Shown piece after piece: positions 1-64,000 of a DNA stretch of 64,000 bases (positions within the stretch are counted from its first letter, which is position 1; each line of letters opens with the position of its first letter). A program made the position numbers and the translations under genes. Under the pieces are notes generated by a model. It was not told the origin of the DNA, ran no database searches, and was given only the letters and a program-made list of their open reading frames with translations. The stretch comes from Macrostomum lignano. Taxonomy: Eukaryota. The DNA lies in NCBI GenBank assembly GCA_002269645.1, contig NIVC01000280.1:658768-722767 (forward strand), read 5' to 3'.

Positions 1-469
1 AAATGTATTTTGATTTTAATACAAAAAGGCGTATGCTATTAAGCTACTTTTGATTCAGTAGTATCGTCTACCGTTACTTCGACACTCAGAATTGGAAATT
101 GTGACCCCAATCGGGAGTTAGGGAGGCAGCTAAGAAAGGGATCTAAACGCATTTGAATAAGCTACACATAGGTTAAGACTTTCAATCGACAGTCACTATT
201 TTTAGGCTCCAAAGGAAAATGATGTTTAGCTACTGTCTTTTTGGGATTTTGTACTTTTTAGATAGGAATCTTCTTTAGAAATGCTGAATTCATTTGACCT
301 TTATAGCTCCAAATATGAGACCACTTGAATATAGATTTGAGTTGTTTGTTTTCTCAGTCAAATGGGAATTGAATTACCTAATAAATATTTAATAAAAAGT
401 CCAAAATAAATCAGAAATGACTAATTATTACAAATTAGTCAGCACTGATCGTGATTATTAAAAGCTAAC

Positions 470-712
470 TCTCTACTCCTTTTTATTATGGGCTGGGGGC
501 TGTGTGCACCCTGGCGCACTTTAAGCGACATTGTCACACAACCAGCGAGAGGCATTGCTGCCCATTCCGCCGACTCCCCTGAGCAGGCACACAAGCGCGC
601 GGATACGTACGCAGGCACACACTCACACAGGAGTGTACAGCGGCTGCATTTGGAATCGAGCCTGGGCCGCTGGCACGTAAGAGCACCGCGCCAGACCACT
701 GGGCTACGGCCC
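470..712 (-). mobile_element. tRNA-derived SINE-like element
   Basis: Minus strand has an A box TAGCCCAGTGG (706-696) and a B-box-like GGCTCGATTCC (662-652), 33 nt apart. They are followed by a non-tRNA body (GAGTCGGCGGAATGGGCAG...GCTGGTT...TGTCGCT) that recurs in diverged form at about 6900-7020. No full cloverleaf or TSD was found; the 3' boundary is approximate. Confidence 0.5.
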
Positions 713-1966
713 AGCCCACTCTCTACCCCTTAGACTCGCTTATTTGGCGCCTATGGAAAGTTCCACGTGATTGTGAATTGCAGCACTGATTAAACAAATT
801 TCGCAGGCTGTCTACGCCCGAATCTACCCAGTCCTTCCTCATTAAAAAGTTATAAAGTCTTCTCTACATGCGTGGAATGAGCCACCGAATTAAACTTATT
901 TTTCCGCTACAAAGTCGAACTGGTAGAACTAGAATCAGACCTAAATTAAGCTAGATTGAGCCTTTATGCTTGCAATTAGTCTTTAAATTCGGTCAATTAA
1001 GTGAAAGAAAACGGAATTTTCCTGTCAAAATGGCTAGACGCGCAGCATGAGGGTTCACAAGCGTGAAATCCAATAAACTCGAAAATTTTCACATCATCAC
1101 AATCGTTAAGTTTTGAAATCGAGGGGATGCCAAAAGGGTCAATTGGGAGTTGTTGGTAGGCTAAGCATCAAAGAGAGAGCTAGGGTCAAGCCATGGCTTA
1201 AAAGGAGGCTTTGATGTCGAAGCTCGAAGAAGATGCTGATATCTCATGCTAGACAACTGACTTTTACGGCTGATAATTTGTTGATTTAAACATCATTTTT
1301 CCTAAGAAACTAGCAATAGTGACTGTACAAGGTCAAAAGCTATATAGAGTTTATCAATTTTTCCCTTTATTTGTTGACTGCCCAACGGGGTGCCAAGGTT
1401 GCTAGTCCACTACACTAAAATGAGTCGTTTAGTTTAAAAAGACAGTAGCGCCGATCATGGTCAACTTCAACACACGACCGAGGCAGGTCTAGAATAAATT
1501 TTGACAATAAGATTGGCTATTGTTTTCAGATTTACGAGTAAAATATATCTTCTACGAGTTACTTCGTTTTAGCACCTATTAGTTTTGTTGTATTCTGAAC
1601 GGTTACTAGCATCAGTTAATGACTGATGATGGGTGGATGCGGCACTGGAATGCGGCACGGGAAAAATGTTTGTTTCTTAGCGAGCATCCTATTACCTATC
1701 TGTACTAAACACCAAGATGGGTAATTGAATTTTTGGCACAGAAACGGGCAAAAGGTCAAACTGTCATCCGAACCTCTTGGCTCGAATCTCGACTGATCTG
1801 CCCAGTATTTTCCCAGACATTGGGCATTTTAATGCACCATAGAACAGTTTTGCCCCAGTAGTTTCCCAAATTGCATTTAGCAATCCGTGAAACTAGAATC
1901 AGTGCCTTGGACACTTAGTATTGATCGGGCTACTATCAATAAGAAAAAGTGGCAATGAAAGGTTTG

Positions 1967-4048
1967 TCACTTTTGATCTACGGAAATATCCAGGGTAGGG
2001 TTCAAGTTCAGCCGCCGTCGCTGTCGTCGCTGCGTCATCAGCGCGACGTCCAGCGCGCACAGACAGACGAAGCCGACGAAGGTGGACGCGCCGAGCACGC
2101 AGAATGACAGCTGGTAAGTGTCCGTGACGTCCTTCAGCGCGCCCGCTGTCGGCGGTCCGACGGCCACGCCGAAGCCGAAGCAGAGGATCAGCAGGCCGAT
2201 GCCGGAGCGGGACCGCTCCCTGCCGATCAGGTCAATCAGCATGCAGTACAACTGGCTCATGAACAGCCCGGAGGTCAGGCCGAACGCTCCCGAGATCAGG
2301 ATGAACGGTATTAAATTTTGCATGAAGGCGAAGGCTGTGATGCTGGAGGCGGTGAGCAGCATGCCGAGTGTCCAGATGCGCCTTCGATGCGGCACCAGGT
2401 GGGGGATGTCGAAGAACAGCCCCACTGAGAATCTGGACACAGTGTCGCAGGCGCCTGGGCAGAAAATGTGCGTAATTTTTAATTTAATAATATGATGGTA
2501 AATTTGCAGAAATAGAAAGAAATAAAAAGAAATAGTTATTTCTGCACTAAAAAACGGCACCCAAAACAGTAAATTTTCACCGCAACGTCCTACTGCAGAA
2601 AGAATCCTGCTTACTAAACCATAAGTCCCGCATGGACTTTCGAATCTTCGATCGCCTTTGGGTTATAGGAATTAAGTACATTTACATCAAGTACACCAAT
2701 ACATTTGGACGAGCATCGAATGTTCACCGAATCTATAATACGAGCATAATATCGAAGGCAAGTCGGACATAGATCATACATCGCGCATTTTACAGCTTGT
2801 CAGTGCAGAACTGCGCGTCTAGTGCAGTTAATTAGAACTCTCCTATTTCCGTAGTGTGTTTTGGCGAAACCCGTCTTCAAAACGAAGTATGCATAGTTAA
2901 TAAGTACTTGATGCGAACCTACCGGATATGGATATGAGCAGAACAGATGTCATGTCGTCCAGACCGCGAAGCTGCGCATGGTGCGGCAGGATCACCGCCA
3001 CGGACTTGAAGCCCGACGAGATGAACAGAGTGGCGGCGGCCAGCAAGCAGAAGTACGGATTGAGGAACAGCTTCAGATCGAAGTTGGCCCACAGCTCCAT
3101 GCAGAAGCCCCGACCGCTTCGCTCCAGGGACGTCCTTGACTTGATCGTTGTCATGGATTGGCCCAGGACTTTCTCACCGGTGGAATCCTTGGAGTTTTTG
3201 TTTTCAGCGGTTTCACTCTGACCTGCTGTATCGATGAGTGCCTCAGAAGTCGCGTCTGCAGCCTCCGCCTCGAGCGCTCCATTTGCTGACTTCTTCCCAG
3301 CAGGCAGCGGGTAAAGCAGAGCGCCGCACACCACCAGATTGAGCGACAGGCCGCTCAGAATGAGCATACAGCCGCGGAATGAGTACACCTGGATGAGGTA
3401 CTGGGTGAGCAGAGGCAGCACGAAGCTGCCCACTCCGGTGCCCGCGGTCGCCAAGCCGAGGGCGGTCGCCTTGCGTCGGCTGAAGTAGTCGTTGACAGCC
3501 AAGAGGCCAGAAGTGTAGGCGAGGCCGTTGCCGACTCCCGTCATGCAGCCGAGGGTCAGGTAGATGAGCGACAGACTGCGGCAGAACGAGCTCAGCAGCA
3601 TGCCGAGGAAGGAGGTGACGCCACCAGCCATCATGACCCTGCGGCAGCCAAAATACTTGCAGAGAACGCCGGTAATGGGGCCTGAAAGTCATCGGTGTAA
3701 ACATTTTTGCTGCTGGGTGACTCAGAAACTGAATAACTCACGTTGTGTGCCAGACAAATGCAATACAAGCTCTAGATCAGTCTTCTCTGAAGTCTCTTAA
3801 AATCTGTAATCTGATCATTTTCGCGGAAACGCAACTTGAACCTTGCACTCACCGCTCATGAACCTGGAAGCGAACAGCAAAGCGCTGAAGCCGGCAGTGG
3901 AGGCAGAAGACTGCTGCAGCTCTTTGAGGATCTCCCTGTAGAACACCCCAGACGCCCTGTCGAGCCCGCCGGCCAGAATGTGCATGCAGTGACCCGCCAG
4001 CAGCACCATCCAGCCCCAGCCACCGTCCGGTGCTGCACTTTGAGACAT
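1967..4048 (-). CDS. Monocarboxylate transporter family (SLC16/MCT, MFS) protein, copy 1, about 480 aa, 3 exons
   Basis: Exons 4048-3853, 3681-2923 and 2454-1967 total 1443 nt, with GT-AG junctions and matching phases (1,1). N-terminal MCT signature PDGGWGWMVL; [15 protein letters not shown]; TM8 CDTVSR; GPPTAGALKD. Confidence 0.93.
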
Positions 4049-4770
4049 GCGTGTTGCACTTTATCGCTCAGTTGAAGCTTGTAATTCTCAGCAAATATTG
4101 CCGCTACTCAACTTTATGGTAGCTATCCGAGGTTTTTTTCAAGCCGCTCGCTAACTTTATCATTTCTGCTTTTCTGTTAACTTTTAACCATTTTTATCAG
4201 CAAAGAAAACTTTAAACGATACCAGTTGATATAGAAGGCCTAGTTGAAACAAACCGCTACTCTTCAGTCACGAGTCTTTGGCGTGAAATTGTGCGGCTCA
4301 ACGCCGCCAATTCTCTGTATAACAAAACCAGTCCGTTGACTTATCTGCATTTGTTTCTGGCAGTCTGGAGCTCTTTTAGATTGTCAAATGCCGACGGTTC
4401 CTTAATTTCCCAATTAAAGTACACTAGGATGTTTTGTTTCAATTCAAATATTCAAGCGATATATGTTGAAACATGATTGCAATTGACATTCAGACTATCT
4501 GGGTCTAGCTGTAAGACTTGATGAATCAATTCAGAACGGATTTCTGAGGGTTTGATCATGACCGAAATTTAACAGATACGATTTCATGCAGGGCAAGCGC
4601 CTATCAAATAATGTACAAGTAAAATGCTTTTTGTATACAAATATCCTCTGCGACACTGCGGAGGAGCGCCGGAATGGTCTCGGCAAGTTAACTGTGTCAG
4701 AGAACCCCAACTTGAGCTAGAAAGTCAGTACCGCTGTACATCATGTGTGAGCGTTTGAGTGTGTGTGTGT

Positions 4771-5058
<288 letters not shown>

Positions 5059-6208
5059 CACTTGAGCATGCGAGACAGAATACACACCGCAGCCGTAATT
5101 ACATTTACATGTAGCTCTACAACAATTAAAGCAAATGTAGTCAGTCCTACCCAGAATCCTAACACTGCTGACGATAGCCCAGACAGCAAGTACAAACTAC
5201 TCTGAAAGTAGGAGATTATTACGACAGAGACAAAAAACCAGACAGCGAAGGTTTATCTGCCCTGTTGCAGTGACCTTTGCTAATGCAGTAAGAATGGCAA
5301 GTAATCAAAGGACATTTAGTTCTTTACTCTTGCAAAATTTTGTTTCTTTGAAACATGCTCGCTCCAAAAGTTATCGATTGTTTGAAATCGACTGCCTGAT
5401 ATAAAATTTTATTTGTAAATCAACTACGCAAAAGTATGGTTTTAGTTTATACTATTGAAATTTGCATACAGAAAAGCCTGTTATTGAGATAAAATCTTGG
5501 AAAACAATAAACAATATATGCATGGTGCATGGTGTCGAAAAATTGACAAAGCACAAATAAATTTGTTGCCAAAATGGACAGTTTGCTTTAAAATGTTGAG
5601 GGGCTAGCTGTTTGAAAAGCATCTAGAATGCTGGTTATAGCAAAAAAGCTCGTCAAGCAAAATTTGAATTTAAATATTGGCTACACTAAAACAAAAAATA
5701 GAAACAAAAAATAAGAAAGGTACAAAAATTGACATTTCTGTTTTTTTCAAAGCATTCATTTATTTTTAATATTTATTCATTTCTTTACTACTTCATCAAC
5801 CGTGTTATTTTAACTAAGTTCTATTAGAAACAGTTTACGGCTAAATACTTGCAAACGGGCGATTTTGCAGATGGATTGGGAAATCCGGTTCCCAACTCTG
5901 TTCCACTGAGATCCAGTCCTCACACGAGAGCCAATCATACAATTAACTACCCTCTGTGTGAATGCAAACGCAAAATTAATGTTTATTACAACCAAGCTAT
6001 TTAAACTCTCAAGTGCTACTTATAGTTGATCCAAAAATTAGCAATACGAGTAGGAAATCAAAACTCAAACTCGAACATGCGGCTCTTTTGCGTAAAGAGC
6101 TATGCATAAAGCTATGTAGAAAGCTCTGCAGAAATTGTCTTATAAAATTAACTACAATATTTGGTAGAACTAAATCGTGCCAACAAGGCAAACCTTGCCA
6201 GGCGTCAC

Positions 6209-9200
6209 TCAGGTAGCGATCTCAACAGTCGTGGCTTCTGGATTCGACAATCGTTGACGCCGACCCCGCAGCAGCAGTACGACGTCCAGCACGCACAGGC
6301 AGACGAAGCCAGCGAAAGTGGCCGCGCCGAGGGCACAGAACGACAGCTTATAGGAGCCGCTGATGTCCTTGATTGCCCCAGCCAGAGGCGGCCCGATCGC
6401 CACGCCGACACCGCGGCAGAGGATCAGCAGGCCGATGCCGGTTCGGCAGCGCTCCCGGCCGATCAGGTCGCCAAGCACGCAGTACAGCTGGCTGACGAAC
6501 AGCCCGGAGGTCAGGCCGAACGCAACCGACACGAGCACAAACGGAGCCAGGCTGTGCATGAAGGCGAAGGCTGCGATGCTGGAGGCGGTGAGCAGCATGC
6601 CGAGTGTCCAGATGCGCCTGCGGTGCGGCACCAGGCGGGACGTGTCGAACAGCAGGCCGAGGGAGAACCGCGACACCGTGTCGCAGGCGCCTGCGGATCG
6701 GTGCGTGAGAGGAGCTATCCGTCCTTTCCTGGACACTGCATGATCACTAACAGCTACTAGAACAACTCCAGTCTCTTTGGACACACCGCCGTAATCCTAT
6801 AGGCACCTCATTGCTTATGCAGACATCCACTGTAATTTAAACATCGCAAATAGTTTCAACATTAATAATTAATTTTTGCAGGAAATTTTTGGGTGCTCTC
6901 CTTCAGCGACACCGTCCCGAAACCAGCGCTGAGGCAATTCTGCCCATTTCGCTGACTCCAAAGCACATACAAGCGCGCCAGTGCTGTACGCAGGCTCACA
7001 AAGGGTGTACAGAGGCCCTGAATTTCTAGATTCGTCAGGCATGTGCAAACCGTGTCTCGGGGCCTGGCCCTGGTGGCTGTGAATCGCACGACAACCCGCC
7101 AAGGACTACGATCAAGTAAAAGGACGGGAAACCCCTGGCCTTGGTGGCTGTGAGTCGCACGACAACCCGCCAAGGACTACGATCAATTAAAAGGACGGGA
7201 AACCTCGTTTCTTAGAAAATTTTAGGAGCAGGAGGCAGACCCAATGTTCATCTTTTGATATGTTTTGCCTTTCGTATAGCTCCATTGATATTCATAGAGC
7301 TTTTCGTTTAGAAAATTAGGATTCTGTGTCAATTTTTTATTCTACGTACAATTGTACATGTCCTGTGCATAAGAACCATTAACATGACACGGCTCGGCTC
7401 GTCGGTTTTATGAATCTATTTTATCATTCTTAGCTGACTGTGTAACAATATGTGTAACAGAGATTATAAAATAGATTTAAAAAATCAACGAGTCGAGCTG
7501 TGCCATGCATTTACATCGCCGTTGTCAGCACTCGGATCAACCAGTGGGTGGCTTCAAAGCCCAGGGAGAGGTGGGCAATCGCCCCAGACTGCCGGCAATC
7601 CCGCGCGGCTGTCCCCTGTCCTTCCTCCGCCCTGCGCAGGGCCCTGCTTGGACTCAACCGCAGGGACATCAGGGCGGTGACCATGGCCCTCTCGGGTCAT
7701 GGCTGTTTTGCCAGGCATCGTCACCTCCATGGAAAAATCCGCAGTGAGGGATGCCCATTCTGCCTATCCGGTGTCGAGAATGCGAGCACTTTATCTGTGA
7801 ATGCCCCGCCTTTACTCAGGACAGGCTCACCTACCTCGGCCCAAACCCGGACCTCTCCGAGGTTTTCAGGCCCGAGAACCTCTGCTAGCTCGTCCGCTAC
7901 CTAAGGACTACCGGGCGAGCGACAATCCACCTCCTGGACTCTCCGGAGGGGGACCGCACTGCGGACACCGGCACCACCGGAACTCCCTGCGCGACACCGC
8001 AGCACTAGCTGCCCGTGGTTGCCAGGGGTTAGCAAAATGGGCGGCAACGCCTCCTCGCTGCTTCCGGACGCACGGAGCCCCCTGCAGCTCAGTCAAGTAA
8101 GTGCCATGCATTTTTATGATTTTTAGGTACAGGGAATGTACGTAGTATAAAAGATGAAAGAGTATCGGAACCCACCTAAGGAACCCTAACTCTGTACACT
8201 ATCTCTGTCTTGGAAGTTGGCTCTCCAAGCAGGCGTGAATCGCACGAACTCAGGGGGGTCGTGGATCGAGAGCGAGACGGCTGAGCTACCCTGCCCCCAT
8301 TGCACCAGTTCAGGAAATGATTGCTTTATCCGCAGATTGCCTGCAAACAGCTCACCAGCAATGGAGATCAGCAGCACGGAGGTGGTTCTGGTCAGGCCCT
8401 TGAGCTGGCCGTGGTGCGGCAAAATCACCGCGACAGGCTTGAAGCCGGCAGAGATGAACAAAGCCGCCAGCGCGTACACGCTGAACTGCCAGTTGAGGAA
8501 CAGTTTCAGGTCGAAATTCTCCCACAACTGGATGAAGAACCGACGACAGGGGCTCACAGGTGCAGGGTCAGCTGTTTGCAACGGCTGTGCATCAGCTGAC
8601 ACTGGTTGCTTGGCAGAATGTTCCTCATCGGGTTTCATTCCGTCTCCATTCTTCTCTGCGCCTTCCACTGCCCGCAGTGCCACTGACTCGGCGGGCTTTT
8701 CCTCACCGACTGCAGCCTGCGGCAGCGGGTAAAGCAGAGCGCCGCACACCACCAGATTGAGCGACAGACCGCTCAGAATGAGCATACAGCCGCGGAATGA
8801 GTACACCTGGATGAGGTACTGGGTGAGCAGAGGCAGCACGAAGCTGCCCACTCCAGTGCCCGCGGTCGCCAAGCCGAGGGCGGTCGCCTTGCGTCGGCTG
8901 AAGTAGTCGTTGACAGCCAAGAGGCCAGAAGTGTAGGCGAGGCCGTTGCCGACTCCCGTCATGAAACCAAGGGTCAGGTAGATGAGCGACAGACTGCGAC
9001 AGAACGAGCTCAGCAGCACGCCGACGAAGGATATGAGGCCTCCAGCCATCATTACTTTTCGACAGCAGAAGAACTTGCATAGTACCCCCGCTACTGGGCC
9101 TTGATAAAAATATTTTGCACGAAATACATGTAAAAGCATTCATACATGTACATCCCTGTCTGAGAAACGTTCACAGAGTAATAACACAGGGATTCAGATC

Positions 9201-9400
9201 TTTAACCCACCGCTAAGAAACCTGGAGGAAAAAAGCAGTGCAGTAAATCCAGCTGTCGATGCGGAAGACTCTTGCATGTCATAGAGAATTTCACGGTAGA
9301 AAACTCCTGTTGCTCTGTCAAGTCCGCCAGTTAAAAAGTGCATGAAGTGGACGGCTAGGACAATCATCCAGCCCCAGCCACCGTCGAGTGCTTTATCCAT
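6209..9400 (-). CDS. Monocarboxylate transporter family (SLC16/MCT) protein, copy 2, about 471 aa, 3 exons
   Basis: Exons 9400-9211, 9099-8356 and 6690-6209 total 1416 nt, with the same intron positions and phases as copy 1. Motifs [17 protein letters not shown] and [10 protein letters not shown]. Confidence 0.93.
6880..7204 (-). mobile_element. Diverged relative of the 470-712 interspersed repeat, with a 71-bp tandem duplication at one end
   Basis: Shares GAGTC.GCG.AATGGGCAG, GCGCGC and GCCTGCGTAC blocks with 540-640. Positions 7062-7204 hold two copies of a 71-bp unit (ggtggctgtga.tcgcacgacaacccgccaaggactacgatcaa). Confidence 0.45.
7513..8100 (+). mobile_element. 5'-truncated non-LTR retrotransposon (I/Loa/R1-group-like LINE 3' end) in MCT copy 2 intron 2
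   Basis: Flanked by an exact 13-bp TSD gtgccatgcattt (7500-7512 and 8101-8113). Encodes ..[49 protein letters not shown].. with one frameshift, matching the C-terminal CCHC knuckle of LINE ORF2. Confidence 0.85.
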
Positions 9401-10422
9401 GTCTATTTAAACTACAATGTTTCTTCTGAATAGAAGTTGCGGCTGAAAAGGATATTTGAGAATTTTTAACACTACAGTAAGAAACATACTTCAGAAGATT
9501 TTCAATTAATCATTGCTAATTGGAGACCCAAAGAACATAACTAACTACACTTGAACTTAGAAAAATACAAAACTAGCGTACAGGCTAGTTATTTTAATTG
9601 TTTCAGGCTATCCAATATAACAAAGAGAAAGCTGCCAAAAAGAAATTTACTTAAATTTTGAGCTAGCTATTACTATTATATTACTCTGTCTCTGAGTCTC
9701 AATTTCTGGGCAAGTGTATGACATAGAAAAAGAAAGAGAAATATTTTATTAAAAAAGGAAAATCCTTACATCACTATGAAAAAAATAGACAAAAATGTAT
9801 GAACACATAGAGCTAAAAATAAAAAAATAACCGCTTTTAATCGGATATTCGGATACTTATATTTCGAAATTCAGTGTATTCTTCTATGCATAAAATAATA
9901 ATACTGTAACGGCGCAATTCTAAGGAAATTCTGTAGTCATTTTTGCGCGAATTTCTTAGTATTAAATCAAATTATCTAACTAATTTATAGCGTTCTTCTA
10001 TTTAAATTATCAAAAACTTTCATAGACCTAGCCTTAATTTATTTTACTTTTTTGTTGCTTTAAAAAATAAAACAACATAGTCTTGTCGAATTGAAAACAC
10101 TTCGTTTCTTGGAAAATTTAATAAATTTAATAAATGGCAGTTCCCCCCCTTAGGCAAAGACCCCAAAAAAATAGATAGGCCAAGCAAATTTTTGCCAAAA
10201 ACAAAGCCACCTTTTTGCCTCCCCTCCTGGGACTTTACCCTCCAGAATTTGCCCCCTCAAAAAATTTATGGTTGCGCTACTGATAGTAAGCATCTTATAT
10301 GTATGCTTCCAGTTCCATGTTATATCAATTTGATTGTTCCTTATATTCTTTATGTACTTTCTATTTTTCTTTTTTATTGATGTTCTCTTGATTAGGCCTT
10401 AGCTTAGGCCTATATTTGCCTT

Positions 10423-10910
10423 TGGGATTGCAAAATACCAGTTTTTTGTGATCCTAGGATCTGAAAAATACAGATTTTTAAGCTTTAGGGTTGAAATTAC
10501 AAGGCAAAATTCACTAAATATATTTTTGCTTCCATTTTTGATTGTACTAGAGATAATGATCTTTTTGTAAATGAAAAACAGCATTATCTTGTGATGTATT
10601 TAAGTAAGTAAAAGTACTAAATAGTAGTAAAGAAGCAAATCATATATCAAAATTTATATAGGAATAAATTTCACATTTAAATCTATAATGCGGGGTTTAA
10701 AAAAGGTGCTATGCGACATAAGGCAATTAATGGAAATTAGTGCAGTATAATAAACTAGTTGTGGGCCCAATTATGTTTATATTATAGCACTTTTTATAAA
10801 AACAATAACAAAAATTAGTCCTGGGATTTGGTACCCCAAATCCTAGGACTGGAAATCCTGGGATTTGGGCCCAATCCTAGGATTTTGGAATCCCAGGATT
10901 GCAATCCCTA
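10423..10910. mobile_element. Non-autonomous hAT-type MITE
   Basis: Terminal inverted repeats T(A)GGGATTGCAA / TTGCAATCCCTA, an exact 8-bp TSD tttgcctt (10415-10422 and 10911-10918), and subterminal ATCC(NN)GGAT subrepeats. Confidence 0.85.
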
Positions 10911-13098
10911 TTTGCCTTTGCCTTACTATCAAAATGCTTTTATATCTTGGAGACTATTTGATGAGTGCTAAGCCTACTTTAAATGATCAAGTCTTTATTA
11001 TCAACTTAGCTAGAATGATCTTTGCTTTTCTCAGCAATTTCCTTTATCTTTACGCCTTTATAAGCTAATAATAATATATGTTGAAAAAAAACTAGCAATA
11101 TATTACTTAGCAACTATTCATTCACTACCTAGGCAGGTGGGGCTCTTCTTAACTGAGAATGTAGCCAAGTGAATATACTCAATAATATTAAAAAGTTGCT
11201 ATCCTTTGCCCTAATATCTTTCAACTAGAGTCTAACTAACACCTAGTCATTCTTTTTTTATATTAATGATTAAAAAATAAAAACTAGGCCTAGAAAGAAT
11301 CTTTAATCCATATATCTAATCTTTGCTATCTACTCTTCAATTTTTTCTTATTTAGCCCAACTCTGTCATGTGGTACAAGTTTTATCATTCAAAGTCAATG
11401 CTAAGCTAGAAATAATTAGACATACAAAGGTAAAGTGACAACCTTTTATGCTATTGAGTATATATTCTTGTTAATGCTTTCTTTATATGCCATGCTATTA
11501 GCAAAATGCTAGGGCCTACTCTAGTGGCTAAGCAATTTGAGCCAAACTAGCTATTTAAAAGGGTATAATAGCCTAAGTTGAGCAAGTTTTGAGATAGCTC
11601 AATAATAACCTCATTGCAATTGAGGTTGATACCAATCTTCTAAGTTTTCTTTTGACAACTAATATACAAAATACATAGCTAGGTTCTATAGATAGCCACT
11701 ATTGCATTTACAAAAGCAGTAAAGCTTAATACCTTAATATCTACTCCATTTTAAGATATATTACTTAAAATCTGACTGCCTTTATATAGTATTAGGCTTT
11801 TGCCAATGTTGATACTTGATAGCAAAGTATGTAGTTGGTTTGACAAAGGTTTTAAGCCTCAAGCACAAGCAAAAAGGTTAATTTTTATAAATTGCATTAT
11901 CTAGGTTCTTGGCATTGCAATTATAGAATCATATAAAGCCTATGATATTTTTAAACTAATTATAAAAAAGGCAGGAAGGTTGGCTTAAATATGAGAAGTG
12001 ATTGAAAAAAATTGACTAGTAAATATTCAATTTAGGCTTCTTATTTAGCCTTATATATTGTGCAGGCACAAAAACCCACAGATTTTCAAATTTAATTTGG
12101 GCTACAGTCCTTCTATTAAACTATCTTGGGTAACATATCTGGCTCTTAAACATTCATAAGCTCTTTCCAAGCTCTCGCATTTTTTAGTCCAAAATACGCT
12201 AAAAATTGTTGCCTGTCAAGAACTTCTCAATAAAAGATGCATTTTTATTAGCTTGATCTGGTAGATTCCAGGATGAATTGCAACCATTTGTTCCTAGAAA
12301 TTTAATACATGGATGTAGTTGATTGTTATCATATTCAAATATAATATTCTAGGCTTCTTATTGTTCTATAATTTAATTTTTTCTTCTTCGAAATTGGCCT
12401 TATCCTTGGAGTCCAAGTTAGACTTGTTTAGACTTAACAGTTTGGAATCAAGACCATATCTGAATCTTGCAATGAATAAAGTTTATTTAGATAAGGTCTT
12501 CTGAAACCCATGACATTTAGAAAACTTAGGAATTTTGCAGATTATTTCATAGAGAGAAAAGTGTTTTTTTTGTCTGTCACCAACACTTCTAAACTAATAG
12601 AGGACATTGACATACATGTATGTATAAAATCTTTCACTCTATAGTCTTTATAACTAGAATAGCGATATAGGGTTGAATAGAAAGAAAGTGTCTATTGACC
12701 TAAATTTGACCTATCCAACTGAAACAAAGTGACAAATATCTTCACTGCCTTGAAGAGGTTAAGGTCAATTGCATATACAATATCCTGAATCTGTGTAATA
12801 GACAAGTAAATATCATCTTTACCTAAATGCTTTGCAAGTTTCAAAGCTTTTTATGAGATGAACTCTTCTCTTGTCCTAAAAGTTGAGGACTTAGGCAACA
12901 GATTTTCAATGCCACATGTGAATTGTGTGGTTGGGGTGGTTGGTGACTCAAGTTAAGATAAATGCAGTTCCAGCCATTTTTGTACAATAAATAATTAATT
13001 AGCTATGGATAAATTATGGGAAATTTTTGGTTACAGTGGAACTCTACTTTCAATTGTTGATCACTCAGTCAGAGCTCTTCCAGACGCCAACTCTGGCC

Positions 13099-14288
13099 AT
13101 GCTAGCTGACGCATCAGCGCCTAGTCCACGCCAAGCCAGTCTGGGCAGTGCTGCCAAGAGCTGGGGCGCCACACTTTACTGTCTGGGCCGGCGGGCCACC
13201 AGCGCTGTGGCTTCTACTGCGGCTGCCGCTGCCGCTGCTGCCATGGCCGTCACCGACTCTGGGCAGCAGCAGCAGCAGCAGCAACAGCAAGCTTCTCTGG
13301 CCTCCTCGGCCGCTGCAGAGCCGCCCTGGTCTGGCCTGGAGCCGGGTCCGCGCAATCAGATTTTATCGCTGGCTGAGGATCCTCGCAATTTTCTCCGCCC
13401 ACCGCCTGCCAGCTGCGGCTTCGAGTTCTGCTTGGAGCCGGTACTGCCATCGGCTATGGCCGCGCTGGAGGCCGACCCGGCGCTCAGGCAGATGCGATTC
13501 AGGCTGGTGCCGAGGCGGCTGGCCGAGGAGCAGTTCTGGAGGAACTATTTCTATAGGGTATGGAGCTGAGTCTTGGCTGCTGGCTGGCTGTGCCTCTTTC
13601 ATGCCTGTTAAGTGATGCTGTAGCTACCCACTACCCATGTCTCCTGCTAGCCCCCAGTGTCCCCTGCTAGCCCCCAGTGTCCCCTGCTAGCCCCCAGAGT
13701 CCCTTGCTAGCCCCCAGAGTCCCTTGCTAGCCCCCAGAGTCCCTTGCTAGCCCCCAGTGTCCCCTGCTAGCCCCCAGAGTCCCTTGCTAGCCCCCAGTGT
13801 CCCCTGCTAGCCCCCAGTGTCCCCTGCTAGCCCCCAGTGTCCCCTGCTAGCCCCCAGTGTCCCCTGCTAGCCCCCAGTGTCCCCTGCTAGCCCCCAGAGT
13901 CCCCTGCTAGCCCCCAGAGTCCCTTGCTAGCCCCCAGTTCCCCTGCTAGCCCCCAGTGTCCCCTGCTAGGCCAGCCTTATTTGGATACAATGTTGACATT
14001 TCCCAACCTCAGGTTAGCGTGATCCGCCGCTCCGCGCAGCTCTCAGTATCCACTCCAGCCCTAGCAACTGTTGCTAGGGACGCGAGAGCGCATTCGCCGG
14101 CCGAGGCCTCTGAATGCTCGTCAGCCTGCAGCAGCGATAGCTTTGAGCGAGTGCCGTCCAGAGAGGCTCTTGAGGCCGAGGTCGGTGATGATGTCGTTGA
14201 AATTGTTTACAATGATTGGGAGCGGGAACTGCAGCGGGAGCTGGCCGGACTCGAACCTATAACCTCGGGCAGCCAGCCGAAGGACTAG
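13099..14288 (+). CDS. SYAP1: Synapse-associated protein 1 (SAP47)-like BSD-domain protein, about 244 aa, 2 exons
   Basis: Exons 13099-13557 and 14013-14288, phase 0. PPW..QILSLAEDPRNFLRPPP..MRFRLVPRRLAEEQFWRNYFYR|VSVIRRSAQL and C-terminal DWERELQREL match SYAP1. The start ATG is assumed; an upstream exon is not excluded. Confidence 0.9.
13643..13969. repeat. 20-bp minisatellite (ctagcccccagtgtcccctg) filling the SYAP1 intron
   Basis: About 16 tandem units visible. Confidence 0.97.
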
Positions 14289-14744
14289 TTCAGTCTGTGC
14301 CTGTGCTTCTGCTAAAACTCGATCTAATCCTGTCTTTGCCAATCAAAGACACTAATCGTATATAGCGTATATTCGTATATAGCTCAATAATAAATAGCGA
14401 AAGCCCCAATGAGATTCTCTCCCGACTGAATTATTAAATTAACTTGTTAATGTTAATTCGTGCTGTTAATTTTAGCGAGCTTGGTTTTGATAGCTGAAGC
14501 CACATATCAGGCCTTTGTTGGCCAAACCGAATTGCACTAAACTTTTATTGCGTAATCCTTGTATGTCTTAATTGTTTACCTCTTTGGCGTCGCTAACTTT
14601 AATTCTTGACTGCGTTAAAAAATTCCTGCACTTGACAAAATTCTGGGTGTATTCGCATTGGATTCTAACCCAAAAATGGCGTGGGACGCTTGTCATGTCT
14701 AACAGTCACCTCCATGCCCTTCCCCTATTGTACAGGCACACGTC

Positions 14745-15112
14745 CAACCAGGCGCCTCAAACCTCTTCCCCCAATGTACATACACACGCCCAACCAACTG
14801 ACTCCAACCTCTTCCCCCAATGTACATACACACGCCCAACCAACTGCCTCCAACCTCTTCCCCCAATGTACATACACACGCCCAACCAACTTCCTCCAAT
14901 CTCTTCCTCCAATTTACATACGCATGTCCAATCAGGCGCCTCCAACCTCTTCCCCAATGTACATACACACGCCCAACCAACTGCCTCCAACCTCTTCCCC
15001 CAATGTACATACACACGCCCAACCAACTTCCTCCAATGTACATACGCATGTCCAACCAGGCGCCTCCAACCTCTTCCCCAATGTACATACACACGCCCAA
15101 CCAACTGCCTTT
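14745..15112. repeat. About 45-bp minisatellite (cctccaacctcttcccccaatgtacatacacacgcccaaccaactg)
   Basis: About 8 imperfect tandem units; these explain the overlapping repetitive ORFs at 14572-15182. Confidence 0.95.
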
Positions 15113-15814
15113 AACCCACCCTTTCCCTAATGTACACATGGACAGTAAAAAACGAATCCTGACTAGAATCCAACCATATTAAATCCATATCCATATCCAC
15201 ATCCATATCAAATCAATTTATTAACTGGAATCAAAGCAGGCAGGACGCGGACAAGTAAGTACTTTTTCTTGGGTATTTTTACTATCATTTCATTGCTATC
15301 ATGTTCATAATCATTCCATTAATAAGCGTAGTCACTATGTTTATTAAGTATCGAAAATGCGTGTTACATTAATAATTTAACACATTGACAAGTTGCTGCC
15401 AACAAGTTCATTAGTCATTTCGCATTTGGTGTGAATGCGTATTATTACATTATGTATTAGAATTGTATCGATCTTATACCTACTGCTATGAATTCCTTTC
15501 TTCCTCTATTTTCTATCGTAATAAAAATTGTGTAAACTATCTGACAATAATTGTGCAAATTTAAGCTTTTTAAATATAATTGAAAAAAGTTGATTTTATC
15601 ATCAATAATGCATTCATTATTATGCCTCAACAGTTCACTGCCCTAAAGTACAGCATTATTACTTTTCTGTGATTTTTTGTGCCAGAAGTTTGTCAGAATT
15701 ACAACACTGACGTATTGATTTGCTCTTCTAAACCTAAGCCAAATAATACAGAGATTCCCGTTTCGATTTCAATCAGATGTACTAATCCTGTTTTTGTCTC
15801 ACCACGCTGCTGCT

Positions 15815-16612
15815 CAAAGATCCTCATGCAAAGTGAGTCAGGAGCTACTTACTCTCAAAGATCCTCATGCAAAGTGAGTCAGGAGCTACTTACTCTCAAA
15901 GATCCTCATGCAAAGTGAGTCAGGAGCTACTTACTCTCAAAGATCCTCATGCAAAGTGAGTCAGGAGCTACTTACTCTCAAAGATCCTCATGCAAAGTGA
16001 GTCAGGAGCTACTTACTCTCAAAGATCCTCATGCAAAGTGAGTCAGGAGCTACTTACTCTCAAAGATCCTCATGCAAAGTGAGTAAGGAGCTACTCTCAA
16101 AGATCCTCATGCAAAGTGAGTCAGGAGCTACTTACTCTCAAATATCCTCATGCAAACTGAGTCAGGAGCTACTTACTCTCAAAGATCCTCATGCAAAGTG
16201 AGTCAGGAGCTACTTACTCTCAAATATCCTCATGCAAACTGAGTCAGGAGCTACTTACTCTCAAAGATCCTCATGCAAAGTGAGTCAGGAGCTACTTACT
16301 CTCAAAGATCCTCATGCAAAGTGAGTCAGGAGCTACTTACTCTCAAAGATCCTCATGCAAAGTGAGTCAGGAGCTACTTACTCTCAAAGATCCTCATGCA
16401 AAGTGAGTCAGGAGCTACTTACTCTCAAATATCCTCATGCAAACTGAGTCAGTAGCTACTTACTCTCAAAGATCCTCATGCAAACTGAGTCAGGAGCTAC
16501 TTACTCTCAAAGATCCTCATGCAAACTGAGTCAGGAGCTACCCTCAAAGATCCCCATGCAAACTGAGTCAGGAGCTACTGTCAAAGATCCCCAAACTGAT
16601 TCAGGAGCTACT
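15815..16612. repeat. 41-bp minisatellite (ctcaaagatcctcatgcaaagtgagtcaggagctacttact)
   Basis: About 19 head-to-tail units without spacers, degenerating at the right end. Confidence 0.97.
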
Positions 16613-17268
16613 AACAAAGGTCCTCAAATTTCCCTAGACAGTGAAAGCAGAAACGCACAAGAGTGCAAAGAACGAACAGCTCATTCGAATAAGTGGCTAC
16701 AGCCTTGAAAATCAGAGAACGATTTGCTGCTATCGCCCACATGATCGCGTGTATTATGCGTCTTGGGAAATTTATCGATTTACAATTATGGGTGTCGAGG
16801 AAGGAGCCGATTGATTCGCGTCAACAACAGGTAATTAATGATTCGATTTTAAATTTGAAACTATCAAGCAATTATCTTTTATTCGTGCAGAAAAAACTGA
16901 CTACTCGTTACTGTAAGTAATAGAGCTGGCGTTTAAAGGTTGTTGAGTTGAACTGCTATAAAGTCTAGATATTCAGAAAGTCTCGTATCTAGATTAAGCC
17001 ATCTAATCTCTAGCCTACAAAGAGACTACATGAAAGCAGGAAATAAGTGGTCAAGCAGTTATTTCAGAAAATTGGACCAATACGGACACAAAGCACTAGA
17101 GAGCTACATGTACTACTAAAATAAAAGTAAATTTAATTTTTATGTAAAAATGATTTCTTCACCAATTGGAATGGGAGCTACGCACAAATTGTTAGCTAGA
17201 TCCTAATACAATATGATAGTTAATAATGCCATTAATAATTATTTTAAGCATTACTAATTTCAGTCTAC

Positions 17269-20200
17269 TCAATTCGTCTTATCGTGCTCATCGGACGATG
17301 CCAGATTGTCGGTGTCAGAGGCGGCAGTGGCGGCGGCGTTGCTGGCGGTTCCACTGGGCGAGTCGGACGAGGTGGAGCTCCGGCCGTAGGCGGACATGAC
17401 GCTGAATCGGTACTTGCGCTTGAGCTTCTCCCGCAGCGAGTAGCCCTCAGACTTCATCTTCTGCTTCACCACGCCAAGGGTGGTGGTGGTGTTGCCCAGG
17501 AACAGCAGCAGGAACAGGCCGGAGAGGGCGATCACCTGGCGGCGGCGCGGGGCCAGCGGTGTCAGGTGGGGGTCATTATGGAGAGAAACTGTCAGATGGG
17601 GGGTCATTATGAAGAGAAACTGTCAGATGGGGGTCATTATGGAGAGAAACTCTCAGGTGGGGGTCATTATGGAGAGAAACTGTCAGGTGGGGGTCATTAT
17701 GAAGAGAAACTGTCAGGTGGGGGTCATTATGAAGAGAAACTGTCAGGTGGGGGTCATTATGAAAAGAAACTGTCAGGTGGGGGTCATTATGGAGAGAAAC
17801 TCTCAGGTGGGGGTCATTATGGAGAGAAATTGTCAGATGTGGGTCATTATGGAGAGAAACTGTCAGGTGTTGGTCATTATGGAGAGAAACTGTCAGGTGG
17901 GGGTCATTATGGAGAGAAACTGTCAGGTGGGGGTCATTATGGAGAGAAACTGTCAGGTGGTGGTCATTATGGAGAGAAACTGTCAGGTGGGGGGTCATTA
18001 TGACAAGAAAATGTCAGATGGGGGTCATTATGGAGAGAAACTTTCAGATGGGTTGGGGGGTCATTATGAAGAGAAACTGTCAGATGAGTGTCATTATGGA
18101 GAATCTGTCAGATGGGGGTCATTATGGAGAGAATCTGTCACTTCGAGGTCATCACTGAGTGAAACTGTCAGGTGAGGGCAACCTGCAGCAAGGCCAACAC
18201 TCACCTGCCACTCCTGACAGTCGGGTTCGTAGAACAGTTTGAAGAGCACAAAGGAATTGTAGAGCTGGAAGCCGTAGCCGAGAAACAGAAACGGCAGCAC
18301 GAAGCCGAGGCGACGCCACATCCACGACATGAAGCCGTCTGGCGGGGGTGGATGGGGTTTGGTCACGTGACGTTATCAATGTTGCCTCGCCGAACTGACA
18401 ACAGAAGCGCAGATTTTATGACAAGATAAAAATTGACTTTTTTATGACAAACCCTCGAATTTGGGTTGGTTTTAAAAGCTCGAAACTTCTCAAGCTCGAA
18501 ACTTCTCAAGCTCGAAACTTCTCAAGCTCGAAACTTCTCAAGCTCGAAGCTTCACAAGCTTGAAGCTTCACAAGCTGGAAACTTTATAAGCTCGAAACTT
18601 CAAAAGCTCGAAAATTCTCAAGCTCGAAACTTCTCAAGCTCGAAGCTTCACAAGCTCGAAGCTTCACAAGCTCGAAGCTTCACAAGCTGGAAACTTTATA
18701 AGCTCGAAAATTTATAAGCTCGAAACTTCAAAAGCTCGAAAATTCTCAAGCTCGAAATTTCTCAAGCTCGAAGCTTCACAAGCTCGAAGCTTCACAAGCT
18801 GGAAACTTTATAAGCTCGAAAATTTATAAGCTCGAAACTTCAAAAGCTCGAAACTTCTCAAGCTCGCAACTTCATGAACTCGAAACTTCTTAAGCTCGAA
18901 ACTTCTTAAGCTCGAAACTTCTCAAGCTCGAAACTTCTCAAGCTCGAAACTTCGTAAGCCCTAAACTTAACTTGACTTTTTGACGATGCACAATTTCGAG
19001 CTTGTAGAACGCTTCACCCCCCAGAGTCCACACTGCCTTACCAACGGTTATGTCCATGGAGTGCCGCTCGCCCAATGCCCTCAGCTTGTACAGGCAGCCG
19101 CGCTGGTAATAGTACTGCACCACCTGCACTATGCCAACGTACACGCAGAACAGGTTGAACTGATTGCGGAACCGGTAGTAGCTGACCTCTCTAGGCCAGG
19201 TTAGCACGATGCCGGAGCACACAACGCTAACAAAATGGTGGGCCACCCACCAGCCCTTGATGCGGGACCCGTTCACGATGAGTATGCTCTCCCGGATCGT
19301 GAGGGTGCAGTAGTACCACACCAGCAGGAACTGGAACGCGGCGTCGAACACGCGGTGCTCGAGGAACAGAAAGAGAAAGATGGCAGCCACCAGGATGATG
19401 AGGGTGAGCACCAGCTTGAAGGCCTCGTAGTCCTGCTTGTAGGCGAACCTGCGAGGGATGAAAGGGCTTGTCTGTTGTTTTTGTGTCCGCTACTGTCTGT
19501 TTGTGTTCCCCACTGTCTGTGTCCGCTACTGTCTGCTGTGTCTGCTACTGTCTGTTTGTGTCCGCTACTGTCTGTTTGTGTCTCCTACTGTCTGTTTGTG
19601 TCCGCTACTTTCTGCTGCGTCTGCTACTGTCTGTTTGTGTCCGCTACTGTCTGTTTGTGTCCCCTACTGTCTGTTTGTGTCCGCTACTTTCTGCTGCGTC
19701 TGCTACTGTCTGTTTGTGTCCCCTACTATCTGTTTGTGTCCGCTACTGTCTGTTTGTGTCCCCTACTGTCTTTTTGTGTCCGCTACTGTTTGTGTCCGCT
19801 ACTGTCTGCTGCGTCTGCTACTGTCTGTTTGTGTCCGCTACAGTTTGTGTCCGCTACTGTCTGTTTGTGTCCGTTACTGTCTGTGTCCGCTACTATGTGT
19901 TTGTGTCCGCCACTGTCTGTTTGTGTCCGCTACTGTCTGTTTGTGTCCGCTACTGTCTGTTTGTGTCTGCTACTGTCTGTTTGTGTCTGCTACTGTCTGT
20001 TTGTGTCCGCTAATGTCTGTTTGTGTCTGCTACTGTCTGTTTGTATCCGCTACTGTCTGTTTGTGTCTGCTACTGTCTGTTTGTGTCCGCTACTGTCTGT
20101 GTCCGCTACTGTCTGTGTCCGTTACTGTTTGTGTCCGCTACTATGTGTTTGTGTCCGCCACTGTCTGTTTGTGTCCGCTACTGTCTGTTTGTGTCCGCTA

Positions 20201-22850
20201 CTGTTTGTGTCTGCTACTGTCTGTTTGTGTCTGCTACTGTCTGTTTGTGTCCGCTAATGTCTGTTTGTGTCCCCTACTGTCTGTTTGTATCCGCTACTGT
20301 CTGTTTGTGTCCGCTACTGTCTGTGTCCGTTACTGTCTGTGTCCGCTACTATGTGTTTGTGTCCGCCACTGTCTGTTTGTGTCCGCTACTGTCTGTTTGT
20401 GTCCGCTACTGTCTGTTTGTGTCCGCTACTACTTATTTGTCTGTGTCCGCCTCTGTATTTCTGCAGCTGTTTATCTGTATGTCAGCGACTTGTCTGTTTA
20501 GGTGTCCTCGACTGCCTGTCAATAATTTCTACATTGCCGGCAAACTCACTTGTCAACTTTGCTGAGCAGTGACACGTTGACCTGGCCCAGCACAATATTC
20601 AAGTACAGCCCATTCTTATGCGGCAGAGTGTCCTCAAGATCGGCGAACAGAGCCTTTCGCTGAGCCAATCGCTTCATCAGCTTCTCAACTTTATCCTTCT
20701 CATCGCCTTGGGCCACGCGCTCCAGACTGAATAAGGGGATTCATGTTAGAGGTGCTGGCAGCAGAGTGTGGAACAATTGCGCTAGACAAAGCTGTCAGTC
20801 AGTAAGAATCAAGACACTTACGATGTTAATGAGTTTAGAATCTGCTTAGCCCTGTAGCGCTGATGCTTGATGCCATCAAGACATTTTGTCTGCATCTTTT
20901 TCATTTCATCCACCTTTTCTGTGTACAACTCATGATCTTTCTAAAATTTTGTAACAAGGGAGTATAATGCTTGTAAAAATTAGTAAGTTATTCTAGATAC
21001 AATATTGAATCAATTTTTTGGCAAAAAAGTGGCACTTATTTTAAAGTTAAAATTTATCAATACAATTTTAATATAATTTCATAAGAAATACACAAGCAAA
21101 AATTTGTGCTTTTTATATAGACTTCTTTGTTTTAAGTCAAATAGCCAAGAAAGTTTAATTGCCAAGCTGTTACTGAGTTAATAAAAAAGATATGCTTAAA
21201 ATCTTGATCCTAACTATGAAGTCTATGTAGAAGATAGACCTAGTCAAGACTTTGCTATAGACTATAAATTAATTAGACAATATTAATGAGTAATAAGTTA
21301 CACTATTACTATTATCCTTTATTTCTTAATTAGGCCTAAATTAATTATAGTAAATGATAAAAATGTTAGCATTAGTTTTAGGCTTAGCATCATTAAAATT
21401 TAAAGGAAAATTTAAGTAATTAGCTATAGCTTTAGTCTAGATAAGGCAATAGGAAAATAGATATTTAATATAAATATCAAAAAATTAAGTATAATAAAAC
21501 TCTATTAATTTATCAATCATATATATTGAAGCATTAATAAGTATCTAAAAGCCTAGATTTCCTTTGATTAGGCCTATGTTAGAGATCTTTAGCCTTAACC
21601 TATGTATAAAAGTATAGAGAGCTTGTGTGCATGGCAGCTATATCTTAAATTATAGCCTATAGTATATCATATAGGCCTATTATTCAAATTATTGGAAATA
21701 AATATTTGAATTAACAAAAATAGCTATGAATTGAGATTAAATTGTATATAGGATAAAACAAGTAATAAATTATTAAATAAGTTCAGTGAGTAGGCCTAGC
21801 AATATGCAGATTTGAGGGAAAGGGTCCAATTTACAATTCACTATTTTGCCTATCTGCTGGCTACAAATACTAGATAATTTGCCAAAAACTTGATTGGCAA
21901 TGTGCTAAAGGTCCTGAGTTTGATTTGTTAGTTGCAATTGCTAATAATTATTTTAATTCATGAAAAATTATAGAACACTTATTTTTTCTGGTGCCATTTT
22001 AAATTGTAGGCATATACTATAAAAATGGAAACAATACATGCATTTTTTGCAACAACCTAGGCTTACCATGTATATAGTATTATAGACTATATAGCAGGTG
22101 AGCCTTATATGTATTGAAAGACACTTTTGCAAAAAAACTTAAAAACATTGAAAACTTAAAATTCAATGATCCTAAAATAGATAGAATGTTTAGGATTGTC
22201 TGTTGCTAGATTGATTGAATACCAGCTGCATACAAGGCTGTCTAGACTAGTAAGCAGCAATTTAAAATAAAAAATAAATATACACTAGATAAATATATAC
22301 TGCTTGCTGTTTGATTGCTTATTTACATTTTTATTGTTTTTTTGTTTAACAAAACAACTTTTGGCAAAACAACCTGCTTTCAGTGAATCAACATTTGGCA
22401 AATCAATTTTTGGCAAATTGACTTATTATACTGTGCATGCAACTAAAATACTAGGTGGATAGCTGCCATGCATGCAATTTAAACACTGGGTGGATAGCTG
22501 CCATGCACGCAAGCTGTCTGATAAAAGTATGTCTATTTATTAATAATATAGGCCTATATTAGGCTATACAAGTTATTCATAACTAACAATTGGAAATTAC
22601 TAGCAATTTTTCTTATCTCTACCACAAATATTCAAATACAAAAATCTTCAAGGACTATAAAGTTGTTAAATATATAATATTAATACTATATAAAGAAAGG
22701 TCAATCTTAAATATAGAGCTAGCAGAGGCCTATTTAATTATAAGTAAAGCAGATAACAAAGTTCCAAACCTTGAGTGTTTGAAATTCTTCATTCAATTTG
22801 TCCAGTGCAGCTTCACAGGACTGATAGTCATTGTAAGCTAGAAATGACAT
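17269..22850 (-). CDS. TMEM120: TMEM120/TACAN family membrane protein, about 394 aa, 6 exons
   Basis: Exons 22850-22770, 20940-20822, 20726-20550, 19448-19042, 18338-18205 and 17535-17269 total 1185 nt with consistent phases. Motifs LPHKNGLYLNIVLGQVNVSLL, FAYKQDYEAFKL, WYYCTLTIRESILIVNGSRIKGWW and YYYQRGCLYKLRALGERH. Confidence 0.95.
17560..18170. repeat. 30-bp minisatellite in TMEM120 intron 5
   Basis: Unit ctgtcaggtgggggtcattatggagagaaa, about 20 copies. Confidence 0.97.
18476..18953. repeat. About 16-bp minisatellite in TMEM120 intron 4
   Basis: Unit aagctcgaaacttctc and variants. Confidence 0.96.
19470..20432. repeat. 20-bp minisatellite in TMEM120 intron 3
   Basis: Unit ctgtctgtttgtgtccgcta; source of the Cys/Val-rich spurious ORFs. 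Confidence 0.97.
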
Positions 22851-23493
22851 TTTTAAGCGTTAAAAGAGCTCTTGTCTGGGTCTTCGCATACAAAAAAATA
22901 TTCAGATGCAGATCTATTCTAAGTTAGAAAAAAATATAAGTTGATTCCTAAGCCAAGGACTGGGTGCAAGAGTCAAATGTACTATATTATTATACCTCAT
23001 CCACTAACATCACATAGGAGGCGTCGACTCTAAAGAAAGGATGTCAAAGTCAGACAACTCCGAACTGCAAAGTCTGCGAACCCCTGCTGCATGTAGGCTC
23101 GTGGCACTCCAAAAAACCAGTTTCGAAGAGTTCCTAGAAAAAAACTGGTTTGGTTCCTATGCGAATAAACAAACATTTAAGTATAAAAAAGCTAGAACGT
23201 ATTTTGATTCATTAACTAAGTTGTTTTACGTTCTTTTTAATAAGGAGAAGCAATTAACTAGAGCCTAAAATTTTATTGCAATTTGGTTGATTAGCAATCG
23301 ACAGGTGTGTCAATCTGGTTGATTAGCAATGGGCAGGTGTGTTGCGCGCTACACCAACTCTAAAAACGCCCAGTTTTGGGATTTAAAAAATCTAGTCTTA
23401 AAGTTTTTGGATCTGCCAAGAATTTTAAACTTTTGTTTGATTTTGTGAATTGTTTTTTACATTGTAAGCGCAATTTATGATTATAATTTATTG

Positions 23494-24088
23494 CAGGGTC
23501 GGTAAACTCCGACATGCGAGAGCCGCCAAGCCTCTAGATCCGGCCCTCAGGAAACTTCACAATAGCAATCCGGCCCTTTTAATGTGTGGCTCTTCTCTGC
23601 TTCCTTCTCATTCCTCTTCTCTCCCTCTTCTCTCTCCTTTCTCCCCTCTTCTCTCTCCAGCTCTCTCCTTTTCCCTCGATCTCTCTCCCCTCTCCACTCT
23701 CCCTTCTCTCTGATCTCATCTCTCCTCTCTCCCCTATTCTGTCGACCCTTCTTACCCCCTCCCCTCTCTCTCCATCTTCTCTCTCCTCTCTCCCCTCTTA
23801 TCTCTCCTCTCTCCTTTTTTCTCTATCTCTCCACTCTGTACTCTCCTCCGTTCTCTTCTCTCATCTCTCCTCTCTCCCCTATTCTGTCAACTCTCCTCGC
23901 CCCCTCCCCTCTCTCTCCCTCCTCTTCTCTTTGATCTCTTCTATCTTTTCTCTTATCCCATCTCTTGCCTTTCCTTTCTTCTCTCATATTTTACTATTTT
24001 CTCTACTTTCCATGCACTCTCATCTGGCCCGCGGTCATGAGCTGGATTTTTTATCTGGCCCTTAAGATAAAAATTTCGCCGACCCCTG
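23494..24088. mobile_element. Possible hAT-like MITE with an internal CT-rich low-complexity tract
   Basis: Ends CAGGGTCGGTAAACT (23494) and AATTTCGCCGACCCCTG (to 24088) are imperfect inverted repeats, with subterminal ATCCGGCCC-type motifs. Positions 23600-24000 are a pyrimidine tract. No matching TSD. Confidence 0.45.
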
Positions 24089-24147
24089 ATATCTATGGTA
24101 TACAATTTCTGTGCAAAGCGAACGCGAGCGTAGACACAAGGACAAAA

Positions 24148-24531
24148 TGCTGGCGCCTCTGGTGCTGGCGCCTCTGGTGCTGGCGCCTCTGGTGCTGGCG
24201 CCTCTGGTGCTGGCGCCTCTGGTGCTGGCGCCTCTGGTGCTGGCGCCTCTGGTGCTGGCGCCTCTGGTGCTGGCGCCTCTGGTGCTGGCGCCTCTGGTGC
24301 TGGCGCCTCTGGTGCTGGCGCCTCTGGTGCTGGCGCCTCTGGTGCTGGCGCCTCTGGTGCTGGCGCCTCTGGTGCTGGCGCCTCTGGTGCTGGCGCCTCT
24401 GGTGCTGGCGCCTCTGGTGCTGGCGCCTCTGGTGCTGGCGCCTCTGGTGCTGGCGCCTCTGGTGCTGGCGCCTCTGGTGCTGGCGCCTCTGGTGCTGGCG
24501 CCTCTGGTGCTGGCGCCTCTGGTGCTGGCGC
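24148..24531. repeat. Perfect 15-bp minisatellite (tggcgcctctggtgc), about 25 copies
   Basis: All units are identical; this gives the APEAP, LAPLV and WCWRL spurious ORFs. Confidence 0.99.
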
Positions 24532-25110
24532 TAGCAGACGAGAAATACGAGCTAAAAAGGTGAAAAGGAATTGAGAGCTTCGGGTTAACCGACGAATAGA
24601 GGTAAAAAGAGCAAAGGCTCGCACTAAGTGTCCACGATTGAGACTGAGTCGATTCGTTAAAGCAACAAAAGTATTGTACTTGAGCAGCACGTGACAGTAT
24701 TTTTGTGAGACAATATATCGTTTCATTAAATTGACTCTTGTTTTGCTCTTCTTGTCTGACTTCTTGTCAGGGAGAAACGTCAATGTCTATATCGAGACCT
24801 GCGCAAGGCCTAGCACATATGAAGTGTCATTGCGAAATTCTTGTTTTACTCTGTGTCAAATGAAAATGTCAATGCTGCTGCAACAACGCGTGGGAGCGCG
24901 TGAGAGGAAAGTTTTTTTGATACAGCCGTCTGTATGAACTGCACATGTACATTACATGTGTATTTATATAGTCAACAATTTAAATAGGCATTGACAACAT
25001 CCAGGTGCTCATGGTTAAATGAGGGTAGCGATTAATGATTATCAATCTTCGAGTCTTCTGGCTGGAGCTTGAAAATTTTAACGAACTCAAATTGCTCTCT
25101 GCAGTCTTAA

Positions 25111-25881
25111 TTAAAACACAGACTGGCACTCGCAGATGTAGGAGGTGTTCTTATTGCAGAAATAATCATCGAGTCCAGAAGGAAAGTGTCTGTAGAGAGC
25201 AGTGCAGCTGGCTACAGGGAATTTACCGTCGGGTTGGCCAGGGTGCCAGATCCCAGAGTCCACCGAGCGGTTGCAGGCAGACCAGAACCAGCCGTCAGAT
25301 CGCGGTGTGAACTCGGCTGATTGCCGTCCGCCGAGAAAAAAGTCGGCCACCGAAGCGCCTGGCACGACCTGGCGCTGCAGCTGCAGCAGGTAGCTCGCCT
25401 CGTCAGCATCGATAGCGTCAGCGAACTTGGACAGCCCAGCCTCTGCGCTGCATCTTTGATTGGCGGTGATCCAGTTGACTTGCTCCTCCATGACAAACTT
25501 GTACGAAGTACCGAATCGAGTGTACTGGTAGCCGGGCGGGCACAGGCGGCCCAGAGGCACGCCAGGCGGAGACCTGACGTACACGGTGACCTGGTTGGTG
25601 CAGTTCGGCACCGACTGCACTCGGTGGCTGCACGCGTCGAACAGGAACAGTTTGCACAGGCAGTGGCCATTCGTCTCCATTGTAAAAGCTTGGCAGTTGG
25701 TCATCTTGGCGCAATGGGCACTGCAGTGGAACAATTTGCATGTTTCCAAAGTCCTAGTAAAGCTGGGGCTCACGCAGTCCAGCCCTGTAGTTGAATAGAA
25801 CTGCTCGACTGAGAAACTGTTTGCCTCAAGCAAGGGGGCGGCAGTCCACAGCAGCAATATGAAATTGCAATGGAGCTGCAT
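25111..25881 (-). CDS. Secreted C-type lectin domain protein with an N-terminal Cys-rich PAN/apple-like module, 256 aa, intronless
   Basis: ATG ORF with a hydrophobic signal-like N terminus; CKLFHCSAHCAKMTNCQAF..C module; CTLD features NWITANQRC, FFLGG, WFWS, WHPGQPD and C..L..LDDYFCNKNTSYICE. Confidence 0.88.
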   Translation of the reverse strand: MQLHCNFILLLWTAAPLLEANSFSVEQFYSTTGLDCVSPSFTRTLETCKLFHCSAHCAKMTNCQAFTMETNGHCLCKLFLFDACSHRVQSVPNCTNQVTVYVRSPPGVPLGRLCPPGYQYTRFGTSYKFVMEEQVNWITANQRCSAEAGLSKFADAIDADEASYLLQLQRQVVPGASVADFFLGGRQSAEFTPRSDGWFWSACNRSVDSGIWHPGQPDGKFPVASCTALYRHFPSGLDDYFCNKNTSYICECQSVF

Positions 25882-27100
25882 TTACAGCATTTGACTTTTC
25901 GATGCAACCTGCACGGTGTCTCGGATTCGTGGACCTCTCGTTTGTTAGAACTTTCCTGACGGGTTTTTATCTGTACTGCTACGAGCGTACCCACTTTCTG
26001 GTCGGTAATGTTTGTTTTATTCGATGCTTCTGTCGCGCCAATAATGGTTGGTGCTTGAGACGATAAAATCAACAGTTTTGCTTTTAACATAATAGGCCTG
26101 CTCTTCTCCTGATCTTTTGTCTTCTTTCAACAACCATTTTGGCTATCAGGTCTCCGGCCGTTTGAACGCTTGGAGAGGGTCATTGTCTGCAGAAACTGCA
26201 GGATGAGGCGTTACTACATTCAGTTTACTGAAGGATTCTAAGAATCTATATTGTGTAATCGATTATATATTGTCCAATACTCCCTCCTTGAGTTTAAGGG
26301 TTTGCTGTCAATTCCACTCTATGCTGCTTCAATATTTCGCATCAGCACTTCAATATTTCGTACGTATCATCATGATGGCACGAAAATGCAGTTACATGCA
26401 TAAAAGAGGATGTAATTTACTTAAGTTGTAAACTTGTCGACTCACGATAATGCTCGTATAAGAAAGCGAATATGTCAATAACCAAATAGTGTATTTTCGT
26501 CACGAAGACAAAAACATTTAAGAGAAATTTTCTGAATTCCACTAGACGTCTGCATTTTCAGCTTGGATCTCAGCAGCAGTCAAAGACAATTTTGGGATTC
26601 TGTAGAGAGGACAGCTATCGAGCTTATTGTACAAATGTACAATTAACGTTTGGAAAAAATAAACCCGGAAATTTTAACGGCATGCGATAAAAACAAATTT
26701 CGCGCTTTCTTAAATATCCGACTTTAAATTTAGTTGTTTAAACAGCTTTATGAGTTAATTAGTTTTTTAAACCATTTATCGAAATTTAAGAACAGTGCTT
26801 TGGTTGAAGAGATGCTCAAATTAGTCGTTTTAGCATTCAGCTATTTAAACCCCTGATGATTACATTAAATAAATTAGGCTTCAAGGCACAAACAAGCACT
26901 GAACGCAACTTCTAAAGCGAGACGAAGGAAACAAAAGATATCTTTGCGGGAGTAGGTTGGGTCGGGCTTGGCGAGGTGCATTCGCTACCGTATCAGTACG
27001 AATAAGTTCAGTCGCAGCAAGGTGAGACAATTTTAAACAAAATAATTAATTAAGCGATGCCTCTCGGCTGCCAAAGCAGGCGGCGTCCCCCGCGGTCTGT

Positions 27101-32919
<5,819 letters not shown>

Positions 32920-33017
32920 GTCTTCTTTATACACTTTTATGATTCAGAAATAGGTAGAGTAAAAGTGAAGACTGCAAACAAAAATGTTGTGAAGTAAAGA
33001 ATCCAAATAAATTTAAT

Positions 33018-33049
33018 TTTATCATAGCAACTGTAAGTTCCTAAGTAAC
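33018..33049 (-). promoter_or_regulatory. Candidate tandem RFX X-boxes upstream of EFHC1
   Basis: Minus strand GTTGCTATGATAAA (33031-33018; 13/14 match to RYYNYYWWRRNRAC) and GTTACTTAGGAAC (33049-33037), about 100-130 nt upstream of the ATG of a ciliary gene. Confidence 0.5.
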
Positions 33050-34704
33050 GAAAAAAAATTTCGCCAAGAAACCATATCTTAGTTTTTTATTTTAAAAAAT
33101 TACTGCTCAGCAAGGTAAAAATATTTTACGTGTGGTTTACTAGTTCACCTTGTTAATCTTAGCCGCATTTTTAAACCGAATATCTGGGAACATTTCTAGG
33201 AATTAACAATTGCAAGAAACCAAAAAATCCGATTCTATTCGTATTATTCCTATGAGCAGGAGCGAATACCCAATACAGTGAATACCTAATCAGGCCCAAC
33301 TAGCAATCTAGTGCCCCCCTTTTGGGCGCCCAACAAGCAAGGGACAAAAATATTTATGTGAATCCTATTCGCCTTGACACCCAAGCAATTCCCCTGGTCT
33401 GGTCTTGGTCGACATCTCAACAATTCCTTGCCACCTATGTTCTATGTATTTCTTGCCACCAAATTAAATATAACTAGTCAATAAGGCATAGGCATAGCCA
33501 TAGTTCCATAGGATAAGGCCTGTCAATTGCAATTAGCTTGTTAGACATATGCTTAGAATAGCATGATTGCCAGATTTTCATTAAAATTATATATATATAT
33601 ATATATAATTTAAAAAATGTACTGACTAGACCTAGCCACAAAGTATAATTATAAATGTATTACTATTCAATTTTGATATAGTTTTATATATTCTGGTATA
33701 TAGAACTTTTATATATAACATTGGTCTATCTATATTAATTATTTAATATACAAAAATAGCCAAGTTTAGGTTTGGCAAATATATTATATGCCACACTTAG
33801 AGACACGGCAGCCATGTCTTTAATAGTGACTAGGTCTATACTTATAGACATGGCCACCTGCAGAATTTGTTTCTGCATTATAATTATTGCTGCTATATCA
33901 ATGAAACTTGCATAGTAGCCATGTCATTAATATTGAATAGGTTCATACTCTGAGACACAGTGGGTGGCCATGTCATTAATATAATAATATTGAATGGGTT
34001 TATACTTAGAGACATGGTGGGTGGCTGTGTCTATAATATTGGAGCTTTTAGATGTGGCTGGCCACCATGTATATAATCATCAATATAAAATTGTGTTCTG
34101 TAGGGCTCTCATAAGCAAATGGTAGCTTAGTGGATAAGTTAATTGCCTTGTGATTGCGTGAAAAGGTTTGAATCCCAAGTGGTTGGAGCTTTTTATAATT
34201 TGAAAATTTTTAAACTGAATAGGATCTAAATAAAATTTTAAGAGTAACATTAAATCTGAAACTGTGGCCACAATTATATATGTAACTACTGAAAAAGAAA
34301 TCTCAAAAGATTTTTTTGATACATATTGGCTGCACTTTGTCATAAGTTAAACATTATATAGCCTTACTGAAGCCATGGGGTGTGGGGGCAGCAAGCCCTT
34401 CCCCACTAGCCTTATTAAAGCCAATGACATTTGTAGTAATATTCCTTACCTAACAAGACAACAACTAAACTAAATATGGTCCAATAAGCTTCTTAGTTCT
34501 TAATATTTAGGCTAAATACATAAACAATAAAAACACAATATCTATTGTCATACCTTGAACTGAAAACATACATGAACAAAAATGTGGCAAACTTCTTATA
34601 ATATAAAATTTGTAGGGCCTAATAGTTTGTAAGTTTGAATACTTATAGATATAAGTGCATATTTAATTGTGGCTACATTTCAAAATTTAGTGTTACTGTT
34701 GTTA

Positions 34705-35055
34705 AATATGCTTAGAATGGCAAATATATTATACGCCACACTTAAAGACACGGCAACCATGGCTGTGCCTATAAGCTCCAATATTATAGATATGGCCACC
34801 ATGCCTATAAGCTCTATACTTATAGACACTGCCACTGTGCCTATAAGTATTCCTATATATATATCCTAGGATATATATTATTAAGGCTTAATATAATATA
34901 TATATAGGAATACTTATAGGCACAGTGGCAGTGTCTATAAGTATAGAGCTTATAGGCATGGTGGCCATATCTATAATATTGGAGCTTATAGGCACAGCCA
35001 TGGTTGCCGTGTCTTTAAGTGTGGCGTATAATATATTTGCCATTCTAAGCATATT
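34705..35055. repeat. Perfect 160-bp inverted repeat (foldback) with a 31-bp spacer
   Basis: Arms 34705-34864 and 34896-35055 are reverse complements with no mismatch found by eye. Each arm has three gcctataag subrepeats. A degenerate relative lies at about 33775-33860. Confidence 0.93.
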
Positions 35056-36407
35056 CTAAGCACATTCTAAGATATATATATATATATATATATATATATG
35101 CTAGCTAAATTTTGATCAATGAAAGTGTCTAAGGGGAACTTTAGGTTATTTACTTCAAATATCCTATAGATACCATCAAGTTATTGCAGGAAAATTTTAC
35201 TTTAGGCCCCCTTGTATTTTTTATTTTGATTATTAATACTAAGTTGATATATAGTTCTAATTCTTTTATTTTGATGTCTTATTATAGATATTTAATTTTC
35301 CTAGAGTTTCTTTTCTTATCCTAACTTAATTATTCTAGATTCATATAAATATAGATTGTCCTATTAGCATATAATACCTGAGTGTTAAAACACTGATTTA
35401 GCTAATCTCTATACTAAAACATGTAGCTAAGTCCCATAGCCATGATTAAGTCCCTCAGTGGCATTCCCAATGGACTGAGGTTGCCTAGTGAATTTCTCTT
35501 TTATTGTCTGAATTGGCCTTTGTCTATTCATGACTTTCTATTGGTAGGTTAAGTTTTAAAATATTGGGATATATCTCTTTTTTGTCTTTGCAAATAATGC
35601 CTTTTTTCTGCTTTTCTGCTATTGGCTTTTAGACTATTTGTCTGCTTGTTTGGCTTTCACTTGGCCAATTATCATTTGCTCTTAGTTCTTGGCAAATAAG
35701 TAAGGTGCTTAGCAAAAGCTTGCTTATTTAGTCTTATCAGAAATGATAGTTTAAATATATTAGAATGGTAAATGTAGGTGCAGTGTGTTCAAACAAAACT
35801 TAGCAAGAAAAAGCAAACTGGTTGCTTAGACATTGGCAAGGATTCTAAATAAACAACCTCTCTTAAAAGCTTTTTAAAAATGGAAACTAATGCCAATGAA
35901 ATAGCATTTAATTTTTAAATCAAAGATTATATTAAAAAATATTTGCTATATAAGCAACTTTATTCTTGGCATACTTTTTTAACTTTACATTGGTATAGAA
36001 TTTAAAAATGAGAATTTCTATTCTAGCATGTGCTTGCTATGATTTGGACTATAAATGCTAAGTCTAAGAGACTAAGCAAAAGAATAGAAATTTTGTTAAT
36101 AGTATATCATATAGTATATGTATATACTTTTTGACCTATAAGCAATAAGCCAACATGCATGTGCAACCACTGGCCAACCTGGCCAATCCGGCCACCATAA
36201 ATTGTGGTAAACTAGGTCTAAGTTGCAAAAATGCCTACCTAAGGTAATACAAATGTAGTACTAATTTGATGACGAGGCATTTAGCCTTAATAATACAGCC
36301 ATAGTTACTGTTCTGTTGTTGAATTAACAAATGCAGAAATAAGATAGATAATTATCCGGGCGCTCAGTGGCACCAAAAGAAGGCTTGGCCAATAGGAGGG
36401 CGGCTCG

Positions 36408-36505
36408 TATATTTATGCATGTGGGGAAGGAAAGTTCTAGAAAGACCAGGAAAGGAAACTTCTGGAACTATGCATAAACAAGTCCGCGGTGGAAGTTTCT
36501 AGAAA
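36408..36505 (-). promoter_or_regulatory. Cluster of three perfect heat-shock elements with an adjacent TATA-like box
   Basis: GAAagTTCtaGAA (36430-36442), GAAacTTCtgGAA (36455-36467) and GAAgtTTCtaGAA (36492-36504). Minus-strand ATAAATA lies at 36416-36410. The strand is inferred from the TATA position. Confidence 0.75.
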
Positions 36506-36920
36506 CGCTGTCCCCGAACTATCCCTACGCATTACATGCCTTTGCAATACACAACAGTTACTCCTGCAGTTTACCCAAAATTGCATTAATTGTTTAGCAT
36601 TTTTTCACTGGTAAGTTGCATTTTTGGTCAAAAAGTAAGTTGCATGGTCAGTGTAAATCAGGGGGTTTATGTAAGCCAAGGTTATTAAGATCCTATCTGC
36701 ATTGTAAATATGTCAATAGAAAAAGCATAGACCAAGGAAGAAAGCATAGACCACAAAAGAAAGTAGACTAGGGAGGTATAGTTTGAGAGATAGAAAGTAT
36801 TGATTAGAGGCTTGACTCACTTGACTTAGCTGCTAGTAGTCAAAAGGCAGCAGGAAAGTGAGTGTCACCTACATGCTTAGGCGCAACCCTAGGAATCACC
36901 CGGCCGTTTCTATTGGCAAC

Positions 36921-36992
36921 ACACATGTCAGTCGCTATTGGCTGAGATCAGTCACGTGACAACTATTCTGTCCAATAGCGACTTACATGTGT
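36921..36992. promoter_or_regulatory. 21-bp inverted repeat carrying inverted CCAAT boxes around a palindromic E-box GTCACGTGAC
   Basis: acacatgtcagtcgctattgg (36921-36941) versus ccaatagcgacttacatgtgt (36972-36992), 20/21 complementary. GTCACGTGAC lies at 36951-36960. Confidence 0.5.
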
Positions 36993-37044
36993 GTCCAGCA
37001 GTCAACCTGGAAGAAGCAGTGCATGGCCTATATGCAAAATTGAA

Positions 37045-37587
37045 CTGGAGTGATGGCAGGGAGAGCTGGAGTGATGGCAGGGAGAGCTGGAATGATAGCA
37101 GGGAGAGCTGGAGTGATAGCAGGGAGAGCTGGAATGATAGCAGGGAGAGCTGGAGTGATAGCAGGGAGAGCTGGAGTGATGGCAGGGAGAGCTGGAATGA
37201 TAGCAGGGAGAGCTGGAATGATAGCAGGGAGAGCTGGAGTGATGGCAGGGAGAGCTGGAGTGATAGCAGGGAGAGCTGGAGTGATAGCAGGGAGAGCTGG
37301 AGTGATAGCAGGGAGAGCTGGAGTGATGACAGGGAGAGCTGGAATCATAGCAGGGAGAGCTGGAATCATAGCAGGGAGAGCTGGAGTGATGGCAGGGAGA
37401 GCTGGAGTGATAGCAAGGAGAGCTGGAGTGATGGCAGGGAGAGCTGGAGTGATAGCAAGGAGAGCTGGAGTGATGGCAGGGAGAGCTGGAGTGATAGCAG
37501 GGAGAGCTGGAGTGATAGCAGGGAGAGCTGGAGTGATAGCAGGGAGAGCTGGAGTGATTGGAAGAGCTGGAGTGTTGGCAGGGAGAG
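37045..37587. repeat. 21-bp minisatellite upstream of the E2F7/8-like ATG
   Basis: Unit gggagagctggagtgatagca, about 25 copies; gives the SDSRESW, AGRAGVI and ITPALPA ORFs. Confidence 0.97.
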
Positions 37588-37890
37588 CACTATTCAATAG
37601 GAAACTCTCAGAAAATTAGAAAAATAAGAATTGGACAAGTACGTGCTTAAAAACAGTGATGTGCTTAAAAATAGATATACTATAATTCTTTCATACTTCT
37701 ATGCCTATGGGATATGCTTGAATTTGTAGTAAACAAGTGCAGTATTTGAGATGAAAATGCAAATCTTGTCTAGAAACAGATATACTCAGCTATTGAAGTG
37801 CTTAGACTTGAGTAGCAGCCAATTAACTGCAAACCCCACAGCCACCTACTTGAACGCCCCTAATCCAGCAGCTTCGCCCGGAGCCCAACC

Positions 37891-40800
37891 ATGGACTACC
37901 CGGCCGTGTCGGACTGCTCCCTGCCCGGATTCGACTGGTTCCTGCCCCAGCAGCTGCACTCCAACCCGCACCCCGCCGATCTGGCCCACCATCGCGGCGA
38001 CCAGACAGCCCAACCGCCGCATTCCCAGTCTGTCCAGCTTCAGGCGGCTTCATCATCCGGCTCAAACGATGTCCTGCTTTGCGGCCAAGTCAACACGGCG
38101 GCTGTTGTTGGCCAGACTCAGCCGACTGTCTGTCGCGAACGGACTCCGTTGAGCAATCCACTGATGAAGGTGACCAGAGCATTATGCGACGCGCTGCCCT
38201 ACCGGAGCAGTGTCCGGGACAGCCGCCTGCTGTCCGTGCCCGGACTGGCCGAGTCCCGCCGTCTGAGCCGTCGCCAGCTGGCCGACGCCTGCTCCGTGCT
38301 GTCCGGCGCGGGGGTGGCCAGGAAATATGACTCCTGCGGTCAGTACCTGTGGTACGGCAGGCGCTACCTGACTGCCTGCCTGTGCGCCCTGCGCCACTGC
38401 GCCATCCGGGACGGCTACGCTGCCGCTCTCCGCCAGTTGCAGCAGCAACCGCCGGCTCATTCTCCAATCAGCTCCTCGTCCGTGACGTTCAATCCCCAGG
38501 CCGACCAGGACGACTTGGTGCCGTGTATTGGCCCGGCCTCCAGCGCCGATCACGAGACCGCGCTGTACAGACTGTGCCAGGCGGTGCTGAAGCTGCTGCT
38601 GCTGGCCCGGCCTGATGACCAGCTGTCGTTAGACTTGCTGGCCGATTTCACTGTCCGAGCTGGACTGGCCAAGCCTAGCCAGGTGGGTTTGGGGTCTGGG
38701 GGAGCAGAGCAGCGCTACGGTCCCTGGTTCGATTCCGTGCGTGGCCGCGTTCATTTGTGAGGCTGTGGTGCGATTCAGGACAGCTGTACACACTGTGTGA
38801 GCGTGTGTATGCTGGCGCCTGTGCAAATTTTATCGATTTAGCGTAGTTTTAATTAATATTAACATTTCAGCTGTTCTACTTATCAGTAGCCGAAATGCAA
38901 ACTTTATTTATTTAGCGTAGGTTCAATGCTAATATTTCAGCTGTTCTACTATAAGTAGGCAAAATGCAAATTTTATTTATTTTGCGTAAGTTTAATGCTA
39001 ATATTTCAGCTGTTCTACTATTAGTAGGCAGATTGCAATGTTTATTTTTTTTAGCGTAGGTTTAATGCTAATATTTCAACTGTTCTACTATTATTAGGTA
39101 GATTTCAAGATTTATTTATTGAGCGTAGTTATAATGCTAATACTTTAGCTGCTCTACTATCAGTAGGCAAATTGCAATTACTTTAATTATTTATTTACTA
39201 CTACTTTTTAGGCGCGTCGCATAGGCGACGTAGCTGGCGTTCTTGTTGGCTTCGGCCTGGCCCGGCTGCTGCCCGCTCGACCTGGCGGCGGCGGTGGGGG
39301 AGGCAGCGGCCTGCAGCTGCATCCTGAACTGGAAGAGGCCGTCCGGCTGCAGGTGGCAGCCAGCGATGCCGACACTGCCGTAGCGGCCTCTGCAACTGGC
39401 GCAGCTTCCATTGATGGCGCTGCCGCCGGCCACTCCCAGCTGCCGTATATTGAGGTTAGATGGGTTGGGATAATGGGAGATGTGAGATGGGCTGGGATAA
39501 TGGGAAATGTGAGATGGGCTGGGAATTGGGATAATGGACAGATGTGGAATGGGTTGGGATAATGGGAGATGGGGGATGGGTTGAGATAATGGGAGATGTG
39601 GAATGGGTTGGGATAATGGGAGATGTGGGATGGGTTGGGACAATTGGGGAGATGTGGGATGGGTTGGGATAATGGGAGATGTGAGATAATGGGAGATGTG
39701 GGATGGGTTGGGATAATGGGAGATGTAAGATAATGGGAGATGTGGGATGAGTTTGGATAGTGGAAGATGTTTGAGATGGGATAGAACAGTATCCGCGGTG
39801 CACTATGATAATTACCCGTCGCCTCCAGGTGGAGGGCACCATCACGGGACCCAACAAGGTCCGCCTGAGCCTGGGCACGGTGCTGCAGCTGGTTAGCTCC
39901 GTCTCCGGCGTCGCCAAGGTGTCCGCCTCGACTCAGTACTCGCCACAGAAAGAGCCATCTAACCCGGCTGCCTCTGCTGCACAATCGCCGCCGCCGCATC
40001 AGCAGCAGCAGCAGCAGCACCAGCCGCTGTCAACGCCTCCGTCCTCCAGCGTGGTGGCCGTGTCCGACCTGTTCGCCGACTCAACCCCGCCGCCGGGATT
40101 CACTGAAGCCGACGCTCAGGACGTCAGCTGCCTGTCCGACTGTCCCATCGATCTGGAGGATCTGTTCTCCGCCTCCCCTAGGAAGCTGCTCATGCCCGGG
40201 ACCTCCAGTGGCGCTGCCACCTCCGCCGCGGCTGTCGTGTCGTCCACCGCCGCCTCCGCAGCCAGCGCCGCCGGCTCTGCGGGATCGTCGGGCGGACTGG
40301 ACGCTGCCCTGGCCGAGATGCTGGGCTGCTGCTCAGATAGCAGCCTGCAGTCTGCGGCGGCCAGGTTGGCATTGTGACATTCAGCGTCTTTATTTTAGGC
40401 CGACTGTGCTCCCAGATTCCCAGCCTGGCTTCACTAATCTCCCAAATTTCCAGACTGGCTTCACTAATCTCCCAGATCCCCAGACTGGCTTCACTAATCT
40501 CACAGATCCCCAGACTGGCTTCACTAATCTCCCAGATCCCCAGACTGGCTTCACTAATCTCACAGATCCCCAGACTGGCTTCACTAATCTCCCAGATCCC
40601 CAGACTGGCTTCACTAATCTCACAGATCCCCAGACTGGCTTCACTAATCTCCCAGATCCCCAGACTGGCTTCACTAATCTCACAGATCCCCAGCCTGGCT
40701 TCACTAATCTCCCAGATCCCCAGACTGGCTTCACTAATCTCACAGATCCCCAGCCTGGCTTCACTAATCTCCCAGGTCCCCAGACTGGCTTCACTAATCT

Positions 40801-43800
40801 CACAGATCCCCAGACTGGCTTCACTAATCTCCCCGATCCCCACTAACCTCCCAGATCCCCAGCCTGGCTTCACTAATCTCCCAGATCCCCTGCCGCATCC
40901 CGCAGAGACCCGCTGGACTTCGCCACTCAGCTGTCTGGCGCTGGCAGCCTGGCCTCCGCGCCGCCGCCTCAGCTGCCGCCTCATCATCATCCTTCGCCGG
41001 CGCACACGCTGGCGGCCTCGGCGGCGTCAAGCCCGCCCAAGCCAGTCAAGACAACGGCTGCTACGGCAACGCCAGTTTCACTGCAGCACTCAAACCAGGG
41101 ACTGGCTGCTCACAACCAGCCGCCTCTTGGTCCGGAGAGAGTTGCTGTGGTGGGTATCAGCTTCTAGTAGCTTGATTTTGTAGCAGATCTACATATCTCT
41201 GCTGTTGTACAGGACAAACCTGGCATCCCAATAGCCAAAATGGCGCTCCAGTAGTCAAAATGGCACCCTAGTAACCAAAATGGCATCTCAGTAGCCAAAA
41301 TGGCGCTCCAGTAGCCAAAATGGCACCCTAGTAACCAAAATGGCATCTCAGTAGCCAAAATGGCGCTCCAGTAGCCAAAATGGCGCCCTAGTAACCAAAA
41401 TGGCGCCCTAGTAACCAAAATGGCGTCCTAGTAGCCAAAATGGCACCCTAGTAACCAAAATGGCGCTCCAGTAGCTAAAATGGCACCCTAGTAACCAAAA
41501 TGGCGCTCCAGTAGCTAAAATGGCACCCTAGTAACCAAAATGGCGCTCCAGTAGCCAAAATGGCGTCCTAGTAGCCAAAATGGCACCCTAGTAACCAAAA
41601 TGGCACCCTAGTAACCAAAATGGCGCTCCAGTAGCCAAAATGGCACCCTAGTAACCAAAATGGCATCTCAGTAGCCAAAATGGCATCTCAGTAGCCAAAA
41701 TGGCGCTCCAGTAGCCAAAATGGCGCCCTAGTAACCAAAATGGCGTCCTAGTAGCCAAAATGGCGTCCTAGTAACCAAAATGGCGCTCCAGTAGCTAAAA
41801 TGGCACCCTAGTAACCAAAATGGCGCTCCAGTAGCCAAAATGGCGTCCTAGTAGCCAAAATGGCACCCTAGTAACCAAAATGGCACCCTAGTAACCAAAA
41901 TGGCGCTCCAGTAGCCAAAATGGCACCCTAGTAACCAAAATGGCATCTCAGTAGCCAAAATGGCGCTCCAGTAGCCAAAATGGCGCCCTAGTAACCAAAA
42001 TGGCGCCCTAGTAACCAAAATGGCGTCCTAGTAGCCAAAATGGCACCCTAGTAGCCAAAATGGCGCTCCAGTAGCTAAAATGGCACCCTAGTAACCAAAA
42101 TGGCGCTCCAGTAGCCAAAATGGCGTCCTAGTAGCCAAAATGGCACCCTAGTAACCAAAATGGCACCCTAGTAACCAAAATGGCGCTCCAGTAGCCAAAA
42201 TGGCACCCTAGTAACCAAAATGGCATCTCAGTAGCCAAAATGGCATCTCAGTAGCCAAAATGGCGCTCCAGTAGCCAAAATGGCGCCCTAGTAACCAAAA
42301 TGGCGTCCTAGTAGCCAAAATGGCGTCCTAGTAACCAAAATGGCGCTCCAGTAGCTAAAATGGCACCCTAGTAACCAAAATGGCGCTCCAGTAGCCAAAA
42401 TGGCGTCCTAGTAGCCAAAATGGCACCCTAGTAACCAAAATGGCACCCTAGTAACCAAAATGGCGCTCCAGTAGCCAAAATGGCACCCTAGTAACCAAAA
42501 TGGCATCTCAGTAGCCAAAATGGCGCTCCAGTAGCCAAAATGGCGCCCTAGTAACCAAAATGGCGCCCTAGTAACCAAAATGGCGTCCTAGTAGCCAAAA
42601 TGGCACCCTAGTAACCAAAATGGCGCTCCAGTAGCTAAAATGGCACCCTAGTAACCAAAATGGCGCTCCAGTAGCCAAAATGGCGTCCTAGTAGCCAAAA
42701 TGGCACCCTAGTAACCAAAATGGCACCCTAGTAACCAAAATGGCGCTCCAGTAGCCAAAATGGCACCCTAGTAACCAAAATGGCATCTCAGTAGCCAAAA
42801 TGGCATCTCAGTAGCCAAAATGGCGCTCCAGTAGCCAAAATGGCGCCCTAGTAACCAAAATGGCGTCCTAGTAGCCAAAATGGCGTCCTAGTAACCAAAA
42901 TGGCGCTCCAGTAGCTAAAATGGCACCCTAGTAACCAAAATGGCGCTCCAGTAGCCAAAATGGCGTCCTAGTAGCCAAAATGGCACCCTAGTAACCAAAA
43001 TGGCACCCTAGTAACCAAAATGGCGCTCCAGTAGCCAAAATGGCACCCTAGTAACCAAAATGGCATCTCAGTAGCCAAAATGGCGCTCCAGTAGCCAAAA
43101 TGGCGCTCCAGTAGCCAAAATGGCGCCCTAGTAACCAAAATGGCGTCCTAGTAGCCAAAATGGCACCCTAGTAACCAAAATGGCGCTCCAGTAGCCAAAA
43201 TGGCGTCCTAGTAGCCAAAATGGCACCCTAGTAACCAAAATGGCACCCTAGTAACCAAAATGGCGTCCTAGTAGCCAAAATGGCACCCTACTAACCAAAA
43301 TGGCGTCCTAGTAGCCAAAATGGCACCCTAGTAACCAAAATGGCATCTCAGTAGCTAAAATGGCACCCTAGTAACCAAAATGGCGCTCCAGTAGCCAAAA
43401 TGGCGTCCTAGTAGCCAAAATGGCACCCTAGTAACCAAAATGGCGTCCTAGTAGCCAAAATGGCACCCTAGTAACCAAAATGGCATCTCAGTAGCTAAAA
43501 TGGCACCCTAGTAACCAAAATGGCGCTCCAGTAGCCAAAATGGCGTCCTAGTAGCCAAAATGGCACCCTAGTAACCAAAATGGCACCCTAGTAACCAAAA
43601 TGGCGTCCTAGTAGCCAAAATGGCACCCTAGTAACCAAAATGGCGTCCTAGTAGCCAAAATGGCACCCTAGTAACCAAAATGGCATCTCAGTAGCTAAAA
43701 TGGCACCCTAGTAACCAAAATGGCGCTCCAGTAGCCAAAATGGCGTCCTAGTAGCCAAAATGGCACCCTAGTAACCAAAATGGCACCCTAGTAACCAAAA

Positions 43801-44761
43801 TGGCGTCCTAGTAGCCAAAATGGCACCCTAGTAACCAAAATGGCGTCCTAGTAGCCAAAATGGCACCCTAGTAACCAAAATGGCATCTCAGTAGCCAAAA
43901 TGGCACCCTAGTAGCCAAAGTTGCGCCTCAGCAGCCGTTTGGTTACCATAGTAACTTATTTAAAATGCATCTATGTTATAATTTATACGCCCTGCCCCTC
44001 AGGTGCTCTCGTCTCCAAGCGGCCTTGCCGACATCATCAAAGCTGTCCGGTCTCAACAGCACCATCACCACCAGCATCAGCAGCAGCAGCAGCAGACCTC
44101 CTGTCCATCCTCCAGCTCCTCGTCCGCTCCGTCCAGGCCGCCGGCAGTCACATTGGCCTCCATCGATCAGCTGAAGCTTCATCATCAGTCCCAGCAGCAG
44201 CACCAGCAGCCAGTCAGCGCCGACCTTCGCCCGCTGGTGCCGAAGCTGCCCCGCATTCCCGTCCGTCTCAACCTGACGCTGCCACCGCCGGCGCCCTGTC
44301 GGCACGCCATCGAGGCCGAGAACGCCGCGGCCGCCGCCGCTGCCAGGGAGTCTCGCCGGGCTGCCGGGCCGCTGCGAATCTCGCCGAAGCGATCGCCGCC
44401 AGGCGCCTCCGCGCCCGCCTCCTCTGCTGATCCGCCGGCGCCGCAGCCTCCGCCAGCCAAGCGAATCGTGCTGGACAGCCGGGCCGCGGTCAGCGCCGCC
44501 ACATTCAGCGAGCTGCTAGCGGCCACTCAGCACGAGAAGGTCGGCCCGTGCACTCGGGTGGTGCTGACTGGCCAGAGCGGCGGCGGCGGCGGCTCGCGGG
44601 TTCATTACGTCCGCTCGACGCTTCTCCCGCCTCAGCGACCGCCTCCTCCTGCGCAATCGTCAGCAGCCATGACCTCATTGAACTCTCAGAGATTCGTGAC
44701 TTCGGCTCCGCTACGTGTAACTACCCTGGCTAGATCTAATAGAGTTGATCAGAATGCTTGA
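37891..44761 (+). CDS. E2F7/8: Divergent atypical E2F (E2F7/E2F8-like, two tandem winged-helix DNA-binding domains), about 857 aa, 5 exons
   Basis: Exons 37891-38682, 39212-39454, 39829-40364, 40906-41149 and 44003-44761 total 2574 nt, phases 0,0,2,0. DBD1 SRRQLADACSVLSGAGVARK..QYLWYGRRYL aligns with ERRRIYDIVNVLESL..RYTWHGRHNL. DBD2 ALYRLCQAVLKLLL..LSLD..Q|ARRIGDVAGVLVGFGL aligns with SLRVMSQKFVMLFL..IRRLYDIANVLSSLDL. The long tail is low-complexity. Reference sequences were recalled from memory. Confidence 0.75.
38835..39180. repeat. About 61-bp AT-rich tandem repeat in E2F7/8-like intron 1
   Basis: About 6 diverged units sharing tagcgtag..taatgctaatatttcagctgttctacta. Confidence 0.85.
39455..39785. 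repeat. About 27-bp minisatellite in E2F7/8-like intron 2
   Basis: Unit gggatgggttgggataatgggagatgt, starting at the splice donor. Confidence 0.93.
40412..40887. repeat. 30-bp minisatellite in E2F7/8-like intron 3
   Basis: Unit cccagactggcttcactaatctc(c/a)cagatc; the c/a variants alternate, giving a 60-bp dimer. Confidence 0.97.
41221..43919. repeat. 20-bp satellite, about 135 copies, with higher-order repeat structure in E2F7/8-like intron 4
   Basis: Invariant aaaatggc core plus a variable 12-mer. 280-bp blocks start at 41501, 41781, 42061, 42341, 42621 and 42901. Confidence 0.99.
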
Positions 44762-44874
44762 CGTTTTTCAGGAAATTCCCTTTTTGTCAGTTCATTCTTT
44801 CTTTCTTTCTTTCTAATCGTGCAATTTTTTCTGCGTCACGAGTATTTGTCAATGGGTCAATATAGTCAGAGCGT

Positions 44875-45258
44875 CTGGGGTGGGTGAGAGTCAGAGAGTG
44901 GTTGGGGTGGGTGAGTCAGAGAGTGGTTGGGGTGGGTGAGAGTCAGAGAGTGGTTGGGGTGGGTGAGTCAGAGAGTGGTTGGGGTGGGTGAGAGTCAGAG
45001 AGTGGTTGGGGTGGGTGAGAGTCAGAGAGTGGTTGGGGTGGGTGAGAGTCAGAGAGTGGTTGGGGTGGGTGAGAGTCAGAGAGTGGTTGGGGTGGGTGAG
45101 AGTCAGAGAGTGGTTGGGGTGGGTGAGAGTCAGAGTGTTTGGGGTGGGTGAGAGTCAGAGTGTTTGGGGTGGGTGAGAGTCAGAGTGTTTGGGGTGGGTG
45201 AGAGTCAGAGTGTTTAGGGTGGGTGAGAGTCAGAGAGTGGTTGGGGTGGGTGAGAGTC
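44875..45258. repeat. 27-bp G-rich minisatellite downstream of the E2F7/8-like stop codon
   Basis: Unit ggggtgggtgagagtcagagagtggtt. Confidence 0.96.
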
Positions 45259-45692
45259 ACCATGGCTCGTGGGCGAGAGTCAGGGACCACTCATGGGTGA
45301 GTAGTTGAGAGTCAGACAGCTGCGGTGTCAGCCCGGTGGATCCTCAGCAACGCCAGGTCAGGTCGCGCAGTGCTTTCCTGTAAACTGCTTTATCGCAGAG
45401 CAAAGCATCTTAGCATTAAGATTTCCACAATTTGTTTCCTGCAGTTTGGGGAATTTCTTTGCTTTTTATTCGCTAAAATATTTTATACCATCACGCTAGA
45501 GTACAATACATGATTGCATTGCATTGTGGAAACTTTTTTACATATTGTTTATGTTCAATAAATATTGCTGCATCCTCTTTTGCACTGGCTGGCGCTTTTG
45601 TAGAAATTTTTTTAGTTTTTGTCTTTCAATTTTTACTCGTCTCTTTCTGTGAAATAAGTTCCCCTTCCTAACTCTGTGATTACTTTAAAAGC

Positions 45693-46146
45693 CATTTCCC
45701 AATTCCCAATGTCCATTTCCCGATTCCCAATGTCCATTTCCCGATTCCCAATGTCTATTTCCCGATTCCCAATGTCCATTTCCCGATTCCCAATGTCTAT
45801 TTCCCGATTCCCAATGTCTATTTCCCGATTCCCAATGTCCATTTCCCGATTCCCAATGTCTATTTCCCGATTCCCAATGTCCATTTCCCGATTCTCAATG
45901 TCTATTTCCCGATTCCCAATGTCTATTTCCCGATTCCCAATGTCTATTTCCCGATTCCCAATGTCCATTTCCCGATTCGCAATGTCCATTTCCCGATTCC
46001 CAATGTCTATTTCCCGATTCGCAATGTCCATTTCCCGATTCCCAATGTCTATTTCCCGATTCGCAATGTCCATTTCCCGATTCCCAATGTCCATTTCCCG
46101 ATTCCCAATGTCTATTTCCCGATCCCCAATGTCTATTTCCCGATTC
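45693..46146. repeat. 21-bp minisatellite (ttcccgattcccaatgtccat)
   Basis: About 21 copies; gives the REIDIGN and PMSISRF ORFs. Confidence 0.97.
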
Positions 46147-47072
46147 CAAAAGACCATTTCCTAATCCCTAATCACGAACTGGCATGGGAGCATGTCCTTG
46201 ATTTGCATCGCTGATAGGAACTATCGAGATTCAAAACCAGCCGTACATGCTCAACAACACTCACAGGGTCCTGGCACTGAATCCTGAGTCCTTTAAGAGT
46301 CCCACAAATCCCAAACTCAAAAGGCCTGAAGTGTCTGAAATGCCAATAGTTTTCCTACTTAGGTACTGAGAATCTGCATTGACATTTGGGGATTTGGATT
46401 GAAAAAAGCAACAATTCTCTGAAGCTCCTGAATAGAGAATGCAACACCTGCTGGCTTGATTGACAGCTGCGAGCTGACAAGGACAGCATTGGAGAGCTTG
46501 TAAGCCATTAGCAATGTACCCTTTAATATCCCCAGCGCCTCGCAGTTGAACCATTTAATTAACCTGCGCGAGAGAGTCCTAACTATTAAATCGGTAGGGG
46601 CTCCTTGTAATTTCAGCAGATTGACAGTTTGGGGGGGGGGGCCCTCAACAATTACAGGCCAGCATGCGGGTTATCAAAATATTGTCTTATTGCGGCACCG
46701 CCCGCAACCCGCTGAGCTGCTGATATGCAAAAGTGAAAGTGAGGGACTGGGGGGGGGGGCAGTGAGAGAAGTTTCTGCAGCTGCCTCTGCTTTGCTGGGT
46801 GGAACAGCCGGGGGTTGGTAGGAGCTAGAAAATAAAAAGAAAGCTGGAGTTTGGGATGCGCGTGGGGACGGACAGAGCGCGTGTCTCGCCAACACTCTAC
46901 CGATGATTGGACGAGAGCTAAATAGGGATAATCGAGCGATAAGGGAATAAAATGGATAGAGAGACACAGGTGTACAGGGCCAAGCAGCGAGCATATAGAA
47001 GCTGCTCAGGCTTGGGGCGAGAGACGAGTTTCTCCAGTTGCTATTAGGCGCCTCTGGCACTCGGTAATTGGC

Positions 47073-47603
47073 ATGCAGCCAGCCGGAGTCCTTAGCCCCA
47101 TGGAGGCGCTGCTGGTGCTGGAGCGCCGGGTCTCCGGCAGCGCCCAGCTGCACGACGCCTTTGCCAATCCGTGCTGCATCAGGCAGCGGATTCGGCAGCT
47201 GACCCGGTGCCAAAGCCGGGCGCAGTACGAGGCCTGGGAGCGGGACGGCCTGGCCGAGTCTTCTTGCCCAGCTCAGCCTCCACAGCAGCGGCCGCAGCCA
47301 CCCGACCTACTAACTCCAGCAATCGTTGTCATGGCAACTGCAGCGACTCCGCCAACGTCGGTGTCGAATCGGGCGAGCCCGGACGACAGCAGCAGCGAGA
47401 CGAGCTCCCAGCGGGAGGCCGACATCCAGCGGGCAGCGGAAGAGCCCAATGGGAGACTCAACAGCGCTGGGAGCTGCGGAAACAGACACCCTCGGCTGGT
47501 CCGGCCGCCCAGGACTTTCTGCATCCCGCTAATCCGGGAGCAGCAACAGCAGCAACAGCGGCAGCAGCAGCAGCAACAGCAGCGGCAGTGGTCAAACGGT
47601 TGA
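47073..47603 (+). CDS. Uncharacterised intronless protein, 176 aa
   Basis: GC-rich ATG ORF with codon usage like neighbouring exons. TATA-like catatagaa at about 46992, ATTGG at about 46907 and AATAAA at about 47633. Ordered-looking N-terminal 60 aa, then an S/P/Q-rich tail ending in poly-Q. No family recognised. Confidence 0.6.
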   Translation: MQPAGVLSPMEALLVLERRVSGSAQLHDAFANPCCIRQRIRQLTRCQSRAQYEAWERDGLAESSCPAQPPQQRPQPPDLLTPAIVVMATAATPPTSVSNRASPDDSSSETSSQREADIQRAAEEPNGRLNSAGSCGNRHPRLVRPPRTFCIPLIREQQQQQQRQQQQQQQRQWSNG

Positions 47604-47650
47604 TGCTGGTCCTTTGATGCAGAGGATTCTTAAATAAATCTAGCATCCCT

Positions 47651-48905
47651 GGAACCGAATCAAGTCACTATGGAACCCAATCACGTCACTATGGAACCCA
47701 ATCAGGTCACTATGGAACCCAATCAAGTCACTATGGAACCCAATCACGTCACTATGGAACCCAATCAGGTCACTATGGAACCCAATCACGTCACTATGGA
47801 ACCCAATCACGTCACTATGGAACCCAATCAGGTCACTATGGAACCCAAGAAAGTGACTATGGAACCCAATCCAGTGTCTTTATGGAACCCAATCCAGTGT
47901 CTTATGGAACCCAATCAAGCGTCCTTATGGAACCCAATCAAGTGTCCTTATGGAACCCAATCAAGTGTCCTTATGGAACCCAATCAAGTGTCCTTATGGA
48001 ACCCAATCAAGTGTCTTTATGGAACCCAATCAAGTGTCCTATGGAACCCAATCCAGTGTCTTTATGGAACCCAATCCAGTGTCTTATGGAACCCAATCCA
48101 GTGTCTTTATGGAACCCAATCCAGTGTCTTATGGAACCCAATCAAGTGTCCCTTATGGAACCCAATCAAGTATCTTTATGGAACCCAATCAAGTGTCTTT
48201 ATGGAACCCAATCAAGTATCTTTATGGAACCCAATCAAGTATCTTTATGGAACCCAATCAAGTGTCTTTATGGAACCCAATCAAGTGTCCTTATGGAACC
48301 AATCAAGTGTCTTTATGGAACCCAATCCAGTGTCTTTATGGAACCCAATCCAGTGTCTTATGGAACCCAATCAAGCGTCCTTATGGAACCCAATCAAGTG
48401 TCCTTATGGAACCCAATCAAGTGTCCTTATGGAACCCAATCAAGTGTCTTTATGGAACCCAATCAAGTATCTTTATGGAACCCAATCAAGTGTCTTTATG
48501 GAACCCAATCAAGTATCTTTATGGAACCCAATCAAGTATCTTTATGGAACCCAATCAAGTGTCCTTATGGAACCCAATCAAGTGTCCTTATGAAACCAAT
48601 CAAGTGTCTTTATGGAACCCAATCCAGTGTCTTTATGGAACCCAATCCAGTGTCCTATGGAACCCAATCAAGCGTCCTTATGGAACCCAATCAAGTGTCC
48701 TTATGGAACCCAATCAAGTGTCCTTATGGAACCCAATCAAGTGTCCTTATGGAACCCAATCAAGTGTCTTTATGGAACCCAATCAAGTATCGTTATGGAA
48801 CCCAATCAAGTGTCCTTATGGAACCCAATCCAGTGTCTTTATGAAACCCAATCAAGTCACTATGGAACCCATGCTAGTATCCCTGGAACTCAACCAAGTT
48901 ACCAT
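47651..48905. repeat. 21-23-bp minisatellite (atggaacccaatcaagtgtcctt)
   Basis: More than 50 units. 21-bp variants at both ends and about 23-bp variants in the middle. Confidence 0.98.
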
Positions 48906-49410
48906 GGAAGCAATGCTATATGTATATTAAATTTCAATTTAATTCTCAAATTTGGGATACCTATATTTGTTTCACAGTATCATAAGCCACGACTTCCATT
49001 CCCTTCTGATTAAACTGTCTGCGCTGTCTTGCTAATATGTCAGTTGAAATTTGCATTGAAACGCATTGAAATAAACACCAGATGTTGGTCATTAACAGTA
49101 AATGACAGGTAGAAGAAAGAAGTTCAAATTGGCGCCGAGCTCCATTTCTTGATCAATTTATTCGCCTCTCAATTTTAAAGTTGGTCAAGTACATGTATAA
49201 AAACTATCTTGAAGTTGAAGCTATGGAGGGATGCACGAAGTTAGCGATCTCTGGAATATTAATACTTCTCTGTACACACAGGGGCGGCGCACCGAGCCAT
49301 TCGAGTACAGCATGACCTGCTCAACTATTTAGAAAGCGGGGCGAGGGTGAAGAAAGTGACCAGTTCAATTGGTTCGGCCGGCGGGGTCAGTCAGGGCCGC
49401 CAGCTGTCTG

Positions 49411-52400
49411 TCAGTCACCGTTAACAGCGGGACTGTCGGCCTCTCCAAAGTCTGAAATGCGGTGACAGGCAGTCACTCATGAACGAATTCATGCACTCAA
49501 ATCAAACATACGCATGAACTCATAAAATTTATCATCTCACTCACCCACCCTCTCATTCAATCACCCACTCAATAATTCACTCACCCACCCACCCACTCTC
49601 TCACTCACTCACTTACTCACTCAATCCCTCACTCACTCACTCACTCCCTCAGTCACTCACTCACTCACTCACTCACTCCCTCACTCACTCCCTCACTCAC
49701 TCCCTCCCTCACTCACTCACTCCCTCCCTCACTCACTCACTCACTCACTCACTCACTCACTCACTCACTCACTCACTCACTCACTCACTCACTCACCCTC
49801 TGCCTCGTTGACATCAAGCTGGAGTGAGCCGGCAGATTTCTGGCCATTCCTATCACCGGCAGTCCCGGAAATCAGGTTCTCCTTCACCAGGTTGTGCAGC
49901 AGGCATTTGTACACGAAGGCGAGCTGGCTCTGCGCAGCAAATTGAAATGTAAAAATCATAATTCATAAATCATGTGAACCCACGGTTTGCAAATAATCTT
50001 TTACAGGTGGGTTTGAAATCTTTTTGAAAGTTTTTAAACCTCCAACCTAAAAAAGCCTACACTGCCTACTTACCGAACAGTAGCTATAAGTAGCATGATA
50101 CGAATCAACCGATATAGAAATGTTCATTGAATTAAAAAGCAACATTGACAAATAGCACCACTCTGAATCCGCAGTGAGTAGACCGTCCTCTTTTAAGTGG
50201 GCCGAAAAAGCCCCCCCCCCCACAGGATCAAGTGTGGGGTCAGCTAGGGACATCCGCAGGGCCTTTGCGATCCAGGGCAGGGAGCGATCAACAAATATAG
50301 CTAAAAACTAGGAAAGCCTCCTCTCGATGCTCGCTCGATCTCTGCCTCCCTAAAGCGAACACAGTAATTGCGGGACCGCCCGCCAGGCCAGAGCTGAGAG
50401 ATGTGAAAGCTCGTGCTGGCAATTATGGGGGCCTGGCGGGGGTTGGGGTCTCCGCTTCCCTATTCCCAGTGGTGTTACATGCCGCTCATGTACGAAACAA
50501 TGCAATATGAGTCCGATAAAATTGCCTATGTTCCTAACCGAACGAACTTACAAGTTCAAATTTGCAGGATTTTTAAAGCGAGAGGCTGAAACTGTTGTTA
50601 AGGTTTTAAAGAGCAAATTTAATCAATATTGCGTAGACTATGGCCAAGGCCAGTCGTCTATGACCAAGGCTAGTTGTCTTTGACCAAGGCCAGTTGTCTA
50701 TGGCCAAGGCTAGCTGTCTATGGCCAAGGCCAGTTGTCTATGGCCAAAGCCAGCTGTCTATGGCCAAGGCCAGCTGTCTATGGCCAAGGCCAGCTGACTA
50801 TGGCCAAGGCCAGCTGTCTATGGCCAAGGCTAGCTGTCTATGGCCAAGGCCAGTTGTCTATGGCCAAGGCCAGTTGTCTATGGCCAAGGCCAGTTGTCTA
50901 TGGCCAAGGCTAGCTGTCTATGGCCAAGGCCAGCTATCTATGGCCCAGGCTAGCTGTCTATGGCCAAGGCCAGCTATCTATGGCCCAGGCTAGCTGTCTA
51001 TGGCCAAGGCCAGCTATCTATGGCCCAGGCTAGCTGTCTATGGCCAAGGCCAGCTGTCTATGGCCAAGGCCAGCTATCTATGGCCAAGGCCAGTTGTCTA
51101 TGGCCAAGGCCAGTTGTCTATGGCCAAGGCTAGCTGTCTATGGCCCAGGCTACGTACCCTGCTGTGCACCATGCCCGGCCGGCTCAGCCTCAGCCCGACA
51201 ACGGCGGCCGGCACGTCCACTTGCTGGCTGGCGCGCACTCCGTCAATGCTGAAGGACAGCAGGCAGAGCAGGACGCCGGTCCGGCCGACGCCGCTGTCGC
51301 AGTGGACGACGGTCGGCCAGTCCGGCCTGGCGGTGGCGCCCACCTCAGCGGCAAAGCGGCAGAAGCCGGCAGGGTCTAGGCCGGACCAGTCCGCCGACAG
51401 CGGCAGGCCCAAATACTGCAGGTGGCGAAGCCGGCGGGTCTCGCTGGAGTCGCCGGTCACGGACACTGTCAGCTCACGGCGGATCAGGTTTCCGTCGTCT
51501 AGCGTCTCCTCAGTTTCCATAGCAACTGTGTACTGGCCGTAGCAGACGCTGGTCCCAGTCTCGTCCGGCCAGTATTTGGCGCAGGCGCTCCGGCCTTGTT
51601 CAACACAGTCCGTTACCATGGCAACTAGGCGAACCCCGGACTCCCAGATCATCTGCCAATGCTGGCCGAGCGTCTCCTGCAGAGGTCCTTGGCAGGCGAT
51701 GTACCGGCGATTGGACACTCGAAGAGGGCTAGCGTTGACGTAGTCGGACGGGGCCCTGGTCAGCCGCAGCAGCGGGTCCTCGCAGCCGCCGCCTTCGTCG
51801 GAGTCCGCCTCATCGAGATTTTCCTCAGAATCCTCGTCGAAATCTGGCATGTCGGCCGAGGGTTTCGGCAGCGACAGTTTGACCCGGTTCGAGTCGTAGG
51901 GCAGCACGTTGGTGTAGCGGTTCTTCAGGGTGTTGCGCAGGCTCTGGCCGCATTCTACACTGAAGATGAGGCGCTCGCAGTTCGAGCCGATGAGGTTCAG
52001 CCGCTCCAGCTGCTTTTCCAGCTCCTCCTCTCCCTCCTTCGTCTGCAGCAGCCGTCTGGCGTGGTCAGCGAATCCGCTGAGCTGGATGGAGGTGCGGCTG
52101 GCGGAGGCGCGACGGGTGGGGAGTTATAGAGGGGTTTCAAGAGAGTTCGGGATCTAATGGAGAGTTGAAAGGGAGATCTGGTGGGGATCTGAGAGGGGGA
52201 TCTAGTTTGATCTGAGATGGGGATCTAGTGGGATCTGAGAGGGAGATCTAGTGGGATCTGAGAGGGGGATCTAGTGGGATCTGAGAGGGAGATCTAGTGG
52301 GATCTAAGAGGGAGATCTAGTGGGATCTGAGAGGGAGATCTAGTGGGATCTGAGAGGGGGATCTAGTGGGATCTGAGAGGGAGATCTAGTGGGATCTGAG

Positions 52401-53900
52401 AGGGGGATCTAGTGGGATCTGAGAGGGAGGTCTAGTGGGATCTGAGAGGGAGATCTAGTGGGATCTGAAAGGGAGATCTAGTGGGATCTGAGAGGGAGAT
52501 CCAGTGGGATCTAAGAGGGAGGTCTAGTAAGATCTGAGAGGGAGATCTAGTGGGATCTGAGAGGGGGATCTAGTGGGATCTGAGAGGGAGATATAGTGGG
52601 ATCTGAGAGGGAGATATAGTGGGGATCTGAGAGGGGGATCTAGTGGGATCTGAGAGGGGGATCTGGTGTGCTCTGAGAGGGGGATCTAGAGGGATCTGAG
52701 ATGGAGGTCTAGTGGGATCTGAGAGGGAGATCTAGTGGGATCTGAGAGGGAGATCTAGTGGGATCCGAAAGGGAGGTCTAGTGGGGATGAGCAAGATCTA
52801 GCAAAGTTAAGAGGATTTCCACCCCCATGCGTCCCCCTTCTCCCGCAGCTTGCAGCCTATACATGTACGCGAGAGCAAGTTTAAACCCCAGATATTTTTA
52901 TTCGCCAAAAAATTTCTTCCTTATCGCAGCTAATTTCCTTCCTGAAGCAGAAATTTAATTGTGTTCTCAATTTAATTGCCAGAAGCAGCTTCCCCGGTGC
53001 TTAGCGGTAGACGAACAAGTCATTCCTTTTTTCTTTCTCCAAGCATCAGAGAGGCTCGCATTTAATTGCATCCCTATTCCTTCTGGCGAGCGCAAGCAGG
53101 TCTTGAGATTTCTGCTTCTTAGGGTTAGGGTTAAGGGCTATGGCTAAGGGTTAGGAGTTGTACGAGCATGTTTGAGCCATTACGAATTTGATCTGGAGTG
53201 ACTGGAAGACTGTCTGATTATTTTTGCTCATTTTTATTACTCATGGACGTCACTTCCTCCTTACTGCTTAATCCAGCCTCCAACCCACTGCTTCCATCCT
53301 TTATCCTACTGCTTCCATCCTTTATCCTACTGCTTCCATCCTTTATCCTACTGCTTCCATCCTTTATCCTACTGCTTCCATCCTTTATCCTACTGCTTCC
53401 ATCCTTTATCCTACTGCTTCCATCCTTTATCCTACTGCTTCCATCCTTTATCCTACTGCTTCCATCCTTTATCCTACTGCTTCCATCCTTTATCCTACTG
53501 CTTCCATCCTTTATCCTACTGCTTCCATCCTTTATCCTACTGCTTCCATCCTTTATCCTACTGCTTCCATCCTTTATCCTACTGCTTCCATCCTTTATCT
53601 CATTGCTTCCATCCTTTATCCTACTGCTTCCATCCTTTATCCTATTGCTTCCACCCTCCAATCCACTGCTTCCACCCTCCAACCCACTGCTTCCACCCTT
53701 TATCCCATTGCTTGCATCCTTTATCCCATTGCTTCCATCCTCCAACCCACAGCTGCAGGCGCCCACAATCCTGGCTACTCCCGAGCCCGCGCTCACCTTT
53801 TCCGCTTGCCCCTCTTGCCGCCGGGTGTCAGCAGCTTCTTCACCCTCAGCTCCACAGAATCCTCAATATCCTCGGCAGAGGCCGACGCGCAGTTCCCCAT
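49411..53900 (-). CDS. Classical PTP-domain protein (PTPN14/21/Pez-like C terminus) with an N-terminal MGNCAS lipidation motif; probable pseudophosphatase, 405 aa, 4 exons
   Basis: Exons 53900-53797, 52097-51158, 49929-49797 and 49451-49411 total 1218 nt, phases 2,0,1. PTP motifs KNRYTNVLPYD, DYVNAS, YIACQGP, WQMIWE, CAKYWP, VHCDSGVGRTG and RPGMVHSRSQLAFVY. Confidence 0.9.
49545..49796. repeat. (TCAC)n / (GTGA)n microsatellite starting at the PTP intron 3 donor
   Basis: On the gene strand the intron begins gtgagtgagtgagt... Confidence 0.97.
50637..51150. repeat. 20-bp minisatellite in PTP intron 2
   Basis: Unit tggccaaggccagctgtcta, abutting the donor at 51157. Confidence 0.97.
52170..52798. 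repeat. 23-bp minisatellite in PTP intron 1
   Basis: Unit gatctagtgggatctgagaggga. Confidence 0.97.
53285..53745. repeat. 21-bp minisatellite in PTP intron 1
   Basis: Unit ctgcttccatcctttatccta; gives the LLPSFIL and RIKDGSS ORFs. Confidence 0.97.
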
Positions 53901-54756
53901 GCCGCCTTCGTCTGGCCCGCTCGGTCGGGTGCTTTTGTCTCCGCTTCGGAGCACAGAAGGCCGCGTACTCTGCGCTCGCGTCTATCAAGCTGCTAGCAGG
54001 ATTTCTTGCGGAGAGAGAGAGAGAGAGAGAAGCAGAGGAACAGGCGGGTCAGGTACGCGGCGGTTAATTGAGCCGCAGATAGGTCAATCAGAGTCGGCCG
54101 CGGCCTAGACAGCGAATTAAGACTTTGTACTGGCAGATAAGGACTCGAATTTGGCTGTCTTAATGGCTCTGTATGCCTGGCAGGGGGGGGGAGGGAGGCA
54201 CTGAGCTGATAAACTGAGCACGTCTGCACGGGACACCCTCACGAGGGACCCCACCGGATTGGCCCCCGCAGCCCCACAGCCGATTTTGCCGCTTTTACCC
54301 TCGAGAAGCAGAACGAGCCAGAACGAGGCTCTCACTGCGAACTCTGACGGAAACACAGAATTTGTTTCAAACCACCACATTTTCCCCCAGCACCTCACCC
54401 AATTCCCATGCATGGGAGCGGCAGCTAGGGATGCGGAAAACACCCGAGGAACCGGGCCCACTAACGCTTTCAGTTCGTTTCGAACGCTTTGCTTTCGACT
54501 AAAAATGATAGCAATACGTATTTTTAAACTCGATTCGAATATCCCATCCGACAAACACTTGTTTACATTTTTTTCGCTCGCTTATTAATTTGAGCCATGC
54601 TGCAGCTGCGGGAGCTTAAAGAGGCCACTTGGACCGAGCAGTCTGGGGGACCCGCATCTGCAACCATTCAAGCAATTAGTTAATCAGCAGCGCTAGCACC
54701 CGCGCCTCGGGTGCAGAGCCTGCCTGCATCTGCCTACGCATCCTTCAACCTGCCCC

Positions 54757-56255
54757 CCGGTCCTTCACTGGTCACCCCCACTACCCCCCTACCCCCGGTC
54801 CTTCACTGGTCACTCCCACTACCCCCTACCCCGGTCCTTCACTGGTCACCCCCACTACCCCCCTACCCGGTCCTTCACTGGTCACCCCACCACCCCCTAC
54901 CCCCGGTCCTTCACTGGTCACTCCCACTACCCCCTACCCCCGGTCCTTCACTGGTCACCCCCACCACCCCTACCCCCGGTCCTTCACTGGTCACTCCCAC
55001 TACCACCCTACCCCGGTCCTTCACTGGTCACCCCCACCACCCCCTACCCCCGGTCCTTCACTGGTCACCCCCACTACCCCCTACCCGGTTCTTCACTGGT
55101 CACCCCCACTACCCCCCTACCCCGGTCCTTCACTGGTCACCCCCACTACCCCCCTACCCCCGGTCCTTCACTGGTCACCCCCACTACCCCCTACCCCCGG
55201 TCCTTCACTGGTCACCCCACCACCCCCTACCCCCGGTCCTTCACTGGTCACTCCCACCACCCCCTACCCCGGTCCTTCACTGGTCACTCCCACTACCCCC
55301 CCCCCCCGTTCCTTCACTGGTCACCCCCACTACCCCCCTACCCCGGTGATTCACTGGTCACCCCCACTATCCCCTACCCGGTCCTTCACTGGTCACCCCC
55401 ACTAACCCCCCTACCCGGTCCTTCACTGGTCACCCCCACTAACCCCCCTACCCCCAGTCCTTCACTGGTCACCCCCACTATCCCCCTACCCGGTCCTTCA
55501 CTGGTCACCCCCACTAACCCCCTACCCCAGTCCTTCACTGGTCACCCCCACTATCCCCCTACCCGGTCCTTTACTGGTCACCCCCACTAACCCCCTACCC
55601 CCGGTCCTTCACTGGTCACCCCCACCACCCCTACCCCCGGTCCTTCACTGGTCACTCCCACTACCACCCTACCCCGGTCCTTCACTGGTCACCCCCACCA
55701 CCCCCTACCCCCGGTCCTTCACTGGTCACCCCCACTACCCCCTACCCGGTCCTTCACTGGTCACCCCCACTACCCCCCTACCCGGTCCTTCACTGGTCAC
55801 CCCACTACCCCCTACCCGGTCCTTCACTGGTCACCCCCACTACCCCCCTACCCCCGGTGATTCACTGGTCACCCCCACTACCCCCCTACCCCGGTGATTC
55901 ACTGGTCACCCCACTACCCCCCTACCCCCGGTGATTCACTGGTCACCCCCACTACCCCCCTACCCCGGTGATTCACTGGTCACCCACACTATCCCCTACC
56001 CGGTCCTTCACTGGTCACCCCCACTAACCCCCTACCCGGTCCTTCACTGGTCACCCCACTAACCCCCCTACCCCGGTCCTTCACTGGTCACCCCACTAAC
56101 CCCCTACCCCCAGTCCTTCACTGGTCACCCCCACCGCTCTCCCTCACCCCGGTGATTCACTGGTCACCCCCACCGCTCTCCCCAATGCCCCGGTGATTCA
56201 CTGGTCACCCCACCGCTCTCCCCCTGTCCCTGGTGATTCACTGGTCACATGTCAC
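54757..56255. repeat. About 33-36-bp C-rich minisatellite
   Basis: Unit ccccggtccttcactggtcacccccactacccccta with variable C-run lengths. Confidence 0.97.
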
Positions 56256-56814
56256 CCCACCGCTCCCCCCTTCAGCAGTAGGTCTCTCAGTGGGCAAAGT
56301 GGGTAAATAAAAGCGAGTCGAAAATCCGATTGCTGTAGTCAGTTAGCAGTTAAAATCGGTCATGCAAATCATCAGCTCAGATTAATATTTGAGGCCAGCC
56401 GGCAACAAGGAAAGTTTTCAAATTCAAATTCTGCACAGCATATATTTCGCCAATAAGTGCAACTAAAAGCAACAACCGAAAAAACGACAAAAAAGCACGG
56501 CATGATATTACAGATATTGCTACTAACTAAGTAGAGCAACGCGCATTTAATGGTTGGAATTCTTTCTTTTCACAGCTTTAAAACTCTCTGGAATGTTGAG
56601 TTCTTGGCAAAGTTATAATTACTGTTTGAAACAAATTCAATTTAATTTCAAACAACGTTAATTACAGAAAGAGCATTAAGAGATTTACCTTAAGAGATTA
56701 AGAGATTAGTTGTTGAGGACATAAGCAAGACTGACTGACAAGTGTGCAACTTCTGATGTACCATTTTTTCTATGGAGTCTGTAAACACAGCCTTATAGCA
56801 ACTGAAATCAGAAA

Positions 56815-57710
56815 CCAGTTGGGGATCTCACAGCAACTGAAATCCCATGGCAGTTGGGGATCTCACAGCAAATGAAATCCCATCTCAGTTGGGGATCTCA
56901 AGGCAACTGAAACCCCCATCTCGATTGGGGATCTCACAGCAACTGAAATCCCATGGCAGTTGGGGATCTCACAGCAACTGAAATCCCATGGCAGTTGGGG
57001 ATCTCACAGCAACTGAAATCCCATGGCAGTTGGGGATCTCAAGGCAACTGAAATCCCCATCTCGATTGGGGATCCCACAGAAACTGAAATCCCATGGCAG
57101 TTGGGGATCTCAAGGCAACTGAAACCCCCCATCTCGATTGGGGATCTCACAGCAACTGAAATCCCATGGCAGTTGGGGATCTCACAGCAACTGAAATCCC
57201 ATGGCAGTTGGGGATCTCACAGCAACTGAAATCCCATGGCAGTTGGGGATCTCAAGGCAACTGAAATCCCCCATCTCGATTGGGGATCCCACAGAAACTG
57301 AAATCCCATGGCAGTTGGGGATCTCAAGGCAACTGAAATCCCCCATCTCGATTGGGGATCTCACAGCAACTGAAATCCCCCATCTCAATTGGGGATCTCA
57401 CAGCAACTGAAATCCCCCATCTCAATTGGGGATCTACAGCAACTGAAATCCCCCATCTCAATTGGGGATCTCACAGCAACTGAAATCCCCCATCTCAATT
57501 GGGGATCTCACAGCAACTGAAATCCCCCATCTCAATTGGGGATCTCACAGCAACTGAAATCCCCCATCTCAGTTGGGATCTCACAGCAACTGAAATCCCC
57601 CATCTCAGTAGGGGATCCCACAGCAACTGAAATCCCCCATCTCAGTTGCGGATCTCACAGCAACTGAAATCCCCCATCTCAGTTGCGGATCTCACAGCAA
57701 CTGAAATCCA
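56815..57710. repeat. About 35-bp quasi-palindromic minisatellite just 3' of the PQLC1 stop codon
   Basis: Units ggggatctcacagcaactgaaatcccatggcagtt and ...aaatcccccatctcaattggggatctc. Confidence 0.96.
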
Positions 57711-57758
57711 TAACAAGAAGCTAAATGAAGCCCAGTGTGACTAGATCAGACAGTGCCT

Positions 57759-59304
<1,546 letters not shown>

Positions 59305-60425
59305 GATAGCTTAATGTTTGCTTGTTAACTTCTAGTTCTGCAAGTATTTTCAAAGGTTAGTTATTATTATTTTAAACCATTTTCAGGGTGAAGGTATGAA
59401 TTTAAAATCAAATCATTATGGCTAACTAAAAAAATAAATAACTAGAGCTGAGTTGCAACTGGAGCCAACTAAATTAGTATTTTTGTTAAAACTAAGTCAA
59501 ATAGCCAGCATAAATTTGGGAGACTGCAAATGTATAATATTGGTGTCTGCCAAGCCTATAGCATCATTGGAATTGAGTTAAGTCAAACTGAGACAAGTTG
59601 AATTGAATTAAAAAGCATTATTAGCATAGTACCTTTAGTCTTTTTAAATACAATTTTTATTAGACTTTTATGGCCAAATCCTTTAGGACCTGATTGCCAT
59701 GTTATTTAAATGTCTATAGAGCTATTTATGCTTGTCAATCATTTATGCCATTTCTATATATTTCTAAGTAGTTGAATCTAGATAAAAATATAAGAAAATA
59801 GAACCATTTCTATATGCTACATTAGAAATTAGATTATATATTTTATCCCTTATCTTGTAGATTTAAAGAATGCTCTTGAAGGCCAATCCCAAGGCACAAT
59901 GGAGTGTGTATATATATAAGACTATATTGCAGAACTATTCATTAAATTATTTTCTTGTTGTTAATATGATTATTTATCTACAGAATTCAAAAGCTTATTA
60001 AGCAAATATCATAAAGCATAAACAAAGAAAGCAAAGCAACTTTATTTTCTAACTTTTAATCTAAGCAATAGAGCAAAATAGTCATGGCTTTTATAGAGTT
60101 AGTAATTCAAGGGTTTATAGGTAATTTATAGGCAACCAAAAAACTATTTTTGCAATCATTGAGTAGATGCACTAAATGATTTATTAAAATGATTTTAAAA
60201 TGATTTATTTAGCTATCAACTACACTTTAAAATAAAACTAAATGGCAATACTAGGCCCCTATACTAAATAATTTTCTAGTCTATAATAAATAAGTCTCTT
60301 AAATGACATAGTCTTGACCATAGTCTATAGCCAATTGCCTGGTATATAGTATATGGTAGTCTATAGTATATAGTTATATAGTAAGTTTTTGTACTTTAAA
60401 GCAATAGTAGGCCTATACTATCTTA

Positions 60426-61165
60426 TACAAAGGGTGCTAGCTGGGATAGTGATCATTTGGGCATGCTACTTTCTACAATGGCATCTAAATTGCCTAAAGG
60501 AGCAGGTAGTTTAAAGAAAAACTATCAATGGTCTAGATGAGTGTTGATTTTTTTCTCTAGCACTTATTAGCTGAGTTATGGCCTATCACGTGGTGATATC
60601 TATGGCCATAAATTGCAATTTCACTAGTTGCGGGTGACATATCACCAGGTATATCACCCTGCAACTACAGAGTATTTGGTGCATTTAAGCAGCTCATGCA
60701 GGGTTGAGTGCTTGGCAGCGACCATGTGCAAGTGGAAGCTAAGGTGATGCATCTGATTTGCTCGCAGGAATTCTGCTCCATGTATTGGCAGGCTATCAAC
60801 AAGCTCTCGAAGAAGTGGGCAAAGGTGATCGCTGAGAGGAAGATTGCGATGATTGTGATGACATTTGATTCTTTTGCTTAAGATTTTTCAAGAACGATTG
60901 TGTCCCTGTTTGACCCCTGACCCTCCAATCCTAGTGGCTTTAGACTTTTATCTTTTAGCAGCTGGTGAAAATTGCAATTTATGTCTGTAGATATAACCAC
61001 GTGATGGGCTATAACTCAGCTAATAAAAGTGCTAGAGAAAAAAAATCAACACTCATCTAGACCATTAATAGTTTTTCTTCAAACTACCTACTCATTTAGG
61101 CAATTTAGATGCTATTGTAGAAAGTAGTGCCCAAATGATCACTATCCCAGCTAGCACCCTTTGTA
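60426..61165 (+). mobile_element. Non-autonomous Tc1/mariner deletion derivative with long imperfect TIRs
   Basis: About 205-bp inverted arms (60426-60630 and 60965-61165) ending TACAAAGGGTG / CACCCTTTGTA with flanking TA. The interior translates as SPGISPCNYRVFGAFKQLMQG*...AINKLSKKWAKVIAE, like the mariner YSPDLAPSD..F..LK...GI.KL..RW.KVI C terminus. Confidence 0.8.
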
Positions 61166-64000
61166 TATAGATTAATATCTTATGCATATATTGCATGGAA
61201 TAACAAAGTTATTTTATTCTTCTATTTTAATACTTTGATGATATTATAAGCCTATATATTCTTACATGATCATATATCTATATCATTTTATATGTATATA
61301 TATTATTTTATATGCCAATTTAGAAGAGTAAGCAAAATATACAATATTCAATAATGCCTCTTACTAAGTACATGACAATGTTGCCTAAAAGTGCACTAAG
61401 TCTAAGACCCAATATAGCCATTATAGCTATTATATTAAAATTATAACTGAATAATATTAATACATAATAGTATAATTAATACTAGGCATATAAGTATAAT
61501 AATCTACTAAGGCTAATATATAGGCCTAGTAATAAATAATAATGGCAATCTATTTTTAAAAGCCTAAATTTAATATAATGTTAGTCCTAATAATAAAAAA
61601 TAAAGAAACAATTTGTTTGTTTTTTTAAACAAAAGTTAAATAATAATAAATAGGCCTAGGGCCTAATGAATTTAAATAAATCAGGTTGGTTTATACTAGC
61701 TTAGGCATTGGCCATACAAGCTTTGCATAGGCCTACATTGGAATTAAGAAGATGGTCCAATTTTTTTCATAATATTTATTCAGCATTAGGGGCCTATATC
61801 AATATTGGGCACTGCATGCATTGCTAGTCCTACTGTGTTACTTAGCAGTTTCTATTATGTTAATATAGGCTATAGCAAACACACTTGTAAATTATTGCAA
61901 AAAAGCAAAGATCTAAATTAAGAATGACTAAAACTATTGTTGATTGCTGCTTTTCTTTTCTTTAGGACTACATCTTGAAAACAAAATAAATGTTTCTGAC
62001 CTTCTGTACTCAACTCAACGGCTATGTTCGTCTAGGCCCATGCATTGCTAGGCCCGGCCCTACCTACTAAATGTATCATCATGCAGTCGTCAGCAGCATC
62101 TATAATAGAACAGAACCACGCATGCACAATTACACAGAGTGTACTTGTACTGATAATGCGACCTAATGTAATGTAATTAAATGTATAGGTGGAACCTCCA
62201 CATGTAAAATGTAAGGAATACTTGAGTAGTCCTTGGTAAAATGCTTTATGGTGATGTTATGTAAGGTTGGTTCTTGGAAATTATGCTTCTTGTGATGCGA
62301 AGCCCTAGTTGTTGAGAAATATTTCGAAATTTTAATTTAATCGCTTCAATTTTAATTTCAATCGTGTTGAATTAGCAGCGAAGGTATAAATTTCAATTTG
62401 TTCAAAGCTGAATATTCAGACCAAAAATTTTTATTTTAGTGAAGTGAACACAGCCGATACGCTCGTATTTGCTTATTTGCGAGTTTATCGATTTTAATTT
62501 AAAAAAGATTCCTAGGCAGGGCATTCTCCATCCGTCGCCGTCACTCTTCCTCCGCGTCTCCCTGCAGTCACTTATGTGTCACGTCCGCTAACCAACCACA
62601 GGCGGTTAATTCAGCTTTAACTCAGGCGTCCAAGCCATTTTCAAAAGTCAGGTTGCTAACATGTTGAACGGACCATGGCAACAGGGCGCGATCAAATAGA
62701 TGATCGATCACGGGGCAGTTGAGTTGACTACATGTTTAAAAAGAGAGCTGTTTTGGCTTGTTCATAATCTGTTTATAGCTAGAGATGGCTATTGCAAATC
62801 AGATGGTCCATTCGATAATAATTACATGTATATATCTAAGATTCATGCAGACTTATTAAAATTTAAACGAAGTGCATTCTACTTTACTATTAGCAAAGAC
62901 ACGTGACATGACTATTAGTCGATAACAATGCTCAAACAAGCAATTTTCGCTTGTGATCATAAGACACATTGGAGGAAGACATTTGTAAGAGCTCGGAATT
63001 TTGATCAGGAGATGGGGCAGAGTGACAGCGAGACAGGAGAGTGATAATTAGGTGACGAAAGATGATCGACAGAGAGACGTTGTCAGATTGACAGGGAGAC
63101 GGAGGCGAGTGACAGGGAGACAGGTGAAAAGTAACAGGGAGACGGATGAAATTGATGGGTTTCGACCTTCGGGCTCCTTGTTAGGGAAGCCTTCGGGCCT
63201 CAGGCTCAGAAATAAATCAATTAGAGACCTGGCCCCCCACTCCTGTCAGATGGTCAGCCCCATGGTAGCTTGATCGTGTGGCGAGCAGTCTAGGTCCTAT
63301 AGCTAAGAGAGGGACTAAGCGAGAGACGAGCAGGGAGAATTTCGAAGGTAGAAATTAGCTAATCCGCAGATCAACTAACTTGCTGCCACCAGACTGTGCG
63401 CCCTGGCTCACCACACCGGGACTCTCGAAATCGGGCTTCCGACTAGAAGGGGCTTTGCACTTACCTGCCAACTAGTGTCTTTTTGCTGTCAATCTCGAAG
63501 TCATAGCCGATGATAAGGACACTGCTGGACTAGATCGCATTGGCCATGCAGGTACACAGAGGGGACTTGTGGCAGGGGATTCTTGCGGTGGCGAGTCTAT
63601 GGGTAGCTACATGTACTATTACATTGCTAAATACGAAGGTTTGTACTTTTGGCCTTCAACGCGCCAACTAGCCTCTCCTAGCGCTGATGATAGACTAACT
63701 CGAACTTCAGAGACCGCATGATTCATCACCCGAGCCGCTTGGCGAACCTAGAGTGCACAGAGTACACCTCTGGAGCCGATTCTGCACTCCTGCAGCTTTG
63801 CTCACTGATTTGATAGATTGATCGACTGAGAACTGCCTTGCCATTGGTCCACTGTGACCGGCGCCTACTAGCTTAGGCTACTCATCTGAGCCATCGGCGA
63901 ACAAAGAAATAAAACCGATAAAAATCTGTTAGATTTAACCTCCTTGATCACTTCACACTTCAGATTGAATTGGAGTTTTAGACTACTAGCAGTATTATTG

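What the first reader, a model, noticed from the sequence alone, without database searches (positions are those of the whole stretch)
49411..53900. Lipid-anchored PTP pseudophosphatase: MGNCAS N terminus plus three altered catalytic loops
Seen: exon 1 encodes MGNCASASAE..KKLLTPGGKRGKRK and splices in phase to a single PTP domain with no FERM, receptor or transmembrane part. The pTyr-recognition loop KNRY is intact, as are the catalytic Cys and Arg. However, the WPD loop reads YLGLPLSAD (no general-acid Asp in position), the P-loop is HCDSGVGR instead of HCSAGxGR, and the Q-loop is MVHS instead of MVQT. An acidic insert (DFDEDSEENLDEADSDE) lies before DYVNAS. Established: MGxxxS is the N-myristoylation consensus, Cys3 and a polybasic patch are typical second membrane signals as in Src-family kinases, and loss of the WPD Asp turns PTPs into substrate traps. 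Inference: a Src-style membrane-targeted phosphotyrosine reader or antiphosphatase, an architecture I do not know among animal classical PTPs.
Basis: partly seen in the sequence, partly recalled or inferred. Interest (0 to 1): 0.75.

Follow-up and report, generated by a model that had tools for sequence, protein, structure and literature searches.

The report
Lipid-anchored, catalytically degraded flatworm tyrosine phosphatase
A real gene of the flatworm Macrostomum lignano encodes a lone tyrosine-phosphatase domain that has lost most of its catalytic helper residues and starts with a fatty-acid anchoring motif. It is probably a membrane-tethered, near-inactive phosphatase, with no orthologue found in the searched databases and no experimental data.

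Summary
The window is Macrostomum lignano contig NIVC01000280.1. Four minus-strand exons with GT-AG introns give a 1218-nt CDS. It is identical to the 405-aa NCBI protein BOX15_Mlig033588g2, which comes from a transcript-derived annotation.

Residues 90-359 are a full classical PTP domain (PF00102, 186.6 bits; Foldseek TM about 0.8 normalised to the target).

- **Kept:** 35 of 40 strongly conserved columns, including KNRY, Cys301 and Arg307.
- **Lost or changed:**
  - the WPD Trp (Leu266, unique among 295 related domains);
  - the general-acid Asp (LPL, in a loop five residues longer);
  - the Lys120 equivalent (Ala206);
  - Cys+1 (Asp302) and Cys+2 (Ser303, the change that inactivates HD-PTP);
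  - Gln262 (His346).

The other 20 of 295 related domains with this signature are all second (D2) domains of tandem-domain PTP proteins.

The N terminus MGNCAS fits the myristoylation pattern, has Cys4, and is followed by a +9 basic stretch. In-frame stops lie 28 codons upstream. I found no transmembrane segment, FERM domain or second PTP domain.

No orthologue turned up among about 15 billion proteins; the best other hit is 39% identical. Lipidation, inactivity and phosphotyrosine binding remain untested inferences. I rate it a new variant of a known kind, of moderate interest.

The parts
53797..53900 (-). Exon 1: ATG at 53900, encodes MGNCASASAEDIEDSVELRVKKLLTPGGKRGKRK plus 2 nt (phase 2); donor AAAAG|GTGAGC
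   Evidence: identical to the N terminus of P0001
53883..53900 (-). Codons for MGNCAS: Gly2 (predicted N-myristoylation), Cys4 (candidate S-palmitoylation), Ser6
   Evidence: PROSITE PS00008 pattern is met at Gly2; coordinates checked; the modification itself is not tested
53799..53846 (-). Basic stretch RVKKLLTPGGKRGKRK. With Ser35-Arg36 (aa 19-36) the net charge is +9. Candidate second membrane signal, or alternatively an NLS-like KRGKRK
53982..53987 (-). Two consecutive in-frame stop codons (TGA TAG) 28 codons upstream of the ATG. They follow a CT-rich tract and AG dinucleotides, and there is no other ATG in between
52098..53796 (-). Intron 1 (1699 nt, GT..AG), carrying a 21-mer and a 23-mer minisatellite
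51158..52097 (-). Exon 2 (940 nt): aa 35-348, nearly the whole PTP domain in one exon
51914..51925 (-). pTyr-recognition loop KNRY (aa 93-96), intact
51746..51874 (-). Acidic insert between the RVxL and DYVNA motifs (aa 110-152, 14 Asp/Glu, net charge -11)
   Evidence: low model confidence (pLDDT about 50)
51584..51586 (-). Ala206 at the Lys120 (PTP1B numbering) position
   Evidence: Lys in 138 of 150 domains with canonical Asp181, Gln262 and Cys, but in only 35 of 127 domains lacking Asp181; coordinates
51371..51406 (-). WPD-loop equivalent LPLSADWSGLDP (aa 266-277): Trp replaced by Leu266, general-acid position occupied by Leu268 or Ser269, loop five residues longer
51275..51304 (-). P-loop HCDSGVGRTG (aa 300-309): Cys301 and Arg307 kept, Asp302 at Cys+1, Ser303 at Cys+2
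   Evidence: HD-PTP precedent
51158..51172 (-). Q-loop, first part MVHSR (aa 344-348): His346 in place of Gln262
49930..51157 (-). Intron 2 (1228 nt, GT..AG, phase 0), splitting the Q-loop; carries a 20-mer array of 25.6 copies
49797..49929 (-). Exon 3: SQLAFVYKCLLHNL... The second Q-loop Gln (Gln350) is kept, and the Tyr of QY is Leu351
49452..49796 (-). Intron 3 (345 nt). Its donor GTGAGTGAG is the first unit of a (CTCA)n microsatellite
49411..49451 (-). Exon 4: ..DFGEADSPAVNGD and the TGA stop

Best explanation
This is an expressed, lineage-restricted Macrostomum lignano gene (Mlig033588.g2). Its 405-aa product is a single classical PTP-fold domain preceded by about 35 disordered residues.

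**Likely mechanism (inferred)**
1. After Met removal, Gly2 is N-myristoylated.
2. Cys4 is then palmitoylated at a membrane.
3. The +9 basic stretch adds electrostatic binding. The domain is thereby held at the cytoplasmic face of a membrane, much as a transmembrane segment holds a receptor PTP.

**The domain**
- It keeps the phosphate cradle and the pTyr pocket (Tyr96, Cys301, Arg307, P-loop glycines, Gln350).
- It has lost the machinery for both chemical steps: the WPD hinge Trp and general-acid Asp, their partner Lys120, Ala at Cys+2 and Gln262.
- It should therefore turn over phosphotyrosine very slowly, if at all.
- It would then act by occupancy, binding, shielding or scaffolding membrane-proximal partners, rather than by bulk dephosphorylation.

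**Shown:** the gene structure, domain, motif states and absence of other domains.
**Inferred:** acylation, low activity and binding function.
For: **Gene**
- The four-exon GT-AG model equals the NCBI protein.
- That annotation was built from RNA-seq and transcript assemblies with TransDecoder ORFs.

**Fold**
- PF00102 at 186.6 bits against a cut-off of 20.9.
- PDB sequence hits reach 1e-63; those best scores are summed over the two domains of tandem chains.
- The AF2 core has pLDDT 80-90, and Foldseek gives a target-normalised TM-score of about 0.8 to PTPRB and PTPRG.
- The protein keeps 35 of 40 columns conserved at 80% or more. This is the 29th percentile of 295 related domains; the median for second (D2) domains is 36.

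**Dismantled catalysis**
- Leu266 replaces a Trp present in 290 of 296 aligned domains (the query included); no other domain has Leu there.
- Leu or Ser sits at Asp181. Outside the acidic insert, HMMER's per-position confidence is lowest in this loop, and the loop has 10 residues against a median of 5.
- Ala206 replaces Lys120, a residue that tracks Asp181 across the family.
- Ser303 at Cys+2 matches HD-PTP, where Ser1394 abolishes activity and S1394A restores it.
- His346 replaces Gln262.
- In PTP1B, D181A lowers kcat about 100,000-fold and a Gln262 mutation about 100-fold. The double mutant is a better substrate trap.
- The 20 other domains that keep Tyr/Phe, Cys and Arg but lack Asp181 and Gln262 are all second (D2) domains of tandem-domain proteins.

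**Anchor**
- PS00008 is met, with Cys4 and a +9 stretch.
- In-frame stops lie upstream and the Kozak context GGCATGG has a purine at -3.
- There is no transmembrane segment.
- Nothing coding-like lies in the 3.9 kb up to the next same-strand gene.

**Precedent that a lipid anchor can replace the receptor part**
- A myristoylation signal fused to the CD45 cytoplasmic domain restored T-cell receptor signalling.
Against: - There is no experimental datum on lipidation, localisation, activity or binding.
- I could not retrieve expression data for this gene.
- The 5' end is not mapped. The M. lignano spliced leader ends in ATG, and AG dinucleotides exist between the upstream stops and the ATG, so an extended N terminus is not excluded.
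- PS00008 is unspecific: by my reading, 3 of the 14 other MG-starting relatives also fit it.
- Asp271 and Asp276 in the lengthened loop could serve as general acid. One pairwise alignment puts SAD on WPD.
- Asp302 and Ser303 may also impair phosphate binding, which would undercut the 'trap' part.
- No orthologue is available, so conservation of Gly2, Cys4 and the altered residues cannot be checked. The two genomic copies are 99.2% identical and say nothing about selection.
- AF2 confidence is only moderate (mean pLDDT 65; the P-loop block is 56).
Confidence: 0.5

Rival explanations
1. It is an active but atypical phosphatase. Asp271 or Asp276 of the lengthened loop would act as general acid, and His346 would position the water. 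The substrate could be phosphoprotein or, given the membrane anchor, a phospholipid head group.
For: - Cys301, Arg307, His300, Thr308 and Gln350 are all intact.
- The loop contains two Asp residues, and one alignment places SAD on WPD.
- Paladin, a myristoylated protein long called an antiphosphatase, proved to be a PI(4,5)P2 phosphatase.
- PTPRQ, which has WPE, is a lipid phosphatase.
Against: - Six catalytic-support positions are changed together, including the hinge Trp and Lys120, which co-vary with a working Asp181.
- Ser at Cys+2 alone inactivates HD-PTP, which also showed no activity on PI(3,4,5)P3.
- An Asp at Cys+1 makes the P-loop more acidic. That is the opposite of the basic P-loop of PTEN-type lipid phosphatases (established knowledge, not tested here).
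Confidence: 0.2
2. The protein is real but is not lipid-anchored. Either the true N terminus differs (upstream exon, spliced-leader AUG or another start), or Gly2 is not used by N-myristoyltransferase. In that case KRGKRK acts as a nuclear localisation signal, or the protein is cytosolic.
For: - The 5' end is unmapped here.
- The spliced leader ends in ATG.
- The pattern match is weak evidence (my reading).
- KRGK fits the monopartite NLS consensus K-K/R-x-K/R (sequence; established knowledge).
Against: - TGA TAG lie in frame 84 nt upstream, with no intervening ATG.
- A spliced-leader ATG joined at the CT-rich acceptor upstream of those stops would be out of frame (my reading).
- The transcript-derived ORF starts at this Met.
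- Asn3, Ser6 and a hydrophilic stretch at 9-17 are favourable for N-myristoyltransferase. Calcineurin B begins MGNEAS (from memory).
Confidence: 0.2
3. It is a decaying duplicate without function, in a highly duplicated genome. On this view the altered motifs are simply drift.
For: - No orthologue was found and the protein sits on a long branch.
- M. lignano is a hidden polyploid with many duplicates.
- Introns and flanks are full of minisatellites.
Against: - The 405-codon ORF is intact across four exons with canonical splice sites.
- At only 35-39% identity to any relative it still keeps 35 of 40 core columns, and the losses are concentrated in catalytic-support residues rather than fold residues.
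- It is part of a transcript-derived annotation.
Confidence: 0.1

Closest known systems
Membrane-distal (D2) domains of tandem receptor PTPs (for example CD45 D2)
   Same: Same fold, and the same active-site signature: Cys and Arg kept, Asp181 and Gln262 lost. In my set, all 20 other domains with that signature are second domains of tandem-domain proteins, and one of them is annotated as PTPRC/CD45.
   Different: - It stands alone and is not preceded by an active D1 domain.
- It is slightly closer to D1 than to D2 domains (mean distance 1.34 against 1.47).
- It does not branch with D2 domains.
- It lacks even the WPD Trp, which D2 domains keep.
HD-PTP / PTPN23
   Same: A classical PTP with the Cys kept but Ser at Cys+2 (VHCSSG against VHCDSG) and no WPD Asp. 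It is catalytically inactive, and activity is restored by Ser-to-Ala.
   Different: - HD-PTP is a large Bro1/His-domain ESCRT protein with KNRH and WPE, and it has no lipid anchor.
- Here KNRY is intact, the loop is LPL plus five residues, and Cys+1 is Asp.
Engineered PTP1B D181A/Q262A substrate trap
   Same: The nucleophile is kept while the general acid and the water-positioning Gln are removed.
   Different: - This protein is natural rather than engineered.
- It has further P-loop changes that may weaken binding.
- The WPD-loop closure that helps trapping in PTP1B is unlikely without the hinge Trp.
Myristoylation-signal-CD45 cytoplasmic domain chimera (Volarevic et al. 1993)
   Same: A receptor-type PTP catalytic region held at the membrane by an N-terminal acylation signal instead of a transmembrane segment.
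   Different: The chimera is artificial, has tandem domains and is catalytically active.
Paladin (PALD1)
   Same: A myristoylated Cys-based phosphatase-fold protein first called an antiphosphatase or pseudophosphatase.
   Different: - It has a different fold subclass with four CX5R motifs, and the His before CX5R is absent.
- It turned out to be a PI(4,5)P2 phosphatase.
C. elegans EGG-4/EGG-5
   Same: PTP-like pseudophosphatases that act by binding a phosphorylated kinase activation loop.
   Different: - I found no sequence orthology with them, and no acylation motif is known to me for them.
- I could not read the primary paper.
DUSP15 / DUSP22
   Same: N-myristoylated Cys-based phosphatases (from memory; one search lists a DUSP22 paper).
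   Different: They are small dual-specificity phosphatases, not classical PTPs, and they are catalytically active.

Membership tests
Classical (class I, Cys-based) PTP domain, PF00102 | Profile match above the curated threshold over the full domain | tested here: met
   186.6 bits against a cut-off of 20.9, profile positions 1-233 of 234
Classical (class I, Cys-based) PTP domain, PF00102 | PTP fold | tested here: met
   Foldseek E about 1e-15, target-normalised TM-score about 0.8 to PTPRB and PTPRG; model pLDDT is only 65
Classical (class I, Cys-based) PTP domain, PF00102 | Signature (I/V)HCxxGxxR(S/T)G with Cys and Arg | tested here: met
   VHCDSGVGRTG, aa 299-309
Classical (class I, Cys-based) PTP domain, PF00102 | pTyr-recognition loop KNRY | tested here: met
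   KNRY 93-96
Classical (class I, Cys-based) PTP domain, PF00102 | WPD loop with hinge Trp and general-acid Asp | tested here: not met
   LPLSADWSGLDP; Leu at the Trp column is unique among 295 relatives; loop five residues longer
Classical (class I, Cys-based) PTP domain, PF00102 | Q-loop Gln262 | tested here: not met
   His346; Gln in 207 of 296 aligned domains
PTP pseudophosphatase | Fold kept while residues needed for catalysis are substituted | tested here: met
   35 of 40 core columns kept; Trp179, Asp181, Lys120, Ala217 and Gln262 equivalents changed
PTP pseudophosphatase | No measurable phosphatase activity | not testable with these tools
   Needs recombinant protein and enzyme assays
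PTP pseudophosphatase | Binds a phosphorylated ligand | not testable with these tools
   Needs pull-down or peptide-binding assays
Dually acylated (myristate plus palmitate) N termini of the Src-family / G-alpha type | Gly2 after the initiator Met, in an N-myristoyltransferase-compatible context | tested here: met
   GNCASA fits PS00008; the pattern has low specificity (my reading)
Dually acylated (myristate plus palmitate) N termini of the Src-family / G-alpha type | Cys within the first few residues | tested here: met
   Cys4
Dually acylated (myristate plus palmitate) N termini of the Src-family / G-alpha type | This Met is the real translation start | tested here: inconclusive
   In-frame TGA TAG 28 codons upstream and a transcript-derived ORF, but the 5' end is not mapped and the spliced leader ends in ATG
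Dually acylated (myristate plus palmitate) N termini of the Src-family / G-alpha type | Lipids actually attached | not testable with these tools
   Needs metabolic labelling or mass spectrometry
Receptor-type PTP (the best-scoring hits whose names I looked up: LAR/sigma-type 'netrin-G3 ligand', epsilon and CD45 types) | Signal peptide, ectodomain and transmembrane segment | tested here: not met
   Maximum hydropathy 1.35; the only Pfam matches are phosphatase-domain models; only repeats lie upstream
Receptor-type PTP (the best-scoring hits whose names I looked up: LAR/sigma-type 'netrin-G3 ligand', epsilon and CD45 types) | Tandem D1-D2 domains | tested here: not met
   One domain only; no second copy in the window
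FERM- or PDZ-containing non-receptor PTPs (PTPN3/4/13/14/21) | FERM and/or PDZ domain N-terminal to the PTP domain | tested here: not met
   Absent from the protein and from the 3.9 kb upstream. NJ groups the domain weakly with four single-domain PTP proteins, two of which carry a PDZ domain

The most novel reading that the evidence does not exclude
This may be a naturally evolved, dually acylated 'substrate-trap' classical PTP. It would be a membrane-resident phosphotyrosine-binding module, built on the same logic as the laboratory D181A/Q262A trap. It would shield or sequester specific pTyr sites (for example on Src-family kinases or receptor tails) at the inner leaflet. That would add a third kind of pTyr reader beside SH2 and PTB domains in a regeneration model animal.
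Probability: 0.2. Interest if true: 0.65.

Novelty: new variant of a known kind. Interest (0 to 1): 0.4.

Why it matters
Degenerate PTP domains are common as the second domain of receptor PTPs and in a few large scaffolds such as HD-PTP and IA-2. I found no described stand-alone classical PTP domain that pairs such a degraded active site with an N-terminal acylation signal.

If the predictions hold, this would be a compact natural example of membrane-tethered phosphotyrosine binding without turnover. It would also be a natural counterpart of engineered substrate traps and of myristoylated CD45 chimeras.

M. lignano has transgenesis and RNAi, so the localisation and function predictions can be tested directly.

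If the predictions fail, it is simply one more lineage-specific divergent phosphatase in a highly duplicated genome.

Tried and rejected
1. **Operon reading of the gene name.** I first took the '.g2' suffix to mean the second gene of a trans-spliced transcriptional unit, which would have fixed the 5' end. The methods text shows instead that the prefix marks 95%-identity transcript clusters, so I dropped this.
2. **P0002 as a paralogue.** P0002 (76% identity) looked like a divergent paralogue. At least two of the four divergent stretches I tested are frameshifted translations of the same exon 2 DNA; the other two gave no 8-residue match in any frame. It is therefore not independent evidence.
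3. **Selection from the second contig.** The second contig copy (L002) is 99.2% identical with the same protein, so it is uninformative.
4. **CK2 sites in the acidic insert.** None fits S/T-x-x-D/E.
5. **Structure-based placement of Asp271.** The tools do not give model coordinates, and loop confidence is moderate.
6. **Expression data.** The gene identifier is absent from the searchable text and from the held supplements of three M. lignano papers.
7. **Origin from a D2 domain.** The signature is D2-like, but distances and the NJ tree do not place the protein among D2 domains.
8. **Reconstructing the upstream PQ-loop protein.** I tried this in order to look up its name, but an apparent frameshift stopped it.

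Full report
**What is there**

The window is the 3' end of Macrostomum lignano contig NIVC01000280.1, assembly GCA_002269645.1. On the minus strand, four exons are joined by three GT-AG introns: 53900-53797, 52097-51158, 49929-49797 and 49451-49411. They give a 1218-nt CDS. Its translation is identical to the 405-aa NCBI protein 'hypothetical protein BOX15_Mlig033588g2'.

That annotation was built from RNA-seq and de novo transcript assemblies mapped to the genome, with ORFs called by TransDecoder (PMC5730564). The junctions are therefore transcript-derived and not ab initio.

A second contig, NIVC01003263.1, carries a 99.2% identical copy encoding the same protein. The UniRef entry P0002 (76% identity) is at least partly a frameshifted reading of the same exon 2: two of the four divergent stretches I tested match other frames.

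**The N terminus**

The ATG is the first one after two consecutive in-frame stops (TGA TAG, 53982-53987) that lie 28 codons upstream. Those stops follow a CT-rich tract with AG dinucleotides. The Kozak context is GGCATGG.

The next gene on the same strand is a PQ-loop protein that ends at 57759. The 3.9 kb in between is mostly 37-mer arrays.

The mature N terminus GNCASA fits PROSITE PS00008. Cys4 lies where myristoylated proteins are usually palmitoylated. Residues 19-36 carry a net charge of +9. There is no hydrophobic segment (maximum hydropathy 1.35).

Three caveats apply:
- The pattern is unspecific. By my reading, 3 of the 14 other relatives that begin with MG also fit it.
- The 5' end is not mapped, and the M. 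lignano spliced leader ends in ATG (PMC8629364).
- KRGKRK also resembles a nuclear localisation signal.

**The domain**

Residues 90-359 match Pfam Y_phosphatase end to end (186.6 bits). PDB sequence hits reach 1e-63 for tandem-domain chains, where the score is summed over two domains. The best are PTP-alpha, sigma and LAR. An AlphaFold model (mean pLDDT 65, core 80-90) superposes on PTPRB and PTPRG with a target-normalised TM-score of about 0.8.

I aligned the query with 295 PTP domains taken from the 13 non-self proteins of the word-based search and the 149 best non-self HMMER hits in a 1.84-billion-representative library. The query keeps 35 of the 40 columns that are at least 80% conserved. 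This is the 29th percentile of the set, and the median for second (D2) domains is 36.

**What is altered**

| Position (PTP1B numbering) | State in this protein | Comparison |
|---|---|---|
| WPD hinge Trp179 | Leu266 | Trp in 290 of 296 aligned domains; Leu in none of the other 295 |
| General acid Asp181 | Leu268 (profile alignment) or Ser269 (MAFFT) | Flank ETRRLRHLQYLG-LPL is in exact register with EKREVRHFQFTA-WPD |
| WPD loop length | 10 residues | Median 5; only 2 of 291 as long; holds Asp271 and Asp276 |
| Lys120 | Ala206 | Lys in 138 of 150 domains with canonical Asp181/Gln262/Cys, but 35 of 127 without Asp181 |
| Cys+1 | Asp302 | Ser in 216 of 296 |
| Cys+2 | Ser303 | Ala in 168 of 296 |
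| Gln262 | His346 | Gln in 207 of 296 |
| Tyr of QY | Leu351 | Tyr in 90% of the other 295 domains |
| DFW | QHW | Asp 86%, Phe 88% |

The acidic insert between RVxL and DYVNA is 44 residues against a median of 10. It is predicted to be disordered.

**Why this points to very low activity**

- In HD-PTP, Ser at Cys+2 abolishes activity and Ser-to-Ala restores it (PMC2661844).
- In PTP1B, D181A lowers kcat by about five orders of magnitude and a Gln262 mutation by about 100-fold. The double mutant is a superior substrate trap (PMC10267100).
- In my set, the 20 other domains that keep Tyr/Phe, Cys and Arg but lack both Asp181 and Gln262 are all second (D2) domains of tandem-domain proteins.

The losses cluster in catalytic-support residues while fold residues are kept. 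That pattern fits a protein selected for its structure and phosphate cradle but not for turnover.

Against overconfidence:
- Two Asp residues sit in the longer loop, and one pairwise alignment puts SAD on WPD.
- Asp302 and Ser303 may also weaken phosphate binding.
- Paladin, a myristoylated 'antiphosphatase', was later shown to be a PI(4,5)P2 phosphatase (PMC7857541).

**Relatives**

No orthologue was found. The best other protein in the full HMMER scan is 39% identical, and the word-based search at 90% clustering found only P0002. Other Macrostomum species may not be represented in these protein collections; I did not check.

Of the ten best-scoring hits whose names I looked up, the named ones are receptor PTPs of the LAR/sigma ('netrin-G3 ligand'), epsilon and CD45 types. 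Per domain, the query is about equally distant from everything. A neighbour-joining tree puts it on a long branch (92nd percentile), weakly beside four single-domain PTP proteins, two of which carry a PDZ domain. None of the listed hits other than P0002, the same locus, starts with MGxC.

Literature searches for myristoylated classical PTPs returned nothing relevant. An engineered precedent does exist: a myristoylation signal fused to the CD45 cytoplasmic domain restored T-cell receptor signalling.

**Verdict**

- 'Single-domain, receptor-less classical PTP with a degraded active site and an acylation-type N terminus' is well founded.
- 'Lipid-anchored', 'pseudophosphatase' and especially 'phosphotyrosine reader or antiphosphatase' remain predictions.

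My approximate estimates:

| Claim | Probability |
|---|---|
| Real gene and PTP domain | 0.97 |
| Strongly impaired pTyr hydrolysis | 0.75 |
| N-myristoylated | 0.65 |
| Acts by binding pTyr | 0.25-0.3 |

It is a new variant of a known kind, of moderate interest.

Noticed in passing
window 49536-49796, 50638-51150, 52151-52785, 53287-53741: Every intron of the gene carries a tandem array: (CTCA)65, a 20-mer x25.6, a 23-mer x27.5 and a 21-mer x21.7. The exon 3 donor GTGAGTGAG is itself the first unit of the (CTCA)n array. The 20-mer array ends 7 nt from the exon 2 donor.
   Followed up: partly
window 54755-56211 and 56797-57709: Two large 37-mer minisatellites (about 40 and 25 copies) fill most of the 3.9-kb space between this gene and the upstream PQ-loop gene.
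   Followed up: no
window 57759-59229 (minus strand): This is the upstream PQ-loop gene (PF04193). Around the second PQ motif the reading frame appears to shift by one base between ..PQFYRNLKN and RSTDGMS... The two contig copies are annotated with different lengths (216 and 128 aa). This may be an assembly indel or a small intron. A 28-mer array lies in its intron.
   Followed up: partly
window 51158-52097: Nearly the whole PTP domain (aa 35-348) lies in one 940-nt exon, and the only intron inside the domain splits the Q-loop. This is unusually intron-poor for an animal PTP domain, and it hints at intron loss or a retroposed origin (inference only).
   Followed up: no
window 1967-3634 and 6209-9139 (minus strand): Two neighbouring paralogous MFS-type transporter genes (PF07690, E 1e-21 to 1e-25) share long near-identical stretches. 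This looks like a local tandem duplication.
   Followed up: partly
window 13027-13569 (+): An ORF with a BSD domain (PF03909, E 9e-12) preceded by poly-Ala and poly-Gln runs.
   Followed up: no
L002 (NIVC01003263.1) against L001: A second contig holds the same locus at 99.2% identity. It differs mostly by indels and repeat-copy number, and is probably an allele or very recent duplicate in this hidden polyploid.
   Followed up: partly
window 63901-64000: The window ends at the end of the contig (record position 722767). Only about 10 kb of sequence therefore exists upstream of the gene in this assembly copy.
   Followed up: yes
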